A stretch of DNA of 64,000 bases from a virus. The notes beneath the pieces are model-generated. The model was not told where the DNA came from. It was given only the letters and a program-made list of their open reading frames with translations, and made no database searches. Both the position numbers and the translations under genes were made by a program. The DNA lies in the IMG/VR virus record IMGVR_UViG_3300047586_000081, positions 3,014 through 67,013 of that record, one strand, 5' to 3'. This document shows positions 1 through 64,000 of the stretch, piece by piece (positions within the stretch are counted from its first letter, which is position 1; each line of letters starts with the position of its first letter).

Positions 1-110
1 AGCTCTACGGATGCCATCGAGCACGCAGAAGAGATGTGCGCGCAGGAGTATGCACGCACCGGGATCGAGCCCCATCGAGCCCGAAAGACTCGACGATTGA
101 GGTGGCCCAC

Positions 111-926
111 ATGGACCTAAGACCTATGACATTCGCAGAGGCAGACGCCGGACTTGGCAAGCGCACGTCACGGAAACTCTGCAACAACACCTACGCCGAG
201 CGTATCGGCCCAGACATGATCGGCATCCGACTCCATTGGACCACCGTCGCGACCATTCGCCGCGACGGGTGGGTCATTATCAGCCCCGGCGGGTGGGACA
301 CGGTTACGACCTGGGCGCGGATCAACGCCGTGCTGCCGCCGCGCTTCGGTTGCCATTCCCGCCGCGGAAATCGCACGCTCTGGCATGATGGGCATCCGAT
401 CCTGCCGTTCGTAGATCTGATGGCTGTCAATGAGCGCGGCGAGATTGGCATCCTCCTGCCACATGGCGGTACTGCCGAGCTTCTCCTGTCTGTCGAGCAG
501 GTCGCTGAAATCGAAGCCGAGGACGACGCTCGCCAGATGGCTCTGGCCGAGAAGCGAACCGCCCGACTGCTGCGCGAGCACCCGGTCGCGTTCGGGCCAC
601 GCAATCACAACCACAACGCATACGAAGGTCGGATCTGGTACTGCCAACGCTGCGAGGTCGAGAGAGCCAAGGAACGCGCTGACCTCCTAGCCAAGCTCAA
701 GGCAGAGCATATGGCCCTGAACGCCACGCTCGCCCGCAACCCAACCGACGCAGACCCCTGGACCGAAGCCGAATACGAGGCTGCCGGTAGCCACGTGTAT
801 CGCACGCACCACTTCGAGTGGCCAAAGAGGCTGGACGGCACATCCGACTACAAGGTCGAGCCCAAACGCATCCCCTACATGGACATCATGTGCCCGTGGG
901 ACTGCCCGGGAAGGAGTGCACGGTGA
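111..926 (+). CDS. hypothetical early protein
   Basis: ATG at 111 after GAGGTGG; GTGA overlap with the next gene. Confidence 0.75.
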   Translation: MDLRPMTFAEADAGLGKRTSRKLCNNTYAERIGPDMIGIRLHWTTVATIRRDGWVIISPGGWDTVTTWARINAVLPPRFGCHSRRGNRTLWHDGHPILPFVDLMAVNERGEIGILLPHGGTAELLLSVEQVAEIEAEDDARQMALAEKRTARLLREHPVAFGPRNHNHNAYEGRIWYCQRCEVERAKERADLLAKLKAEHMALNATLARNPTDADPWTEAEYEAAGSHVYRTHHFEWPKRLDGTSDYKVEPKRIPYMDIMCPWDCPGRSAR

Positions 927-1558
927 GCATACAGATCAATGGCGTGTTCGTCGGAACCGTAGACCATCCCCGCACCGTCCCCAAGGAAGGACGACCAGCA
1001 CTCTACAAGATCGTCGGTCTCGAAGGGGAGCCCAGGAACGGCGGGCGCGGCAACTGGCCGCTGCCTCACGGCCAGCAGCCTGGGGAATGGCGCGAAGTCG
1101 AAGGAACGCTTCAGCCCTGCGCCAACGGGCTGCACCTAACCGACGCCGACCACATCACCGCGTGGGTAATGGATGGACCCATATGCGTCGTCTACCGCGC
1201 AGAGGTCGATGGCGAGCTATTGGACGCGGGCGACAAGTATGTCGCTCGCCGGGTACGGCTGCTGCCGAGGTCTAAGCCGGTAGCCAGCCTCCAGAAGTTC
1301 ATGCGACAAGAGGAACGAGCCGCAAGCAAGCAGGCGCGGCGCGTACGTGCCTCACTCAAGCGAGTCCTCAAGGGACTGGGGCCGGGCTGGTCCTACTATC
1401 TGACGGTCGCCGCCCCGTCCACCGTCAAGACGCTTCCCAAAGCCATCGGCGAGATTTGGCGAGTTCATCTGGACGAAGTCAAGGCTGCGACCACGGAGCT
1501 GACCAAGGTGCAGGCCCAAACCGCAGCGGCACGCCAGCAGGCTCTGCTCCCAGACTAG
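923..1558 (+). CDS. hypothetical protein with phage C-x-x-G-L-H...D-K motif
   Basis: GTG overlaps previous stop; PCANGLHL...GDKYVARRVRLL. Confidence 0.7.
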   Translation: MSIQINGVFVGTVDHPRTVPKEGRPALYKIVGLEGEPRNGGRGNWPLPHGQQPGEWREVEGTLQPCANGLHLTDADHITAWVMDGPICVVYRAEVDGELLDAGDKYVARRVRLLPRSKPVASLQKFMRQEERAASKQARRVRASLKRVLKGLGPGWSYYLTVAAPSTVKTLPKAIGEIWRVHLDEVKAATTELTKVQAQTAAARQQALLPD

Positions 1559-1566
1559 GAGACGAA

Positions 1567-1776
1567 GTGGCAAAGCGAACGATCACCGGGTTCACCGAAG
1601 AGGAAGCCAACGCATTCGCGGACGGCATCGAGTACGTCAATGACAGCGCAATCGAACACGTCAGACTGCGCCAATCCCCCGAGAACAAGCAGGAATGGGA
1701 CGTGCTCTTCGACGACGAGGACGCCGAAGAAGATGAAGAGTTCACCATCCACGAAGTGAGGTACGGATACAAGTGA
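1567..1776 (+). CDS. small acidic hypothetical protein
   Basis: AGGAG then GTG; D/E-rich. Confidence 0.7.
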   Translation: MAKRTITGFTEEEANAFADGIEYVNDSAIEHVRLRQSPENKQEWDVLFDDEDAEEDEEFTIHEVRYGYK

Positions 1777-2159
1777 GCAAGATCAACCTGGACGAACTGT
1801 TCGACAGGGCTGTCACGGTCGCGTCCGAGTACGGCACTGTCGATGGCCAGCGGGCAGGCTACTGGTTCGAGATCCCGGACAAAGACGATGCAATGCGCCT
1901 GCTCGCAGCCATCAACAGCGGTGACAAGGCCGTCCTGTGTGAGCTGCCAATGGCCGACCTGTCTGGCCAGTTCGTTGACACCATCGAGGGGCCAGGGCTC
2001 TTCGCGCTGGCTTGCTCCAAGGTAGGGCTCGACTCGAACAACGAGGACAACTGGGACGCTCTATTCAGCGATGTATGCGACGCGTACGAGGAAGCGTACG
2101 ACATCGCTGCCCTGAATGAAATCCTAGCCCGCGCGAGCGACACTGTGGAGGCCAAGTGA
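1773..2159 (+). CDS. acidic hypothetical protein
   Basis: Coupled GTGA overlaps at both ends. Confidence 0.75.
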   Translation: MSKINLDELFDRAVTVASEYGTVDGQRAGYWFEIPDKDDAMRLLAAINSGDKAVLCELPMADLSGQFVDTIEGPGLFALACSKVGLDSNNEDNWDALFSDVCDAYEEAYDIAALNEILARASDTVEAK

Positions 2160-2524
2160 ACGACTACACCATGCTGCCCGAGCACATGCGCGAGGGAGCC
2201 CGTCTCTACGTCGAGGAAGGTCTCGATCCGGGGGGCTTCCTGCGGGCGGTGCTGGAGAACAACCTGACGGAGTCCTTCGCCAGGGCCGACGGGATCGACC
2301 TCGCACACATCGCCGACTGGGTCGAATGGCTCTACTGGCAGATCCCCGCACCGGCGTGGAGATGCAGCGACAACATCTCGGCTCGTGGCAATGTCGAGAA
2401 GTGGATGAAGCATCAAGGCATGAAAGGCTGGAAGGTAACTTTTCAGGATATCGAGCGCGCACTAGGCCATGACGCGAGCGTCAAGGCCCTAGACGAAATG
2501 CATGACTCGTTGGTCAAGCCATGA
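2156..2524 (+). CDS. conserved phage hypothetical protein
   Basis: GLDPGGFLRAVLENNL...RAD motif; coupled start and stop. Confidence 0.75.
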   Translation: MNDYTMLPEHMREGARLYVEEGLDPGGFLRAVLENNLTESFARADGIDLAHIADWVEWLYWQIPAPAWRCSDNISARGNVEKWMKHQGMKGWKVTFQDIERALGHDASVKALDEMHDSLVKP

Positions 2525-3255
2525 GCCTGGCCAACGAGATCGAGTCCTTCACGGTCGAGGGACTCAAGGTCACCATCGTCTACGACGATAGGGCCGACGG
2601 CCCCCGCACAGAGGGCGACATGCTCTCGGTCATGGTGTGCGATCACCGGCGATACAGCCTGGGCGACCGCCATCCCAATGAGCGCGAGGAGAACATCCTC
2701 TCGAAGTGGGGGTGGCACGGGCTCAAGCGGTACCTGCATCTGACCGGGGCCATCGCCACCACCAAGCTCGGGCTGTACGACCACAGCGGCATCACGATGT
2801 ACGCGGTGGGCGACGACAGCAATGGCCACGGGATCGGGGATGAAGCGGGCTGGGACAGCGGGATTGTGGGCTTCGCCTATGTCACCCGCGAGCGATGGAA
2901 CGAACTATGCGGAGAGCAGTTCGATCCGCTGGAGTTGGTGGACGACGAGGAGCAGATCGGCTTCGGCAAGTTCCCGGTGAAGCGCACCCGTGTCGAGAAG
3001 CAGATGCTGGGCGAGATCGAGGAGTACGACTCCTTCCTTCGAGGTGAGGTGTACGGCTACATCATCGAGCGCGACCATCCCTGCGACCGCGGGCTCGAGC
3101 ACCTGGACCTGGAGGAGTCCTGCTTCGGGTTCATCGGCGACATCGAGTACGTCAAGGCCGAGGCCACCGATGTGGCGAAGTCCATCGCAGCCGAGGCCAA
3201 AGCGGTACCAGTTGGTACCATAGCGGACCAGATTGGGGGCACAACGGTACAGTGA
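2521..3255 (+). CDS. conserved phage hypothetical protein
   Basis: LYDHSGI, WDSGIVGF, GEVYGY and SCFGF motifs. Confidence 0.8.
   Translation: MSLANEIESFTVEGLKVTIVYDDRADGPRTEGDMLSVMVCDHRRYSLGDRHPNEREENILSKWGWHGLKRYLHLTGAIATTKLGLYDHSGITMYAVGDDSNGHGIGDEAGWDSGIVGFAYVTRERWNELCGEQFDPLELVDDEEQIGFGKFPVKRTRVEKQMLGEIEEYDSFLRGEVYGYIIERDHPCDRGLEHLDLEESCFGFIGDIEYVKAEATDVAKSIAAEAKAVPVGTIADQIGGTTVQ
3204..3221 (+). promoter_or_regulatory. GGTACC-N3-TGGTACCAT motif (extended -10 plus putative operator)
   Basis: Same motif at 15768-15785. Confidence 0.45.
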
Positions 3256-3557
3256 ACAGAACAGGTTGCAACAAGCGCTGGGCACCTCTCACCCGTGAGG
3301 CGGTGACCATCTACAAGGTCAGCTACCGCAGCGCCGTCAACGGCAGGGCCGCGGCCTTCGTGACCAAGGTGCCGTACGGCGAGGTCTATCACCTGTCCGA
3401 GTTGCTCACTCGGCTGGTGGCCAAGGGCCAGGTCGTGTGGTTCCGCATGCAGGCGGCGACCGCACAGGACATCGCGCTGCATCGGGCTGAGCTGGCACGC
3501 TGGCCTGATGGAATGCGCGCGACCCTGCCCGTCACCCAAGTCAACCAGGAGGTCTGA
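3252..3557 (+). CDS. hypothetical protein
   Basis: ORF in operon; start uncertain. Confidence 0.6.
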   Translation: MNRTGCNKRWAPLTREAVTIYKVSYRSAVNGRAAAFVTKVPYGEVYHLSELLTRLVAKGQVVWFRMQAATAQDIALHRAELARWPDGMRATLPVTQVNQEV

Positions 3558-3558
3558 C

Positions 3559-3918
3559 ATGAGCTACGAGACCCACGGGATGGTGCGCTTCGACGTGAGC
3601 GAGTTTATCGACTGGCAGGACCGCAAGAATACGCCCGCCTCGCTGGCGTTCATCTGGGCGGTCAACCGCGCCACCAGGCGCGAAGACGACGAGAACGCGG
3701 TGGTGTTCGGTGAGCCCACCGAGATCGCCGTCACGGACAATGGGGACTTCTGCGTAGAGCACTACCCGCGAGCCCGCGTGATCTGGCCCACGGAGCGCAT
3801 GAGGCGCACCGACCCCACCTGCCGCATCGTCACGGACGATCCCGACCTGATCCCGCTTTGGGACCAGCTCGCAAACGAGTTCTACGGCCACACCCACCCC
3901 GACCAACTGGAGATCTGA
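3559..3918 (+). CDS. hypothetical protein
   Basis: AGGAGG before ATG 3559. Confidence 0.75.
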   Translation: MSYETHGMVRFDVSEFIDWQDRKNTPASLAFIWAVNRATRREDDENAVVFGEPTEIAVTDNGDFCVEHYPRARVIWPTERMRRTDPTCRIVTDDPDLIPLWDQLANEFYGHTHPDQLEI

Positions 3919-3920
3919 CG

Positions 3921-4622
3921 ATGCAGATCAAGCGCAAGCTAGTGCAGGGCCTCTTCGATGACCTGCTAGAGCTGATGATGGGCGAGTCCTGCGATCACGA
4001 TGTCGGCATCTGCTACTGCTCCATCCTGGAGCACATCGATGCCGCACAGCGCGCTCTCGCGGACGAGCCCGAACCCCTACGACGAGGCCAACCCGCCCCC
4101 AGACGATCCGATGCTGATGCCGTGATGGATCCCCTGATCGAGCAGCTCGCACGAGAAACTCGGCCACTCCCGCGGGGCGTGACCTTTGTCGCGGGCCGCA
4201 CTCTCCAGGCTTGCGAGATCTGCGATAACCCGGTGGACTCTGCTGGCTGGCCCTTCACGGCCACGCGCTGCGGAGACCACCTGACAACCCCGTATCCAAT
4301 GCACCTAGACCTGCACGACTACCTCGATCAGAGGTGGGCCGCGGCGGTGACGTACCAGTGGTACCACAATCACATGAGGTTCTGGATCATGGACGTAGGC
4401 GACGAACTCTACGACGACGGCGTGACCAGCGGACTGCTGGAGGACGACATCGTTGGCTACTTCAGCGAAACTGGCACTCCGTGCGGGTGCCCCATCGACT
4501 ACCACCTGGCCGATTGTCCACTCCGCACTGGAGAGGGCGCGTCCGACTACGAGCGAGATCCCTACGGAGACGACCGGCCCCTTCGGACTGACGACTACGA
4601 CGACGACGAGACCGTATGGTAA
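3921..4622 (+). CDS. hypothetical Cys/His-rich protein
   Basis: GGAG before ATG; CDH..CYC, CEIC and CGC..HLADC motifs. Confidence 0.7.
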   Translation: MQIKRKLVQGLFDDLLELMMGESCDHDVGICYCSILEHIDAAQRALADEPEPLRRGQPAPRRSDADAVMDPLIEQLARETRPLPRGVTFVAGRTLQACEICDNPVDSAGWPFTATRCGDHLTTPYPMHLDLHDYLDQRWAAAVTYQWYHNHMRFWIMDVGDELYDDGVTSGLLEDDIVGYFSETGTPCGCPIDYHLADCPLRTGEGASDYERDPYGDDRPLRTDDYDDDETVW

Positions 4623-5131
4623 AGATCAGACAGTCACCCATCCCGGGCTGGGCCTGGGACCTGATAGAGCAGGTTGAGCGCGGCGAGCGCCAGACCGGGC
4701 TGGTGCGGGAGATCCGCTGGCGGACGAAGCGCGGTGGTATCTACGACCGGATGATCGCCGACGCCAAGGCAGGACACATACGCGCCACGCCCGAGCATCT
4801 CGACAAAGCCGTCCAGGGCTGGATCGAGCGACGGGATGAACGCGGCCGTTGGTCACACGGTTGGGCCAGGGGAGGCGTCGGAGCCTTCTGGCGGATCGGG
4901 ACAATCTCCATCACGTGCGGTACCGACCCGGAGGACGCTCGTATGGTGGTGCTACACGAGATGGCCCATCTCCTGACTCCTCTGTGGTCGCACCACAACA
5001 AAGAATGGCAGCGCAACGCCGCCCGACTCTACCGCAAGTACGGCGGACCCCTCATCGTAGCGCACGCCATCGAGAACGAGCGGTACGCGCTCCTACAACG
5101 ACGCTTAGCAAAGGAGTACCCCAGTGAATGA
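4616..5131 (+). CDS. zincin-like (SprT-like) metallopeptidase
   Basis: VVLHEMAHL (HExxH) followed by HHNKEW. Confidence 0.7.
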   Translation: MVKIRQSPIPGWAWDLIEQVERGERQTGLVREIRWRTKRGGIYDRMIADAKAGHIRATPEHLDKAVQGWIERRDERGRWSHGWARGGVGAFWRIGTISITCGTDPEDARMVVLHEMAHLLTPLWSHHNKEWQRNAARLYRKYGGPLIVAHAIENERYALLQRRLAKEYPSE

Positions 5132-5369
5132 TCTCGACAACCTATCCATCGACGAGCTGAAGGCCATGCTGCCTTTCGACAAGTTGCTGCGCTGGATCGT
5201 GGAGACCGACGAGCCAGACGATCAGTGGCTGGCCCGCATCTCTCTGCTGAGCAAGGCAGACATCCCCGTCAACGCGAAGAACCTGAGCCGTATCGGCGGC
5301 TGCTCCATAGACCTCGCCCTCGGAGCGATGGGCGGGCTGGTAGCCAAGGGCTATCTGGAGGAAGCGTGA
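5124..5369 (+). CDS. small protein, possible winged HTH
   Basis: LSRIGGCS...LVAKGYLE. Confidence 0.55.
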   Translation: MNDLDNLSIDELKAMLPFDKLLRWIVETDEPDDQWLARISLLSKADIPVNAKNLSRIGGCSIDLALGAMGGLVAKGYLEEA

Positions 5370-5414
5370 CATCTATGCTACACTCTGTAGCACCAAGTGG
5401 AGAGGCTTTATCGT

Positions 5415-5675
5415 ATGAACAGTAGCGCAGTCGTGTTGGTCACCGTGACCGGCGGCGTCGTGGACGTGGCAGAGCCCGTCTACGGAGATGGTGCACGAGT
5501 CATCCTGATCGACTGGGACGACCTAGGCGAAGGCGGGTGGACGGGCCTCACTCGTACAGAGTGGATCAAGGGCAACATCCGCGATCTCGTGAGCATCCCC
5601 GGTCCCCTACACCCCGCAGTGCATGAGGCGCTGCGATCCCTCCAGCGCGAGCTAGAGAAAGACGAGGACAAGTAG
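5415..5675 (+). CDS. hypothetical protein
   Basis: VTVTGGVV...LIDWD motif; extended -10 TGCTACACT upstream at 5376. Confidence 0.65.
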   Translation: MNSSAVVLVTVTGGVVDVAEPVYGDGARVILIDWDDLGEGGWTGLTRTEWIKGNIRDLVSIPGPLHPAVHEALRSLQRELEKDEDK

Positions 5676-6089
5676 ATGTACCAGACCTATCTCGCAATCG
5701 GAAACCTCGGGGCTGACCCCGAGATGCGCTACACCGCCGACGGCAAGGCGGTGACCAACTTCCGCATGGCTATCAACGAGGGCTACGGGGATCGCCAATC
5801 CACCTTCTGGGTGAACGTCGTGGCCTGGGAGAAGACCGCAGAGGCGGTCGCCGAGTACGTCAGGAAAGGCGGGCTCGTCATGATCCAGGGTCGCTGGCAA
5901 ATGCGCACCTGGACCGACAAGGAAGGCAACGAGCGCCAGACCTATGAGGTCGTGGCCCACACGGTCAAGTTCCTCAGCAGACCCAAGCAGGCCGACGGCG
6001 ACGAGGAAGAGCCTGCGCCGCGGACGCGACAGGAAGCCCCCGCGCGAGAGCGCGAGGAACGCGACGAACTCCAGAAGCTGCCGTTCTGA
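5676..6089 (+). CDS. ssb: single-stranded DNA-binding protein
   Basis: GNLGADPEMRY, VVAWEKTAE, KGGLVMIQGR; acidic tail ending LPF. Confidence 0.97.
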   Translation: MYQTYLAIGNLGADPEMRYTADGKAVTNFRMAINEGYGDRQSTFWVNVVAWEKTAEAVAEYVRKGGLVMIQGRWQMRTWTDKEGNERQTYEVVAHTVKFLSRPKQADGDEEEPAPRTRQEAPAREREERDELQKLPF

Positions 6090-6460
6090 TGAGACTCTCA
6101 GCCGACGACATCTTCGGTGAGGACCAATTCGACAGCCGAGACGTAGATGCGGTCATTAAGGACCTAGAGTCCTACAACGACGAAGACCTGGACGAAGAGG
6201 ACAAAGCCAATCTCACAGACCTGCTGGCCTTCCGAGAAGAGGCCCGCATCTGGAGCACCGAGTGGGAGTACGGAATGTCCTTCATCAAGGACTCCTGCTT
6301 CGAGGACTACGCACAGGAGCTGGCCGAGGAACTTGGCGCCGTCGGACGGGACAACCAGTGGCCACTGGTCTACATCGATTGGGAGGCCGCCGCGCACGCC
6401 CTCCAGGAGGACTACAGTATGTTCGAGCTGCGCGGAGAGACGTACTGGGCGCGGTCGTGA
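6089..6460 (+). CDS. ArdA-like acidic antirestriction (DNA mimic) protein
   Basis: Very acidic; FEDYAQELAEE...YIDWEAAA..L..DY resembles the ArdA C-terminus. Confidence 0.65.
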   Translation: MRLSADDIFGEDQFDSRDVDAVIKDLESYNDEDLDEEDKANLTDLLAFREEARIWSTEWEYGMSFIKDSCFEDYAQELAEELGAVGRDNQWPLVYIDWEAAAHALQEDYSMFELRGETYWARS

Positions 6461-6765
6461 TCCGCGTTGAGTTTCGCCTAACCATGCCAGTCACGAACTC
6501 GTGGAACGGCGGGTGGACAGGTGAGGACAAGAACCTCACCATCATCCGTAAACTGGACTATGACACCGTCATCGACATGCTCGGGACGGAACGTCGCCGC
6601 TCTTGGTTCCATGTTTGGGATGACGGGTGGCTGGCCTGCGTAGAGGCGCGCGTTCTCAAGTCAGGCGAGCGCGCCAAGAAGTCGGACGGCTTCTGTGGCT
6701 ATGACTGGATGGTGGACAACATCATCTCGTTCGGAGCCACCACCAAGCCAGGAGACACCGCGTGA
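6457..6765 (+). CDS. conserved phage hypothetical protein
   Basis: GTGA coupling; SWNGGWTG, WDDGW and GFCGYDWM. Confidence 0.7.
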   Translation: MIRVEFRLTMPVTNSWNGGWTGEDKNLTIIRKLDYDTVIDMLGTERRRSWFHVWDDGWLACVEARVLKSGERAKKSDGFCGYDWMVDNIISFGATTKPGDTA

Positions 6766-7238
6766 TTGAACGGTTCGTTGACATCCACCTGGATGTTCGC
6801 AGGGAAGTCATGCTTCCCGCGGGTCGCCCGATTGGCGACATGCTGACAGACTGGGGCCTGACCGATGCGTTGCAGGAACAGCTGTGGGTCGTGGCCTACG
6901 ATGGGCAGAAGCGCGTCATGACCGTGATGCAGACCGCGATGGGCGGGTACAACGAGATGATCGTCTCGGTCACGCCTACCATCGCCGCCGTCCTGATGGC
7001 GGGCGCACAGCGCTTCATCCTGGCTCACAACCACCCAAGCGGCAATGTCCAGCCCACAAACGAAGACCTCGACCTAACCGAGATCATGCGCAAAGCATCC
7101 AACACGGTCGGCGTCTATCTGGAGGACCACGTCATCGTAGGGCCACCAGATCGGTTCCTGTCCTTGCGGGCCGCCAGGCTCTACGCCCCGCCAATCATCC
7201 CTGAGTCCGCGGCGGTGCGGGCACGAGGTGGAAGATGA
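6762..7238 (+). CDS. radC: RadC-like JAB domain protein
   Basis: ILAHNHPSG..PT..D and DHVIVG. Confidence 0.92.
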   Translation: MIERFVDIHLDVRREVMLPAGRPIGDMLTDWGLTDALQEQLWVVAYDGQKRVMTVMQTAMGGYNEMIVSVTPTIAAVLMAGAQRFILAHNHPSGNVQPTNEDLDLTEIMRKASNTVGVYLEDHVIVGPPDRFLSLRAARLYAPPIIPESAAVRARGGR

Positions 7239-7402
7239 ACGAGACCATCCTGCATCCCATAGGCGGCGGCATGCCCCGCTCACCCAAGAAGCTCCACGGA
7301 CGCAAGTGGGTTCATGACCGCGACCGGCATGGGCTCACGTGGACACGCCGCAAAGCCACCAGTCGAACCTACTGTCCGGCTACCAAGCAAGGAACCCGGT
7401 AG
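7235..7402 (+). CDS. small basic hypothetical protein (55 aa, absent from ORF track)
   Basis: ATGA coupling to radC; GAGGTGG RBS. Confidence 0.5.
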   Translation: MNETILHPIGGGMPRSPKKLHGRKWVHDRDRHGLTWTRRKATSRTYCPATKQGTR

Positions 7403-7593
7403 GCGATGGCGGCGGGGCAGGGGCGCATCTCCAAAGGCCGACTCGCGCACCACAACCACCCGGCCGGGGCACACATCGAGACCCGGTTCAGCCCGCTGGA
7501 CGGGGGGGCTGTAGTCATGGGGTACAGAGCGCACAGAACGATAGGAGCGGGACATCGCCCCCGCTCCATCCCGCCCTCGCTGGCGGAGAAAGG

Positions 7594-8040
7594 ATGGCTG
7601 CCGTGCGGGAGCGCACCTATGCTGAAGTCGCCGACAAAGTAGGGGTCACCCTCTGCGAGAAGGCGTTCGGGTCCTGCGCGAAGCTCGATCATGAGGTCGG
7701 GACCGCGACGGCCACATCCGGCCCGGTCGTGCATTGGCGGCGCAAGCGCATGACACGCCCCGGCCTGAGGCACTTCCTCATGCTCGTCGCCGAAGCAAGG
7801 TTCTACCGGTGTCGATGGGGGCCGCGCTGGCTGCTCATCTACCATCGAAATGTAACCGCATGCATGCTGGCGAAGGCGCTCAGGACGCGACTCGACCAGC
7901 GTCACCTATCGATCACGGATCGGGCGAAGGTGCGCTTCATGCTCGACCACCTCGACCCGCGAGACTTCTCTTCAGAAGCCTATCGGGACATCCTGCCGCG
8001 AGTGCGGGGCTGGACCCAAAGGTTCCCCGCCCACCGGTAA
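7594..8040 (+). CDS. hypothetical protein
   Basis: GGAGAAAGG before ATG (MAAVRER). Confidence 0.65.
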   Translation: MAAVRERTYAEVADKVGVTLCEKAFGSCAKLDHEVGTATATSGPVVHWRRKRMTRPGLRHFLMLVAEARFYRCRWGPRWLLIYHRNVTACMLAKALRTRLDQRHLSITDRAKVRFMLDHLDPRDFSSEAYRDILPRVRGWTQRFPAHR

Positions 8041-8074
8041 AACCGCTTGCTATTACCGCTTGCGTGTGGAGATG

Positions 8075-8083
8075 TGGTACAAT
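8075..8083 (+). promoter_or_regulatory. extended -10 promoter TGGTACAAT
   Basis: Intergenic, about 30 nt upstream of ATG 8116. Confidence 0.6.
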
Positions 8084-8115
8084 CCACACGATAGAGATCC
8101 GCAGTTAGGTACCAC

Positions 8116-8682
8116 ATGATCCGAAAACGGTTCGCAGCTTTGGCGGCGGCCTTCGCGCTGCTCGCCTTCCTCATCCCGGCCGCAGCCGGACCAGTAGCAG
8201 CCTGCCCGACGCCAACACCTTCGCCGACGCCAGTCGTGACGCCTACGCCGACTCCCACGCCGACTCCCACGCCGACGCCTACGCCGACGGTAGAGCCGAC
8301 GCCAACGCCGACCCCGGAAGTAACGCCAACGCCGACCCCACCTGTGGAACCGACACCGACACCGACACCGGTAGAACCGACGCCGACGCCAATCGTGACG
8401 CCGACGCCCACGCCAGTCGTGACGCCCACGCCAGAACCGACGCGTGGTCTCCCTGTCGAGACGCCAACCCCGACGCCAGGCTTCGCCTGCCCGCCAGGGA
8501 CTGAACCAGGCAAGACCACAGCCGAGGGCTGTGTCTTCGTCACGATGCCGCCAACCTCGACCCTACCGTGGACCTCGACGGACAGCGGCAGCAACGGACT
8601 GCCCATTCCCCTTCTCCTGCTCGTCGTTGTGCTCGCAAGCGCGGCCTCTGCCGTCCTCCTGTTCAGCCGACGTAGGAGCTAA
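8116..8682 (+). CDS. secreted/membrane-anchored Pro-Thr repeat surface protein
   Basis: Signal peptide, long PT repeat, MPPTS motif, C-terminal TM helix and RRRS tail. Confidence 0.85.
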
Positions 8683-8684
8683 CA

Positions 8685-8933
8685 ATGTCCCGTCCTCCCC
8701 AGGACCAGCTCGGCCAGCGTCAGCTAGTCGTGGAGCTGCGCAACGCCATCGACGCCGCCCGCAAGGTGCGGCCGAAGGGCTGGTCCGGGGAGGATCTCGC
8801 GTGCATGGAGCGGGTTGAAATGCTCGTCATCGCCAACCCCCGCGCAGTCCGCAGCACGCACGTCAAGTACAATCTCGGACAGGAGCGCCTTGCGTGGCTC
8901 GCAGCGCTCATTACGCTGCGTCGCGCCGAATAG
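8685..8933 (+). CDS. hypothetical protein
   Basis: AGGAG RBS. Confidence 0.65.
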   Translation: MSRPPQDQLGQRQLVVELRNAIDAARKVRPKGWSGEDLACMERVEMLVIANPRAVRSTHVKYNLGQERLAWLAALITLRRAE

Positions 8934-8941
8934 GCAGCGAA

Positions 8942-9160
8942 CGCTATACCGCAGTGGTACAGCGAGTACAGTCGATGCCGGACCCGACGCCGGTTGGCGC
9001 CAGGAGCGCCAAAGGTTTACCCGGCGCCGGTCCCGGCACCAAACCTTCAATCAGCATCCGAGAATGAAGGGTTAGTCAGGTGAGCCTAAGCGGCACGTAC
9101 CGCTACGTTGGCTGGCTTCAAACGCAAGCACCGGTGAGAGCCCCGCGAACGGCCTGACCC
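8942..9160 (+). ncRNA. putative structured RNA of unknown family
   Basis: About 240-nt gap filled with nested stems (see findings). Confidence 0.45.
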
Positions 9161-9173
9161 AAGCAGGAGTCAC

Positions 9174-9419
9174 ATGGAAGAACTGATCTACCCCGACGAC
9201 ATCGCCGCTGACTGGCTCGACGCGAGCTGGTTCGAGGATCTGGTTGTGATCGCGTACCAGGTGAGCGGCACCCTCGGCGTTACCGCGGAGGGCCGCTTGG
9301 TCATTTGCGGCCCTGGCGTAGACGCCATCGGCGTCCTGGCTGAGCAACACACCACCGAGGATCTCTATCCCTACCATCTCGTCGGCCTCGGCGTACACGT
9401 GCTGGGGATCGAGTTCTGA
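9174..9419 (+). CDS. hypothetical acidic protein
   Basis: AGGAG RBS. Confidence 0.7.
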   Translation: MEELIYPDDIAADWLDASWFEDLVVIAYQVSGTLGVTAEGRLVICGPGVDAIGVLAEQHTTEDLYPYHLVGLGVHVLGIEF

Positions 9420-9508
9420 TGGTTGACAAGAACAAGAAACCGCCCGTCAAAGGCGCCAAGGGTGGCAAGCAGATCAAAGGCACCGCAACCCCAACGAAGC
9501 TAGGGTAG
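9419..9508 (+). CDS. 29-aa Lys-rich peptide
   Basis: TGATG coupling; MVDKNKKPPVKGAKGGKQIKGTATPTKLG. Confidence 0.45.
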   Translation: MVDKNKKPPVKGAKGGKQIKGTATPTKLG

Positions 9509-9512
9509 GAAC

Positions 9513-9725
9513 GTGACCACCGAACAGTACGCCAAGGTCTTCGCGGAATGGGATCGCCGCTGGCGCGAGAACCCAGAGTGGTTTACCAGCGAGGCCGTCC
9601 ACCTGCTCAAGGAAACCCCGGACGAGTATGGGCCTCTGACCGCGGCCTACTTCGAGCTGCTCATCGCGCAGCTGTTTCCTGAGCTGCTCATAATCGCCAT
9701 CTCGAAAAACCCCCCGGACGAGTAG
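9513..9725 (+). CDS. hypothetical protein
   Basis: ORF with RBS. Confidence 0.65.
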   Translation: MTTEQYAKVFAEWDRRWRENPEWFTSEAVHLLKETPDEYGPLTAAYFELLIAQLFPELLIIAISKNPPDE

Positions 9726-9727
9726 CC

Positions 9728-9952
9728 GTGCAGAGGCGGCTGGGCCGACCGCGCTGGTTCGATCTCATCATCGGCGGGCGCGAGTCACAGTTCAGTCACC
9801 TTTTCGCCACCTCCGTGGAAGGCACCGACGGCACGCCGCACGTGCCGCTCTGCGGAATTGAGCCATATGATCACGGGGCCATGGTGCTCTTTGCCACGCC
9901 GGATGGCTTCAATGAGAGATGTCCCAAATGCCTGGAGGCCCAACGTGAGTAG
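9728..9952 (+). CDS. small Zn-binding hypothetical protein
   Basis: H...LCG...CPKC. Confidence 0.6.
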   Translation: MQRRLGRPRWFDLIIGGRESQFSHLFATSVEGTDGTPHVPLCGIEPYDHGAMVLFATPDGFNERCPKCLEAQRE

Positions 9953-10154
9953 ACAGTCTCGCCTCTGCTTCACCACCTTCGACGGTGGGATCGAGGCCCG
10001 CATCGGGCATGGCGCCGACTGCGCGTTCATCATGCTCCACGACCTCAAGAACAACGCGTACCTGGGAGCAGTCTTCACCGGCAAAGAGGCCGAGGCCCTT
10101 GGCCGCGCGCTGATCCGTCAAGCCCGTTACTTGCGGGAGCCCGTGCATGGCTGA
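9945..10154 (+). CDS. hypothetical protein
   Basis: GGAGG then GTG. Confidence 0.6.
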   Translation: MSRQSRLCFTTFDGGIEARIGHGADCAFIMLHDLKNNAYLGAVFTGKEAEALGRALIRQARYLREPVHG

Positions 10155-10941
10155 ACCGGTCGCGCTCTCTGCCAGCTCCGTCAACACCTATCTGCGATGT
10201 GGTTACCAGTGGTACCTGGCCTACGTCATGCAGATCAAGTCCCCGCCGTCCCTGAAGCAGGCCCGGGGCATCAGCGTGCACGCCGCCATCGAAGTCAACA
10301 TGACCCAGAAAAAGGAAAGCCAGCGCGACCTCCCTATACAAGACGTGCTGGACGCATACCGCACGTCCTTCGCTAAGACAGCAGAGGATGTACCGGAACA
10401 GTCAAAGATCGGTGAGTTCACCGACAGCGGAGTTGCGCTGACGCGCAAGTACCAGGTCGAGGTCAGCCCCGGGATCCAGCCCATCTGGGTGGAGGAACCA
10501 GTCGCCTTCGATCTGGCCGTCGCACGCCCCGACGACAGCACCCTCATCATCCCCTGGACGGGGAGCGTGGACCTCGTGGACTCGTACGGACGGGTCCGCG
10601 ACACGAAAACCACCAGCCGCAAGCCCCACGGAGCCGATTACAAGCTGAATATGACGGGATACGCACTGGGCTACCGGCATTTTACCGGGCAAATTGAGGA
10701 CGAGATCATCCTCGACTACCTCGTGGCCACCAAGAAGCCCTACTACTACCCCGTCAAGAGTGGCGGGCCAGTCCCCGGCGAAGACCTGCGGGCTTTCTCC
10801 GCAACGGCAGAGACCGTCATCAAAGGCATCACCGCCGGATCCTTCCCCCCGAATGGAGTGCAAAGCAATGCCTGCTCGTGGTGCGGCTACAGAAGCCGCT
10901 GCCCCTACGTCTCCCGAACCATCAGCCCCGAAGAAGAGTGA
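10147..10941 (+). CDS. PD-(D/E)xK RecB/Cas4-like exonuclease
   Basis: SASSVNTYLRC, GISVHAAIE, GSVDLV, DTKT, CSWCGYRSRC. Confidence 0.9.
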   Translation: MAEPVALSASSVNTYLRCGYQWYLAYVMQIKSPPSLKQARGISVHAAIEVNMTQKKESQRDLPIQDVLDAYRTSFAKTAEDVPEQSKIGEFTDSGVALTRKYQVEVSPGIQPIWVEEPVAFDLAVARPDDSTLIIPWTGSVDLVDSYGRVRDTKTTSRKPHGADYKLNMTGYALGYRHFTGQIEDEIILDYLVATKKPYYYPVKSGGPVPGEDLRAFSATAETVIKGITAGSFPPNGVQSNACSWCGYRSRCPYVSRTISPEEE

Positions 10942-11704
10942 CCTGCCCAAGGGCCTGGCGGCGAAGATGGCCGCCATCATGGGTGGCATCGGAGAGATCA
11001 AGCCCGAGGGTCGCAACCCTCACTTCAGTTACAGCTTCATCAAGGACACCCAGATCAGCGGCCTGTTCCGCGCCCGTTTCGCCCAATACGGGATCGTACT
11101 GATCCCCGATGTGATCGAAGAGTCCATCCGAGAACGCTCGACCAAGACCGGTACCAGCTACGTCACGGTGCTCAAGGTTCTGTTCACCCTGGTGGACTCC
11201 GAGACCGGCGAGACACTGTCGGGCCACGGCATCGGCTACGGCGATGACCCAGCGGACAAGGGCGCCAACAAGGCGTTCACGGCTGCCGAGAAGTATTGGC
11301 TAATGAAGACCTTCCAGATCGGCGGCGAAGACGACGCAGAGTCGGACGCTGCCACCGACAAGCGCTACGCCGAGACGGACGAAGCCTCGCAAGGCCGGGC
11401 CGTGACGGTGCAGACCTCCTCGCTGACAAAGCCAGTGGGCAAAGGCGGACACCAGACCGTCGCCACGCAAGCCCAGGTGGTCGAGATCGCGTCCGAGATG
11501 GCGCGTCTCAACCTCTCGTTCTCCGAGCTGAACTCGATCATCGAGGCCACAGTCGGACGCGGCGTCGAGCTGCCCGAGGACTCGGCCGACCAGCCCGCCG
11601 CCATGCGGTCCTTCATCAGCGCCCTGGAAGGAGCCGAGGCTGGCAAGATCATCGAGACCCTGAACAGCGTCGAGAGCAAGCTCTCCAGCGACGATGAGCA
11701 GTAA
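10868..11704 (+). CDS. erf: ERF family single-strand annealing protein
   Basis: G.NPHFSY and DKGANKAFTAAEKY.L...F.I...DD.E; start chosen by GGAG RBS. Confidence 0.88.
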   Translation: MPARGAATEAAAPTSPEPSAPKKSDLPKGLAAKMAAIMGGIGEIKPEGRNPHFSYSFIKDTQISGLFRARFAQYGIVLIPDVIEESIRERSTKTGTSYVTVLKVLFTLVDSETGETLSGHGIGYGDDPADKGANKAFTAAEKYWLMKTFQIGGEDDAESDAATDKRYAETDEASQGRAVTVQTSSLTKPVGKGGHQTVATQAQVVEIASEMARLNLSFSELNSIIEATVGRGVELPEDSADQPAAMRSFISALEGAEAGKIIETLNSVESKLSSDDEQ

Positions 11705-11719
11705 GGTAGCTCATGCGCC

Positions 11720-12358
11720 ATGAACCTGAGTGACAACACCCGCCGAGGGCAGGTCTATCTCTACCTGCTGACCCACGTTGACCAGTGGATCGACGGGCCG
11801 GAACTTGCCAACGAAGAGGTTGGCGGCTCCGAGGGCCTGAAGCGCCTACGTGAGCTGCGCGCCGAAGGCGAGCGCCTGAGAACCTATCGAGTCGAGTCGC
11901 GGCTACACCCCGACAAGACGCGGGACATCTGGCAATACCGCCTGGTACGCATCGCGCCGTCCGCAAAACACCCCCCTGAAGGTTCCGCAAACCGCCCCCC
12001 TGGCCGCGGGCAGGCCAGCTCCTTCCCAACCCAGGTGCGCCCGCTCTCCCAGGCCCTGACGCGCGACGCGGACGGCAACATCACCTACACCCCGCCACCG
12101 GTCATCGGTCAGCTGGAGACGCCCGTAGAGGCACCACCCCAGCCGCCCGAGCGCCGGTTCGACTCTCTTCCAAAGCGCCTCATGTTCGGCGAGGCCGTCC
12201 TGTGCCCTCGCTGCAAAGGTAAGACCAAAGCGGTCAAGGAGTCCTTCCCACCGCTTCACCGAGACCCTGAGGCCGGGGCTCTCGTGCCGTGCGCGCGTTG
12301 TAGCGGCTGGGGCCTGGTCCCGAACGAGGGACCTATCGCCCCAGAAACGAACCCTTGA
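11720..12358 (+). CDS. winged-HTH plus CxxCxG zinc-finger protein
   Basis: ELA..GGSEGLKRLRELR; CPRCKG and CARCSGWG. Confidence 0.7.
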   Translation: MNLSDNTRRGQVYLYLLTHVDQWIDGPELANEEVGGSEGLKRLRELRAEGERLRTYRVESRLHPDKTRDIWQYRLVRIAPSAKHPPEGSANRPPGRGQASSFPTQVRPLSQALTRDADGNITYTPPPVIGQLETPVEAPPQPPERRFDSLPKRLMFGEAVLCPRCKGKTKAVKESFPPLHRDPEAGALVPCARCSGWGLVPNEGPIAPETNP

Positions 12359-12556
12359 TGCCACGCAAAGGATCCCTTTCATCCTGGCCCACGAAGGACC
12401 TTGCAGTCGTCGTGGCGGCAGCGCTAGAAGACCCTGACGCCTCCCACGTCTGTCTCATGCACGGTTGCGGCGGCGCGCTCCGCTTCACCGAACACGGGTG
12501 GGGTCATCTCACCCACGTCAACTTCACGCACTACCCACAACCCATGGAGATCGAAC

Positions 12557-12988
12557 GTGCAACGAACCATTTGGCTCATCGGCGCACCGGACGCCCCAGG
12601 CACCGAGTGGGCGTTCTCAACCGAGGATCAAGCACTCTCCTACATCCGAGAGTGCGCAGAAATCAACTGGAAACAGAACGTCGAGGTAGCGGCTGAATAC
12701 ATGCGCCACCCCTGGGACGAGGCCGCGGCGCGCGAGCACGCGGCGCAGATGTTCGGCTCCGATATGACCGTCGTCATCGAGTCCTCGATCCAGGCAGCAC
12801 GCTCGATCTGGGAAAGCAAAAGCGAAGAGGCCAACTATCTGCTGACCCAGTCTCTTCCCGAGTGGATCGCGCGTCGGCTTGGAAGTCTGCCCGAGCCTCG
12901 CGAGGTCACCCTATTTCTGACATCGCCGCGGCCAGTATTCATCGGCGATCAGATCCGACCCGTAACTGAAGATGAGGTACAGGCATGA
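12557..12988 (+). CDS. hypothetical protein
   Basis: GGAGA then GTG; ATGA coupling downstream. Confidence 0.65.
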   Translation: MQRTIWLIGAPDAPGTEWAFSTEDQALSYIRECAEINWKQNVEVAAEYMRHPWDEAAAREHAAQMFGSDMTVVIESSIQAARSIWESKSEEANYLLTQSLPEWIARRLGSLPEPREVTLFLTSPRPVFIGDQIRPVTEDEVQA

Positions 12989-13782
12989 AGACCCCCCTGC
13001 GCGACCTTGCGCAGACACGCGCCAAGGGCATCGTTCAAGACTACAAGTCAATCCCGATGTTTGACCTTGGTGAAGAGGCCACGCCGGAGGATGTGGCAAC
13101 CATGAAAGCGGCCTGGCAAGCGGAGCATCACCCCACGGTTTACATCGCGGGGCCTATGCGAGGACTGCCCGAGTACAACTTCCCGGCATTCTTCGCTGCG
13201 GAGAGGCTGCTGCTAGCGAAGGGCTGGTCCGTCTACAACCCGGCCCGCGTGGACATTGAGACGGACGGCTTTGACCCCAAGACTGGAGCCAATCTCCAAC
13301 CCGTCGAGGTCTACATGCGGCGCGACTTCGACGCCATCCTCAACCAGTGCAACGCGCTGGCCGTACTGCCCGACTGGCGCGACAGCTCGGGTGCGACGCG
13401 CGAGCACACCATGGCCGAGGGCCTCGCCTACCCGATCCTCGATGCCACCACCGGTGAGCCTTTGGTCGAGGCCGGTGATCCGATCTATCTCCAGACCCTG
13501 GCGCATATGGCCAGCCTGCACCGCCGCAAGGCCGCGGGCTACTCCGGCATTGGCGCCATGGACACGTGGTCGAACTTCCGTGAGGCCGAGCACTGGGGCG
13601 TTTCGCCGCTCGCTGGCTGCATGGTACGCATGGGCGACAAGTATCGCCGCTCACAGAACCTCTTCACCAACCCACTCAACGACCAGGTGGGCGAGCCAAT
13701 GGTCGAGACCCTAGAAGACCTGGCCGCGTACGCCCTGATCGGCGTCTCTCTCATCAAGGAGGAGGCTAATGGAAACCCCTGA
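12985..13782 (+). CDS. DUF4406 (nucleoside deoxyribosyltransferase-like) fused to DUF1599/Nmad1-like domain
   Basis: YIAGPMRG..YNFPAF, NPA, W..S.GA..E; then K..GY, SNF, RMGDK, DLAAYA. Confidence 0.75.
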   Translation: MKTPLRDLAQTRAKGIVQDYKSIPMFDLGEEATPEDVATMKAAWQAEHHPTVYIAGPMRGLPEYNFPAFFAAERLLLAKGWSVYNPARVDIETDGFDPKTGANLQPVEVYMRRDFDAILNQCNALAVLPDWRDSSGATREHTMAEGLAYPILDATTGEPLVEAGDPIYLQTLAHMASLHRRKAAGYSGIGAMDTWSNFREAEHWGVSPLAGCMVRMGDKYRRSQNLFTNPLNDQVGEPMVETLEDLAAYALIGVSLIKEEANGNP

Positions 13783-13963
13783 GAGCCTCTACGTCGCGCA
13801 GATCATCGACGACGAAACCCGGGAAGTGGAGTGGCAGTCAAAGCCCACCACTTTCAGCCAGGCCGAGCACATCGCGGCGGGCTCGTACATCAACCTGAAC
13901 CACGAGAAGTACTCCGTGGCCGTAGTCGCCGTAGAGGATCTGCCCCCGGAGGAGACGGCATGA
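13769..13963 (+). CDS. hypothetical protein
   Basis: GGAGG RBS. Confidence 0.65.
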   Translation: METPESLYVAQIIDDETREVEWQSKPTTFSQAEHIAAGSYINLNHEKYSVAVVAVEDLPPEETA

Positions 13964-14157
13964 CCGAGGCCGAACTCACAGCCACCGATGCCCTGCTTCT
14001 TGAGCGGCTGCAAGATCTCCTGAAGACCCATCACATCACGTATTACGAGGTCTCCAACGAGATGTACGAGACCGGCATCTCCGACGTGTGGGCTGACTGG
14101 CGCCTGACGGGACGCCACAACATCCACCTAGTTTTCGATCCCAAGGAGAAACAATGA
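13960..14157 (+). CDS. hypothetical protein
   Basis: ATGA coupling. Confidence 0.65.
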   Translation: MTEAELTATDALLLERLQDLLKTHHITYYEVSNEMYETGISDVWADWRLTGRHNIHLVFDPKEKQ

Positions 14158-14372
14158 CCAAGCCCTACCACCTCGTCGGACCCATCGAGGCCGAAGAGGA
14201 ACACGTCATCTGGCGCATGCCCACCTGGCAGGCCGACGACCTGGCCAACATACTCCAACGGGAGTTCCCGGACCCCAAAGACCTGTACCAGATCGAGATT
14301 GAGGCCCTCCGCTCCGCCGCGGAAGAGGCTAGGTATGCCATCCGGCAGCGCAAGGGAGGTCAGACGGAATGA
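14154..14372 (+). CDS. hypothetical protein
   Basis: ATGA coupling. Confidence 0.65.
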   Translation: MTKPYHLVGPIEAEEEHVIWRMPTWQADDLANILQREFPDPKDLYQIEIEALRSAAEEARYAIRQRKGGQTE

Positions 14373-14596
14373 TCCAGGACCAGATCCTGCACGCCATCGT
14401 CAAGGAGCGCCACAACCAGGACGAGAAGTGGGGCATCCAGCAACACTCCCACGGCGTGTGGTACATCATCCTCGGAGAGGAAGTCGGTGAGGTGGCTCGC
14501 TCGATCCTGGAGAACGACTCTCAGGAGCGAGTGCGCGAAGAGCTGATCCAGTGCGCCGCGGTCTGCGTCGCCTGGTTGGAGGACATGAGCGCATGA
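14369..14596 (+). CDS. MazG-like all-alpha NTP pyrophosphohydrolase
   Basis: ER..QD.KWG, EEVGEVA and EELIQCAAV. Confidence 0.8.
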   Translation: MIQDQILHAIVKERHNQDEKWGIQQHSHGVWYIILGEEVGEVARSILENDSQERVREELIQCAAVCVAWLEDMSA

Positions 14597-14679
14597 ACAT
14601 CACAATCATTACCTTCATCGCCCTCACAATCATTGCTCTGTGCTGGGTATTCATTCCTGGCACGAGGCCCTGGCGATGA
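14593..14679 (+). CDS. 28-aa membrane peptide
   Basis: ATGA coupling at both ends; MNITIITFIALTIIALCWVFIPGTRPWR. Confidence 0.55.
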   Translation: MNITIITFIALTIIALCWVFIPGTRPWR

Positions 14680-14852
14680 AACGCGCCACGCTGCGCGATC
14701 TCTACGTCCAAGAGGAGCGCCAGCGCATCGTTCGCGCCATGATGAAGATCCTCGCGACTGGCGAGTGGCATGCCATCCGCCACCTGGAGGACGGACAGTT
14801 CATCAGCGTGTACGCAGTGCTCCAGGTCGTCGCGGATACGTTTGATGCGTAG
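14676..14852 (+). CDS. hypothetical protein
   Basis: ATGA coupling. Confidence 0.55.
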   Translation: MKRATLRDLYVQEERQRIVRAMMKILATGEWHAIRHLEDGQFISVYAVLQVVADTFDA

Positions 14853-15159
14853 GACCTTCGCCCGAGAGCGCTGGCTTTGGCTGGCGCTCCTGGCCGCGAC
14901 GATTGCAGACGCCTGGTCGTACTCGTTGCTTTCGCCGGGCCAGGTGGCCGCGGGCGAACTCAGCCCTCTGGCGCGGGTGTTTGGCGCTGGGGTCGGCGCC
15001 TCTTTGGTCACTAAGGTCGTCGGCGGAGTCTGCTTCCTGATCGCAACCTGGGCACTCGCCAAAGCCGGGGCTCAACGGAGGACATTCGTGTTTGTGCTAC
15101 TCGTCGTCATCGCCCTGAGTCTTCTCGGGGCTTACTCGAACCTCGTGGGAGGCATCTAG
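14845..15159 (+). CDS. membrane protein with 3 TM helices (DUF5658-like)
   Basis: AD..S...E.SPL motif; hydrophobic segments. Confidence 0.65.
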   Translation: MRRTFARERWLWLALLAATIADAWSYSLLSPGQVAAGELSPLARVFGAGVGASLVTKVVGGVCFLIATWALAKAGAQRRTFVFVLLVVIALSLLGAYSNLVGGI

Positions 15160-15161
15160 CC

Positions 15162-15563
15162 ATGCTGTCCTCGCGCCAGCGGTTCTGGGATCAACTGCGC
15201 GCCCTGGGCTTCGACACCTACGCCGCGTACCTACAGAGCCCCCACTGGCAGGAACTGCGGCGACGATACTTCGCGTCCAAGCTCTTCAAGGGGCAGTGCT
15301 ATTCCTGTGGTGGACCCGGCCCCTTCCAGCTGCACCATCGCACCTACAGGCGACTGGGGCGCGAGTGGCTTCAGGATCTAGTCGCTGTCTGCGATCTCTG
15401 CCACGGCTTCACTCACGCTCTTGAGTCCAAGGCTCATCTCGGTCTGTGGAAGGCTACCAGGAAGGCCCGTGCTCCTAGATCTGTCCGAGGCCAGAGGAGG
15501 AGGAGGGCACACCGCCCCCTCGCGGGGACGGTGCGTGTCGTCGGCCGTGAGGTCGTCGGATGA
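15162..15563 (+). CDS. HNH endonuclease
   Basis: YL.S.HW, CYSC, LHHRTY.RLG.E, C.LCH...H. Confidence 0.9.
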   Translation: MLSSRQRFWDQLRALGFDTYAAYLQSPHWQELRRRYFASKLFKGQCYSCGGPGPFQLHHRTYRRLGREWLQDLVAVCDLCHGFTHALESKAHLGLWKATRKARAPRSVRGQRRRRAHRPLAGTVRVVGREVVG

Positions 15564-15755
15564 CACTTTCTCGCTGGGTACTCAGGGTCGGGTCTGCCTT
15601 CGAGGTACGCCCCACACCCAACGCCGTTAGCTCGCGCTACAGGACGGGGGAGCTTGCGCTCTTTCTCCGAGGGGGGTCCGCCACTCTCTGGCGGCTCGGG
15701 CTGACTGCCGAGGTACCACTTCGGCCGGATGGCCTAGCCTGGGATTTGCGGCTAC

Positions 15756-15785
15756 TTGCACCGTTCTGGTACCGCGTGGTACCAT
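15756..15785 (+). promoter_or_regulatory. sigma70-like promoter TTGCAC-N18-TACCAT overlapped by paired GGTACC
   Basis: Extended -10 TGGTACCAT; intergenic. Confidence 0.55.
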
Positions 15786-15822
15786 TCTGTCTGCAACGGT
15801 TGGGTCAGCGACCTGTTGCATC

Positions 15823-15862
15823 GGCCCGGGCGGTGTCTAAACTTCGCCCGGGCCTCTTCATT
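15823..15862 (+). terminator. intrinsic terminator/attenuator-like hairpin
   Basis: GGCCCGGGCG/CGCCCGGGCC 10-bp stem followed by TCTTCATT. Confidence 0.55.
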
Positions 15863-15903
15863 GGCTCTCCAGTAGATCGGTGCATGGACGGTAGTCTAGC
15901 ACA

Positions 15904-16446
15904 ATGAGCAGAAAGCACGTCAACCGACCCTGCATCTTTCTGGGGAAGGTGATCCGGGAGAAGGTAGATCCATGCGTCCAGGTAGAATGGCAGCGTGCCA
16001 CCGGCCATCCGGCCCCGTTTGGGAACCTGCGCCGCCTCTTCCGGGGCGAGCACTGCTCCCAGCTCGATCCCTATGGCACTGGAGCCTGCCCGTACAAGGA
16101 GCAGGAATGCGCTCTGGCGTTCCTCCAGGCCGTCAGATCCAGCCTGAGGCCCGGCGTGCGGGATCCGGGCGGATACTTCCGTAGCGTCGCCCGTAGCACA
16201 GGAGCAGCCCGTGCCGACCAAGCCAAAGACCGACTGGGAGACTCTCTGGCCCATCGTGTATCGGAGGGATCAGGAGACCATCTACTCGCGGACCCCGAGC
16301 CCGTGGAGTTTCATCGCGTTCTGGATGCGCCGCTCCATAGTCTGCGTCGCCCCTCTACTGGACCCGTCGCAATTGGGGATGTGCTCAGGACGCTCCACCT
16401 TGGACCACATCAAGTGGTTCCTACGAACCGGGAAGAAGGCAGATGA
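15904..16446 (+). CDS. hypothetical protein, weak resemblance to replication-initiator C-termini
   Basis: P..YF..V and PVAIGDVL motifs; Cys-rich N-half. Confidence 0.55.
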   Translation: MSRKHVNRPCIFLGKVIREKVDPCVQVEWQRATGHPAPFGNLRRLFRGEHCSQLDPYGTGACPYKEQECALAFLQAVRSSLRPGVRDPGGYFRSVARSTGAARADQAKDRLGDSLAHRVSEGSGDHLLADPEPVEFHRVLDAPLHSLRRPSTGPVAIGDVLRTLHLGPHQVVPTNREEGR

Positions 16447-16579
16447 CCTTGAAGAAAACCTCGTCACGATCTGTGAAGCGCACCACATCTGGAGTGGGTG
16501 GGCGACGGCGCACCGCGTGGCTCTCCGTGCGTATCTGCGCTCCCTATACCCACTCGTTCACCCGGAGTCAGCGCTGTGA
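16211..16579 (+). CDS. HNH-like endonuclease
   Basis: AGGAG RBS; RRD, C...C, LDH, NLVTICEAHH. Confidence 0.75.
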   Translation: MPTKPKTDWETLWPIVYRRDQETIYSRTPSPWSFIAFWMRRSIVCVAPLLDPSQLGMCSGRSTLDHIKWFLRTGKKADDLEENLVTICEAHHIWSGWATAHRVALRAYLRSLYPLVHPESAL

Positions 16580-16624
16580 CAAGTGCGGCAGCACAGCCTT
16601 AGAGCTGTACAAGATGGGTGTGCT

Positions 16625-16933
16625 ATGAACGGCCACTACTCAACCGTTGAACTCCCGATGGAAACATTCAGTGTTGCCGTCCACGCCCCGCGGTGGTACG
16701 CCCGCGAGCTGTTAGAGCGGGAGATCAAGCGGCTCAAGACTGCCACGGTCATCGCGGGCACTCTCCGCGTTCGTCAGATGCGTGAGAAAGGTCGGTTCGT
16801 AGGCGGCTGGTGGCTCTCCTGTAAGGCCATCACCAATGGCCAGCTGTACAACCTTGGCGAGCAGTACGACCCGAAACCCGATGACCTGCGGTACCAGAAG
16901 CTCTGGATCCGCTGCTGGGACGCCGATGCCTGA
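16625..16933 (+). CDS. hypothetical protein
   Basis: ORF in operon. Confidence 0.6.
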   Translation: MNGHYSTVELPMETFSVAVHAPRWYARELLEREIKRLKTATVIAGTLRVRQMREKGRFVGGWWLSCKAITNGQLYNLGEQYDPKPDDLRYQKLWIRCWDADA

Positions 16934-17111
16934 GTTGACCGTCACCATAGCCTGTCGCTGGCGTCCTGCATGGCGATGGTACTTGGGCCTGATCGCTGCC
17001 CGGCTTCACTTGCACCGTCTGGTGCTTCACCTCGTAGACGGGGTGGTCCTGGAGATGCGGATAGAGAACCGGCCCTGGGAGGCCATCGGAAACATACGGT
17101 GGGTGCGATGA
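16926..17111 (+). CDS. hypothetical protein
   Basis: Overlapping start; ATGA coupling to HNH. Confidence 0.5.
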   Translation: MPELTVTIACRWRPAWRWYLGLIAARLHLHRLVLHLVDGVVLEMRIENRPWEAIGNIRWVR

Positions 17112-17557
17112 GCCAAGGGCCAGAACAACGCCGACTCGCCCGCATCGCATCGGCCTACAATGTAAAGGCGGAAAGACTTGGAAGACCTGGACGCATTGAG
17201 GCGGAGGATCTTGCTCGGATCGCGCTCCGAGATCGAGAGTGCCCTTACTGCGGGATCACGCTTGCAGAAAATGGGGGCACCTTCGATCACCGAATGCCTC
17301 TCGACCGGGGGGGCGCTAACGCCCCTTCTAACATCGTTCGCTGCTGCTGGGAGTGCCAACGTGCCAAGTACACCAAAACCGACGCTGAGTTCATCGTCTT
17401 CCGTGCGCAAGAGTTTCACTGCACAGTCTGCGGCCGGACTTTCCAGCCGCGCTATGCCGACCTTGCCCGCGGCTACGCCAAGACGTGCAGCCGGTCTTGC
17501 GCCGCTCAGAGCCGATGGGCCGCCCAGGACCGCGGAGAGCTACCCGTTCCTGGTTGA
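17108..17557 (+). CDS. HNH endonuclease with C-terminal Zn finger
   Basis: CPYCG, DH..P..RGG.N...N.V.CC..C..AK, CTVCG, CSRSC. Confidence 0.9.
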   Translation: MSQGPEQRRLARIASAYNVKAERLGRPGRIEAEDLARIALRDRECPYCGITLAENGGTFDHRMPLDRGGANAPSNIVRCCWECQRAKYTKTDAEFIVFRAQEFHCTVCGRTFQPRYADLARGYAKTCSRSCAAQSRWAAQDRGELPVPG

Positions 17558-17909
17558 GCTGCCCGGCCAGCCGCCCTCCGTAAATCACATGTACGCCATG
17601 GCTCACGGGAAGATCTACAAGAAGGCTGGCGTCGAGCGCTACCAGACCGATGTGGCCTGGATCGTGAAAGCCACGAAACCCTCCGGGCCGCCTCCGGCGG
17701 GCATGATCCGTCTGCGCTACCGCTTCTTCCTGGACCGGGACAGCGACGTGGACAATCTCCAGAAGGCCATCACAGATGCCATCGCAACCGCTCTCGGCGT
17801 GAACGACAGGATGTTCGTAGCCGATGTGGCCTGCAAACACGTTGGCGTGAAGCAGCCCTATGTCCAGGTCCTGATCGGCTCAGCGGAGCCCTGCACGTGC
17901 GACATCTGA
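17454..17909 (+). CDS. rusA: RusA family Holliday junction resolvase
   Basis: PPSVNH.Y and D.DN..K...DA....VND; start uncertain. Confidence 0.88.
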   Translation: MPTLPAATPRRAAGLAPLRADGPPRTAESYPFLVELPGQPPSVNHMYAMAHGKIYKKAGVERYQTDVAWIVKATKPSGPPPAGMIRLRYRFFLDRDSDVDNLQKAITDAIATALGVNDRMFVADVACKHVGVKQPYVQVLIGSAEPCTCDI

Positions 17910-18331
17910 CGATCACCCTGGTTGGCTCGCGCTCGCTTCCTATCACGCGTATGCGCGGGCCGCTGATTGTCCTGCTGGCCAAGCTCCCAAAGGGCACCAA
18001 GATCATGCTGCGTGCCCCGCGCACCGGCGAGATGGGCTCGTTCGAGGCCGCCGTCGAGAGCATCACCAGTAGCATGGGCATCACGACCGAGCTGGTCCAC
18101 CCCGGGGAGGGCGACCGCGCCGAGGTCTACCGTCGCGACTACGCCATGATCGAGCGCTCTGACTACGTGATGGCGTTCTTCACCGAGGGCGAGGAGATGC
18201 ATGGCGGCACCGGGCACGTAGTCGAGGCCGCGCTGGCGAAACTCGCCCCGGTGTACGCGTGGTCCGTGAGTCCCCTGGGTCATCTGGAGCGTGTTGGCGA
18301 GTACAATGTGCTTCAGGATGGACCACCATGA
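17897..18331 (+). CDS. SLOG (YspA/DUF2493-like) nucleotide-binding protein
   Basis: LVGSRS, RRD..MI..SD.V.AF, GGT..VVE.A. Confidence 0.7.
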   Translation: MRHLTITLVGSRSLPITRMRGPLIVLLAKLPKGTKIMLRAPRTGEMGSFEAAVESITSSMGITTELVHPGEGDRAEVYRRDYAMIERSDYVMAFFTEGEEMHGGTGHVVEAALAKLAPVYAWSVSPLGHLERVGEYNVLQDGPP

Positions 18332-18372
18332 GGTGTCCTCATCTATACCGTTTAGAGAATAGTTGAGGCAAC

Positions 18373-18804
18373 ATGACCGACACCGCCGCCGCCAAGGCCG
18401 TCAAGCTGCTGTCTAAACCAGCCATCAACCGCATGCTTTTGTGGGCCAAGGAGTTCTCGCGCAGCTGGCACCTCGACATCCCCATGCGCATCCACAGCCG
18501 CGAGATCGGCGAGGACGGCGCGCCCCAGTGGCACCCGGAGTTCGCCGCCTGGATCTCCTCGGATGTCAAGGAGGAGAAACGCAGCCGCCAGCGCACCAAG
18601 AAGGCGTTCCGCAAGCTGCGCGATGCCTCGCCACGCGAGTTCGACGCGGTCTACCTGTACTGCGTGAAGGGGCTCAGCGTGCCGGAGATCGCCGCCGCCA
18701 TGTCGCAGCGAGCCATCACGCGCAGCCTGCCTGACCGCTACGATGAGGACTCCGTCCTGCTACTGCTCTACAGCGGCATCGACATGCTGGAGACGCTCTG
18801 GTGA
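18373..18804 (+). CDS. sigma70 region-4-like HTH transcriptional regulator
   Basis: AFRKL...PREF..V.L....GLSV.EIA..M; located after rusA like late regulators. Confidence 0.65.
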   Translation: MTDTAAAKAVKLLSKPAINRMLLWAKEFSRSWHLDIPMRIHSREIGEDGAPQWHPEFAAWISSDVKEEKRSRQRTKKAFRKLRDASPREFDAVYLYCVKGLSVPEIAAAMSQRAITRSLPDRYDEDSVLLLLYSGIDMLETLW

Positions 18805-19016
18805 GCACCAATGACTGGGGAGTGGGCGAGGACGGGACCACCCAACTGGTTCGCATCCGGCTGTGCCTCGCTGGCCGAGAGAAGCCGCGGTACACGGACG
18901 TGATGACACGCCTGCGCGCCGAGCAAGAGCTGGCTGATTGGATGTTCTACCTCGATCCGAAGTTCGAGGGCGATGTCGTCGCCAGCGCCCTGATTGAGCC
19001 GTACACCCACAACTAA
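18801..19016 (+). CDS. hypothetical protein
   Basis: GTGA coupling. Confidence 0.6.
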   Translation: MSTNDWGVGEDGTTQLVRIRLCLAGREKPRYTDVMTRLRAEQELADWMFYLDPKFEGDVVASALIEPYTHN

Positions 19017-19028
19017 AAGGACCGTACC

Positions 19029-19241
19029 ATGAACTGGCGCCGTTTCCTGGGGCTCGCAGCCCCGAAGTTCTGCCGCTACTGCGGCCAGCCCATCATCCAC
19101 GGATCGCGCACTGTCCACCTCGGCTATGACGAGGAGACCGGCACCGAGCGGAAGCGCACCACTCAGGAATGGTGGTGCCCCTGGATCCTTGGAGACTCGG
19201 CTTTCACGAACAAGCACCAGGCTAGCTACAGGCACGGCTGA
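19029..19241 (+). CDS. small Zn-ribbon-like protein
   Basis: FCRYCG...WCP. Confidence 0.6.
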   Translation: MNWRRFLGLAAPKFCRYCGQPIIHGSRTVHLGYDEETGTERKRTTQEWWCPWILGDSAFTNKHQASYRHG

Positions 19242-19459
19242 TGTGCACCTGTCGTCCCATCGTGCTGGACCTGGGGACGGTCAAGGGGCTCTCTCACGAG
19301 TGGCGACACAACTGCCCCGTGCATGGCACGCAGTCGGAGTGGTACGCTCGCGAGGGCAAGGCAAAGCTCATAGCGCGCAGCCAGAAGGCGGTCGAGATGC
19401 AGTTCGCCGCTGCCGCCGCTCGGGCCAAGGCCCTTGAGAAAGGAGGCGAGGAACCGTGA
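19241..19459 (+). CDS. hypothetical protein
   Basis: CTC...CPVHG. Confidence 0.6.
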   Translation: MCTCRPIVLDLGTVKGLSHEWRHNCPVHGTQSEWYAREGKAKLIARSQKAVEMQFAAAAARAKALEKGGEEP

Positions 19460-19602
19460 GTCTCTTCGGGCTGATCCTGCTCATCATCATCATCATCCTG
19501 CTCCTGCGGGTCCTCTGGCCCACAGACACAGAGAAGCCCCCGCTACTTCAATCTAGCTCAGATCTGAGCCATATTGAAGGAACGGGGGCTTTTCTTGAAT
19601 AA
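19456..19602 (+). CDS. 48-aa membrane peptide
   Basis: GTGA coupling; LFGLILLIIIIILLL. Confidence 0.45.
   Translation: MSLFGLILLIIIIILLLRVLWPTDTEKPPLLQSSSDLSHIEGTGAFLE
19531..19596. terminator. bidirectional terminator at the convergence of the two arms
   Basis: AAGCCCCCG/CGGGGGCTT outer stem, inner CTTCAAT/ATTGAAG; purine and T tracts flank it. Confidence 0.7.
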
Positions 19603-19627
19603 CCCATCCCCTTATGCAAGGGAACGC

Positions 19628-20614
19628 TTATTCAGGGGTTCGAGCCGATGGAGTGTTGGGGGTCCAGCCGCGGTTGACCTCGGCAGAGACCTCCGCGTCG
19701 TAGTCGGGCCGTTCGACCGCCTGGTAGCGGACGTACTCTTCCTTGATGCGACCGATGGCCCCGGCGTCCGTCATGGCGATGTCCAGGATGATGCCACCGA
19801 TGGCCGGGTGCAGGCCCTTCGCGGCCAGGTAGGGATACTGGCGCTGGAAGCAAGGCACCTGGAACGCGGTGATGCCGTGGATCTGGTCCTTGCAGTAGAT
19901 GTGCAGGTGGCCCACCAGGAGCAGATCGACCGGGTCGCCGACCGGGAGGGCCTCCGCGATCTTCTGCAACCGGTAGCTGTCAGCGTACGGCTTGCCGCCG
20001 GACGGGTGGGACATGTAGATCTTGAGAGGTCCGAGTTCGACGTAGGTCGCGGTGTGCCCCACGTACTTGATGTCTGGGCGGTACACGCCGATTTGCCGCA
20101 CGACATTGACCCCGGAGTCCTTGTGGAAGGACATGTCGTGGTTGCCGCCCAGCACCAAGGTCTCCTGGCCGTCCTCGCCCCGAGGGTAAGTCTCGCTGGC
20201 GTAGGCGACCTGGCCATCGGATCCCTGGACGTGCAGCTCGTAGAGCCGCCCGATGTGCATCTTGGCGGTACCGTCGGTGATGTCACCGAGGTTGAGGAAC
20301 TTGTCCACTCCCTCGCTCGAAGCGTAGTGGTAGAAGTCCTTGAGCGCGGTGAGCTGCTCGTAGCTCGATCCGAGATGCGGGTCCGACATGACCCCGAGCT
20401 TGATGTGCTCTTTGCCCCGGTCGATGGGGATCCTGACCGTCTGGCCCTCGGGCTCTTTCTCGGTAATGAGCTTGCCGCCAATGATCTTGACATCGAAGCC
20501 GCGCTCGTACATGGCCGCGGCTAGGCGTTCGAGATCGGCGGGCTTGGCAGTCTCAGGGTCGATAACCCGGGCCGCCCGGAGCTTCTCCTCGACGCTGTCC
20601 TTTAGAGCTGACAT
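19628..20614 (-). CDS. calcineurin-like metallophosphoesterase
   Basis: SDPH.GS, GDITDG, GNHD, HP.GG, GHLH. Confidence 0.92.
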   Translation of the reverse strand: MSALKDSVEEKLRAARVIDPETAKPADLERLAAAMYERGFDVKIIGGKLITEKEPEGQTVRIPIDRGKEHIKLGVMSDPHLGSSYEQLTALKDFYHYASSEGVDKFLNLGDITDGTAKMHIGRLYELHVQGSDGQVAYASETYPRGEDGQETLVLGGNHDMSFHKDSGVNVVRQIGVYRPDIKYVGHTATYVELGPLKIYMSHPSGGKPYADSYRLQKIAEALPVGDPVDLLLVGHLHIYCKDQIHGITAFQVPCFQRQYPYLAAKGLHPAIGGIILDIAMTDAGAIGRIKEEYVRYQAVERPDYDAEVSAEVNRGWTPNTPSARTPE

Positions 20615-20856
20615 GTATGACACTCCCCGCGCCGATGGCGCTTGATGAGAGAGTCCGACATGGGGCGATCCAGCAGCGTACCGAGTTCTGAGGCAATCAG
20701 GGGAGCAGGGACATCACCGTCGGCTATCAGCGCTTGCAAGTCGGCCCAGGTCTCCTCGTCCATCTTCGTCTTGTGCAGAATGGAGAGAAGGCAGGGCCTA
20801 CCTCCAGTGACGCGTGTAGTGCGCGCGGCGATCACGTGATCGTAGAACTTGCCCAA
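20602..20856 (-). CDS. HTH-like protein with RHRRGxCxxC tail
   Basis: AGGAGG then TTG; motif often found upstream of phage phosphoesterases. Confidence 0.75.
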   Translation of the reverse strand: MGKFYDHVIAARTTRVTGGRPCLLSILHKTKMDEETWADLQALIADGDVPAPLIASELGTLLDRPMSDSLIKRHRRGECHTCQL

Positions 20857-20907
20857 GTAGTGTCCTCCTAGTGACGGGCACAGAATACACCCACTGGACG
20901 GGTTGCG

Positions 20908-21054
20908 CTACCTGTGTTTCGGAGGACGCTTCGGGATCAGCGTGGTGCCGCAATTGGGGCACGGCACGGTCTTGAGACCCGGCAGCTTGAGGTAGCCGAA
21001 GTACTCCTTGGGCGGGCATTTCGGGCAGACAAGCGGCAGGCCGTACTTAGGCAT
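20908..21054 (-). CDS. 48-aa zinc-ribbon protein (absent from ORF track)
   Basis: MPKYGLPLVCPKC...VPCPNCGTTL; overlaps the GT stop. Confidence 0.6.
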   Translation of the reverse strand: MPKYGLPLVCPKCPPKEYFGYLKLPGLKTVPCPNCGTTLIPKRPPKHR

Positions 21055-22144
21055 GGCCATTCTCCACTAGAACGCGCCGCAAGTACTCGTCGTACTTCCA
21101 GCGGATCGTGTCCGTCGAGAAGCGGCCGTATGCACTACCAGCGATCTCGTGCCGGTCCAGTGAGGGGGCGTCCTGTGCCGCGGAGATGTACTCCTCGGGT
21201 GAGGAGCAGCGCCAACCATCCACGCCCTGGCGCACCGTCTCGGTGAACGCACCCCAGTCCGACGTGATGACGGGTGTACCGGCCATCATGCTCTCGGCGT
21301 GAACACCGCAGAAGGCTTCGAGGTACATGCTCGGGCAGAACGTCGCGATGGCGCCGCCCATCAACCGAGCGCGTCCGGCTGGCCCTACCACACCAACGTG
21401 CTCGATGTGATCGCCAGACACCACGAGATCAATGCCGCGGAAGGTGTTGCCCTCCTGGGTACAGCCATTTCCGGCGATGATGAGTTTCGCCCCGATGGCG
21501 CGCGTAGCCTCGACGGCGCGCTCGATGCCCTTACGGCGGATGAAACGGCAGACCATCAGGTAGTAGCCGCCATCGCCAGGCCCAGGCGGGAAGTCCTCGG
21601 CCTCGAACGAGTTGGGGATCACGATGTCCCCGGTGCGCTCGTTATCGGGAATGCCCTGTACTTGCTGCCGCCCGGCAATGAAGTGTCGCAGGGCGTAGCT
21701 CTCGTACACGCGGTACGGCGCCCACACCCCCCAGTAGCCCACGCCGACCTCAACGGGGATCAGCTCGGGTAGGGCCTCGGCTACCGACTTCTGGCTCCAG
21801 CCCATGGTCAGGCCCAGGATGTCCCCGGGCTCCATGCGCTGGCGAATGGCGTAGATCGCGCGGGCGTTCAGGGCCTGCCAGTACGGCAACTGGTCGTCCC
21901 ACTGGTCGAAGGTTTCTTTGGCCCAGTCGCGACCCGCAAACCAGATCGCCTGGTCTTGACGAGTCACGATGGGAATGTGCTCAGTGCAACGAGCCTCGTT
22001 CTCTTCGCCCGCATAGAGCCGCACGTCCCACCCGGCATCGTGCAGCATGTTGGCTTCTTTGCGGGTCTTCTCGGTAAAGGCACACCAGCTGAATGCCTTT
22101 GTGGTTTCCGTGTGCGGAAACCCTAGGAGATGGATCCGGGGCAT
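21047..22144 (-). CDS. GT-B (GT4-like) glycosyltransferase
   Basis: R....KG, PS.Y.EAFCGV..E.M..GTPVI.SD.G...E.V..G..G. Confidence 0.92.
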   Translation of the reverse strand: MPRIHLLGFPHTETTKAFSWCAFTEKTRKEANMLHDAGWDVRLYAGEENEARCTEHIPIVTRQDQAIWFAGRDWAKETFDQWDDQLPYWQALNARAIYAIRQRMEPGDILGLTMGWSQKSVAEALPELIPVEVGVGYWGVWAPYRVYESYALRHFIAGRQQVQGIPDNERTGDIVIPNSFEAEDFPPGPGDGGYYLMVCRFIRRKGIERAVEATRAIGAKLIIAGNGCTQEGNTFRGIDLVVSGDHIEHVGVVGPAGRARLMGGAIATFCPSMYLEAFCGVHAESMMAGTPVITSDWGAFTETVRQGVDGWRCSSPEEYISAAQDAPSLDRHEIAGSAYGRFSTDTIRWKYDEYLRRVLVENGHA

Positions 22145-22194
22145 TCTAGCTCTCCCGTGCGGGTTGGTTGACAACAGTGTACGCGTTTTCGGGA

Positions 22195-22863
22195 TCAGAT
22201 AATCACCACGGCTTGTGACGCAGGAACTGCGGTAATTGCCGCCTCCTTGATGAAGATGTGTCCGCCCGCCGTCTTGGGGGTTCCGGCGGCATTGGTCCAC
22301 GCCGCGGACAGCGCTCCGACATCCGCTACATCCGAGAGCGCCAGGTATGAGAGACAGATAGCGATCCAGTTGTTCGGGCCGCCAGCCGCGAGCCTATTGT
22401 AGCCAGCCGGATCTGCCGGTGTCGCCGCGACACCGTCTGTGTCCTCGGAACTCCACGCAAGATCGATCCCATTGCCGCTCGCCCAAGGGCCAATCGCCGG
22501 GATCGGGCACGTCGCGACAGAGGCGCCTTCGACTCCGCACTGGAGCGGGTCGGGAATAGCCTGGACCGCACCAGACACAGCGACGCAAACCGCCGCCGTG
22601 GCTTGGCCGGTAATCGTGATTTCCACGCTGTCCCCCAGCGCACCGGTATCCACTATGCCCCACAGGTAGAGGTACTTGTGATCGTAGGATGGGCCTACTG
22701 TCTGCTCGGCCAGCAAAGCCCAACCATCTGGCGTGGAAGGAGTCGCCGAGCCGTACACTCCGGCGACTAACACGTCACCGGCCACGTGCCCGATAGGGAG
22801 TAGTACCGACAGGGTCGAACCACTCCCACCACTGTAGATTGCTGCGCGCAAGTCGATACTCAT
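22195..22863 (-). CDS. minor tail / receptor-binding domain protein, paralog of the fibre central domain
   Basis: Colinear similarity to the middle of 22884-24899. Confidence 0.75.
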   Translation of the reverse strand: MSIDLRAAIYSGGSGSTLSVLLPIGHVAGDVLVAGVYGSATPSTPDGWALLAEQTVGPSYDHKYLYLWGIVDTGALGDSVEITITGQATAAVCVAVSGAVQAIPDPLQCGVEGASVATCPIPAIGPWASGNGIDLAWSSEDTDGVAATPADPAGYNRLAAGGPNNWIAICLSYLALSDVADVGALSAAWTNAAGTPKTAGGHIFIKEAAITAVPASQAVVII

Positions 22864-22883
22864 GATGTTTGCCTCCTAAGGAT

Positions 22884-24899
22884 CTAGGTGATGCTCGCTA
22901 CCACAGCGGAGAAGTTTCCGCCATGTGAGTTGATGAAGTGACCCAGGGGTGCGGAGAGCCCCGGAAACCCGAAAGCAACAGCATACCCGGCGCTGTCACC
23001 CCCGGATGGATACGAGTGCGCAAACTGGAGCAGGCCCAGCCCGGCGTACGCATTGAAGCCCGCGCCGTACGTGCTTTCCGCACCGGCGGCGATCACGAGC
23101 GCCGTGCAGACAGATGGCGTGACTACCGGCAGGAAGCTGCCCTGGGCAGCTCCCGTGATGGCGCCTGACTGATCGAGAGTGCCTGTGAGCCCAGACCACT
23201 CACTCGCGTGGAACCCGCAGTATGTCGTGTCGCTGTACGTGACCGTAATGCCGGTATCCGCCGAGCCGGAAACGATACCGACCCAGATCTCACAGTGGGG
23301 GCTAGAGCTGGCCGTGCTCTCAGCCAGCTTCGACCACGATACGTTCGTCTGTGTGATCGAGGAGATGTTGGTGCCGCCTTCGCTCTCCGAGCACAAGACG
23401 AGGACGTTCCCGTTCGTCGGAGTCGCGCCCAGGGTCGCCGTGGCACTCCCTTGGTCAGCCGCCGTAGAGGTGACTTCTTGCACAGGCAACCGCGCTCCCG
23501 TACTGCCACCCCCGCCCGGGGCGCCGGTTCCACCTGTAGGGCCAGTCGCACCAGTAGGACCACCAGAGGGGCCAGTTCCACCGGTGCCACCGGTCGCGCC
23601 AGCAGTTCCTGTCCCACCTGTTCCGCCAGCTGCGCCTGTACCGCCCGCAGCACCGGTGCCACCAGTGCCACCCGTGCCGCCGGTGCCACCAGCAGATGAC
23701 CAGGCCGGGGAGCCCGAGACAACTTCGAGGACCTGACCCTCGTCTCCAACGGGCAGCCGAGTAGGGGCACCGCTAACGCTACCCGCAGCCCTGATGAAGA
23801 CGTGACCACCCGCGGCGTGAGGGCTCCCGGGGTTGGTCCATTCAGAAGTCAGCGCTCCGACCGTGGTTACATTCGAGAGAACCTTGTAGGAAAGAACAAA
23901 GTCGTGCCAGGTGTTTGGGTGACCCTCGATGCCCCTACTGTACCCAGCCGGGTCCGCCACGGTCGGCAAGCTGCCAGTGCTGGTGCTCTCACCGCAGAAC
24001 GTCAGATCTACCCCGTTGCTGCCCGCCCAGGTGCCCAGTTCCGGGAGCGGGCACGTCTCCGAGGCGGCGGCCTGCGTCCCATACTGAGCCGAGCCTGGGA
24101 TCGCTTGTTCTGCACCAGAAAGGGCGATGCAGATAGCCATCAGCCCACCGGCGGTCGCAGAAACGGTCACACTCGCCCCGAGCGAACCGGTGTCCACGAT
24201 AGCGAACAGGCTCAGGTACCTGTCGGTTGACGGCTGTGGCGAACCCAGCGGAGTCCATCCACTAGGGGTCGAAGGGCTGTTGTCACTAAACACACCGAGA
24301 ACCAGCACGTCACCGACTACGTGCCCGGTCGGGAGCGTCACGACCACAGACGTGGTGTACCCATTGCCGTTGTAGGTGGGTGTGTCGCGCAAGGCTGCGG
24401 TTCCGCTACCAATACCGGTACCGCCCACGATCAGATCACCAATCTGCGTCATTGGGTTGGACATGCTGCTGCCATCACCAGAGCCCGCAGCACCAGTGCC
24501 GCCAGTACCGCCCGTGGCGCCCACCGCTCCGGTCCCGCCCGTGCCGCCTGTACCGCCTACGCCGCCGGTGCCGCCCGTATCGCCAGCCGCTCCTGTGCCA
24601 CCAGTGCCACCAGTGCCGCCTGTACCGCCCGCGCCAGACCCACCAGAGCCAGCAGCTCCCGTGCCACCCGTTCCGCCAGTACCACCGGTGCCACCGGTGC
24701 CACCGGTGCCGCCCGCCCCAGAACCACCCGTGCCTCCGCCGCCATAGGTATGCAGAGACTCCAAGGCGGCGTGGACAGTGGTCCCACTGCCGATGGTGCC
24801 CGTGGCGCCCGTAGCGCCGATCTGGCCATCGACCAGGACGTTGGAGTCGAGATCGGTGCCGTGGTGATCGTAGAGGCGGGAGTGGGTGTTTCGGCTCAT
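22884..24899 (-). CDS. tail fibre with Gly-Gly-Thr repeats
   Basis: Two GGT runs, NPMT..GDLI.G and PTRLPVG..GQVL.V...P.W fibre motifs, beta-rich domains. Confidence 0.85.
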   Translation of the reverse strand: MSRNTHSRLYDHHGTDLDSNVLVDGQIGATGATGTIGSGTTVHAALESLHTYGGGGTGGSGAGGTGGTGGTGGTGGTGGTGAAGSGGSGAGGTGGTGGTGGTGAAGDTGGTGGVGGTGGTGGTGAVGATGGTGGTGAAGSGDGSSMSNPMTQIGDLIVGGTGIGSGTAALRDTPTYNGNGYTTSVVVTLPTGHVVGDVLVLGVFSDNSPSTPSGWTPLGSPQPSTDRYLSLFAIVDTGSLGASVTVSATAGGLMAICIALSGAEQAIPGSAQYGTQAAASETCPLPELGTWAGSNGVDLTFCGESTSTGSLPTVADPAGYSRGIEGHPNTWHDFVLSYKVLSNVTTVGALTSEWTNPGSPHAAGGHVFIRAAGSVSGAPTRLPVGDEGQVLEVVSGSPAWSSAGGTGGTGGTGGTGAAGGTGAAGGTGGTGTAGATGGTGGTGPSGGPTGATGPTGGTGAPGGGGSTGARLPVQEVTSTAADQGSATATLGATPTNGNVLVLCSESEGGTNISSITQTNVSWSKLAESTASSSPHCEIWVGIVSGSADTGITVTYSDTTYCGFHASEWSGLTGTLDQSGAITGAAQGSFLPVVTPSVCTALVIAAGAESTYGAGFNAYAGLGLLQFAHSYPSGGDSAGYAVAFGFPGLSAPLGHFINSHGGNFSAVVASIT

Positions 24900-26443
24900 T
24901 ACGTGGTCCTACACTCGATCACTAGATCGTCGGTGGTGTGCAAGCCCTCACTGAAGGTGACCGTCGATGTATCCGTCTCAGCATAGTCGGTGCCAAGCCG
25001 CTGGAGTAGCCCATTGAGGTAGCACAGCGTCGAGCCCAGGATGTACGTGAAGGGCATTACGAAGACCGTCTGTCCCTCCGTCGGCGTAAAGGTGAAGGAT
25101 CCATACGACCCCGCGCTGGCGGAAGAAGAGTCATTGTTAGTGAACGACACGGCCGCACTGGTAACCTGTTGGGTGGTACGCAGGCCCATGATGAAGGCCC
25201 ACAGCCAGCCTGGATCGGCCAGCTGCAAACCAAACTGCCCAGTGAACTTCACGTACGGGTTGCCGCCGGGATCCAACGAGGGAAAGCTAAAGCTCAGGCT
25301 TCGCAACGGCAGATTTACGATGAGGGGGTCTCCGTCCACTCCGAATGAGTAGAGCACCATTGGCATAACATAGCCAGGGACAACGTGTTGGCGCGTTCCT
25401 CCGCTGAGCGGCACATCATGAGCAAACCAGGTGCATTCGTACTGTGGTTGGACATTCTTCATGCCGCGTGCTGTTCCAAATGAAGTGCCAGGCATGCCGT
25501 TGACGATGAGGTCGGCCCGCACCCAGACTTCATTATAAATGCCGTAGCCATCCTCTCCCATGTGGTTCTCGGGCCACTGCCAAAGGTTGTGGTCAATAAT
25601 CGAGGCCGAGTCTGTCGATCTCGCAAAGACCGTGCCTCCATCTGTGCCCGCCCACAGGCCGCCGCCCCACACGAAGGCATCGTTGACCAGCCCGCCACCG
25701 TCGTCGGTTTGGGTACACTCCCGCATCCCGTACGTGGCGAGTGCCTCGGATGGAAGTGGCAGCTCGTTCGGCTTATCCGAGAAGCCCCAGGGCATCAAGG
25801 TGCTCTCGACCGCATGCAGATGAAGATGGAAGCCCGGATCGATGTAGTACAGCGCTCCCCATTTGGCCAGCTCTGTCATAAGTTCGCGCCAGTAGGTGCC
25901 CTGTTGGATCGCAGTGAACTTGGTTCCCGCCGCGGGTGCTCCACCGTCAGGATTGCGCTCAAGCCAACCGACATCATCCACAAACGTAGTGATGTCCAAT
26001 CCGTCTGGCACATCGAGGTAGTGAGCGAGATATACGTCCTTCAGCCAAGGCCCCATCTTGTAACTTGGCGCATCCCAAGGGCCAGGGGTCTTCAGGTAGT
26101 TGCCTGGGTCTCGGTAAACGCGCTTATCGAAGAGGATGTTGTAGTCCACACATTGAAGCGTCCACTGGCGGGCCTTTACCGTGCTCGGAGTAGAGGTATC
26201 CACTACCGGGAAAGCAAACCCCCGCTGCACCTGCGAGATGTAGCCGCCCCACAGAGGCACACCATCGAGGGTCACCACCAGCTTCTTGCCCGTGATGAAG
26301 TCATAGATCTGATCCGGGTCTTTGACCACCACCGTAGCCGTGCCGGGGGCGCCACCCATCTGGGTCTGAAAACGGGTCTGGGCGTAAAGCACAGAGGAAT
26401 GGATGTCGCCGATGTCCTCTACGTCGATTGAGATCGTACTCAT
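24899..26443 (-). CDS. minor tail / baseplate hub (Tal-like) protein 2
   Basis: Position; WGGYI..V and YYIDP; paralog of the upstream gene. Confidence 0.75.
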   Translation of the reverse strand: MSTISIDVEDIGDIHSSVLYAQTRFQTQMGGAPGTATVVVKDPDQIYDFITGKKLVVTLDGVPLWGGYISQVQRGFAFPVVDTSTPSTVKARQWTLQCVDYNILFDKRVYRDPGNYLKTPGPWDAPSYKMGPWLKDVYLAHYLDVPDGLDITTFVDDVGWLERNPDGGAPAAGTKFTAIQQGTYWRELMTELAKWGALYYIDPGFHLHLHAVESTLMPWGFSDKPNELPLPSEALATYGMRECTQTDDGGGLVNDAFVWGGGLWAGTDGGTVFARSTDSASIIDHNLWQWPENHMGEDGYGIYNEVWVRADLIVNGMPGTSFGTARGMKNVQPQYECTWFAHDVPLSGGTRQHVVPGYVMPMVLYSFGVDGDPLIVNLPLRSLSFSFPSLDPGGNPYVKFTGQFGLQLADPGWLWAFIMGLRTTQQVTSAAVSFTNNDSSSASAGSYGSFTFTPTEGQTVFVMPFTYILGSTLCYLNGLLQRLGTDYAETDTSTVTFSEGLHTTDDLVIECRTT

Positions 26444-29295
26444 TCCCAGCCTCCGTGGTTGAAGCGCACGTAGACATTGTGCTCTCCGAAATCGCCAAAC
26501 GTGATTAGGCCCGCACTGGTCACGGTATAGTCACGGCCCTGCATCTGGAAGATGCCGTTGTCCCAGAGCTGTACCGAGGCCGGGATGACCGCGACCCCCA
26601 GGTCGAGTGTGTCGCCGTATATTGCCTCGTCGTCCGTGTACCATGCAGAAGCGGAGAGTCCGATCCACGGGCCGCCATCTAGAATGTCCACCTTCTCCAG
26701 AGTCAAAACGCCTTGGGCTGATCCTGGCGGGAGTGGTTCTGGCCACACCGGGGGCGGCGAGGGCGCGGTCCACGTTGCGGACGCATCCAAAGTCAAGAAG
26801 TCGCTCTCGTACAGACTGATCCAGACCCACTCGATGTGGCCGAGCCCTATCGTGTTCCCCATCCAGCCTTCAAACCACCCCACTGGGGTCATCACTGGCC
26901 CGTAGGGAATGCCGGTATCCGTAAAGTCGGCCCTGTGAGTGCTGATGACAATGCTGCCGTGCGAGGGGTCGTACTCGAACGCGAGGCCGTACGGGAGGCC
27001 GTCTCCGGGGGGGTGGCCCCCGGCGGCCAGGTAGGCTGCGATGTCGTCGCCCTCGGGGGGAGGCCAGCTAAATGGGTTATAGGCGATAGGAGTCCCGTCT
27101 TCATATTTGATTGTGACATCGCCGTAACAGTATCCAAAGGCCGACAGAGAATATGTCACGTCTACCGTGGTCGGCACTATCACAGATGGGTGGAGGGAAA
27201 TAGAAACATCCGGCGTCCAGTGGGTGGAGTCGCCGGGCAGGACGTAGGATTTGGCCTCTCCTGATACGGTCTCAGAGTGGGCGTGGGTAATAGGCCAGGG
27301 AGAGAGAGTGGTGATGAACCCAGAGGTGCCCGTCAGGTCTTCGATGGCAATTGCGCGTGGTGCGTAGTCTTGCTTGGCCAGGTTGGAGATGGTGACCTCG
27401 GGCAAAAACGCAGGCTTCCAGGGGCAGCTATTGGTCCACAAAGCGGGCTCGCCCTCGCTCGACTTCCAGGCGCGCATGTGAAGCCCCAGCTCATCAACAC
27501 GAGCACGAAGATTGATGGGAACGCCAATCCACTCTTCTGGCGCTCCCATATTGGTCGGTACCCGCGCGCTGTCATCGAACCAGTCACATCGGTCCCAGTC
27601 CGCCACCGCCATTACCGCCGAGCTATCGGTTGCCACATACATAGCAAACACGATGTACGGGTATTCGGCGTAGTCCGCCTCGTGAACCCCCCAGGCGTAC
27701 TGTAGAAGGACACGCCAGATCCACCATTCTGGGTTGGTCGGCGCCGTGACGGTCACGTTTCTCCAGAGGTACTCGAAGGGGTAGGTGAAAGCATCGTCAA
27801 ACACAACGCCCATCCCTGGCCAGGAGTGCATCCCGGCCGCGAGCATGGCCTCGGCGTCCATCGTAGCGACGCCGTCCGAGACCGAGGCGCCGCCAAGCGA
27901 GTCGTCATCCTCCGTGGGGCGCAGCCATGTCCCGGTGGGCGCGGACCCGTAGCCTTCCCCAGCAGGCAAGAAGCTGTAGGAATAGCCACTGGGCGGGAAG
28001 TGGTCTGGGTCTCCCCAGGTACCTGCACTGAGCGTGCGGTGGAAGTAGTCGTACCAGTGCGGGAGGCTGTAGTCTATTCTGGGGATGCGGGGGAAATACG
28101 GGTTGAACGTGTCGCCCCAGAAGCTCTGGAACATGCTCCACGGCTCGTCGATCTCGTGAGAAAGAGTCAGGACGTATTGCGGATCCGATTTGGTGGGAAA
28201 CGAGATCGTCATGGCTCGTATGGGCACTACGTCGGATATGTCCTCGCCCCCAGTGGAGAACACCTGACTCTCGATCTGCACCTTGGTGCCCACCTGAAGG
28301 GCCATCCCGGGATTGTCGAAGATCGTGCAGGTGAAGCTCACCTGGTCATCCTTGTGGCCACGCTTATTCTCGGCAGAGCCGTAAACGACCGAGTCGGCGC
28401 GTCTCTGAAGAGCGTCGGGCTTGGAGATGTTTTGTCGATACTCGCCCCACTGCCAGAGCCCATGGCGCACGGCCGAGGCATCATCGTAGGCACGTGCGAA
28501 GCCCATCGTGGGATCACCCATTGCCGAGCCCCACTCCATTGCTTCGTTCGCCAGGTTGGAGCCGTTGGAGTTATGGGTCAGCTCACGATAGCCGATATGG
28601 TTGCTGGCGGTCGGGTTATCGGTCAGCACGTAGTCCGTGGTTGGAGTGTCAACATCTACCCAGAAGACCTTGAAGGAGGGGTCGATATAGTACACGCCCA
28701 TCGGAACACGGTTGATGATCTGCATTAGCTCAGCTACGGTCAGCCCGCCGTTATAGTAGGCGGTCTGGTCGGGGTTGGGGCTCCCTACGTTTTGGATAGA
28801 GGAGCTATCCCAGGTACACAGCTCCCCTAGGTCAGTATAGTGAGTCAGGTTATAATCGACCACCACATCTCCCGGAGACCCTTCCGCCCACCAGTAATCG
28901 TAGCCATTGACGGTGGCGGAATGCTCCGAGGGAGATGGTAGGGGATACTGCTCTGGATGCGCTTTGTTGTATGTTACACGCTTCGACCACAGGATGTTGA
29001 CATCGGTGCCCTCCAGGGTCCAGATCAGGTCGCCAAGTTTGGCGGCAGATGTGTCGGCTACGGTGAAAGCGAACCCGCGTCGTATGCGCAGTAGGAAGCC
29101 GGTGAATGCCAGCACGTCATCTAGGAAACACTGGACCAGGGAGCCAGCCACGAAGCTATATTTATGGGTCGTGTCCTTGACGCGGATCGTGAGGTTACCG
29201 GGCGTCCCATTTGCTCGCATCGTGAAGTTTGTCTGCGCGAACTCCACGTCGGCGGTGATGTCTGTCGCCGCCACTTCGATGCGCACTACGGTCAT
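26440..29295 (-). CDS. minor tail / baseplate hub (Tal-like) protein 1 with long C-terminal extension
   Basis: Follows TMP; FTGFL..I and YYIDP. Confidence 0.75.
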   Translation of the reverse strand: MTVVRIEVAATDITADVEFAQTNFTMRANGTPGNLTIRVKDTTHKYSFVAGSLVQCFLDDVLAFTGFLLRIRRGFAFTVADTSAAKLGDLIWTLEGTDVNILWSKRVTYNKAHPEQYPLPSPSEHSATVNGYDYWWAEGSPGDVVVDYNLTHYTDLGELCTWDSSSIQNVGSPNPDQTAYYNGGLTVAELMQIINRVPMGVYYIDPSFKVFWVDVDTPTTDYVLTDNPTASNHIGYRELTHNSNGSNLANEAMEWGSAMGDPTMGFARAYDDASAVRHGLWQWGEYRQNISKPDALQRRADSVVYGSAENKRGHKDDQVSFTCTIFDNPGMALQVGTKVQIESQVFSTGGEDISDVVPIRAMTISFPTKSDPQYVLTLSHEIDEPWSMFQSFWGDTFNPYFPRIPRIDYSLPHWYDYFHRTLSAGTWGDPDHFPPSGYSYSFLPAGEGYGSAPTGTWLRPTEDDDSLGGASVSDGVATMDAEAMLAAGMHSWPGMGVVFDDAFTYPFEYLWRNVTVTAPTNPEWWIWRVLLQYAWGVHEADYAEYPYIVFAMYVATDSSAVMAVADWDRCDWFDDSARVPTNMGAPEEWIGVPINLRARVDELGLHMRAWKSSEGEPALWTNSCPWKPAFLPEVTISNLAKQDYAPRAIAIEDLTGTSGFITTLSPWPITHAHSETVSGEAKSYVLPGDSTHWTPDVSISLHPSVIVPTTVDVTYSLSAFGYCYGDVTIKYEDGTPIAYNPFSWPPPEGDDIAAYLAAGGHPPGDGLPYGLAFEYDPSHGSIVISTHRADFTDTGIPYGPVMTPVGWFEGWMGNTIGLGHIEWVWISLYESDFLTLDASATWTAPSPPPVWPEPLPPGSAQGVLTLEKVDILDGGPWIGLSASAWYTDDEAIYGDTLDLGVAVIPASVQLWDNGIFQMQGRDYTVTSAGLITFGDFGEHNVYVRFNHGGWE

Positions 29296-32200
29296 TGCAC
29301 AATCCTTCGCAGACCGAGCAGGGCGGCTTTCTGGTCGAACGCCTTCATGGCGGCATCAGTCAGGCTCTGGATGTCGGAGTCGCTGCGGACCTGTGGATTG
29401 TTGAACTGGAAGACAACCGTGTAGTTGCCTCCGCCAGTGCCGCCGCCATCGGCCATGCTGACGGCCCGCGGGTTGCGCAAGACGGCGACGTGTTCAGCCC
29501 CCGCCTCGCCGACAATCATCTGAGTCGCCCCGGCGGTCATGCCCACAATGCCAGCGGCACGGTTCTGTCGCCCACTGCCGACATCAGTGGACCCAGCCAC
29601 AGGGCCAAAGTTCTTCAGGAAATCCGAAGCCCCAACATTCATCATGCCCCAGGCCGTCTTGATGTCCACGAAGATCTGGCCGAATGCCGCACCGGTCTGA
29701 TTGAAGATCGCGGCGGAGTCGTTGATGATAGTCGTAGCGGCCTGAGCACCCTCGGTGAGCCAAGTCTGTGCTTTGTTGAGGTATGGCTGCTGGGCAGCAT
29801 CCAGATACTTCATGGCGGCTTCGACCTTGGCGGTGTCAATGGTGATCTGGCGCCCGGTCGTCAGCAAGTAGAGCTGCTGACCCAAGTCCACCGCTTGCCG
29901 CAGGTTCCCAATATCGACGATGTTCACTTCGTTGCCGAACATCTGCTTCTGGATGTCCAGCTGCTTCTGGGCGTACTGTGCTTCGAGCTGGGCCTCCTGC
30001 ATGCGCGCGGCCCGCTCTTCCGGCGTCTCTCCGGGGGCCATGAAGCCCGCAATCGCCAGCTGAAGGTTGATCTGCCGCTGAGAAAGCTGGAAGGAGAGTT
30101 CCTGCGATTGGCGACCCAACAGGATGTTCTGCCGCTCGTAGTAGCCCAGGTTGTCAGACGCGCCCTTGCCGATCTTGCCGGTCAGCTGCTCGGCATCCAC
30201 CATAGAGCGGTTCGCGATACGCAGCTCATTGTTGTACTGAGCGGTCTGATAGACCACTTGCTCTCTGGCCAGAGACTCCTGGAGGGCTTCCTTCTGGATC
30301 CCCAGCTCGGCGACCTTGGTGATGTCCATCTGGGCATTGAGCTGGGTTTGCGAGGTGGCGGCATCCTGAGCATTCTGCTTAGCCAGCAAACCCGCCTGCG
30401 ATGCCCCGGCTCCCGCCCACCGTGCCCCCGTATAGGCATTGATCTGGTCCTGTGTTAGCGATGCCCCAGCGCCCTGGTCCCCCTGCTGAGTGTAGAGAGT
30501 GCCATACGGAGCCCCGCCAACCATGGGTCCTCGTGGGAGATCACCCGTCTTGCCCGTGTACGGGCTGCCGCCGTAGGCAGCGCCGCCGGTCACAGAGTTA
30601 GGGGGTGGGGTGGTAGGAGTAACGGTGGGCAAAGTCGGGATAGCGGGCGCAGCGGCTGGCGTTTGCACCTCACCAGTGGGCATGGCGGGGATCTGGGCAA
30701 CCAGCCCAGCGATATCAGTCTTACCGGCATCTATTAGCGCCTGGTATGTGTCCTGGGCGCCTGGGACAATGCCCTGCAAGAGGCTTTGCATCGCGTCCGT
30801 GCCACCCGTCGTGGGAAAAGTCGCGCCATAGGGCAGGATCGGATTGGCCAGCTGACCCAGTGCGAAGTTGGCCGGAATGACTTGCTGAGCCTGAAGCTGA
30901 GCAGTGGCCGCCATCTGGTACTGTTCAGCGGGGATGGTGCGCGAGACCATCTGCTGAATGATCTGCTGGTAGGACGGCATGGCATTGCCCTGGGCCTCCT
31001 GCTGGCCCATCAAAGCAACATCGGCCGCGGTCAAATCCCGGGTGGCGTTGGTGGTGTCTACCATAGCCACGCCCATGTCATCCAGCTTCTGGATGGTCGG
31101 TTCATCTACGCCAGCCGCCTCCATGGCCTTGCGGCTCTTGATGAGCTGATCCGAAGTGGAGTTGAACTGGAGCTTGAAAGTGCTGCCCGTCTTGCCCAGG
31201 TTGTCATTCCAGGACTTCAGGGCCAGCGTGCCCGTATCAAGCTGACGCTTCCAGTCCTGGGCAATGGGACCTGCCTGGCTCACATCAAGAGCGGAGACGC
31301 CCTGGGCGTTCAATGGCGCGTTCTGGTAAGCCTGGATAAAGCCTTTCGCCGGGAACGGTCCAGAAGCGGACCCTCCCGCCAGCAGTCCGGCACCCAAGCC
31401 GATGGCTCCACCAGCCAGAGCGCCCAACGGGTTGAACCCGGTGCCCACAAAACCCATCGCAGCGCCTGCGGCCATGCCAGCGAAGGGGGCCACCTGGGCA
31501 GCCTGACTTGGGCCACCGAGAACGCTACCCAGCTGCTCGAACTCGCTAGGAGTGGCTCCAATAGGAGTTCCGAACAACCCGCCCGTGGAGCGAGTCACAC
31601 CTGGAATGCCCCCGGCAGGCTGGAAGGGGCCTGTGGTAAAGCCCGCGTTCGCCGCCATTCCCTGGTTTTGCTCCATCACGTACACACCGGAGCGAATGAG
31701 ATCGTATTGGTCAGAGAGCGCCTTGTTCCCAGCCTCCATCAGGGAGCGCTGTGCTACATATGGAGTGATGACCTGGGCCGCGGAGTCTCCAAGCCCTGAT
31801 TGTGCCATGGTGGCGGCCACGGCCGCCTGGGTGTTGCCGCCCGAGGCCAAGATCTGAGCGCCGGTGGCTTGTGTCAGTTTGCCCATGACATTGACAAAGC
31901 CCTGACCGCGTTCCGTGGTCTGACCAACGATGGTGCTTAGCTCTGACAGCCCTGCATCGAGGCCCTTCTCAGCTACCTGGAAAAGCTGCATACCTACCAG
32001 CATGCCGCCCGCACCGGCCAGGATCGACCGCGCCATCATCGGCTTCGTCAAGAACTCCGATGTCTTGGCTGCCGCTTCCTCCGCAGCAGCTGTCTTACCC
32101 TTTTGCCCCGCGATGAGGGGCTCCAGGACCGTCATTTGCTTGCGAATGTCCGCCGCCTGCTTTTTGGCGCCTACGGCCTCGGCGTCTCGCAGCGATGACT

Positions 32201-35200
32201 GCTTGACTGCGTAGTCACCTTCGAGCTGGGCGAGCTTGGACGCCTCTCCCTGAGCCTGTTGGATGTCGAAGCGAGCCATGCCTGCTAGGTGCTTGATCTT
32301 GCCCCGGCCGCCCAGGGTCTGAGCTGTAATCTGCTCGAACAAGACCGGCAGGGCGCGAACAGGGGTCATTGACTCTTGCTCGCTGATACGAGCGCTCATC
32401 TCAGCTAGACTGCGTCGCCGTTCCTGCTGCGCTTCACGGGCTGGTTCTTTGGCCTCGTACCTCTGGCCACTGGTAACCCGCACGCGCTCCTCCGCTGGCT
32501 CGCGAGCTGGCTTCTTGGCCGCCGCCTGCGCGGCTTTGGTCGCGGCATTTGCCTGCGCTACATACGCATCCAGCTGACCGGCGGGGATAGTCTCCTGCTC
32601 TCCGGTGATGATCGCGGACTTCCGCCCGCGTCCCTTGAAGATGTCGCCGATGTTGACTGTCCCGCCCATCGCGACGTTGCCCTGCGGGCCGCCAGCCTCG
32701 CCCTTGCCCATCAGGATCGGAGGCCAGTTCTCGACCGTGACTGGAGTGGGGCCGCCGCCGCCGCCGTGCGGTGTCAGCTTGACGAACTTGCCCGCAGGAT
32801 CATGCCAGTTGCCAGCCGCATCTTGGACGATGCCGCCTTTGTCAAAGCCCGTCAGGTCCTTGGCGTTGTCCTGCATGCGCGCGACCCAGCTGGGAACGGT
32901 GTGTAGCTGGTCGTGGGGGATCACCACTCCGCCCTGGGGTGGACGACGCCATACCTGCTCCCCGTGCATGCCCAGCATCTCGACCTGGCCGGTGTCGCTG
33001 ACCCAGGTCTCGTGCCCCTTTTCGCCAACGCGGAACTTCTGGGCATCAGCATAGCGCCCCAACAGGCCGCCTCCGGCCATAGGACGGTACTTGCCTCGCC
33101 CGCGCAGCCCACTAGACATGCGCACTTCGTCGTATGGTCGGCCCTCAGTGGCAACATTGTGCATATGCTGGCGGACGTGCAGTGCTTCTATGCGCTGATC
33201 TCGAAGCTGCTCATAGCCCAGATCGGCTGCCTCAATGAGTTTGTCGGATAGGCGGCTCTCTTCGTAGGGGCGACCTTCGTGCTCGACATTCCAGTCGCGC
33301 ATGTGGCCAAGAATGGTGGTTTCCAGCGTATCTGATGGTGTCTTTTGGCCGATACCCCCAAGGACCGCGTCCCAGGTTGCGGTAGGACCGCCAGGGATCT
33401 GGCCCTCGAAGATGCCGCCCTTGCTCAGGCCACCCTGACTTCGAGCAGAGTCCTTGATGCGTCCGGTGTTGTCCACCAGGGGTAGGCTGTGTTCCTGCGC
33501 GCGCCGCACCCACGGAGAGACGCGAGGCTCTTCCATATACGGAGAGACGGGGGCCGCCGCTGGCTGCTCGCGCAGAGCGCGCAGCTTCTCCATGTAGCGG
33601 CTCTCGCGGGCCTGCGTATCCCCCTCGATACCTCCCAGGCCCCGCAACTGGTCCATGCTGGCAAACATCCCACCCCAGGCCAGGCCAGGGAGCTTGGTAT
33701 GCATCGCGTCTTCTATGGTCAGGCCGACGCGCTCCTTGGCTATGCCCGTCGCTGCTGAACCCGTGGCAGCCACGACGGCCTTAGCCTGGTCGCGAGCGAT
33801 GGCCTTCGTGCGCTTGCGTGCTTCGATAGCGTCCAGTGCCGCCTCGTAGGTCTTGGTCGGTCCACCGACCCCTCCTGCGGGCTTGACGGTTGGCTCTGAC
33901 TCGGGGATCCGGGTGCCAGTCAGGTCCGCAAGCGAGTCCACCGGCGGCAGGCCCTTGGCCCTACGCGCCTGGTTGGCCTCGAACAGCTCGGTGCCGACGT
34001 TGACAATGCCGGTGCCGCCCTCGAAGCCAAGCGTCGCGCCTGGGCTAAAGGGCACGTCTGTCCTGCTTACAGCGAACTTCTTCTTGTCGGCCTCAGACAG
34101 CAACCCAAAGCCCTTGTCCGAGGCGTCCAATGCCTTCTTGCGAGCGAGGGTCTCTTCACTGCGCTGCTTGGAGACCAGGCCCCCAATGCCGCCCTTGATA
34201 CTGGAGGTCGCCATGTCGAGAGCGCTGGCACGGTCGGCATGGATGTAGGGCCGCGCGGCGCGACGAGTAGCGCGCTGCTGCTTGCCCACCGTCTTGGCGC
34301 CTCGGCCAGCCGTCAGCGAAGACAGGATCGACTGGGCTTCGACGTGCTGCCCCCCCATGCCCAGCTTCAGCGCTTTGGCCAGCTGGGGGTTGAACTTGGA
34401 GAAGTCTGCCTCCTGGAAAGCCTTGAGCAGTTCAGGCGGCATCGGCGCAGGAGCCGTTTGCTCGGGCTCCTTATACAGGACCTGCCGTGCCGCGTCACTC
34501 ATCGCGAACTTGAACTCGGGGCTAAGTCCCGTCAGTAGGCTGGTGTCAATGCCCGCCTTCTTGGCTGCCGCCGTCCACTCCTTATCCGACAGATCTAGCG
34601 TTGGATCATGACGAGCAAACGAGCGGTTCCAGTAGCGCTTGTCAGGCCCGAGTGGCGCCTGTAGAGCCGGAGGCACATTCTGGACCTTGCTCTTCTTGGC
34701 TCCTACAGATGGGGCCGGGTGGGCAAACCCCCCGGGCGCCACCTGGAGCGCACCGTGGCGCGGGGTAGTCGGCCTGGGCGTGGTCTTGGGATAGGTGGGA
34801 CGCGCGACGATAGGCCCCTCCTCCTCATACACGTCTTGGGCCGCACCAGTGGGGACACCCGTTGTTGGCCGAGACGGTCGGCCACCGCTCGGTCGCACTC
34901 CGCCGCCGCCACCGCTCGGTCGTGCTCCGCCACCGCCACCCGCGGGCCTGCCACCCGTAGTGCCGCCGCCGCCAGGGCGGGCAACCTCAAGCACAGCCGG
35001 GATCACAACCGGCTGCATGTTCTTGAGATCTGACTGGATCTGGCTGCGGATCTGGCCGAGCTGGGTCTTGTTCCAACGGATTGTGGCCGGGACAAGGACC
35101 TCGTGGCCTTTCTCGACTTCCTTGAACCCGTCGTCCACGGAGTGAGTCAGGGCCTTACCAGAGAACTTGACTTTGGGCTCGACTACCTGCTCACCGATTT

Positions 35201-35375
35201 TGGCGATCTCGTCTTTGATGCCCTGCCAGTCCCCAGACTTTTGCAGGCCAATCCTGACACGCCGCTCCCTGGAGGTTATGCCCTTCAGCTTCTCTTCGAG
35301 CGTGCTTGTATCGGTCTCCAGTTTGGAGAGATCAACGCCAATTCCAATCTTGAGATCGCCAAGGTCGGTACTCAT
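29292..35375 (-). CDS. tape measure protein
   Basis: 2027 aa; LGDLKIGIGVD N-terminus; Ala/Gly/Gln helical; C-terminal GEAGAE; follows the frameshifted chaperone. Confidence 0.9.
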   Translation of the reverse strand: MSTDLGDLKIGIGVDLSKLETDTSTLEEKLKGITSRERRVRIGLQKSGDWQGIKDEIAKIGEQVVEPKVKFSGKALTHSVDDGFKEVEKGHEVLVPATIRWNKTQLGQIRSQIQSDLKNMQPVVIPAVLEVARPGGGGTTGGRPAGGGGGARPSGGGGGVRPSGGRPSRPTTGVPTGAAQDVYEEEGPIVARPTYPKTTPRPTTPRHGALQVAPGGFAHPAPSVGAKKSKVQNVPPALQAPLGPDKRYWNRSFARHDPTLDLSDKEWTAAAKKAGIDTSLLTGLSPEFKFAMSDAARQVLYKEPEQTAPAPMPPELLKAFQEADFSKFNPQLAKALKLGMGGQHVEAQSILSSLTAGRGAKTVGKQQRATRRAARPYIHADRASALDMATSSIKGGIGGLVSKQRSEETLARKKALDASDKGFGLLSEADKKKFAVSRTDVPFSPGATLGFEGGTGIVNVGTELFEANQARRAKGLPPVDSLADLTGTRIPESEPTVKPAGGVGGPTKTYEAALDAIEARKRTKAIARDQAKAVVAATGSAATGIAKERVGLTIEDAMHTKLPGLAWGGMFASMDQLRGLGGIEGDTQARESRYMEKLRALREQPAAAPVSPYMEEPRVSPWVRRAQEHSLPLVDNTGRIKDSARSQGGLSKGGIFEGQIPGGPTATWDAVLGGIGQKTPSDTLETTILGHMRDWNVEHEGRPYEESRLSDKLIEAADLGYEQLRDQRIEALHVRQHMHNVATEGRPYDEVRMSSGLRGRGKYRPMAGGGLLGRYADAQKFRVGEKGHETWVSDTGQVEMLGMHGEQVWRRPPQGGVVIPHDQLHTVPSWVARMQDNAKDLTGFDKGGIVQDAAGNWHDPAGKFVKLTPHGGGGGPTPVTVENWPPILMGKGEAGGPQGNVAMGGTVNIGDIFKGRGRKSAIITGEQETIPAGQLDAYVAQANAATKAAQAAAKKPAREPAEERVRVTSGQRYEAKEPAREAQQERRRSLAEMSARISEQESMTPVRALPVLFEQITAQTLGGRGKIKHLAGMARFDIQQAQGEASKLAQLEGDYAVKQSSLRDAEAVGAKKQAADIRKQMTVLEPLIAGQKGKTAAAEEAAAKTSEFLTKPMMARSILAGAGGMLVGMQLFQVAEKGLDAGLSELSTIVGQTTERGQGFVNVMGKLTQATGAQILASGGNTQAAVAATMAQSGLGDSAAQVITPYVAQRSLMEAGNKALSDQYDLIRSGVYVMEQNQGMAANAGFTTGPFQPAGGIPGVTRSTGGLFGTPIGATPSEFEQLGSVLGGPSQAAQVAPFAGMAAGAAMGFVGTGFNPLGALAGGAIGLGAGLLAGGSASGPFPAKGFIQAYQNAPLNAQGVSALDVSQAGPIAQDWKRQLDTGTLALKSWNDNLGKTGSTFKLQFNSTSDQLIKSRKAMEAAGVDEPTIQKLDDMGVAMVDTTNATRDLTAADVALMGQQEAQGNAMPSYQQIIQQMVSRTIPAEQYQMAATAQLQAQQVIPANFALGQLANPILPYGATFPTTGGTDAMQSLLQGIVPGAQDTYQALIDAGKTDIAGLVAQIPAMPTGEVQTPAAAPAIPTLPTVTPTTPPPNSVTGGAAYGGSPYTGKTGDLPRGPMVGGAPYGTLYTQQGDQGAGASLTQDQINAYTGARWAGAGASQAGLLAKQNAQDAATSQTQLNAQMDITKVAELGIQKEALQESLAREQVVYQTAQYNNELRIANRSMVDAEQLTGKIGKGASDNLGYYERQNILLGRQSQELSFQLSQRQINLQLAIAGFMAPGETPEERAARMQEAQLEAQYAQKQLDIQKQMFGNEVNIVDIGNLRQAVDLGQQLYLLTTGRQITIDTAKVEAAMKYLDAAQQPYLNKAQTWLTEGAQAATTIINDSAAIFNQTGAAFGQIFVDIKTAWGMMNVGASDFLKNFGPVAGSTDVGSGRQNRAAGIVGMTAGATQMIVGEAGAEHVAVLRNPRAVSMADGGGTGGGNYTVVFQFNNPQVRSDSDIQSLTDAAMKAFDQKAALLGLRRIVQ

Positions 35376-35382
35376 GGTGCAC

Positions 35383-35927
35383 CTAGCCCATATCCGCGTC
35401 CCCTAGTGACATTCCTGGGGTGTACTCGATAGAGTCGCCGCCGCCACTCGACTGTTGCTGCTGAGTGAAGTAGTCCCGCTTGAGCATGCTGTAGTGGCGG
35501 TACGGCAGAGCGGCCACCTCGTGTGGCCACTTACCATAGAGGCGGCCCAGCTTGCAGAAGAGAGCTGGGCCGCCCAGGACTACGCTTTTCCCAGATCCTC
35601 GTCTTCGGGCTCGGGCTCTTCATCCGCGAAGTGCAGCTCCACTGTCGCAGAGAGCAGCTGGCGGAGCTGACGATAGCCCATCTTGGCCACGTCACGCGTG
35701 GTGAGGGCGGGCTCCTTGCAGCTGGCGAGCAACATCAGCTTGTACTGAAGCTGTGTGTCGATGCGTTCGCCGTCGGCAGTGGTAGCCTTCTTGAGGATGT
35801 CCTCGAAGTCCTCACCCGAGATCTCCACGAGGTGGTAGTTCTTGCCACGAGAGACCACATCCATCCAGGCGTAGCCTTCGGGGTTGATGCCCTTGGTGGG
35901 CCTGTTCGTCTTCACGCGAGTAGGCAC
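35383..35927 (-). CDS. tail assembly chaperone, -1 frameshift (gpGT-like) product
   Basis: GGGAAAA slip at 35586-35592; -1 frame reads GKSVVLGGPALFCKLGRLYGKWPHEVAALP...MG to TAG at 35383. Confidence 0.85.
35580..35927 (-). CDS. tail assembly chaperone (gpG-like)
   Basis: Position; ends ..EDLGKA on the slippery site. Confidence 0.85.
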   Translation of the reverse strand: MPTRVKTNRPTKGINPEGYAWMDVVSRGKNYHLVEISGEDFEDILKKATTADGERIDTQLQYKLMLLASCKEPALTTRDVAKMGYRQLRQLLSATVELHFADEEPEPEDEDLGKA

Positions 35928-36229
35928 AGTCGAACTCCATCTATCTCCAAGCTCCGGCCGTTGAGCGCAGTTCGCTTGAATGGGCCGTCGAGCTTATAGA
36001 GCTTGCCCCCCATCTTGATGCGGTACTCGCGTTCGAGTTCGCTCTCAAAGGTGAAGGTATTGACATATGAAAAGACGGCACGAAAGTCGTAATCGCCAGA
36101 CCCCTGGCTAGGACCTTCGTGCCGTCTGATGGACCAATTCTCGAAGCTACCGATCACCATGCCGAGGGGGCCATAGGCTCCTTCAACACGAGGATCCGCC
36201 TTCGGGTTCCTGAAGTTGAGAACCGGCAT
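35912..36229 (-). CDS. tail-region hypothetical protein
   Basis: GGAGAAGG RBS; beta-rich. Confidence 0.7.
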   Translation of the reverse strand: MPVLNFRNPKADPRVEGAYGPLGMVIGSFENWSIRRHEGPSQGSGDYDFRAVFSYVNTFTFESELEREYRIKMGGKLYKLDGPFKRTALNGRSLEIDGVRLCLLA

Positions 36230-36241
36230 TTCCTTCTCCGG

Positions 36242-36281
36242 TAAGAGAATGGGGCAACCACTTGTAGGCCGCCGTTGCCCC
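36242..36281 (-). terminator. terminator-like hairpin after the major tail gene
   Basis: GGGGCAAC/GTTGCCCC followed by ATTCTCTT. Confidence 0.5.
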
Positions 36282-36295
36282 GGAAGCGGTCTCGT

Positions 36296-36736
36296 CTACA
36301 GGTTGACGGCCCACGGGCCGGAAGCGCGGAAGTTACCCGTCATCTTCACGGCATCGTTGATCGCAGCGGTGACGTTGGCGTCAAAGAGCGCCGGTCCCGA
36401 GGCGATCAGTGTACCATCCGTCGAGGTGTCCTCGGCGTACAGGTACAGCAGGATCGTGTCTGAGGTGGTGGCTTCGAGGAGCAGGTCGCCCGACACGTCG
36501 AGGAAGCCGGTGTAGTTACCCTGAAGGTCGCGCAGACCGACGAGGTAGGTCTTGTTGGTGTCGCCGAACACAGTGGACTCGACGTAGTCGCGTCCGAGGT
36601 TCAGAGACCACTCGGTCTTGTTGGCAACGCGGATGCCGTAGCCGACGCCGGGGGTCAAGGGGGTGCTGGGATCCTTGGGACCACCGATGTAGAGCGAGGC
36701 ATGCTTGCCGTGGATCTTGGTTCCTGAGTTGCTCAT
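36296..36736 (-). CDS. major tail tube protein
   Basis: HGK...LY, EWSL, E.T.FGD..K.Y..GL.D, F..SG. Confidence 0.88.
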   Translation of the reverse strand: MSNSGTKIHGKHASLYIGGPKDPSTPLTPGVGYGIRVANKTEWSLNLGRDYVESTVFGDTNKTYLVGLRDLQGNYTGFLDVSGDLLLEATTSDTILLYLYAEDTSTDGTLIASGPALFDANVTAAINDAVKMTGNFRASGPWAVNL

Positions 36737-36795
36737 GTGCGTGTCTCCGCAGTTAGTCGATCACGGCATCGGCAGCGCCGGGCCGAGGAGTCGCC

Positions 36796-37242
36796 CTAGT
36801 AGTAGGGAAGAGGCTGATCGGTCCAGACCTCGTAGGTCCCACCGATGGCGTAGTAGGTCTTCCCTTCTGCATCGACATCCTTGGCGTACAAGTCCGCGAC
36901 ACGTCGGCAGAGGAGGGTGGTTTGCCCGTATCCAACATCCAACGACGCATCGTGGAGAGCGTTGGCGACGAGCTGATCGATGTTACCGGCATCGACCGGG
37001 TTGTCATCGAGCACGCTGATGTCGAAGCCCGCCACGTGCATGACTGACATGTGGGTATACCGCATGGGGTCAAACACGGGGACGTAAACCAGGAACGGGT
37101 ACTTCGCGTTGGTGTCGGCGAAGTCCTCATAGAAGCCCGTCAGCGGGGGTTTCAGGCCCGTCGCTGCGCGGAGCTTTCTCACCAGAGCTGCCCGGATATG
37201 AATGGAGGTGGAAGGTGCCACCGCAGGCGTTGTCACGGTCAC
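36796..37242 (-). CDS. tail terminator (DUF3168-like)
   Basis: L...L.A...L, YPF.VY; position. Confidence 0.8.
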   Translation of the reverse strand: MTVTTPAVAPSTSIHIRAALVRKLRAATGLKPPLTGFYEDFADTNAKYPFLVYVPVFDPMRYTHMSVMHVAGFDISVLDDNPVDAGNIDQLVANALHDASLDVGYGQTTLLCRRVADLYAKDVDAEGKTYYAIGGTYEVWTDQPLPYY

Positions 37243-38027
37243 CTCCCGAGTTCTTGCTTGAGGTGCGTCTTGAGCATCTGGGGGAAGTAGAATTCTGCTT
37301 CCTTCAGGGCGGGTCTCATGAAGGGCTGAGCTGCCCCATGCCGCCTGGTGCCGAACTCGACGTACTTCGCGTACGGCGCCTTCGAGCCACCAGCGAGGAT
37401 GAGGCGCCGGATGACGCTACCTTCGTCGGCGTCCTCGACATGGATGGAGTCACGCAGGTTGCCGCCCGTGCGCGGCTCTCCACCTGTGTTGGACAGCGCC
37501 CGACCTGACCTCAGCTCTCGCTTACCGGCCTCAGTCAATCTCGCCTCAGCGGCTGTGTTGATGGCGTATCGCGGCTGGCCCCACTTGGGCGCGGGCAGCT
37601 CGGTAACTAGTCGGAGCGCTCCGCCTTCTCCTGCGCGCATCGTGCGTCGCAGATCGCCAGCGGGTCCACCCTTGAGCTGCGGCAGGAAGGCGTTTGCCTT
37701 GTTCCGCATTGGAACCAGCGAGTGCTGACGAGCCGTCTCGCGCATCTTGATCGTGGCCGCGTAGCCCGTCTTGCGGTACGCCGCCCGCGAGTATGGCGTG
37801 CTCGCCGGAGCGGCCTTCTGAGCTGGTAGACCCAGTGCCTTCAGCATAGGCGCTTCGGTGGCGACTTCGGAGGAGGTCTTCCAGCGCCGGTGAGTGCTCT
37901 GGCCGTGGAAGAGCTTGCGTACCGGGGCCTTCTTCTGGGCAGAAGTCAGGATGCGCTCGGCAACATCATCCATGGCGCTCTGAACAGCGAGCTTGATCCC
38001 GGCATAGACGCGGTCCATGTCAATCAT
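37239..38027 (-). CDS. HK97 gp10-like neck protein with a large insertion
   Basis: AQKKAPV...GNLRDSI...APYA.YVEFGT...AQPFMRPAL. Confidence 0.9.
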   Translation of the reverse strand: MIDMDRVYAGIKLAVQSAMDDVAERILTSAQKKAPVRKLFHGQSTHRRWKTSSEVATEAPMLKALGLPAQKAAPASTPYSRAAYRKTGYAATIKMRETARQHSLVPMRNKANAFLPQLKGGPAGDLRRTMRAGEGGALRLVTELPAPKWGQPRYAINTAAEARLTEAGKRELRSGRALSNTGGEPRTGGNLRDSIHVEDADEGSVIRRLILAGGSKAPYAKYVEFGTRRHGAAQPFMRPALKEAEFYFPQMLKTHLKQELGR

Positions 38028-38386
38028 CGCTGCCGCCTGATCGTGACCTCAAGGGCCTCTTGCCAGGTGGCGTTGCGAATGTCGATGACCTGGTAGGAGT
38101 CACCGAGGATGGTCACGCGGTCATTCGGAATGATGTCCGTGGCCACAGGCACCCACAGGCGGTGGGTTTGCACGGTAACCTTGCGGCCACCTTCCTGAGT
38201 CGAGTCATTGACCGGCGTTGAGAACAGCCAGCCCCAGACCGTCTCGACCTCCACGTCCGCCCGGGCGTCGTCGCCGTAGATGCCCTCGGTGAAGGCGGGC
38301 CGAAAGATCGTGATCTGCACCTTCTCGTTGGGATCCACCATAGCCTGAACCGCAGCCAGCTGCGAAGTGGAGAGAAGCGGTTTCAT
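38024..38386 (-). CDS. head closure / head-tail joining protein
   Basis: TDI.P.DRV.I.G..YQV; position. Confidence 0.8.
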   Translation of the reverse strand: MKPLLSTSQLAAVQAMVDPNEKVQITIFRPAFTEGIYGDDARADVEVETVWGWLFSTPVNDSTQEGGRKVTVQTHRLWVPVATDIIPNDRVTILGDSYQVIDIRNATWQEALEVTIRRQR

Positions 38387-39330
38387 CTGAAGCCGCCAAA
38401 GATGTAGTCTCCGAGCAACAGCTTGGCCGCGTCAGGCATCTGGTTGCCAGGCATCTGTACTCCCCGCAGAGGCCGCGGCTTACGAACAGAGAGTTCGCCG
38501 AGGTGAACTTCCTCCAGCGGCTCCATGCCCTTAGAGGCCAACTCGCGCTGCCCCAGTAGGTAGACGATGGTCTCACCGGTGGCCGCGGCGACCGCGCCGG
38601 GCAGGTTGTGGCGATACGTTAGCGTCACTAGACCCGCGGTCGGCGTAACCAGCTTCACGGTTCCCTCGATGGAGTTGAATGTATAGTCAGAGGTGGGGGT
38701 CTTTGTGACGCCATCGATCTTCACGACGGGCGTAACCGTCAAATCCCAGAACTGGTTCTGGGCGCGGTACGTGTCCGGCATGACCGAGTCCGACGTGGTG
38801 GCCTCGATGTCGTCGAGGACCTCGACCATCAGCGGCTCATCCACCTCATCAAAGTCGTAGCCATAGGTGTACTTCATCACACCAACAGGGCGAGCCAGCC
38901 CCAAGTTGGGGACCAGGCCGGATCCGAAGACACCGATGGAGGTGACGGCCAGGGCGACGACTTCCACGTAGCCGCTGGACTCGTTGACGTACATCGACTG
39001 ACGACTGACGGAGTCTGTCTCGGTCACGATGTCCACGTGCTGCGAGTTGGTCACGTCGATGCGGAAGGCCAACACATCCTTGATCGGAGTGTGCCATGGC
39101 CAGAAGCGCCGCGTCCCGTACTGCTGGTCGGTGCCGATGTCCCAGTTGTGCTTCTCGTTGGTGATGGTGCCGCCCAGGAAAGAGTGGCGCTGAGGCAAGA
39201 GAGGGACGTTGCAATAGGTATCCACCATGGCCGACGCTTCGTCACAGAGCGAGCGCAGCGCCAGGTCGGAAATACCCACGAGGTCGATGCCCGATCCGAT
39301 GCTTCGGAGTCGAGCGGGCGTCATGTACAT
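38383..39330 (-). CDS. head-tail adaptor
   Basis: AAGGAGG then ATG 39330; YMT...L, AS..VD.YC, YTYGY, LP..V..A. Confidence 0.8.
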   Translation of the reverse strand: MYMTPARLRSIGSGIDLVGISDLALRSLCDEASAMVDTYCNVPLLPQRHSFLGGTITNEKHNWDIGTDQQYGTRRFWPWHTPIKDVLAFRIDVTNSQHVDIVTETDSVSRQSMYVNESSGYVEVVALAVTSIGVFGSGLVPNLGLARPVGVMKYTYGYDFDEVDEPLMVEVLDDIEATTSDSVMPDTYRAQNQFWDLTVTPVVKIDGVTKTPTSDYTFNSIEGTVKLVTPTAGLVTLTYRHNLPGAVAAATGETIVYLLGQRELASKGMEPLEEVHLGELSVRKPRPLRGVQMPGNQMPDAAKLLLGDYIFGGFR

Positions 39331-39344
39331 CGACCCTCCTTGAG

Positions 39345-39705
39345 AGCAGGGGGTCAGCCTCCTGCGTACCATCGCAGGGCACGACCCCCTGGAAGTGAGA
39401 ATGACCCCAGGCCCCGCGTTGCTGTCGGCTGGTGGCTTCCCGGCTAGACCCCACAACCCCCCACTCGGGGGTTGAAGGGGTCGTGGACGTGTCCACTTTT
39501 GCCGGAACCAGCGGGGTAGAAACCCCATCTAGGTTGTCGGAGCAGCCCCTCGCTCCCGGGGGGGAGGGCTTCGGCGCGGTGGCAGCGCCCATCGCTAAAA
39601 AAGGCGATGGTGCAAGCCGTGGCCTGGGATCAAGCCGGGAGCCACCCGGCGTAGACGGCGAGACAGGGTGGGCCGCTGGAGGCCAGCCCACCCCTCGCCG
39701 CGAAA
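39345..39705. ncRNA. putative large structured RNA between capsid and adaptor genes
   Basis: About 375-nt gap almost entirely paired (see findings). Confidence 0.55.
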
Positions 39706-39707
39706 GG

Positions 39708-41036
39708 CTATGACCGGCGAATACGGACCTTGGTGGAGAAGGTTGGAGCCTTCACCGCCAGACCCCACATGCCGAAGATGATGTACAGGTGGGTGAGCTG
39801 TCCGCTGATCCCGATGGGGATGTCGAGGACGGTCGGCCCATCCGTGCCCAGGTACGGCATGGAGATGGTCTCTTCGTCGAGCAGGTAGAGGTCCGCACAG
39901 GTCGTCGCAGCCGAGAAGGCTGAAGACGGGCTGTAGGCCCCGATGGAGTCGCCCGGAACGGTGGCGAAGGGCAGAGGACCGAACACGGTGTTCACCGCAT
40001 TGGTCAGCACGCCGACGCCGACGTTGACGAGGTTCTCGGGAGCCATGTAGCGGACGTTCTTGTCCTGCTGGATGTCGAACGCATGCTTGTCGAGCGGGTT
40101 GCCCCAAATGATGGAAATCGTTCCACCGAGGTTCTCCACAATCGCGCAAGCCATGTCGATCTTGGCGCGCATGTCATCCGGCGAACCCGCCAGGACATCC
40201 GCGTTCTCAGCACCAGGGCTGGAGCGCAGGATGTACCGGAGGCCGTCGAAGCCATTCACATCGTACACACCGGACTCATTGGACGTGGTGCCCGCGGAGT
40301 CGGTGCTTGTGCCCGAGAAGATCTGCTTCTGCATGGTGTGCGCAATGGCGCGCAGACCACCGGTCAGCTCAAGCTGCTCGGGATTGTACCCGGCACCACC
40401 CTGAAGGACAGCGAACTGGCTCTTCAGCGAGATACCACGCCTGGTGGCGACCACCGCGACGTTGGTCGTCTGGCGGAGGTACACGTTCTGATCGTCGGTG
40501 ACGGTGCCCAACTCAGCCATAAACTGAGCAGCGCCGAACGCCGTGATCTGGTTGTAGGCATGCACGAGGCCGTTCGCCGGTTCCTTGGGGAACCGCTCCC
40601 ACGCCGGGAACATGCGAACGTACAGCTCGTACAGCACCGGCTCAAGGTCCTGACGGATCAGGGCGGTGGCGCCAGTGGTGTCCAGGGCCTTGCGAAGCGT
40701 CGGGTTGCCCGACATCTCGATGGCGTGCTGGACAGCGTAGCCGCCTGCGTTGGCCCAGGCGCTGAACGGGATGCCGCCATCCTTCTCCGCCTGCATGGCG
40801 AAGAGGGCGAGCAGCTCCGGGAGCGTCTTCTTGCGAAGCTCCTGGCGCACTGCCAGAAGATCCTGGCGGCTCATGAAGCCGCGTTGGGTCAACGCGCTTC
40901 CGCCATCGACGATGCCGACGGGCGGGGTGGCGGGAGTGGTGTTGGGGGCCTCATTGCGGGCCGCCAACTGAGCCTGGATCTTCTCCAGGGTTTCATTTGC
41001 GGACTTGAGCAGGTTGGCCTGCTCTTCGGGATCCAT
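39708..41036 (-). CDS. major capsid protein
   Basis: 442 aa after the protease; ALIRQDLE, FDGL..IL, GLAVKAP. Confidence 0.9.
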   Translation of the reverse strand: MDPEEQANLLKSANETLEKIQAQLAARNEAPNTTPATPPVGIVDGGSALTQRGFMSRQDLLAVRQELRKKTLPELLALFAMQAEKDGGIPFSAWANAGGYAVQHAIEMSGNPTLRKALDTTGATALIRQDLEPVLYELYVRMFPAWERFPKEPANGLVHAYNQITAFGAAQFMAELGTVTDDQNVYLRQTTNVAVVATRRGISLKSQFAVLQGGAGYNPEQLELTGGLRAIAHTMQKQIFSGTSTDSAGTTSNESGVYDVNGFDGLRYILRSSPGAENADVLAGSPDDMRAKIDMACAIVENLGGTISIIWGNPLDKHAFDIQQDKNVRYMAPENLVNVGVGVLTNAVNTVFGPLPFATVPGDSIGAYSPSSAFSAATTCADLYLLDEETISMPYLGTDGPTVLDIPIGISGQLTHLYIIFGMWGLAVKAPTFSTKVRIRRS

Positions 41037-41038
41037 GT

Positions 41039-42829
41039 CTAGCTCTCCTTCTGGAGCAATTCGATGAACTCGTCGCTGTAGATCTCCCGAAGGTTCTCGA
41101 ACTTCGAGACGGCCTCGGTAAACCTGGTGCGGCGACCCATCGGGGTCGATGCGATCTTGTCGATCACCTCAGAGGTGCGGCTGAGCAAGGTAGCTGATAC
41201 CTCGCGGGTTCGGGCCTCGGATGCCTCGGCATTGATGCGGAGTACGCGTTCTGCTACGAGATCTTTCCGGGCGGTGACCAACTCGTTGGTGGTTGCCGTC
41301 AGGGTCGCCAAAAGATCCGTGATCGTTTTGGCAACTTCAGGAAGTGCCTCTCGCGCCAGTTCGCGCGTGACCGTGTCGCCGAGGGCCGCGTCGTCACCCT
41401 CTGCCGTCTCGTCGGCAAGAGCCCCATCGGTCTCAGGATTGCTCGCGGGAGCGCCCTGTGGAGGAGCGTCGTCGGACGGGCTGTCCGTATCGATCTGGAT
41501 AATTGTAACCTTCGCGTCCTCAAGATCAAGAGCCTTCTCGCTCTTGTCGTCGTCGTCGCCATCCTTGCGCTCGTCGCTGGTGTTACCAGCTCCGTCGTCG
41601 GAGTCGCGATCTGACTCATGAGGATGCTCTCCACCGTCGTCGCCATGTGAATGGTCGTGCTCGGGGGAGTTCATGGCTTCGCTATGAGGATGATCCTCTT
41701 CGCCGCCATGGCCATGATCGTGGCTGTGCTGATGAGCGTGGTCGTGAGTGTGGGTTGTCCCATCCTCGTGACTGTGCTCGTGCTCGTGCTCGTGTGCATG
41801 GTCATGCTCATGACTGAAGTCAGGGCTGGCCGCGTCGGTCAGGAAGTGATGCACATCGAAGTCATCCGTGAGGGCTTCGAGGAAGTCGGCTTCGGCGAGG
41901 GCGTCCGTCTTTTCGCGGTCGCCTATCCCGGCCGACTTAGCGTGGGCTTCGAGGTGGGCCTTGCCGCACTGCTCGTTACCCGGATCGCCAATTCGGGCCA
42001 AGGCATTCTTTTCCAGGTAGCTCTTGAGCAGAGCCGTGTCGAGTGCGCCACTCATCGTGTGATGTGGGTAGTGACGCAAGCTGCGCGGCGTGGTCTTGCC
42101 AGACGAGTCCTTCTTGCCACCCGGGCTGATGCAGGCGAACGCGGAGTCGGGAAGCTCGTTGTGACTCTTCGCCACCATGCCGTCCGTGACCATCGCAACG
42201 CCGTCGAGCTGACCTTCGATGCGATACATGCCAGTCTCGGCATCGAGCGTGATCGTCGGCGCTGAGGTTTCCAGCTTGACTGCATCCTTCTGGATCCCCT
42301 TCAACGCCTTCACGGCGTAGTCGATCCAGGAACGCGGGTTCGCCGGAATGCCAACGATGCTGGCCTCCAGCAGGTTGACGTGGGAGATCAGGTACGTGCC
42401 GTCCTTGCGGCGGGTAGCCCCGCCTTCGGGGATCATGGCCCCGATGGACAGCCCGACCTTCGCCTTGCCCTTGCTGTTGTAGATGCCCTCCCAGGACGCA
42501 ACGGCACGCGGGTTGACGCCGTTGATGAGGACATCGAAGTCCAGGTCCCAGATCGGAGACCCGTCCTCCTTGGTGCCCCGCTTGGCTACGGCGGCGCGCT
42601 CGACCCAGCCGCCCATGTCCTCGGGGACTTCGTAGGAATGGTTGAGGAAGATGGTCAGACCCGCGTTCGCGGTGGCCATCATATCGTCGAGAGCGCTTTG
42701 CTCCATGTCGTCGCCGTGCAGGTCCTTGACCGTGGAACTAGCAACGCCATGCAGACGCATCGCTCCCTCAGCGTCCTTGGACGCCTTGAGGAGACCTGAG
42801 AAGATGTTGAACTTCACATCAGGCTGCAT
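41039..42829 (-). CDS. prohead protease-scaffold fusion with His-rich tract
   Basis: GVASS...D..GD, IFLNH, GLSIG, LLEASIV..PANP; acidic/His region; C-terminal helices. Confidence 0.9.
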   Translation of the reverse strand: MQPDVKFNIFSGLLKASKDAEGAMRLHGVASSTVKDLHGDDMEQSALDDMMATANAGLTIFLNHSYEVPEDMGGWVERAAVAKRGTKEDGSPIWDLDFDVLINGVNPRAVASWEGIYNSKGKAKVGLSIGAMIPEGGATRRKDGTYLISHVNLLEASIVGIPANPRSWIDYAVKALKGIQKDAVKLETSAPTITLDAETGMYRIEGQLDGVAMVTDGMVAKSHNELPDSAFACISPGGKKDSSGKTTPRSLRHYPHHTMSGALDTALLKSYLEKNALARIGDPGNEQCGKAHLEAHAKSAGIGDREKTDALAEADFLEALTDDFDVHHFLTDAASPDFSHEHDHAHEHEHEHSHEDGTTHTHDHAHQHSHDHGHGGEEDHPHSEAMNSPEHDHSHGDDGGEHPHESDRDSDDGAGNTSDERKDGDDDDKSEKALDLEDAKVTIIQIDTDSPSDDAPPQGAPASNPETDGALADETAEGDDAALGDTVTRELAREALPEVAKTITDLLATLTATTNELVTARKDLVAERVLRINAEASEARTREVSATLLSRTSEVIDKIASTPMGRRTRFTEAVSKFENLREIYSDEFIELLQKES

Positions 42830-44072
42830 TTGGCTTGACCTCCGTTGATGTATCAGTTCCCGCCGCGGCCTTGCGGAGGAACTCATCGAACCGGGTCGCT
42901 GCCTCGTCCCAATTGAACGCGGCGACTACATGTTCCCGGCCAGCCTGCCCGAGTGATCGCCGTGCCCCTGCGGATTTGTAGAGGCGCTCGATGGCCTGGG
43001 TGAAGGCTGAGATGTCGGCGAGCTTCAGTTCCTCGCCTGAGGGGACCGTGACCTCGCGGTCGAGCGGTTCGACAAGCACACCGCCTGGCCCTACCGTCTC
43101 CGGTATGGCCGAGCAGTTCTGTGCGATGACAGGCACGCCGCATGCCAGTGACTCTGCCAGGGTCAGGCCGAAGCCCTCACCACCAGAGGTGGAGACGAAG
43201 ATGTCTGCGGCGTTGTAGAGGGCCGCCAGATCCGACTCTGGCCAGCCTTGGAAGCTGTTCATGTTGGCTGGCAGGAAGAACCGCTTGTGCAGGTCTTCAC
43301 GGCGGGACAACATCGATGTGATCCAGACCCCCGTCTGAACCCGGTCTTCGCACTGGAAGTGCACCTGGATGTCGGCGTGCCGCTCCATCGCGGGCCAAAG
43401 CGCATGCACCGTAGCCCCGAAGTCTTTGCGGGCCGAGTTCTTGTCCACCCGGAGTACCAAAAACCCATCAGGGTCGTAACCAAACGCCTTCTTGCATTCG
43501 CGTTTGGTGCTGACCTTGTTTCCGTTCGAGAGCGTGATGGGTTCCTTTGGGCTCACCGGGTGATATGTGATCGTGTCTACCCCGTGAGGCACGAGGTGTG
43601 AGTCCTTCAGCTGACCCTGTCCAAACTTCGACATCGCCACCACGAGCGATGCCTCGGCCAGCCCTTCGCTCCATATGGGCGGTAGGTTATATCCGTCGAT
43701 GGGGACGTATGTGACGATGGGGCGGTACTGGAGCAGGATCTTCTTTGCGTCGTATGGGTTCTCGTGCAGCATCGAGAGGATGACGTTTGCGTCCTGAAGG
43801 ATGAACACCACATCAGGTTCGACCGTTCCGAGCATCTCGATGTATCTGCTACGCCCATAGCTGTCGTTACCGACCAGCATGTTGGGCCGGTACAGTTTGA
43901 GTGGCGTTGGCTTGCTTGGATCCCTCAGCGAGGGCCAGAAGTCGCCGCGGTAGTTGACCCCCAGGACCGAGATGTCCCAGCCGAAGTCCTCTACCAGTCG
44001 TTCGCCGATGCTGTGCGTGACCCTACCAAACCCGGTGTGGCACCCAGCATCTGAGAGAAACAGAGCCTTCAC
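42819..44072 (-). CDS. GT4 glycosyltransferase
   Basis: TGFGRV, PHGVD, N..RK, YNAADIFV.TS.GEGFGL...E..ACG.PVI. Confidence 0.95.
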   Translation of the reverse strand: MKALFLSDAGCHTGFGRVTHSIGERLVEDFGWDISVLGVNYRGDFWPSLRDPSKPTPLKLYRPNMLVGNDSYGRSRYIEMLGTVEPDVVFILQDANVILSMLHENPYDAKKILLQYRPIVTYVPIDGYNLPPIWSEGLAEASLVVAMSKFGQGQLKDSHLVPHGVDTITYHPVSPKEPITLSNGNKVSTKRECKKAFGYDPDGFLVLRVDKNSARKDFGATVHALWPAMERHADIQVHFQCEDRVQTGVWITSMLSRREDLHKRFFLPANMNSFQGWPESDLAALYNAADIFVSTSGGEGFGLTLAESLACGVPVIAQNCSAIPETVGPGGVLVEPLDREVTVPSGEELKLADISAFTQAIERLYKSAGARRSLGQAGREHVVAAFNWDEAATRFDEFLRKAAAGTDTSTEVKPNAA

Positions 44073-44380
44073 TGCATTCCTTTCGCGCCAGCCTTGAATG
44101 TCTTACTTCGGAGCTTGATGCCAACCCAGACAGCCACGCAGAACAGCACCCACAGCACCGAGAGTCCAGCCTGTCTGGCTGGCGCGGTGCCATCTAGCCA
44201 TCGCGTGACCGTGAGCGGGATCGAGAACGCCTCCCCGGCCACGAACAACTGGAGCGGGGGGTTGATAGGCGCTGTGTGGCGCTGGGCTAGATAGATGGCT
44301 CCCACCACCAGCCCGATCAATGTCACCGTCAGGAGCATCGCCGGGCTGAGCATGGCACAGAAGTCATCGAGTTCAGGCAT
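44069..44380 (-). CDS. membrane protein with 3 TM helices
   Basis: Hydrophobic segments. Confidence 0.7.
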   Translation of the reverse strand: MPELDDFCAMLSPAMLLTVTLIGLVVGAIYLAQRHTAPINPPLQLFVAGEAFSIPLTVTRWLDGTAPARQAGLSVLWVLFCVAVWVGIKLRSKTFKAGAKGMQ

Positions 44381-44669
44381 CTGGGTCTTTCTCCTGGAGG
44401 TGAATTCGCAGGATGCGGATCTCGTTCTTGAAATCCGTGGCCTGCTGTTCTAGGTAGGAGATCCGTTCGTACAGATCTGCGTTCTCTGCCTCAAGAAGGG
44501 CGATGCGCTTGGTGGCGGCATCGAGGGTGTCTTTCAGGGTGCTCACTAGGGCTCCTGTGGCTGCGTTGAGCCCCAGTTTGCGATTGGCCCATAGGCCGAC
44601 CAGGGCAATGATCGCGGCGACAGCAGTCGCTACGATGATCGGGGCAAGAGATCGCAGGTCTGCGTCCAT
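44373..44669 (-). CDS. TM plus coiled-coil protein (holin/lysis-accessory-like)
   Basis: N-terminal TM helix then heptad coiled coil. Confidence 0.7.
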   Translation of the reverse strand: MDADLRSLAPIIVATAVAAIIALVGLWANRKLGLNAATGALVSTLKDTLDAATKRIALLEAENADLYERISYLEQQATDFKNEIRILRIHLQEKDPDA

Positions 44670-44687
44670 GTTTTAGCCCCTTCGGGG

Positions 44688-45359
44688 TTATGTGCGTTGA
44701 ACCTTTAGACTGACCAGGAGGCGGTTGCCACCTGAGCAGCTATCGACGTTGTAGCGCAGGATATCCCCGGCGGCGATGTCGGTTGTCCAGCTCGCGAGAG
44801 TTGCGTCCGTCTCCAGGCCGCCGCCCGAGAGCGTCGGTGGAGTTGCGTCGCAGATCGAGTCCGAGTCGGTCGCGGGCCAATCGCCCGCAGCGACCTTCCA
44901 GATGTCTACGATTGCCGTGGCAACCCCGACATCAGAGCATTCCCGCAACGAAGCGGATTGGATGGCCGCGTCGAAGTCCACCACGACATCACCCTTGATG
45001 CCAGGTGTGATCGTCGCTCCACCGCCGTCGATGAGGAAGTTGATCGTCTCGGTTGCCAGGCCAGTCGCGCCAGTGCCACCGGTTCCGCCAATGCCACCGG
45101 TTCCACCGGTACCACCCGGATCACCGGTTCCGCCAGTTCCACCGGTTCCACCGGCCGCGCCAGTACCGCCAGTACCGCCAGTACCGCCAGCCGAGCCAGC
45201 CGCACCGGTTCCACCAGTCCCGCCAGTGCCACCGGCGAAACCTGAACCGCCCAGCTCAACCTCGACGCCGACCCCAGTGGCCTCATCGATGATCTGAGAG
45301 AGCGCGTGTTGATGGTTGCCGAATGGTACCTTTTCAGACCAATCGACTGGCGGGCTCAT
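44688..45359 (-). CDS. head fibre/decoration protein with Gly-Gly-Thr repeats
   Basis: GGT run, then I.F.IDGGG..I..G.KG...DIW...GDIL domain. Confidence 0.75.
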   Translation of the reverse strand: MSPPVDWSEKVPFGNHQHALSQIIDEATGVGVEVELGGSGFAGGTGGTGGTGAAGSAGGTGGTGGTGAAGGTGGTGGTGDPGGTGGTGGIGGTGGTGATGLATETINFLIDGGGATITPGIKGDVVVDFDAAIQSASLRECSDVGVATAIVDIWKVAAGDWPATDSDSICDATPPTLSGGGLETDATLASWTTDIAAGDILRYNVDSCSGGNRLLVSLKVQRT

Positions 45360-45649
45360 GCTCGGGCCTGCACGACTATGGTGGCCGCCGCAGCGACAGT
45401 GGAGTCGTCGGAGACCTGCTTGGCAGTGACAACCCAGGAGCCAGCCTCTGGGAAGACGACGCCCAGGTACGTGTGCTTGCCATCAGACGAGCCCACGAAC
45501 GGGTAGCTCTGCCACTCGTCACCCTCGGAGGTCGGAGCCTCGAAATCGAGGTAGACCTCGGTGGTGCTGTCGAGCCCGGTGATGTCGAGGCGGGTGCTGC
45601 TTTCCTCTGCGAACGGGGAAGCGGGAACGGGGGTAATGAGAACAGACAT
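45356..45649 (-). CDS. Ig-like virion protein
   Basis: FPEAGSW.V.A beta-sandwich pattern. Confidence 0.6.
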   Translation of the reverse strand: MSVLITPVPASPFAEESSTRLDITGLDSTTEVYLDFEAPTSEGDEWQSYPFVGSSDGKHTYLGVVFPEAGSWVVTAKQVSDDSTVAAAATIVVQARA

Positions 45650-45665
45650 TGGAGTTCCTTCCTTG

Positions 45666-47024
45666 CTACTCGACCGACTGGCCCTTGCCAGAAGGCTGAG
45701 GTGCTGTGTCCGTGGGTTCGGGTTCGCCGCTCATAACCTCGGCGGCCGACAGGACATCGTCGAGCGTAACTGCGCCGACCGATGTCGCCATGATGAGCTT
45801 ATCGAAGCCAGGGCCAAGCGGGGGCCGACCCTCTTCGATGCGAGCCTCGTTGATGGTCTTCCACGGCACGTTGGCAAGTGCGATCTTGTTGACCGTGGCC
45901 TTGGACGTTGACTCCCGCAGGTTGAGCTGCGTGAAGGCAAACATGAGGTTGTTGGCCCGACCGCCGAAGCCCATATCCCAGACGACTTCACGTGTGAAGT
46001 AGCCCGAGATCAGGGAGAGCAGAGGCCGCAGGCCGCGGTCCTCCGTGCCCTGTGACTGTTGCTCGGCATTGGCCCGGTTGATGTCGAAGGTGATGCCCAG
46101 GTCCTGGGGGCTGATCTGGTAGACCGCACAGATCTTTCGGACGAGGTAGGTCTGCCATTCGAGGAACTGCATGTCTCGGTTGGTGCCGCGGAACGGGACG
46201 AACTTCGACCCGCGCGTACCGCCGATGAACGCCATCGCGCCCCTACCGGCGACTTCGGCCTCAAAGTAGGAGCGGAACTTCTCAACCTGATCTGGTCGCG
46301 CTCCCTCGCCCAGGTCCAGCATGCCGTCGGGGGCTGCATTGGTGACCTGGCGCACGTTGTAGCTGGCCGCTGAAAGCTCCGCGTCAATCGCCAGCTTGAG
46401 GGTTTCGAGCGGCGAGAGCCCCATGACCGAGTGGGTGCGCGGGTGGCTCTTGATGTAGAGCATGTCCCGGTTCTTGAAAGCAGCTCGCTCGAAGTTGTCC
46501 GGGTACCAGAAGTACCGCTTCTCTTCAGGATCGCCATCCCAGGTAGCGGAGATGCGGATCGTGCCACCATCTACCGGCCACAGCTCGCCCACCTGGCCAC
46601 GCAGGTCGCGGACCTTCTCGACGATACCAGCGTCCAGGACCAGGATGTCCTCAAGGACCGGCTCTACAAAGGACCGGAACGAGTCGATGGCGGGGTTGGC
46701 GTTGTCGAAGAGGATGCGGATCTGGTCGCGCAGGGTCTCGTCGAACGGCTTGGTCATATCGGCCGGGACAATGTCCCACTCTGCCGCGGCGACCTGGTTC
46801 TTGCGGGTATCGATGGCCGCCCGGATCCACTCGCTGTGATCGGCCCAGTTGCGAAAGACTTTGACGTTGGCCTTGCCGACCTTGCCGCGCTCCTGGAAGG
46901 TCAAGGCCGCAGACGATGCAGAGCCCGGGTATCCCTGGTTGCCAGGCACCACCTTGGGGGTGGTGCGCGGCGCACGGGTGATCGTCGGGTGGGGTGCGCG
47001 GCGGTTGACGCGACGACGGCTCAT
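45666..47024 (-). CDS. portal protein (HK97-like)
   Basis: L.PVDG.TI, GLSPLE, DMQF.E, I...Y.I.P..LG, T.NEAR..G.PP. Confidence 0.95.
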   Translation of the reverse strand: MSRRRVNRRAPHPTITRAPRTTPKVVPGNQGYPGSASSAALTFQERGKVGKANVKVFRNWADHSEWIRAAIDTRKNQVAAAEWDIVPADMTKPFDETLRDQIRILFDNANPAIDSFRSFVEPVLEDILVLDAGIVEKVRDLRGQVGELWPVDGGTIRISATWDGDPEEKRYFWYPDNFERAAFKNRDMLYIKSHPRTHSVMGLSPLETLKLAIDAELSAASYNVRQVTNAAPDGMLDLGEGARPDQVEKFRSYFEAEVAGRGAMAFIGGTRGSKFVPFRGTNRDMQFLEWQTYLVRKICAVYQISPQDLGITFDINRANAEQQSQGTEDRGLRPLLSLISGYFTREVVWDMGFGGRANNLMFAFTQLNLRESTSKATVNKIALANVPWKTINEARIEEGRPPLGPGFDKLIMATSVGAVTLDDVLSAAEVMSGEPEPTDTAPQPSGKGQSVE

Positions 47025-47239
47025 TCGTACCCCCTGTTCCTGGAGAAGTGCTCTGCGATGAGTCGCCGCTGGCCCAGGTTGATCCTGTCGGCAAGGGCCT
47101 TCTGATTGGCCTCTTCGACAGCCTGGGTGTAGGTGAACCGGATCGTATCGATGGTCGCCATCATGTCGGCCAAGTAACGTGGGATGTCGCGGTCGCCGTC
47201 ACGGAAGCTCACAGTGACCACGAGGTCGGAGTCGAACAT
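47021..47239 (-). CDS. hypothetical protein
   Basis: ORF between terminase and portal. Confidence 0.7.
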   Translation of the reverse strand: MFDSDLVVTVSFRDGDRDIPRYLADMMATIDTIRFTYTQAVEEANQKALADRINLGQRRLIAEHFSRNRGYE

Positions 47240-47245
47240 ACTTCT

Positions 47246-48715
47246 CTACCTTCGCTTCACGGAGCCGTAAAAGAACATGTCACCGCCCAGGTCCATCGAG
47301 TAGCCAAGGGCGTCAACCATGTCGTCGTGGCCACGCGGGAAGCTCAGCAATTCGTGTACGAACTCTGAGTCCACGAGCGAGCGGTGGAAAAAGACCTTGT
47401 GGGCCTCGATCTTGGCCGCCACCGCGCGTGCGCGCGTGACCTTGTCTACGTCAGCGCGCTTCCCTTGAACCGGGATCCTGGGATAGTCGCGCATGATCTC
47501 TTGTATCAGGGTGGACTGGAACTGCTGGTTCTCGATGATGACGGCACCCATATGCGGATGTGCCATCCAGCCGTCCGCGACGAACTCGGCATGATGTGAC
47601 TCGCGCTTATCGCGGACCACTGAGAGCACGAAGTAGTTGCCCTCCTGGTCCTCGGCGGTGGTAGCACGAGCCGTGTAGTCGGCGCGCTCTTTCTCCGAGG
47701 AGGCCAGGTCCACGCCCATGCGGACGGTGAAGATGCTATCGGGCTCCAGTATGTCGAAGTACCTGAAGTACTCGTTGCGGAAGACATTGCCGCGCATGAG
47801 GCCCGTCACGTCGTTTTGGTATGCGCAGTTGAAGAGATCGGCGCCCAGCTCTTCCTGGCGCTTGAGCAGCGTAGCGACCGGCCATTCCTCGGGCCAGTAG
47901 GACGAAAGCTCGCCGGTCTCTCGGTCCTCAAGCAGAGCGCTGCGCACCAGGAACTTCCATCCCAGGCCACCGTCCGTGACCGGAGCCATCAGCTTCGCGT
48001 AGAGATCCTCGTCGGCCCAGCGGGTGCCCAGGATCAGGACCGCGCCACCCGGCACCAAGCAGGGCAGCAGCGTCTTGAGGAACCACGTCTCGACCTTCTC
48101 GCGCTGTTCGAGCGTCTGCGTGTTCTCCTCATCGAGGATGTCGTCGCAGACGATCAGATCGAACCGCTTGCTGATGATTGCGCCGCCCACCCCGACGGCG
48201 TACATCGACACATCCTTGGAGGTGCGCCAGCGCGACTGGGCGTGGATCCACTCCGCGTCGGTCCACTTGTCGCCCCGCTGGAACCCAAACAGCTCGATAT
48301 GCCGCGGGTTGGAGGAGATCGTGGTGTGGATGGCGCGAGAGAAGTCGAGCGCCTGCTTGGCGGTGTTGGATGCTAGGCAGACCCGAAGATCTGGATTGCG
48401 TGCGATGACGTACGAAAGGAAGCCCGTGTTGCCCCAGGTGGTCTTAGCGGCACCTCGCGGCTCAATCGCTCCGCCCTTGTCGTGATCCCGCACGAGCTTG
48501 AGGAGATGGTCCACCATCTCACGATGATGAGGCGCAGGGGCATATCCGTGAACGTACTCGACATAGGAGAAGACATCATCCTTCGCCAATGCCTTGAGCG
48601 AGAGGAGGTAAACCTGATCCCAGTCTTCGGGGCTCAGTTCCTCGGCGTTGTCGCGCAAGCTCTGCAAGAGCGACTGCCACATCTGGGGGGAGTTCAGCTG
48701 AGAAGTTGAGTCCAA
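47246..48715 (-). CDS. terL: terminase large subunit
   Basis: PRGAAKTT, LIVCDD, GTRW..EDL, VDLA, FPRGHDDMVDA; start uncertain. Confidence 0.96.
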   Translation of the reverse strand: MDSTSQLNSPQMWQSLLQSLRDNAEELSPEDWDQVYLLSLKALAKDDVFSYVEYVHGYAPAPHHREMVDHLLKLVRDHDKGGAIEPRGAAKTTWGNTGFLSYVIARNPDLRVCLASNTAKQALDFSRAIHTTISSNPRHIELFGFQRGDKWTDAEWIHAQSRWRTSKDVSMYAVGVGGAIISKRFDLIVCDDILDEENTQTLEQREKVETWFLKTLLPCLVPGGAVLILGTRWADEDLYAKLMAPVTDGGLGWKFLVRSALLEDRETGELSSYWPEEWPVATLLKRQEELGADLFNCAYQNDVTGLMRGNVFRNEYFRYFDILEPDSIFTVRMGVDLASSEKERADYTARATTAEDQEGNYFVLSVVRDKRESHHAEFVADGWMAHPHMGAVIIENQQFQSTLIQEIMRDYPRIPVQGKRADVDKVTRARAVAAKIEAHKVFFHRSLVDSEFVHELLSFPRGHDDMVDALGYSMDLGGDMFFYGSVKRR

Positions 48716-49115
48716 GGTTCAGGTTCTCCGTTCGGGAGGTCGGTTCGCCACGCAGGATCAGGAGCTTCTCCGCGGCGAGGATGGCCTCGCGCGGGGCAAT
48801 GATGGGGCGCTTGCTCTCGTCCTCGCTGGCCAGCCTCTCGGCAAATCGCGCCAGTATTCCTTGGAGAACTAGTGCAACCTGCTCTCGGTCGGCGAGGGCG
48901 CGCTCAGCCTCGACATCAGCCAGCTTGTCAATCGTCTTGTTCGTCTTCCGGCGGCGGTAGTCCTCGCGCTTGCGTTTCCACTCGCGCTTACGGGACTGGG
49001 TTGCCACCGAGGACCAGGAGCGTATGTCGTGCTGGCGACACAGCTCGCGGATCGTCATCTCGCCCTGGATGAACTCGATCTCCAGGGCCTCGTAGTCCTG
49101 CTTATATGCGGTCAT
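48576..49115 (-). CDS. terS: terminase small subunit
   Basis: N-terminal HTH, GEPT.R.E motif; overlaps TerL. Confidence 0.8.
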   Translation of the reverse strand: MTAYKQDYEALEIEFIQGEMTIRELCRQHDIRSWSSVATQSRKREWKRKREDYRRRKTNKTIDKLADVEAERALADREQVALVLQGILARFAERLASEDESKRPIIAPREAILAAEKLLILRGEPTSRTENLNLGLNFSAELPPDVAVALAELARQRRGTEPRRLGSGLPPLAQGIGEG

Positions 49116-49123
49116 GGCTTCAC

Positions 49124-49774
49124 CTACTCGGCCAGGAAGTCCACGGCAATCGCGGCCAACGCCTCATCGTCATTGTCAAGCGCGAGCTGCTCCTTGGCTG
49201 TAGCCAGGGCGCGGTCCAAGACTGCTGCGGTATCGTCGCTGACGCGAAAGAGCCGCTCCACCCAATGTCGTGTCTCTCTGGACACGGGTTCGGCTGGCTG
49301 TTGCGCCTTCTTCTCGAAAGCGGACCAGTCGAAGTTCTTGTTCATGTCCGCCAGTCGGGCAAACACGCCGTCGTCGTAGGGGATCGTCTTGCGCAGCTTG
49401 TCAATGCTTGTCGAATTGACAAGTAGCTTGAGGATCTCCTGAACGCGGGCCGGGTCGTGGGTGCCATGGATCTCGCGCAGGACCAGCGTGAGCTGCATGG
49501 CCATGTTGTCGTCGATCTCGCCCAGGTTCCAACACGGAACCTCTTCCATGCCCAGCTCGTTGGCCACCAGCCAGCGGTGCTCGCCGTCGATAATCTCATA
49601 CACGCCCGGGCGTTCCGGGTGGGTGCGCACGATGATCTGGTCCACGAACCCGAACTCTTCAATGGACGCGCGCTCACGTGCGAGCATGTCGGCATCCATG
49701 ACGTTTGGGTTCCACGGGTTTGGGTAGAGGCGGCTGACCGGCAGGTTCATGGCCTCGCCGTTGATACGGTTCAT
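49124..49774 (-). CDS. ParB/Srx N-terminal domain protein
   Basis: PNPWNPN.M, SI..FGF...I.VR, IIDGEHRW. Confidence 0.92.
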   Translation of the reverse strand: MNRINGEAMNLPVSRLYPNPWNPNVMDADMLARERASIEEFGFVDQIIVRTHPERPGVYEIIDGEHRWLVANELGMEEVPCWNLGEIDDNMAMQLTLVLREIHGTHDPARVQEILKLLVNSTSIDKLRKTIPYDDGVFARLADMNKNFDWSAFEKKAQQPAEPVSRETRHWVERLFRVSDDTAAVLDRALATAKEQLALDNDDEALAAIAVDFLAE

Positions 49775-50100
49775 CGCTTCGTCCGGGTGACGCCCCCGGC
49801 CAGACCGCGACCGTCCTCGACCTCTATCATCTCCAGGTTCGGGAATGCCTCGACAAGGCGCTCCGCGAGCCAGCGGGCAATGCCGGAGAGGGTGGGCTCG
49901 CCGCCTATCATCATCAGGTTGAGATCGCGGTCGTTCAGCTCATAGAGGATCGTGCTCAGTAGGTCTTGCAGCTGGGGTGCGTCCGCACGCACGAAGACGC
50001 GCACGGTAAAGGTATGACCGTGCAGGCTGGCGCAGCGCGCCGGGTGGGCTACCTGGTGGCTGGCGTCAAACTTCGCCGTTACCTCGGTGAAAGACTCCAT
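49771..50100 (-). CDS. queD: QueD / 6-pyruvoyl-tetrahydropterin synthase family protein
   Basis: FDASH, C..LHGHT, LN......PT...IA.W; GGAG RBS. Confidence 0.82.
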   Translation of the reverse strand: MESFTEVTAKFDASHQVAHPARCASLHGHTFTVRVFVRADAPQLQDLLSTILYELNDRDLNLMMIGGEPTLSGIARWLAERLVEAFPNLEMIEVEDGRGLAGGVTRTKR

Positions 50101-50110
50101 GGTTCTCCAG

Positions 50111-50151
50111 AAAGAAGGGACGGGCTCACACCAACGTGGGCGAGCCCGTCC
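50111..50151 (-). terminator. terminator/attenuator upstream of queD
   Basis: GGACGGGCTC/GAGCCCGTCC stem followed by CTTCTTT. Confidence 0.6.
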
Positions 50152-50226
50152 ATTCGGGGGTGGCATGCGCCTCGGTGCAGGTCTACCGGGTGCACACCTG
50201 TGGCTATGTGTGTCGATTACTTGCGG

Positions 50227-50255
50227 AGAATACACCTCCGCGTAGCACAAGCCAA
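50227..50255 (-). promoter_or_regulatory. sigma70-like promoter TTGGCT-N17-TATTCT
   Basis: 17-nt spacer; intergenic. Confidence 0.55.
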
Positions 50256-50276
50256 GGGCTTGTGCGCCTTTATTCC

Positions 50277-50399
50277 TCAGTCTGTGCTCTTAGCAGGCGT
50301 CCAAGAACCCAAAACGCGCACACCTGAGCGCACGCGATAGACCACGACGGGCTCAGTCAAGGTCGGGAACGTCTCTCGAAACTCTCTCTGAGTCATCAT
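50277..50399 (-). CDS. 40-aa Phd/YefM-like DNA-binding protein
   Basis: MMTQREFRETFPTLTEPVVV......VLGSWTP; similar to 60973-61233. Confidence 0.6.
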   Translation of the reverse strand: MMTQREFRETFPTLTEPVVVYRVRSGVRVLGSWTPAKSTD

Positions 50400-50706
50400 C
50401 CTCTTGGGTTTCTTCTTCGTCGAAGAGGTTGTGGGAGTACTTGAACTCGGAGCCGACGGCGGTGTCGCTCCATTCGGCGACCCAGACGGCGTCATTGGGA
50501 TCGAAATGCCACCCGAAACTGACGAACTCGGCGCGGCATCTTCCGGGCTTGCCGGAGCTATCGACATACCAAGCCTCCATTGCCTGGGGGACGGATGTGT
50601 CCACCCAGAAGTCCGGTGGATCCTGCACGAGCGCCAGGACCAGGATCGGCTCCTGATCCAGCATGGCACAGCGGAAGTCTTCTGGGACCGCGAGAACCGT
50701 AGACAT
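50353..50706 (-). CDS. hypothetical acidic protein
   Basis: GGAGG RBS. Confidence 0.7.
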   Translation of the reverse strand: MSTVLAVPEDFRCAMLDQEPILVLALVQDPPDFWVDTSVPQAMEAWYVDSSGKPGRCRAEFVSFGWHFDPNDAVWVAEWSDTAVGSEFKYSHNLFDEEETQEDDDSERVSRDVPDLD

Positions 50707-50718
50707 GCGACCTCCAAC

Positions 50719-50751
50719 TAAAAGTGCCCGCCGCGGGGACGACGGGCACTT
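50719..50751 (-). terminator. intrinsic terminator
   Basis: AAGTGCCCG/CGGGCACTT followed by T run. Confidence 0.6.
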
Positions 50752-50808
50752 GCTCGAACCCCCTTCTATCGCTCGGGGAGCGGCAGCTTACGGAGCTATC
50801 TTCCCATT

Positions 50809-50839
50809 TTGGTACCGTTCTGTCAACTTACGGTACCAA
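50809..50839 (-). promoter_or_regulatory. 10-bp inverted repeat TTGGTACCGT/ACGGTACCAA flanking TTGACA
   Basis: Perfect inverted repeat around a consensus -35. Confidence 0.5.
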
Positions 50840-50845
50840 CTTGGG

Positions 50846-51565
50846 TCACCTGTCCCAGGCCAACTCCTTCAGGCGCTTGAAGGGAGGGTCGATGGTAATG
50901 GAAGGGTCTAGCCCAGAGGCGAAGGGCGTCTTGAAGCCAGGACCCTCCATCTTCGCTTCCCAGGGCTCGCAGCCCCACTTCTGGCGGAAGAGGATGCGGT
51001 TCTGCGGGTAGGTGCGGTTGTTGGCCGCCCTCTGTGTGGGCTGCGCGATGGTCTGGCTGGACAAGTGGCTGGTGGAAGAAGGAGTATCGACCCACTCCAC
51101 GCCGAGCAGTATCGCACGCCAGGACCAGTCCGAGTCCTCGCAGTAGGCGGGGTAGAAGTTCTCGTCGAACCAACCGACCCGCTCCACGGCAGCTGCGTTG
51201 ATGGCGAACGCGGAGAACCCGCAACCAGCCAAGGTTCTCATGACCGGGCCTGTAGCAGCGCTCATCTCTGAGTCCATCCGCGCCAAGTCGCCGCGACCGA
51301 AGACGATGTCATCGTTCACGAACATCCACCACGGTGCCTTGATGTTGGCCCGAATGACGAGGTTCAGGGCCGCGCCGAAGCCCATGTTGTAGCCAGGATC
51401 GCAGACGTGCATTCCCTCGGCCCAGGACAGTTCGCCGTCGGCCTTGTCATACAGGCCGCCGTTGTCCACGACGAAGTAGCGCTGGACCTCGTGGTCAACG
51501 CTGGCCTCCATGTTGGCCAGGAGATCATACCGGTTGAGCACCGGGCATCCGAGGACAGGGATCAT
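50846..51565 (-). CDS. GT2 (GT-A) glycosyltransferase
   Basis: VVDNG, N.GF, FVNDD, VG.FDENF.PAY.ED.D. Confidence 0.93.
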   Translation of the reverse strand: MIPVLGCPVLNRYDLLANMEASVDHEVQRYFVVDNGGLYDKADGELSWAEGMHVCDPGYNMGFGAALNLVIRANIKAPWWMFVNDDIVFGRGDLARMDSEMSAATGPVMRTLAGCGFSAFAINAAAVERVGWFDENFYPAYCEDSDWSWRAILLGVEWVDTPSSTSHLSSQTIAQPTQRAANNRTYPQNRILFRQKWGCEPWEAKMEGPGFKTPFASGLDPSITIDPPFKRLKELAWDR

Positions 51566-52170
51566 GCTTTCACCGCAATGGCGAGTCCGTTGATGATCGT
51601 TAGAGACTCAACCTTGAAATCGTCATTCGTCGGCGATGCGGGCGAATTGTGGACGGACTTGCGAGCTATATCGTCGGCAGCGACCGAGTCTACGAGGTCC
51701 TTGATGAACCCAACCATGCCCGCGTAGTGGTGGGACTCGAACTGTGCGCCGTCTGGCCAGTCGCCCCAATAGCCAGTGCCCCAGTCCTCGATGGCATAGA
51801 TGCCGCCCGTGCGCATTCTTGGGAAGAGATAGAGGAACGAGGCACGAGCGCTGCGCGCGATGTGGGCACAGTCGTCAATCACAATGTCGAACGTGTCCCC
51901 GCAGCGCGCCAGAGCGGCAGGGTCCTCCTGGTCGCCCTCCACGGCGCGGATCCGAGGATGGCCAATAGCTGGAACCTGGCGATCCAGGCCAACGATCTGG
52001 CCCTTGGGAAAGTACTCGGCCCAGTAGCGCAGAGAGCCGCCCCCGGCGACACCAAGCTCAAGAAGTCGCACCGGCTGGGCGCGCAACCCCGCGAAAAAGC
52101 GCTCGTAGAGCCGCAGGTAGTGGAGACCCTTGTCACTGTCCGGGATGCCTAGAGTGATGTCTGAGATCAT
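51562..52170 (-). CDS. class I SAM methyltransferase (sugar O-methyltransferase-like)
   Basis: LLELGV..GGS...W..YFP, GDQ.D, FDIVIDD..H, GG.Y.IED. Confidence 0.9.
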   Translation of the reverse strand: MISDITLGIPDSDKGLHYLRLYERFFAGLRAQPVRLLELGVAGGGSLRYWAEYFPKGQIVGLDRQVPAIGHPRIRAVEGDQEDPAALARCGDTFDIVIDDCAHIARSARASFLYLFPRMRTGGIYAIEDWGTGYWGDWPDGAQFESHHYAGMVGFIKDLVDSVAADDIARKSVHNSPASPTNDDFKVESLTIINGLAIAVKA

Positions 52171-52808
52171 GGTGGTGGCCAATTCCTGTGGTAGTGAAGG
52201 ACCAGATGGGGTAGGAAGTAGAACCGCACCGCGCCGCTTTCCCACATGCGCATCCATAGGTCGGCGTCGCCGTAGCGTCTGCGATTGGTGTAGCAATCGA
52301 GATCGTAGCGGAACGGCAAAGAGGTACGGTACAGGTTGGCGCCATTGCTGAGCTGCCCGCCCCCGGGCGGCCAGGCCCCGTAGCGTTGGCCGGTGCTGAC
52401 GCCCGCCTTGTTGTAGACCTCGCTAATGCCGTAAACGTGGTCAGCATGCTCGCGCTCGGCCGCGGCTAGCAAGACCTCATTGTGGTCGGGCGTCCAGGCA
52501 TCATCGTCGGCCAACACCGCGATCCAGTCGCCCAGCGCGTGGTCTATCCCATAGTTGAGACTGGCCAGCCCAATGACGGCCCAGCGGGCGTCGAAGTCCT
52601 CGGGGTAACTCTGGTGGGGCAGATTGGTAAACCTGAAGCGCGGATCCTCTAACGCAAGTTTCTCCATCAGAGCAACTGTCTCGTCGTCGGTCCCATCGCC
52701 AACGACGTGGCACTCCCAGTCGGTATGGGTCTGGGCCAGCACAGACGGGATGGCACGATGCATGAGGGTATCCGGGCGGTTGTAGGTGGGAATGATGACG
52801 GAGATCAT
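52167..52808 (-). CDS. GT2 glycosyltransferase
   Basis: ISVIIPTYNR, VVGDG, WIAVLADDD. Confidence 0.94.
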   Translation of the reverse strand: MISVIIPTYNRPDTLMHRAIPSVLAQTHTDWECHVVGDGTDDETVALMEKLALEDPRFRFTNLPHQSYPEDFDARWAVIGLASLNYGIDHALGDWIAVLADDDAWTPDHNEVLLAAAEREHADHVYGISEVYNKAGVSTGQRYGAWPPGGGQLSNGANLYRTSLPFRYDLDCYTNRRRYGDADLWMRMWESGAVRFYFLPHLVLHYHRNWPPP

Positions 52809-53722
52809 CGCATCGCCATCGCCTTCTGCCAGATGAGGTCGAGCTGCCTGGCGACTTTGCTCTCGTCGTGCCAACGCTCGACGTGAGCCGTCCCAGCAGC
52901 GGCGAAGAGCCTGCGGACCTCGGGGTCGCGCATGTGTTCGAGCTGCTCGCCGAGGGTATGCTCATTCGCTAGCAGGAACGGTAGATCGCCAAACAGGTTG
53001 AGCATCAGGTCGATGGTCCGCTGGTCGGATGCGCCAGACACCACCGGGATACCCATCGCCATCGCCTCGATGCTTGAGAGGGCGTAACCGATGCGGAGCT
53101 GGTCATAGAATATGTCGGCCTGCGCCTTGCGCGCCAGGCACTCATCCCAGGTCTCCCCTTCAATCACATCGGTTGTGAAGTCGGACGGCACAACACTCAG
53201 GAAAAGGTCAGTGTCCTTCCGTACGCGATCTGTTGGAGAGTGGGCAATCCGCAGACCTTCGTGCAGGACGAAGTTGTCGTGCCGGATTTGCCGCATCCGG
53301 TCCAGGTTGCATGGGTTGGGCAGCCATTCGAGGCTCGGACCGTTCAGCAGCAGATCAGGCGTTGAGACAATCCCATAGGCCCTATATTCCGCAACCTCGC
53401 GGATCAACTCCTGGGTACGAAACTCGTCGAACTCCGCCCCGTGGTGGTGCATAACCAGCGGCTTGTCGCGCCAACCCGCGAAAGGAGTGACCGCGTTCCA
53501 GCGTTCCACGACATGGATGACATCGGCCTCGCGGAACAGATCCGCGTATCCGGCAGGCATCGGTGCCCCGAGTGCCCAATACAGATCAGTTGGATAGGCC
53601 ATGTAGCGGTGGAGACGGTGAATGACGCGCACCGACCAATCGGTGTACTTCTCCATGGCGTACTTGAGGGCGATCCCAATCCCCGCGGTATCCATGTTGG
53701 ACGAGAGAATGAGCGCCTTCAC
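52805..53722 (-). CDS. GT-B glycosyltransferase
   Basis: HHHG, IAHSPT...K.T, DQL..GY..S.IEAMAMG.PV. Confidence 0.88.
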   Translation of the reverse strand: MKALILSSNMDTAGIGIALKYAMEKYTDWSVRVIHRLHRYMAYPTDLYWALGAPMPAGYADLFREADVIHVVERWNAVTPFAGWRDKPLVMHHHGAEFDEFRTQELIREVAEYRAYGIVSTPDLLLNGPSLEWLPNPCNLDRMRQIRHDNFVLHEGLRIAHSPTDRVRKDTDLFLSVVPSDFTTDVIEGETWDECLARKAQADIFYDQLRIGYALSSIEAMAMGIPVVSGASDQRTIDLMLNLFGDLPFLLANEHTLGEQLEHMRDPEVRRLFAAAGTAHVERWHDESKVARQLDLIWQKAMAMR

Positions 53723-54492
53723 GCGGGCGGCTCCGTCTTGTAATCGAGCTGCGGTTCGGGCAGCCCCTCCTGGTTATCTTCCTGACCAGTCAGGCGCACG
53801 ACCAGCGCGCGGTCATTCTGATAGGCGCGGGATGCCAGCATGTATTCCTCGGTGCGGAACATGCAACGGTGCTCGATCCAGTATTCGGCCGTTAGCCGAT
53901 AGGCCGGAAGATGCGGGTGAGCGTCGTCGCCGTGCATTAGCCAGACTCGCTCCCCGTTCTTCAAGGCACTAATGAAGAAGTGGCGCCTCTCGGCCTGGAT
54001 GCCGGGCAAAGCCCGATACAGGATCGAGTGGTACTGCACGCCACGCGCTCCTTGCTCGTGCCACGGCCCGGGCGTCATCGTGCCCATCGGGTTGCTCGGA
54101 GTCACGAATGGGATCTCGTACACGTCGGCTTGGCTCTGCTCAAGTTCCTTCCGCACTGCCTCCCACTTGGCGTGCAGCACATAGTCTGCATCCATGACAG
54201 CGATCCAGTCAGAGCCCTGGGCTGCGCGCTGATAGAGGAAGGTCCGCTTCTCAACCTGGCCAAGCCAGCCCCGGACTGGGATGTAGATGTCGCAGTCCAG
54301 GCCGACGCGCTGGGCAGCCTCCCGAATGGCATCTTCCTCGGCCTGGGAGCTTCTGATGGTTCCACCCGGATAGCGGCCCCAGGACCCGTCTACAGCCACG
54401 ATCCGGTCGGCCACCTTGGCAGTACTGCGAACACATGCCTCCAGAAGTTCTGGGTCTTCGTTCGACCACATCAGCGCAGCGGTCACGATCAT
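53719..54492 (-). CDS. GT2-like glycosyltransferase
   Basis: NE...L..C..S, IVAVDG, EKRT, DWI..MDAD. Confidence 0.85.
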   Translation of the reverse strand: MIVTAALMWSNEDPELLEACVRSTAKVADRIVAVDGSWGRYPGGTIRSSQAEEDAIREAAQRVGLDCDIYIPVRGWLGQVEKRTFLYQRAAQGSDWIAVMDADYVLHAKWEAVRKELEQSQADVYEIPFVTPSNPMGTMTPGPWHEQGARGVQYHSILYRALPGIQAERRHFFISALKNGERVWLMHGDDAHPHLPAYRLTAEYWIEHRCMFRTEEYMLASRAYQNDRALVVRLTGQEDNQEGLPEPQLDYKTEPPA

Positions 54493-55322
54493 GGTCGGCA
54501 CATCTCCAGCCACCAGCCACGGTCCCACGGCTTGGTGGGATCCGGCAGATAGCCAATACGATTGAGGACGAAAGAGCGGACGGGTTCTCGCTGCGCCCAG
54601 GCCACGAGCGGGGCCGGGAAGCCCATCTTGTCCTTGCGGTCGATGATCGCGTCAGGCACGATCCCGCGGACGGCTTCGCGGAGGTATGTCTTGCCGACGC
54701 GCCGCTCCACCGGCAGCGCCAGGGCGAAGTCCACCACCCGCTGATCGGTGAACGGAGCGCGAGCCTCGATCCCAAACGCGCCGGTCATCTGGTCGTCCAC
54801 CGCCAGAAGCTCCGGCAGGAGGGCGTAGTCGTAGTCGAGCGCCTCCTTCAGGGTCGTGGGGTAGCCCTCGGGGAGCTGGTAGTTCTCGTAGCCCTGGGGA
54901 GGCTCCATGCCAGCGACCATCATCTGGCGGGCGTATCCGCCGAACAGCTCGTCACTGCCCTCGCCCGACAGGGCGATGTCGATGTCGCAACTGGCGAGGT
55001 AGCTGGCCACCATGAACTGGCCGAATGTGCCCATGCCCATGATCGGAGGCTTCTGCGCGGTCTTCATTTCGTCGAAGTGTTCCACGAAATCCTCCGGCCT
55101 GATGAGGATCTCGTAATGGCGAGTGTGGGCTGCGCGAATAGCCCAGTGGCGCTCGTCGAAGCCGATCTCATCGTAGTAGCCGGTGAAGGTCGGCAAGTGC
55201 GCCGGAGCGAGACAGGCAACAGTCGAGGAGTCGATCCCGCCCGAGAGGACGATGCCGACATTGCCGCCATCGAGTCGGTCTGCGATAGCCGCTCGAAGCA
55301 AGGAGATAAGGGGCTGGTCCAT
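54489..55322 (-). CDS. asnB: asparagine synthetase-like ATP pyrophosphatase (synthetase domain only)
   Basis: LSGGIDSS, LSGEGSDELFGGY, EARAPFTD, K..LR....P..I..R.DKMGF. Confidence 0.9.
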   Translation of the reverse strand: MDQPLISLLRAAIADRLDGGNVGIVLSGGIDSSTVACLAPAHLPTFTGYYDEIGFDERHWAIRAAHTRHYEILIRPEDFVEHFDEMKTAQKPPIMGMGTFGQFMVASYLASCDIDIALSGEGSDELFGGYARQMMVAGMEPPQGYENYQLPEGYPTTLKEALDYDYALLPELLAVDDQMTGAFGIEARAPFTDQRVVDFALALPVERRVGKTYLREAVRGIVPDAIIDRKDKMGFPAPLVAWAQREPVRSFVLNRIGYLPDPTKPWDRGWWLEMCRP

Positions 55323-55339
55323 GTGACCTCCGAGAATTG

Positions 55340-55370
55340 GAAAGAGCCGGGGGTGGAAGCCCGGCTCTCC
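55340..55370 (-). terminator. terminator-like hairpin after the holin
   Basis: AGAGCCGGG/CCCGGCTCT followed by short T tract. Confidence 0.5.
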
Positions 55371-55383
55371 AGACGTTGGGGGT

Positions 55384-55587
55384 TTACTTCCCAGAGAACT
55401 TGTTGAGCTGGGAACCCACGGTCGAGGCATTCGCGAGAAGCGCGATGACGGCTGCGGCTGCGGCATCGACCGCGGCCACGAGGTCGCCGTTCACCTTGAC
55501 GCCGTTGGCGATGGCCGCCAGAACGATCACGTTCACGACGGCCACGACGGTGGCGGTCCACTGCGTGTACGGACGGTTGAGGATCAT
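55384..55587 (-). CDS. holin
   Basis: 67 aa, two TM helices, directly after the putative lysin. Confidence 0.75.
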   Translation of the reverse strand: MILNRPYTQWTATVVAVVNVIVLAAIANGVKVNGDLVAAVDAAAAAVIALLANASTVGSQLNKFSGK

Positions 55588-55594
55588 GTCTCTC

Positions 55595-56776
55595 CTACGG
55601 TGCGGCTATTGAAAAGCCAGATGGATCGAAGATCGCCTGGCAGGTCGCGCCCGCGGTGGGGGACTCGAAGGCAATCCACATCTTGCCGCTGGCGTCCAGC
55701 GGACACTCCACGAAGTTGGCCCGGTCGTCTCCCTTGGGGAAGTTGAGCGAGCTGTTGGGCGGCTCGACAGCCGGGAGAGTCGAGCGGTCGCCCACGGCGA
55801 GGTAGCCCATCGCGGTCTGTTGTGTGACAGTCAGGTTTCCGCGAACGCTGATGGCATTCGTCGGGATCCCAGCCACTCCAGCGACCTGGAGCGCGTGGCT
55901 TGTGTGCGCCGCAATAGGGCCGGTAAGACCCAACGCGATGCGCGTATCGAGGATGCGCGGGATCGGACTGAGGATCCCAGGATCAACCATGATTGCCTCC
56001 GGTGATAGCGGTGGGGGTGTCGCAGTGACAGGCACCACGCGCCCGGTCACAGCGAGATACCTGGCGGCCAGGTCTGTTTGACGTACCCAGCTGAGCTGGT
56101 CCCAGATGTGCTGCCACACGATAACGTGATGCTCGTTCAGCTTCGCGCCGACGTATGACCGGGTCATCTTGGCAACCTTCGCCCACGTTGCGCACTTGAG
56201 GTAGGCAGAGTCGTAAGCGCCGCCGCACGTCTCGTGGTAACCCTGGAGCGCGCTGCCGATCACATCGTCCCAGACCCAACCGTGCGCGGATGAATAGGAG
56301 TAGGTCTGGGCCGCGTCGATCTCGACACCGTAGATGCCCGCGACGAACTCGTAGTCCACCTGTGCGTCGCTGTCCCACAGATCCGAGAGAGAGCACCACA
56401 TGATGGGCTTCTGCCCGGCCAGCCCGTTCTTGACGAGCCAGGTCAGGAACTTCTCGGTGATGAGGCCACCGCCGGGCGGGGCCGTATCGCCGCTCGCGGC
56501 TTTGTAGGCGTCGATGCAGTTCTTTTCGGTGATGACCGGGACAGGCACACCCGGGAAGAGCTTCATCCAGGTGACAACGAAGTGGTTCTTGCATGCAACC
56601 ACAACGCAGTTGCTCCACTGGTCGTTGCCATCCATGGCAAGCGGGACGCCGGTGAGGTTGTCCTCGGATGCGGGGTAGACCGCGGCGATGGCGGCGTAGA
56701 GCGGATCGATGCTGATGCGCGGAGCTGAGGGGTCGGCGGGCAATCGCCCGTACAGGCCCTGCTGGTCTTTGGTCAT
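55595..56776 (-). CDS. putative lysin: papain-like Cys peptidase plus P-x-RILDTR surface-protein domain
   Basis: GNDQWSNCV, GYHE, ATWA; C-terminal PRILDTR...GNLTVT...GYL...SSLNF...AN. Confidence 0.7.
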   Translation of the reverse strand: MTKDQQGLYGRLPADPSAPRISIDPLYAAIAAVYPASEDNLTGVPLAMDGNDQWSNCVVVACKNHFVVTWMKLFPGVPVPVITEKNCIDAYKAASGDTAPPGGGLITEKFLTWLVKNGLAGQKPIMWCSLSDLWDSDAQVDYEFVAGIYGVEIDAAQTYSYSSAHGWVWDDVIGSALQGYHETCGGAYDSAYLKCATWAKVAKMTRSYVGAKLNEHHVIVWQHIWDQLSWVRQTDLAARYLAVTGRVVPVTATPPPLSPEAIMVDPGILSPIPRILDTRIALGLTGPIAAHTSHALQVAGVAGIPTNAISVRGNLTVTQQTAMGYLAVGDRSTLPAVEPPNSSLNFPKGDDRANFVECPLDASGKMWIAFESPTAGATCQAIFDPSGFSIAAP

Positions 56777-56834
56777 ATAGTCCTCCTGTAGTGTCCGCTC
56801 ATTCTACCCGCCCCGGCCCGGATAGGCCAGGGCC

Positions 56835-57002
56835 TCAGCCAAAGTACCACTGGGCCACCGCGCGCCAGGGAGCAGGGTACTGGTGCGGGCCGCGGTGCCA
56901 GAGATGCAGGGTACAATGCTGCATCCCAATCAGCGCCTTCTCGGGCACTTCGACGATCCCGACGTACCCACAGCCAAAGAACAGGCCCAGCAGGTGCTTC
57001 AC
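56835..57002 (-). CDS. 55-aa hypothetical protein (absent from ORF track)
   Basis: GAGG then GTG; C.L...H.G.H motif. Confidence 0.5.
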   Translation of the reverse strand: MKHLLGLFFGCGYVGIVEVPEKALIGMQHCTLHLWHRGPHQYPAPWRAVAQWYFG

Positions 57003-57021
57003 AAGCCCTCACTTAGGTGGT

Positions 57022-57249
57022 TCACAGGCCCTCAACTCCCATCTCTGCCAGAGCCGCTTTCACGGCCGCAAACTTGATGCAGCAGGAGTAGGCCACGATC
57101 TTGTACGGAAAGGGCCAGACATCCATACGTGCCTCGATCTCCAGACTGTCGTAACCCTCGTCCGCGTCATCGTGGCAGGAGTCACAGCAGCTGCCCTCGA
57201 AGTCCACGCAGGAGAGAGGGAGCACCCCGTCCAGGTTCTCGCTCACCAC
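57022..57249 (-). CDS. Cys-rich hypothetical protein
   Basis: CC.SCH.D and CC. Confidence 0.65.
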   Translation of the reverse strand: MVSENLDGVLPLSCVDFEGSCCDSCHDDADEGYDSLEIEARMDVWPFPYKIVAYSCCIKFAAVKAALAEMGVEGL

Positions 57250-57572
57250 TCTGTCCTCACTTCTATGTCGGGAAAGCCACGCTGCGCTAGATAAGCGGCG
57301 ATGTACTCTTTGAGTTCCTGGTTGTTCTCGTTGGCCTCTTCGATCCAGACTCGGCGGAACGCGGTGACCTCACCGTAGTAGAGCGACTCTCCGCACTCGA
57401 CCGAGACGCAGTGGAGATCGGCCCAGTTGATCGCCCCATCGATGACGTTACGTCTCCGGTACGCGGCGTGGCAAGCAGCTTCGGCGGCGTCCCCAAGTGC
57501 CTGCAACCCCTGAATGTCAATTTCCTTTGCCATTTGGGTTGGAGATCCCAGAATGTCAACCTTCGTTTGCAT
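57243..57572 (-). CDS. conserved phage hypothetical protein
   Basis: AINWADL.C, IEEA, EV.TEW. Confidence 0.7.
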   Translation of the reverse strand: MQTKVDILGSPTQMAKEIDIQGLQALGDAAEAACHAAYRRRNVIDGAINWADLHCVSVECGESLYYGEVTAFRRVWIEEANENNQELKEYIAAYLAQRGFPDIEVRTEW

Positions 57573-57903
57573 CAGGAGCCTCCGGCGTGATGGACTGAAC
57601 CGCAGAGGTTGTTTGGACGTGACCTTGATCTAACTCGTCCCAGTAGACGAACTCCATGTGCGCATCGAGGTAGAGACGGTCGATAGCGATCATCGAGCCG
57701 CCAAACGTCGCGCCGTCTATCCGGGCGCGCTTGCCAATCCCACAGTGTCCGCCGCTCATGATGCCTCGGTCTGCGTCCCAAGTATAGACCGTGTTCACGG
57801 TCGTGATGAGCCACCGGCCCGAAGTCGGTACGGGGATGGCTCCTTCGAGCTGGGCCGCGAACATAGCAGCGTCTACGACCTGCCCGTCATGGTTGTTTGG
57901 CAT
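57556..57903 (-). CDS. hypothetical protein
   Basis: GGAGG RBS. Confidence 0.7.
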   Translation of the reverse strand: MPNNHDGQVVDAAMFAAQLEGAIPVPTSGRWLITTVNTVYTWDADRGIMSGGHCGIGKRARIDGATFGGSMIAIDRLYLDAHMEFVYWDELDQGHVQTTSAVQSITPEAPDANEG

Positions 57904-58129
57904 CGTAAGCCTCCTCGGATGGCATGATGCGCCGAACGGTGAGCCAGGCCACGAACATGCCCGTCGCCTGTTCCATTGACCATTCGACCTTGCTGACCAG
58001 CACCTCGGCCATCACGCGGCCTCGTGTCAAAGAACCAAGCCAGAGGAAGTCGCCCTTGCGAGGGGCAACCGGCATCGTTAGCGTCTCGTAGATGTCGCGG
58101 CCCTGGATACAGACCTGGATGTCAGGCAT
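57887..58129 (-). CDS. hypothetical protein
   Basis: PV.PR.GD motif. Confidence 0.65.
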   Translation of the reverse strand: MPDIQVCIQGRDIYETLTMPVAPRKGDFLWLGSLTRGRVMAEVLVSKVEWSMEQATGMFVAWLTVRRIMPSEEAYDAKQP

Positions 58130-58487
58130 CGATCAGCTCCTGTAGGGCTATGCGGGCTGCGGATTGACAAACCTTCAGGTTGGGCGTGGCGGCGATCTGT
58201 CGCAGTGCCGCGCGCAGCCGCTTGTTCTCCGCTAGGTGCAACCGCAATGCCTTCTGGTAGGCTTTGTAGGCACGCGCACCGCTCACCGACTCGGCCCAGG
58301 CAGCGCGACCGGCGAAATCTGCCAATCGAGCCTCTTGTTCGTCTGCGGCTAGGTCGGCGTCGGCGCGGGCCTGCGCTTCGATGGCGAGGATTGATTGGCG
58401 GTCGTAGTAGGAGAAGGTCCCTCTCAGGGTTCCCAGTATTCCGAGTAGCTCCCGTCCAGCCTCGGTGCTAGGTGTAGTCACTGTCAT
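58122..58487 (-). CDS. hypothetical coiled-coil protein
   Basis: ATGA coupling. Confidence 0.65.
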   Translation of the reverse strand: MTVTTPSTEAGRELLGILGTLRGTFSYYDRQSILAIEAQARADADLAADEQEARLADFAGRAAWAESVSGARAYKAYQKALRLHLAENKRLRAALRQIAATPNLKVCQSAARIALQELIDA

Positions 58488-58735
58488 CGTCCGCTGACCA
58501 TCCCTTTCGCGTGGTCCCAGAGCAAGCGCGCAACTTCGCGCTTCGTGTACCCGGTGCTAGTGCCTGCAAGCATGATGTAGCAGAAGCGGTTGACGTGTGT
58601 GCGGCGATCCACCCGGTCGCGCTTCATCCGGTGATGTAGCGATGAGCAGAGGCACCAATCTTCGCGGTGAGCCCGGACGCAGGAGCTATGCAAGCCCCGG
58701 CTGCAATCCTCACAGACGAACTCCACGTCAGGCAT
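58484..58735 (-). CDS. Cys/His hypothetical protein
   Basis: C..C..G.H..C...C.C. Confidence 0.6.
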   Translation of the reverse strand: MPDVEFVCEDCSRGLHSSCVRAHREDWCLCSSLHHRMKRDRVDRRTHVNRFCYIMLAGTSTGYTKREVARLLWDHAKGMVSGR

Positions 58736-58839
58736 TACCAGCCCAACCCGTATCCGAGCACGGCCAGGGCGCAGATCACGCAAATGGCCACAACGAACCA
58801 CATGTAGGCCATCAGAATAGGATCGCCGTTGCCCTTCAT
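58735..58839 (-). CDS. 34-aa membrane peptide
   Basis: Coupled; one TM helix. Confidence 0.5.
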   Translation of the reverse strand: MKGNGDPILMAYMWFVVAICVICALAVLGYGLGW

Positions 58840-59330
58840 AGTCGGTTCGCCAAAACGGCGCAGATGGAGGCGGCCTCGTAGGTCGCCCACTGCGCGTCCC
58901 AGCCCCAGGCATCGATGAAGGCTTGTGCGAGCTGCTGAACGGTCAGCGACCCCCTCCCTGGCCGAACCCAGCCCCAGCAATTGTCCTGACAGACGTAGCA
59001 GATCAGCGGCTCGTGGGGGCAGGGCTCACCGCGGTCGTCGCAGATGGTGCAGCCGCACCGGGGCGGCTTGACCGGCAGCGAGGCCAGGGTTTCAAGCGCG
59101 ATGGAGGAGCGTACCAGGTTGAGCGCGTGGTCGATGTACTCGCCCGAGAGACCGGGAGGAAGCTCGGCGCGCAGCAGGGCCTTCATGTCGTGAACGGCTT
59201 GCGCCGCGGCCTGGTCTTCGACATCGAGGATCAGCTTGTCGTGGTCACACTCTCCCGGCAGCGCAAAGCAGAGGTGCTCAGACACCAGCTGTCTCCCGGC
59301 GGAGGTATACGGAGTGCCACGTCTGCTCAT
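58836..59330 (-). CDS. Cys-rich hypothetical protein
   Basis: ATGA coupling. Confidence 0.65.
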   Translation of the reverse strand: MSRRGTPYTSAGRQLVSEHLCFALPGECDHDKLILDVEDQAAAQAVHDMKALLRAELPPGLSGEYIDHALNLVRSSIALETLASLPVKPPRCGCTICDDRGEPCPHEPLICYVCQDNCWGWVRPGRGSLTVQQLAQAFIDAWGWDAQWATYEAASICAVLANRL

Positions 59331-59620
59331 GACAGTGGATCCCCGCCGACGCCGACGACGCTCCCGGGTGCCATTGTTTCGTCGCAGACCATCTTGTGTC
59401 CGACTATCTTCTCGCAGCCACAGTCGTGACCGACCAGCATGTGGAAGACATCGGGCGCCATGTGGACTACCGCGTCCACCGGCATGGTGCTGATGAGGGC
59501 CGCGGCGTCGCGCCACGTCTCACACTCATGGGCTACGCGGGGATGCTTGGCAAACGTGGTGCATGTGGCCAGAGTTCCGACGGGATCGAAGTCTCGGTGG
59601 AAGTTGAACTCGGTGCTCAA
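59327..59620 (-). CDS. hypothetical protein
   Basis: AGGAGG then TTG. Confidence 0.55.
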   Translation of the reverse strand: MSTEFNFHRDFDPVGTLATCTTFAKHPRVAHECETWRDAAALISTMPVDAVVHMAPDVFHMLVGHDCGCEKIVGHKMVCDETMAPGSVVGVGGDPLS

Positions 59621-60024
59621 TTGACCCTGCCTCCTGTGCGGGCTAGAAAGACGGTGGTGATGTCGGCGGCGGCGCGCTCGATCCAGTACGTGCCCAGCGG
59701 CGCGTTGGGGGTTTCGCACTTGGGATCGTTGCACTCCGCGGTATGGATCTCGGTGGCCTTGCAGATCATGCAGGTGTCATCCAGAGCCCTGGCTCCGAAG
59801 GCATGGGCGATGTTCTGCAATAGCACCATCTGCATGGAGATCATCGGCTCGAAGTTGCCGAGAGTCGGCCCGTGCAGGTTCTGGTCCTGGAGCCGCTCCA
59901 TGGCCACGTCGGGGTCGTGGGTGATATATGCCCCCAGCCCGTTAGCGACGAGACGCTCCTCGATCATCTTCCAGTGGGCTGTGCAGATGACGGACTCGCG
60001 AGAGATGGCGGACTGATCGCTCAT
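59617..60024 (-). CDS. hypothetical Cys-containing protein
   Basis: C..HW and C.IC. Confidence 0.7.
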   Translation of the reverse strand: MSDQSAISRESVICTAHWKMIEERLVANGLGAYITHDPDVAMERLQDQNLHGPTLGNFEPMISMQMVLLQNIAHAFGARALDDTCMICKATEIHTAECNDPKCETPNAPLGTYWIERAAADITTVFLARTGGRVN

Positions 60025-60389
60025 CGTGACCTCTGGCTGGGATCGGGGTGACTGACGAGGCTGACCACCGACAGGGTAAGCCCGTCGGCAATGAGACCGG
60101 CCTCGGCCCGGCGAATGCTCACGACCTTGCCGCCGATGGAGAAGCGCAGCCGGTCGTAGCGTCCCTTACGGATGTCGTTGGTGTTGCGAGGGAAGAGCGA
60201 GATGTCTGCCAGCAGGGCTCCATCTTCTACCGCGAAGTTGCTGGCGGCCCCGATGGGAGGCTTGGAGTAGTCGAAGTTCACGTACACCGGCATCTCGCCT
60301 TCCGGGAGGGTGACGCCCGCGGGATCGATGATGGATGGATCGCACGCGGCCACCTGGGCGTCGAGCGTCGGGAGCAGGGTGACTCTCAT
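60021..60389 (-). CDS. degenerate prohead-protease-fold protein
   Basis: PV..NF....PIG, DG.L.A.I, FSIGG, L..VSLV..P. Confidence 0.55.
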   Translation of the reverse strand: MRVTLLPTLDAQVAACDPSIIDPAGVTLPEGEMPVYVNFDYSKPPIGAASNFAVEDGALLADISLFPRNTNDIRKGRYDRLRFSIGGKVVSIRRAEAGLIADGLTLSVVSLVSHPDPSQRSR

Positions 60390-60976
60390 CGAGTCCTCTT
60401 CGGCTTGCGGACGGGTTTGGGTTGCGGGCTGAAGGGGTGGGTGTTGAACTCGTGCCCCAGCGCCTCGGTCACTCCGGTGGCGCTCTCGTGCTGTGGGTGC
60501 AGGAGGATCGGCTTGTCCGGCAGCATGTGGTCTGTGTGCTGGGGAGCTACCGATTTGTATTCTTGCGCGACATGGACCTTCTCTTTACCGCGTGAGCCGA
60601 CGATGTTGACCTCCACGCCCGATACCGGATCTGACATCAGGATCCCGATCTCGGCGGGCTGGTCCAGTTCTGCCAGCGTATGACCGGCCCAGGTTCTCGG
60701 GAGGTCTTCGACTGTCCTGACCGTCTCGCGTATCGGGATCCCGCTGAAGGCTGGGGGGGCGCCGGGCGAGGTGGGGGAGTCCAAAAGTCGTTGGGCATCG
60801 CTCCGTATGTCGGGCGGAGCGCTCTCGACGTTCACCTTGTTCAACTCGTGCCACGGGTCGATAGCGTCGATCCCGGCACGGATCAGCTCGCTGATCGAGC
60901 GGCGCTGAAGGAAGGACGCCTGGCGGAGGTGGTCCCACGTCTGATCGTCAACGTAGATCGTTCGTGCCTTTGTCAC
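60386..60976 (-). CDS. ribbon-helix-helix regulator with long tail
   Basis: RTIYVDDQTWDHLRQASF.QRRSISELIR. Confidence 0.8.
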   Translation of the reverse strand: MTKARTIYVDDQTWDHLRQASFLQRRSISELIRAGIDAIDPWHELNKVNVESAPPDIRSDAQRLLDSPTSPGAPPAFSGIPIRETVRTVEDLPRTWAGHTLAELDQPAEIGILMSDPVSGVEVNIVGSRGKEKVHVAQEYKSVAPQHTDHMLPDKPILLHPQHESATGVTEALGHEFNTHPFSPQPKPVRKPKRTR

Positions 60977-61233
60977 TGGTCAAAAGCCTCTTGGCTGTTG
61001 AACCGACAGGGCTTAGTGCCGAAGTGCTTGTGGAACTCACGCTCGTTCGAGTGAACCAGGTCGTGCACCATCGCCTCTTGCACCTGGCTGAATGGGCTGA
61101 TCTCGCGCCGGGGGTCCACCTTGGTCCCAACCGGGAACCAGGTACCGATCACACGGCCGTTCCACGTGACCTGGGTTGCCTTGGCCAGTCGGGGGAAGGC
61201 CCGGCGGAACTCGGTGCTGGGGGTCTGGTTCAT
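60973..61233 (-). CDS. Phd/YefM-like regulator, probably leaderless
   Basis: STEFRR.F..L....VT.NGR.IG.W.P. Confidence 0.7.
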   Translation of the reverse strand: MNQTPSTEFRRAFPRLAKATQVTWNGRVIGTWFPVGTKVDPRREISPFSQVQEAMVHDLVHSNEREFHKHFGTKPCRFNSQEAFDQ

Positions 61234-61239
61234 GGTTGA

Positions 61240-61268
61240 AGAGTACCATCATGCCATTGTGATGTCAA
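61240..61268 (-). promoter_or_regulatory. consensus promoter TTGACA-N17-TACTCT
   Basis: Perfect -35, extended -10 TGG; 6 nt from the -10 to ATG. Confidence 0.8.
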
Positions 61269-61302
61269 ACCATTGGAATGGCGTGCCATTGTGCCATCAT
61301 GC
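61246..61302. repeat. TGCCATYR tandem repeats (putative operators)
   Basis: CCATCATGC at 61246 and 61294; TGCCATTGTG at 61252 and 61284. Confidence 0.65.
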
Positions 61303-61494
61303 ATGTGTAATGGTGGACGGAAGTGCATGAAAACATGCATCGGGGCGCGCAGGGGGTGCGAGGCAATCAGCTGTGCGAGGGATTTTGAGGGACAACGCTC
61401 ACTAGCTCTTCGCGAGGCCAGGGACTTTGGAGCCCAGGGGATGATAGAGTTGAAGCAGGACCAGCCTGGTCCCATCCCCACCCACCTGGAGGAC

Positions 61495-61743
61495 ATGATG
61501 TCCACGCTATCGCAACGCATGACCACGCTAGAGGCGGCGCTGGAGATCCTGCTCGCACGCAGCGCGCCCACGACCACCGCGCCCGCAGCCGCGAAGGTCA
61601 CAAAGTACCGCACAGGTAAGCGTGACAAGGACGGCAACGTCCCGAATGGCTTCCCCTGCACGCTCGGATGCGGGCGCAAGCTTCGCACGGCCGCACGCGC
61701 AACCTCCCACGACATTGCGACGGGTCACGTCGCAAAGTCATGA
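61495..61743 (+). CDS. first early gene, C2H2-like Zn finger
   Basis: GGAGG RBS; FPC..GC...L......H....H. Confidence 0.7.
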   Translation: MMSTLSQRMTTLEAALEILLARSAPTTTAPAAAKVTKYRTGKRDKDGNVPNGFPCTLGCGRKLRTAARATSHDIATGHVAKS

Positions 61744-61751
61744 CTCGCACC

Positions 61752-61829
61752 ACCACGCGCGAGGTGTAGCGGCTAGCTATGCCTTGCGCGTGGTGCGTCG
61801 GGTCGCATTGGCGACAAACGTGCGTTCGA
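61752..61829 (+). repeat. structured RNA-like repeat, copy A
   Basis: Similar to 62500-62576; long hairpin. Confidence 0.65.
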
Positions 61830-62025
61830 CGCTACGGCGCGGGCGTTGTTCTGTGTGTGGACAAGCACAGAGCCGCTTCGTTGCACGGCGCACGATGGAG
61901 GTACAAGCCGAACATTCGCTACACGACAGTAGCACGACGCTACTAGGCTACCTGTTCCCATGATGGGACACGAGTGGATTGCGGGCTCACACGATGTGAG
62001 TGCGCGGTCTGGAGGAATACACACG

Positions 62026-62262
62026 ATGTTCGCAGTAGTTCGAGGGTTCCACCGCAACGAGTTCACGGTTGAAGGTAGCACCACGATGGTGCAGCGCACG
62101 TTGACGGCGTTCGCGGAGCCGCAGGTATGCGCGCTCTGCCACGAGTTCCATGCGGAGATCACCAGCCCATCGCAGATCACATTCCCGCGCGATGTCGCTT
62201 CCCGCTACGTTGGCGGCGAGCCCACGGCGTACGCCACCGCTTCCGCGTTCGTGAGGCGGTGA
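62026..62262 (+). CDS. hypothetical protein
   Basis: GGAGG RBS. Confidence 0.65.
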   Translation: MFAVVRGFHRNEFTVEGSTTMVQRTLTAFAEPQVCALCHEFHAEITSPSQITFPRDVASRYVGGEPTAYATASAFVRR

Positions 62263-62375
62263 GTACCATGCGCGCCATGATCGACCAGCAGTACAGCATT
62301 CTGCTATCGGCCCTTTTCGGCTGCGCCGTTGCGTACCCGTTAGGGCTACTGATTGCCGCCGGGTTGGGACGATGA
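62259..62375 (+). CDS. membrane peptide
   Basis: GTGA coupling; one TM helix. Confidence 0.5.
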   Translation: MSTMRAMIDQQYSILLSALFGCAVAYPLGLLIAAGLGR

Positions 62376-62515
62376 GCCGAGTACGCACAGTACTAGCACG
62401 GTTCGATACGTACGCTGAAGCGTACGCGTACATGCTCACGTTGAGCGATGCGGTCGGGACGTACCAGATCCGCAGACAGAGCAAGGGGTTCGTGGTCGTA
62501 GCACGCACGAGGTAA
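62372..62515 (+). CDS. 47-aa hypothetical protein (absent from ORF track)
   Basis: ATGA coupling; F.TY.EA motif. Confidence 0.55.
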   Translation: MSRVRTVLARFDTYAEAYAYMLTLSDAVGTYQIRRQSKGFVVVARTR

Positions 62516-62576
62516 GGCGATAAGCCTACCCCGCGCGTGCTGCGTCGGGACGTATTGGCAACAAACGCACATTCGA
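62500..62576 (+). repeat. structured RNA-like repeat, copy B
   Basis: Similar to 61752-61829. Confidence 0.65.
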
Positions 62577-62589
62577 TGAAAGGTCGTGC

Positions 62590-62790
62590 GTGATGCAAGG
62601 CAACCAGATTGAGCTGCGGTCTGTTGAGGCCGCGCTGCTAGCCGCGATGCGGTGCTCGATGCCGGAGCTTGAACAGCTTCCGAGCGGCGAGTTTGTGGCA
62701 ACCATCACTCGACACAATGGGCACATCGTGCAGGCCCTGGGGCGCTCACGGCGCGCGGCCGTGGACAACGCGATGAGGACGCTTCGATGA
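62590..62790 (+). CDS. hypothetical protein
   Basis: GAAAGG RBS; coupled to the next gene. Confidence 0.6.
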   Translation: MMQGNQIELRSVEAALLAAMRCSMPELEQLPSGEFVATITRHNGHIVQALGRSRRAAVDNAMRTLR

Positions 62791-63029
62791 ACAAGAGCTA
62801 CCACGGCAATCAATGCTTCGATGGTCGCACGCTGATCTGCGGCTGGCCTGAGTACCACAACATGAAGGCAGACGGTCACAGACACATCTTCACCGCAGCG
62901 CATCTGCGCTTCATGGGGAAGATCCTGTCGGTCAACGTCTGCGCGTGTGGCAAGTCCCAGGCGCCGATGGAGTCGCCGCAAGTGCGGGCGATGCTCGAAC
63001 GCGAAGGCGTCGAGTGGATCACCCAATGA
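62787..63029 (+). CDS. hypothetical Cys/His protein
   Basis: ATGA coupling. Confidence 0.6.
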   Translation: MNKSYHGNQCFDGRTLICGWPEYHNMKADGHRHIFTAAHLRFMGKILSVNVCACGKSQAPMESPQVRAMLEREGVEWITQ

Positions 63030-63160
63030 GCGTACGAGACAAGCTGTACCTGTTGGGCTGCGGCTGCGGGATCGTCATTCTGGTCGCTGACCTCGCGTTC
63101 TTCGCCCTCGCGGTGCTCATCGCGGTTGCGATAGTCAAAGCCATGCTGGGCATACGATGA
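63026..63160 (+). CDS. membrane peptide
   Basis: ATGA coupling; long hydrophobic run. Confidence 0.55.
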   Translation: MSVRDKLYLLGCGCGIVILVADLAFFALAVLIAVAIVKAMLGIR

Positions 63161-63288
63161 TCTGCCGATGGCGGCGCGTTCGCCGCATTCTACGGCGCAA
63201 GAGCGGCTACCAAAAACTCGTTCTGTTCTTCTACGGCGTCAACACAGCCGAGCACGCGTGGAGCGTGGATTTCAGAAAGGTAGGATAG
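63157..63288 (+). CDS. 43-aa basic peptide (absent from ORF track)
   Basis: ATGA coupling. Confidence 0.45.
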   Translation: MICRWRRVRRILRRKSGYQKLVLFFYGVNTAEHAWSVDFRKVG

Positions 63289-63296
63289 GAGGACCC

Positions 63297-63872
63297 ATGA
63301 ACCGCATCGCGCGCATCGCGTCTATCTTCCTCGTCGGCGCAGCGTTCGCAGGATGCAACGCAAGCGCATCGATCCAGCCCACGCCCATCACCGTGTATGT
63401 CACGCCTGCCCCGACGCAGGTTCCGCCTTCGGCTGAGCCGCCCGCTGTCAAGACGCACGCGCCCACGCCTGAGCCTACCATCGCCCCGACCGATAACCTT
63501 AGCCTGTCCTCGTGGATAGAGTTTGCGTCCTACGTGGGCAACGATGTATCCGGCTTCTCGGCTGCCTTCCTCGCATTCGATGATGATCTTCAGTCTGGCG
63601 CACAAGCGTCGGAGTTGGCTGATGCGACCACCCTGGTCGCCGCCGCCCACGTTGAAATCACATGGCTGGATGCGCACCCGGCCAGCCCGTGCTACCGGCA
63701 GGTCTGGACGAACCGCTACAACCAGGTTGTAGACATCAACAACTCGGTCATTGACTACGAGAACGGCAAGGTTACCACCGCCATCGCCGAGATGAAGAAG
63801 GCCACCGCAGAGACCCCAACCACAACCGAGATCAATGCCGCTGGCGCCGCGTGCATGGGCACGAGTACGTAA
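63297..63872 (+). CDS. lipoprotein with Pro/Thr linker
   Basis: AGGAGG RBS; signal peptide with FAGC lipobox. Confidence 0.8.
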   Translation: MNRIARIASIFLVGAAFAGCNASASIQPTPITVYVTPAPTQVPPSAEPPAVKTHAPTPEPTIAPTDNLSLSSWIEFASYVGNDVSGFSAAFLAFDDDLQSGAQASELADATTLVAAAHVEITWLDAHPASPCYRQVWTNRYNQVVDINNSVIDYENGKVTTAIAEMKKATAETPTTTEINAAGAACMGTST

Positions 63873-64000
63873 TGGGCCAGCCTACACAGAAAGACATTGA
63901 TCGGTGGGACCGCGAGCAAGCAGAGTTGCAAGCACGCCACCCCGATGGCTACGACTTCTACGAAGGCGATGGCGGCTGTCTCCCCAATGGTGGCTGCCTG

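Follow-up and report, generated by a model that had tools for sequence, protein, structure and literature searches.

In the virus studied here, the gene for the major capsid protein is separated from the next head gene by 377 nt that fold strongly, and the locus raises the question of what this spacer is, how it arose and whether it has a function. The DNA analysed, referred to below as the window, is a stretch of 64,000 nucleotides corresponding to bases 3014-67013 of a 67,013-base IMG/VR virus record with a completeness estimate of 94%. Among public sequencing runs, only a DNA run of a peat metagenome contains it, and the window may derive from this run. This run assembles over the stretch as one contig with zero variants, and no RNA run containing the stretch is on record.

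Along the minus strand come first a gene of 615 aa that gave a weak signal for a prohead protease, then the capsid gene, the gap and an adaptor gene, and finally genes for head closure and tail completion. The original prediction, made from the nucleotide sequence, had placed the element after the major capsid gene, and the phrog_752 assignment of the gene upstream of it on the minus strand confirmed this. The features of the locus are:

39708..41036, minus strand: major capsid protein gene, 442 aa (phrog_752 major head protein, E 3.3e-11)
39710-39708, minus strand: capsid stop codon TAG
39331..39707, minus strand: non-coding spacer, 377 nt, between the capsid and adaptor genes
39334..39341, minus strand: Shine-Dalgarno sequence of the adaptor gene, AAGGAGGG, by direct reading of the sequence
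38383..39330, minus strand: head-tail adaptor-like gene, 315 aa (phrog_442, E 4e-05)

The capsid C-terminus is complete, with relatives aligning up to residues 439-442 of 442. The adaptor gene starts with an ATG at 39330 (a second ATG is found at 39324), and its homologues in the relatives align from residue 1. As the capsid protein is aligned to its last residues and the adaptor from its first, the true gap is 39331-39707.

Two frames are open in the gap, one of 93 aa on the plus strand and one extending the adaptor frame in-frame by 67 codons upstream of its ATG. Both would leave room for a small protein, or for the remains of a homing-endonuclease gene, badly decayed yet in part still translated. 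However, GC content over codon positions is flat in the gap ORFs (0.59-0.76) without an excess at the third position; the corresponding values for the flanking genes are 0.60-0.62, 0.42-0.45 and 0.81-0.83. In addition, the ORFs inside the gap gave no Pfam or PHROG match at E up to 1, and the 67-codon adaptor extension is present in none of the relatives. The relatives' endonucleases are also dissimilar to the gap: the best tblastn match with these proteins as queries had an E of 0.28 in a 451-nt target, on which ground a decayed endonuclease gene was rejected. We consider hidden coding extremely improbable, and the flat codon-position GC and the lack of a Pfam or PHROG family agree with the earlier description of the element as non-coding.

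No Rfam 15 covariance model matched at its gathering score anywhere in the 64-kb window. The best sub-threshold match in the region was mir-6794 (E 0.32; 22 bits, threshold 74), and ARAGORN reported 0 tRNA or tmRNA genes in the window. The absence of tRNA, tmRNA and intron signatures had also been remarked on in the original prediction. The spacer thus belongs to no catalogued RNA family. Two further candidates were discarded: a self-splicing intron, because the capsid and adaptor ORFs are complete and intron models gave no match, and a frameshift extension of the capsid protein, because no slippery heptamer was seen before the stop codon on direct reading.

Fold of the spacer

On the minus strand, the 383 nt from capsid stop codon to adaptor start codon have a folding energy of -218.4 kcal/mol (z -6.53); the plus-strand value is -211.1 kcal/mol (z -5.53). 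On neither strand did any of 100 dinucleotide shuffles fold as well, in line with the structure that had been read from the sequence. When 398 stepped segments of 383 nt across the 64 kb were folded (mean about -154, sd 14), the spacer was the most stable of all, the best other segment reaching -202; the other strongly folding segments (8161, 24481 and 40641) fall within ORFs. All of the stems named in the original prediction were recovered at their positions in the inverted-repeat list and in the MFE helix table. Its wording that the element is almost fully paired was right as to the strength of the structure and too strong as to the extent of pairing, which amounts to 67% (minus) or 69% (plus) of the bases in the MFE fold. 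The spacer is therefore a real, unusually stable, non-coding folded region. In the order of the message, its predicted parts are as follows:

39655..39701, minus strand: hairpin A, 8 + 10 bp, one 3-nt bulge, 5' arm rich in G, helix probabilities 0.96-0.99
39634..39650, minus strand: hairpin B, GCCGGG/CCCGGC with a 5-nt loop, probability 1.00
39402..39632, minus strand: multibranch domain C, closed by a 12-bp long-range helix
39621-39632 with 39402-39413, minus strand: closing helix of domain C, probability 0.98 in every context
39589..39610, minus strand: hairpin CCAUCGC/GCGAUGG with a U-rich 8-nt loop, within domain C, probability 0.96
39513-26: further stem of the original prediction, present
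39428..39512, minus strand: three-way sub-domain within domain C, helix probabilities 0.84-1.00
39507-12/39428-33, 39501-06/39439-44, 39492-96/39483-87, 39477-82/39447-52 and 39467-74/39454-61: helices of the three-way sub-domain
39347..39391, minus strand: hairpin D, 9-bp outer and 6-bp inner stems, probability 0.94-1.00
39347-55/39383-91 and 39361-66/39373-78: outer and inner stem of hairpin D, respectively

Hairpins A and D and the 12-bp closing helix were predicted with pair probabilities of at least 0.98 across seven flank contexts. On the minus strand the closing helix consists of 12 contiguous pairs, one of which is G-U. The centre of the spacer (39527-39580) is poorly defined on this strand, with helix probabilities of 0.15-0.54. 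Hairpin A begins 6 nt past the capsid stop codon, and its module (39651-39707) alone folds with -36.5 kcal/mol (z -4.9). Hairpin D ends 16 nt upstream of the adaptor ATG, and its module, the last 67 nt (39331-39397), alone folds with -36.1 kcal/mol (z -3.6). As read from the fold, the 5' arms of both hairpins contain more G than C. Both are GC-rich, like the hairpin of an intrinsic terminator, but a U-run directly after the stem is absent (the 3' tails are GUCUACGC after hairpin A and CUCUCAAG after hairpin D), and for want of this U-tract neither hairpin is a canonical intrinsic terminator.

With respect to the strand, G-U pairs extend five helices of probability >0.9 in the minus-strand fold of the full spacer (seven G-U pairs) and two such helices in the plus-strand fold (three G-U pairs). 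In these models, the G-U pairs and the energy of the full spacer lean mildly towards the mRNA (minus) strand. The middle 253 nt taken alone have z-scores of -4.9 (minus) and -5.2 (plus), so that folding of the core favours neither strand as the RNA.

The Shine-Dalgarno sequence of the adaptor gene was predicted to be paired in every flank context, with partners that vary. The idea that the stretch directly downstream of the capsid stop codon masks this sequence, to be opened by a ribosome that terminates there, was dropped, since the duplex test against background windows was not significant (Fisher p 0.056 for 13 sequences; percentile of the window 0.275) and the masking helix was not robust to flanks, its probability falling from 0.94 to 0.02-0.39 when they were added.

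The capsid-adaptor junction in related phages

The spacer was compared with 95 related loci in which both genes are present, comprising 73 distinct gap sequences. The nearest capsid proteins show 45-64% identity over their full length and up to 87% over the last 70 residues. The junction gap measures 52-108 nt in 79 of the 95 loci and at least 155 nt in the remaining 16, with a median of 66 nt, so that the spacer of the window, with 377 nt and more than 10 helices, is about six times longer than the gaps of its relatives. Folding is a general property of this junction. Among the 61 distinct gaps of at most 260 nt, a set that includes one coding gap (L055), 56 have a z-score below -2 (median -3.2) and 60 contain an uninterrupted helix of 8 bp or more (median of the longest helix 13 bp). 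The short gaps hold one strong hairpin, variable in sequence and constant in architecture, which starts at a median of 11 nt past the capsid stop codon and ends at a median of 18 nt before the adaptor ATG. Hairpins A and D of the window both occupy the position of this single hairpin, taken as a start 1-36 nt past the stop codon or an end 4-54 nt before the ATG, and each of them resembles a complete ordinary gap module.

The hairpins of the relatives carry signatures of the sense strand. Their 5' arm is G-rich in 53 of the 58 distinct gaps of at most 110 nt, against 3 gaps with a C-rich arm and 2 with equal content (binomial p 8e-13), counts which, like those of the other hairpin signatures, include close kin and are not fully independent. 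The UNCG type accounts for 14 of 21 tetraloops (10 UUCG, 2 UACG and 2 UCCG), and there is no CGAA loop among them; the motif CTTCGG is present in 12 gaps, its complement in a single one. A U-rich tail follows only 7 of 58 hairpins. These sense-strand signatures, together with the scarcity of U-rich tails, indicate that the relatives' hairpin is an RNA hairpin of the late message and not a canonical terminator.

The junction is also a homing-endonuclease insertion hot spot in the relatives. Nuclease genes of the HNH_3 or Endonuclease_7 type, on the reverse strand, are present at the junction in 9 of the 95 loci. The longer gaps are occupied as follows:

L054, L075, L071, L094, L052 and L092 (two genes): HNH_3
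L079: junction ORF identical to that of L094 bar one residue
L015 and L055: Endonuclease_7
L095 and L097-L099: forward ORFs without a family
L037, L080 and L081: non-coding gaps of 155-156 nt with three hairpins (L080 and L081 share the same gap sequence)

In two of the HNH_3 loci (L054 and L071), a relic of a capsid 3' end of the type found in L067 lies between the reverse-strand nuclease gene and the adaptor gene. It comprises 20-22 nt at 100% identity including the TGA stop codon, or 42 nt with two gaps in L054, and is followed in both loci by a 64-nt L067-like gap with its hairpin. In L092 an L067-type relic is located between the two nuclease genes. For each of the three relics, none of 60 shuffles matched as well. 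In twelve other long or middling gaps, the search for a capsid relic gave nothing above chance; a match in L095 was rejected because it falls inside a likely coding ORF. The layout of L054, L071 and L092 indicates that cassettes entering the capsid 3' end bring a replacement for it and push the old end downstream. Comparable arrangements have been described: a passage in one paper places free-standing endonuclease genes between conserved phage genes, such as segD between T4 genes 23 and 24 (PMC2988022), and a passage in another states that such genes cluster near capsid genes (PMC10448857).

A location at a hot spot of breakage and repair would also suit an element that acts as DNA: it might form cruciforms or bind proteins, serve as a recombination module, or present an endonuclease with a changed target and so protect the capsid gene end. 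The strand-symmetric folding of the core is compatible with such a role, and the hexamer GGGGTC/GACCCC was found five times within 135 nt of the spacer on direct reading. No repeated spacing of binding sites was seen, however, the record contains no second copy, and the flanking hairpins have counterparts in the relatives with the sense-strand RNA signatures given above. We regard a DNA-level element as very improbable.

A putative capsid 3'-end relic and the origin of the insert

If the cassettes of the relatives displace capsid 3' ends, the spacer of the window could contain such a displaced end. A first blastn search against the relatives matched positions 252-275 of the element to the 3' ends of their capsid genes. 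The candidate is:

39431..39459, minus strand (sense): putative capsid 3'-end relic, 29 nt, G-M-W-G-L-A-V-K-A-P, on the 3' strands of domain C helices

When the element was searched by blastn against 529 kb of related loci, the top match (E 0.004) was the capsid 3'-end site, and eight of the ten top matches were to this same site, on the sense strand and 62-65 nt upstream of the capsid stop codon. The candidate is identical to the window's own capsid 3' end at 22 of 29 positions (0 of 500 shuffles as good) and to that of L045 at 25 of 29 (0 of 200 shuffles as good in a max-over-75 procedure). Within the window, 11 of 4094 overlapping pieces score as high in the alignment as the own capsid end; they come from about five places, one of which is that end. 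On the element, a DNA profile built from capsid 3' ends reached 1.4 bits, with 13 of 1000 shuffles as good; in a collinear version, defined post hoc, 2 of 1000 were as good. At the protein level (GLWGLAGKPP compared with GMWGLAVKAP) the figure was 53 of 1000. The stop codon expected from the relic would lie about 4-7 nt upstream of hairpin D, with about 65 nt left to the ATG, a gap of normal size next to the relatives' median of 66 nt. Judging from these similarities, we put the probability that 39431..39459 is a displaced capsid 3'-end relic at about three in four.

The order in the window is then capsid gene, hairpin A, about 250 nt, relic, hairpin D, ribosome-binding site and adaptor gene. 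An insertion history appears to explain this anatomy best. The spacer would be a composite that resulted from the insertion of mobile DNA into the capsid gene 3' end, at a junction used by homing endonucleases. The present capsid 3' end and hairpin A would both have come with the incoming piece, as would about 250 nt of non-coding DNA that comprise hairpin B and the 5' portion of domain C. The old capsid 3' end would have been displaced and would survive as the relic, downstream of which the old hairpin D, the ribosome-binding site and the adaptor gene follow.

The approximately 250 nt between hairpin A and the relic were compared with the nuclease-bearing gaps (on either strand), with adaptor 5' ends and with the short gaps of the relatives, and all matches were at chance level. 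A tandem duplication of the whole junction was rejected, as the adaptor 5' profile and the alignments were at chance. Imperfect inverted repeats are located at 39426-39453 and 39625-39651 (I2 and I4); a flanking direct repeat was not seen by reading.

The same history is compatible with a spacer that is a neutral scar, consisting of DNA left over from an insertion or from faulty repair of a break, whose stems arose by fold-back or inverted duplication and from GC-rich palindromes. We consider such a scar unlikely, though it deserves serious attention; equally, it is unlikely that the spacer has no role beyond that of hairpins A and D. An argument for a scar is that the element is an orphan. 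No homologue of the spacer was found by blastn in the phage collection, where a tblastn search with the capsid protein also came back empty, and the plasmid collection yielded a single match of E 0.1. The spacer is absent from the full records of three relatives, from 97 related loci searched by blastn and nhmmer, among them the 95 compared above, and from 63 loci of a second protein scan searched by blastn (62 of which were assessed for the gap). It gave no match in four pattern scans of viral and genome contigs, and a protein scan of genome contigs and a scan with the adaptor protein revealed no homologue of it. It is single-copy in its own record, and the multiple copies expected of a MITE or an MPME-like element were found neither in the record nor in the phage and plasmid collections or the pattern scans.

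Several properties of the fold can be read in the same direction. The core folds equally on both strands, as DNA palindromes would, its centre is poorly defined, and neither UNCG nor GNRA tetraloops, which are RNA-specific, occur among the loops of the spacer as read from the MFE fold. Furthermore, the 3' strands of domain C would be former coding sequence, namely the relic. Yet z-scores of about -5 to -6.5 are far from what is usual for decaying sequence. The 60 nt of the relic region pair, at 47 positions, with seven separate 5' segments between which four local hairpins are predicted, unlike the product of one simple inverted duplication, and the reverse complement of capsid 3' ends has no match in the 5' half of the element. 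In the models, the folding of the middle 253 nt exceeds that of decaying sequence and is too interrupted for one simple inverted duplication.

Possible roles of the spacer

We infer that the spacer is transcribed, that it functions in cis and that its folding has been selected for. The reading we prefer, with about even confidence, is that of an insertion scar which is transcribed within the late mRNA and acts in cis on the late message. The whole spacer would be transcribed on the minus strand as part of the late structural mRNA, in which it would form two terminal hairpins and a 230-nt multibranch domain. Hairpins A and D, like the hairpin of the relatives, would block 3'-to-5' decay and/or stop part of the polymerases, so that the capsid message would remain more abundant than that of the neck genes. 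The inserted middle, by folding on itself, would keep a spacer of sixfold length compact and inert toward adaptor expression. By analogy, the spacer is probably a cis stabiliser or attenuator of the capsid message. On this ordinary reading it would be one more phage means of tuning the ratio of capsid to neck expression, and of modest value as such. For a large uncultured phage group from soil, peat and sediment, the comparison shows a junction that combines a conserved sense-strand RNA hairpin with a homing-endonuclease hot spot, at which cassettes leave displaced capsid 3' ends. The window would illustrate one origin of an ornate spacer, from a pair of parental hairpins that fold together with foreign DNA and the relic of a gene.

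The original prediction had gone further and proposed a novel, abundantly expressed phage ncRNA. Novelty holds in so far as the element lies outside Rfam. A separate, abundant, trans-acting RNA finds no such backing: neither a sigma-70-like promoter nor a terminator-like site was found in 39331-39707. Domain C or the whole spacer could in principle be processed from the capsid message or be transcribed on its own and act in trans; it might then be, for instance, a guide, a decoy or sponge, or a ribozyme not yet recognised as such, and it may have been carried in by a mobile cassette as its cargo. In size, branching and stability the element matches ornate RNAs, no known family was matched, and it sits in the 3' region of what is presumably the most abundant late message. 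The lack of homologues in the collections searched argues against such an RNA, as do the missing promoter-like and terminator-like signals, a core fold that does not single out a strand, the part of the element that is a putative gene relic, and the relatives that do without the element. A stand-alone ncRNA therefore seems improbable to us. The narrower proposal that domain C and the approximately 250 nt are the RNA cargo of a nuclease-less cassette which targets the capsid 3' end and acts in trans (as decoy, guide or ribozyme) is distinctly improbable; if true, it would be an instance of a wider, convergent habit of phages to carry ornate RNAs directly after the capsid gene. The locus also calls for caution, in that high folding scores alone are insufficient to call an RNA gene.

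Among the known systems with which the spacer can be compared, the REP sequences in malEFG and the hairpins of the puf operon are intercistronic mRNA stabilisers, short hairpins which protect against 3' exonucleases and lead to unequal expression. The mechanism proposed for the spacer would, by analogy, be the same, but the spacer is a 377-nt composite and not a short hairpin. ROOL, GOLLD and HEARO are large ornate RNAs of bacteria and phages. The spacer is like them in its several hundred nucleotides, its many helices and its phage setting, and differs from them in that it matches no Rfam family below E 0.3 and shows no conservation. With cassettes of the T4 seg/mob type the window shares the junction and the putative displaced capsid 3' end; it differs from them in having no nuclease gene or recognisable remnant of one, and in an insert of about 250 nt that is densely folded.

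Hairpins with the CUUCGG motif are, in a passage of PMC8948821 that cites Tuerk et al. 1988, common in phage intergenic regions and have roles in transcript stability. The post-capsid hairpins of the relatives are often of this kind, with UUCG, UACG and UCCG loops, whereas those of the window lack a UNCG loop. For phage LUZ100, a passage of PMC10134795 mentions a strong terminator that immediately follows the capsid gene, 'similar to T7'. The T7 terminator T-phi (after gene 10) and that of LUZ100 have the same position as the spacer, after the capsid stop codon and before neck genes that are less needed. Like them, the window has a strong GC-rich hairpin at this position, hairpin A, but no U-tract follows hairpin A or D, and to this arrangement the spacer of the window adds the 230-nt branched domain.

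Nuclease genes and displaced capsid ends at the junction

The junction between the major capsid gene and the head-tail adaptor gene is occupied by reverse-strand HNH_3 or Endonuclease_7 genes in nine of the 95 related phage loci that carry both genes. These loci (L-numbers) are:

L054:3837-4451, reverse strand, nuclease-gene locus between the capsid and adaptor genes
L071:3783-4324, reverse strand, nuclease-gene locus between the capsid and adaptor genes
L092:1006-2086, reverse strand, nuclease-gene locus with two nuclease genes between the capsid and adaptor genes
L075, L094, L079, L052, L015 and L055, reverse strand, further loci with HNH_3 or Endonuclease_7 genes at the junction

In L054 and L071, a displaced copy of a capsid 3' end of the L067 type, including its TGA, is found 64 nt upstream of the adaptor ATG. 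The same L067-type relic, i.e., a displaced piece of the capsid-gene 3' end remaining downstream after a presumed insertion, is found in L092, where it is flanked by the two nuclease genes.

Other inserted ORFs and the post-capsid hairpin

Forward ORFs are also found between the capsid and adaptor genes. The capsid-adaptor gap of L095 is 1647 nt long and contains (L095:3970-5455) a forward ORF of 355 aa that belongs to no Pfam family and, after it, an ORF of 146 aa which looks hydrophobic. The most distant relatives (L097, L098, and L099) have two forward ORFs here, 119 and 112 aa long (L097:3796-4558), which may encode decoration or accessory head proteins. The 119-aa ORF, the one of the two that was scanned, gave no Pfam match.

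The polarity of the post-capsid hairpin, the single strong hairpin in the short gap after the capsid stop in relatives, was counted over 58 distinct short capsid-adaptor gaps drawn from L001-L096. The 5' arm was G-rich (often GGAGG-like) and the 3' arm C-rich (CCUCC-like) in 53 of the 58 hairpins, and a UNCG loop was frequent. Apart from arm polarity and these loops, the hairpin sequences are unrelated to each other.

Other stable stretches, a long ORF and a contig with two capsid matches

Three other 383-nt stretches of the window fold very stably:

8161-8543, -202 kcal/mol on the minus strand vs only -104 on the plus strand, within ORF 8116..8682 (+)
40641-41023, -201.9 kcal/mol on the plus strand, within the long capsid ORF, in its 5' portion
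24481-24863, -197.4 kcal/mol on the minus strand, within the long ORF 22884..24899

As the first lies inside an ORF, its strong fold is probably a composition effect of the coding region.

Downstream in the structural module, the window contains:

29292-35375, minus strand, 2027-aa ORF

Judged by its size and position, this ORF probably encodes the tape-measure protein.

L132 and L133 lie on one viral contig of 130,935 bases, in which the capsid C-terminus was matched twice, approximately 74 kb apart. The contig may represent a concatemer, an assembly duplication or a fusion of two related phages.
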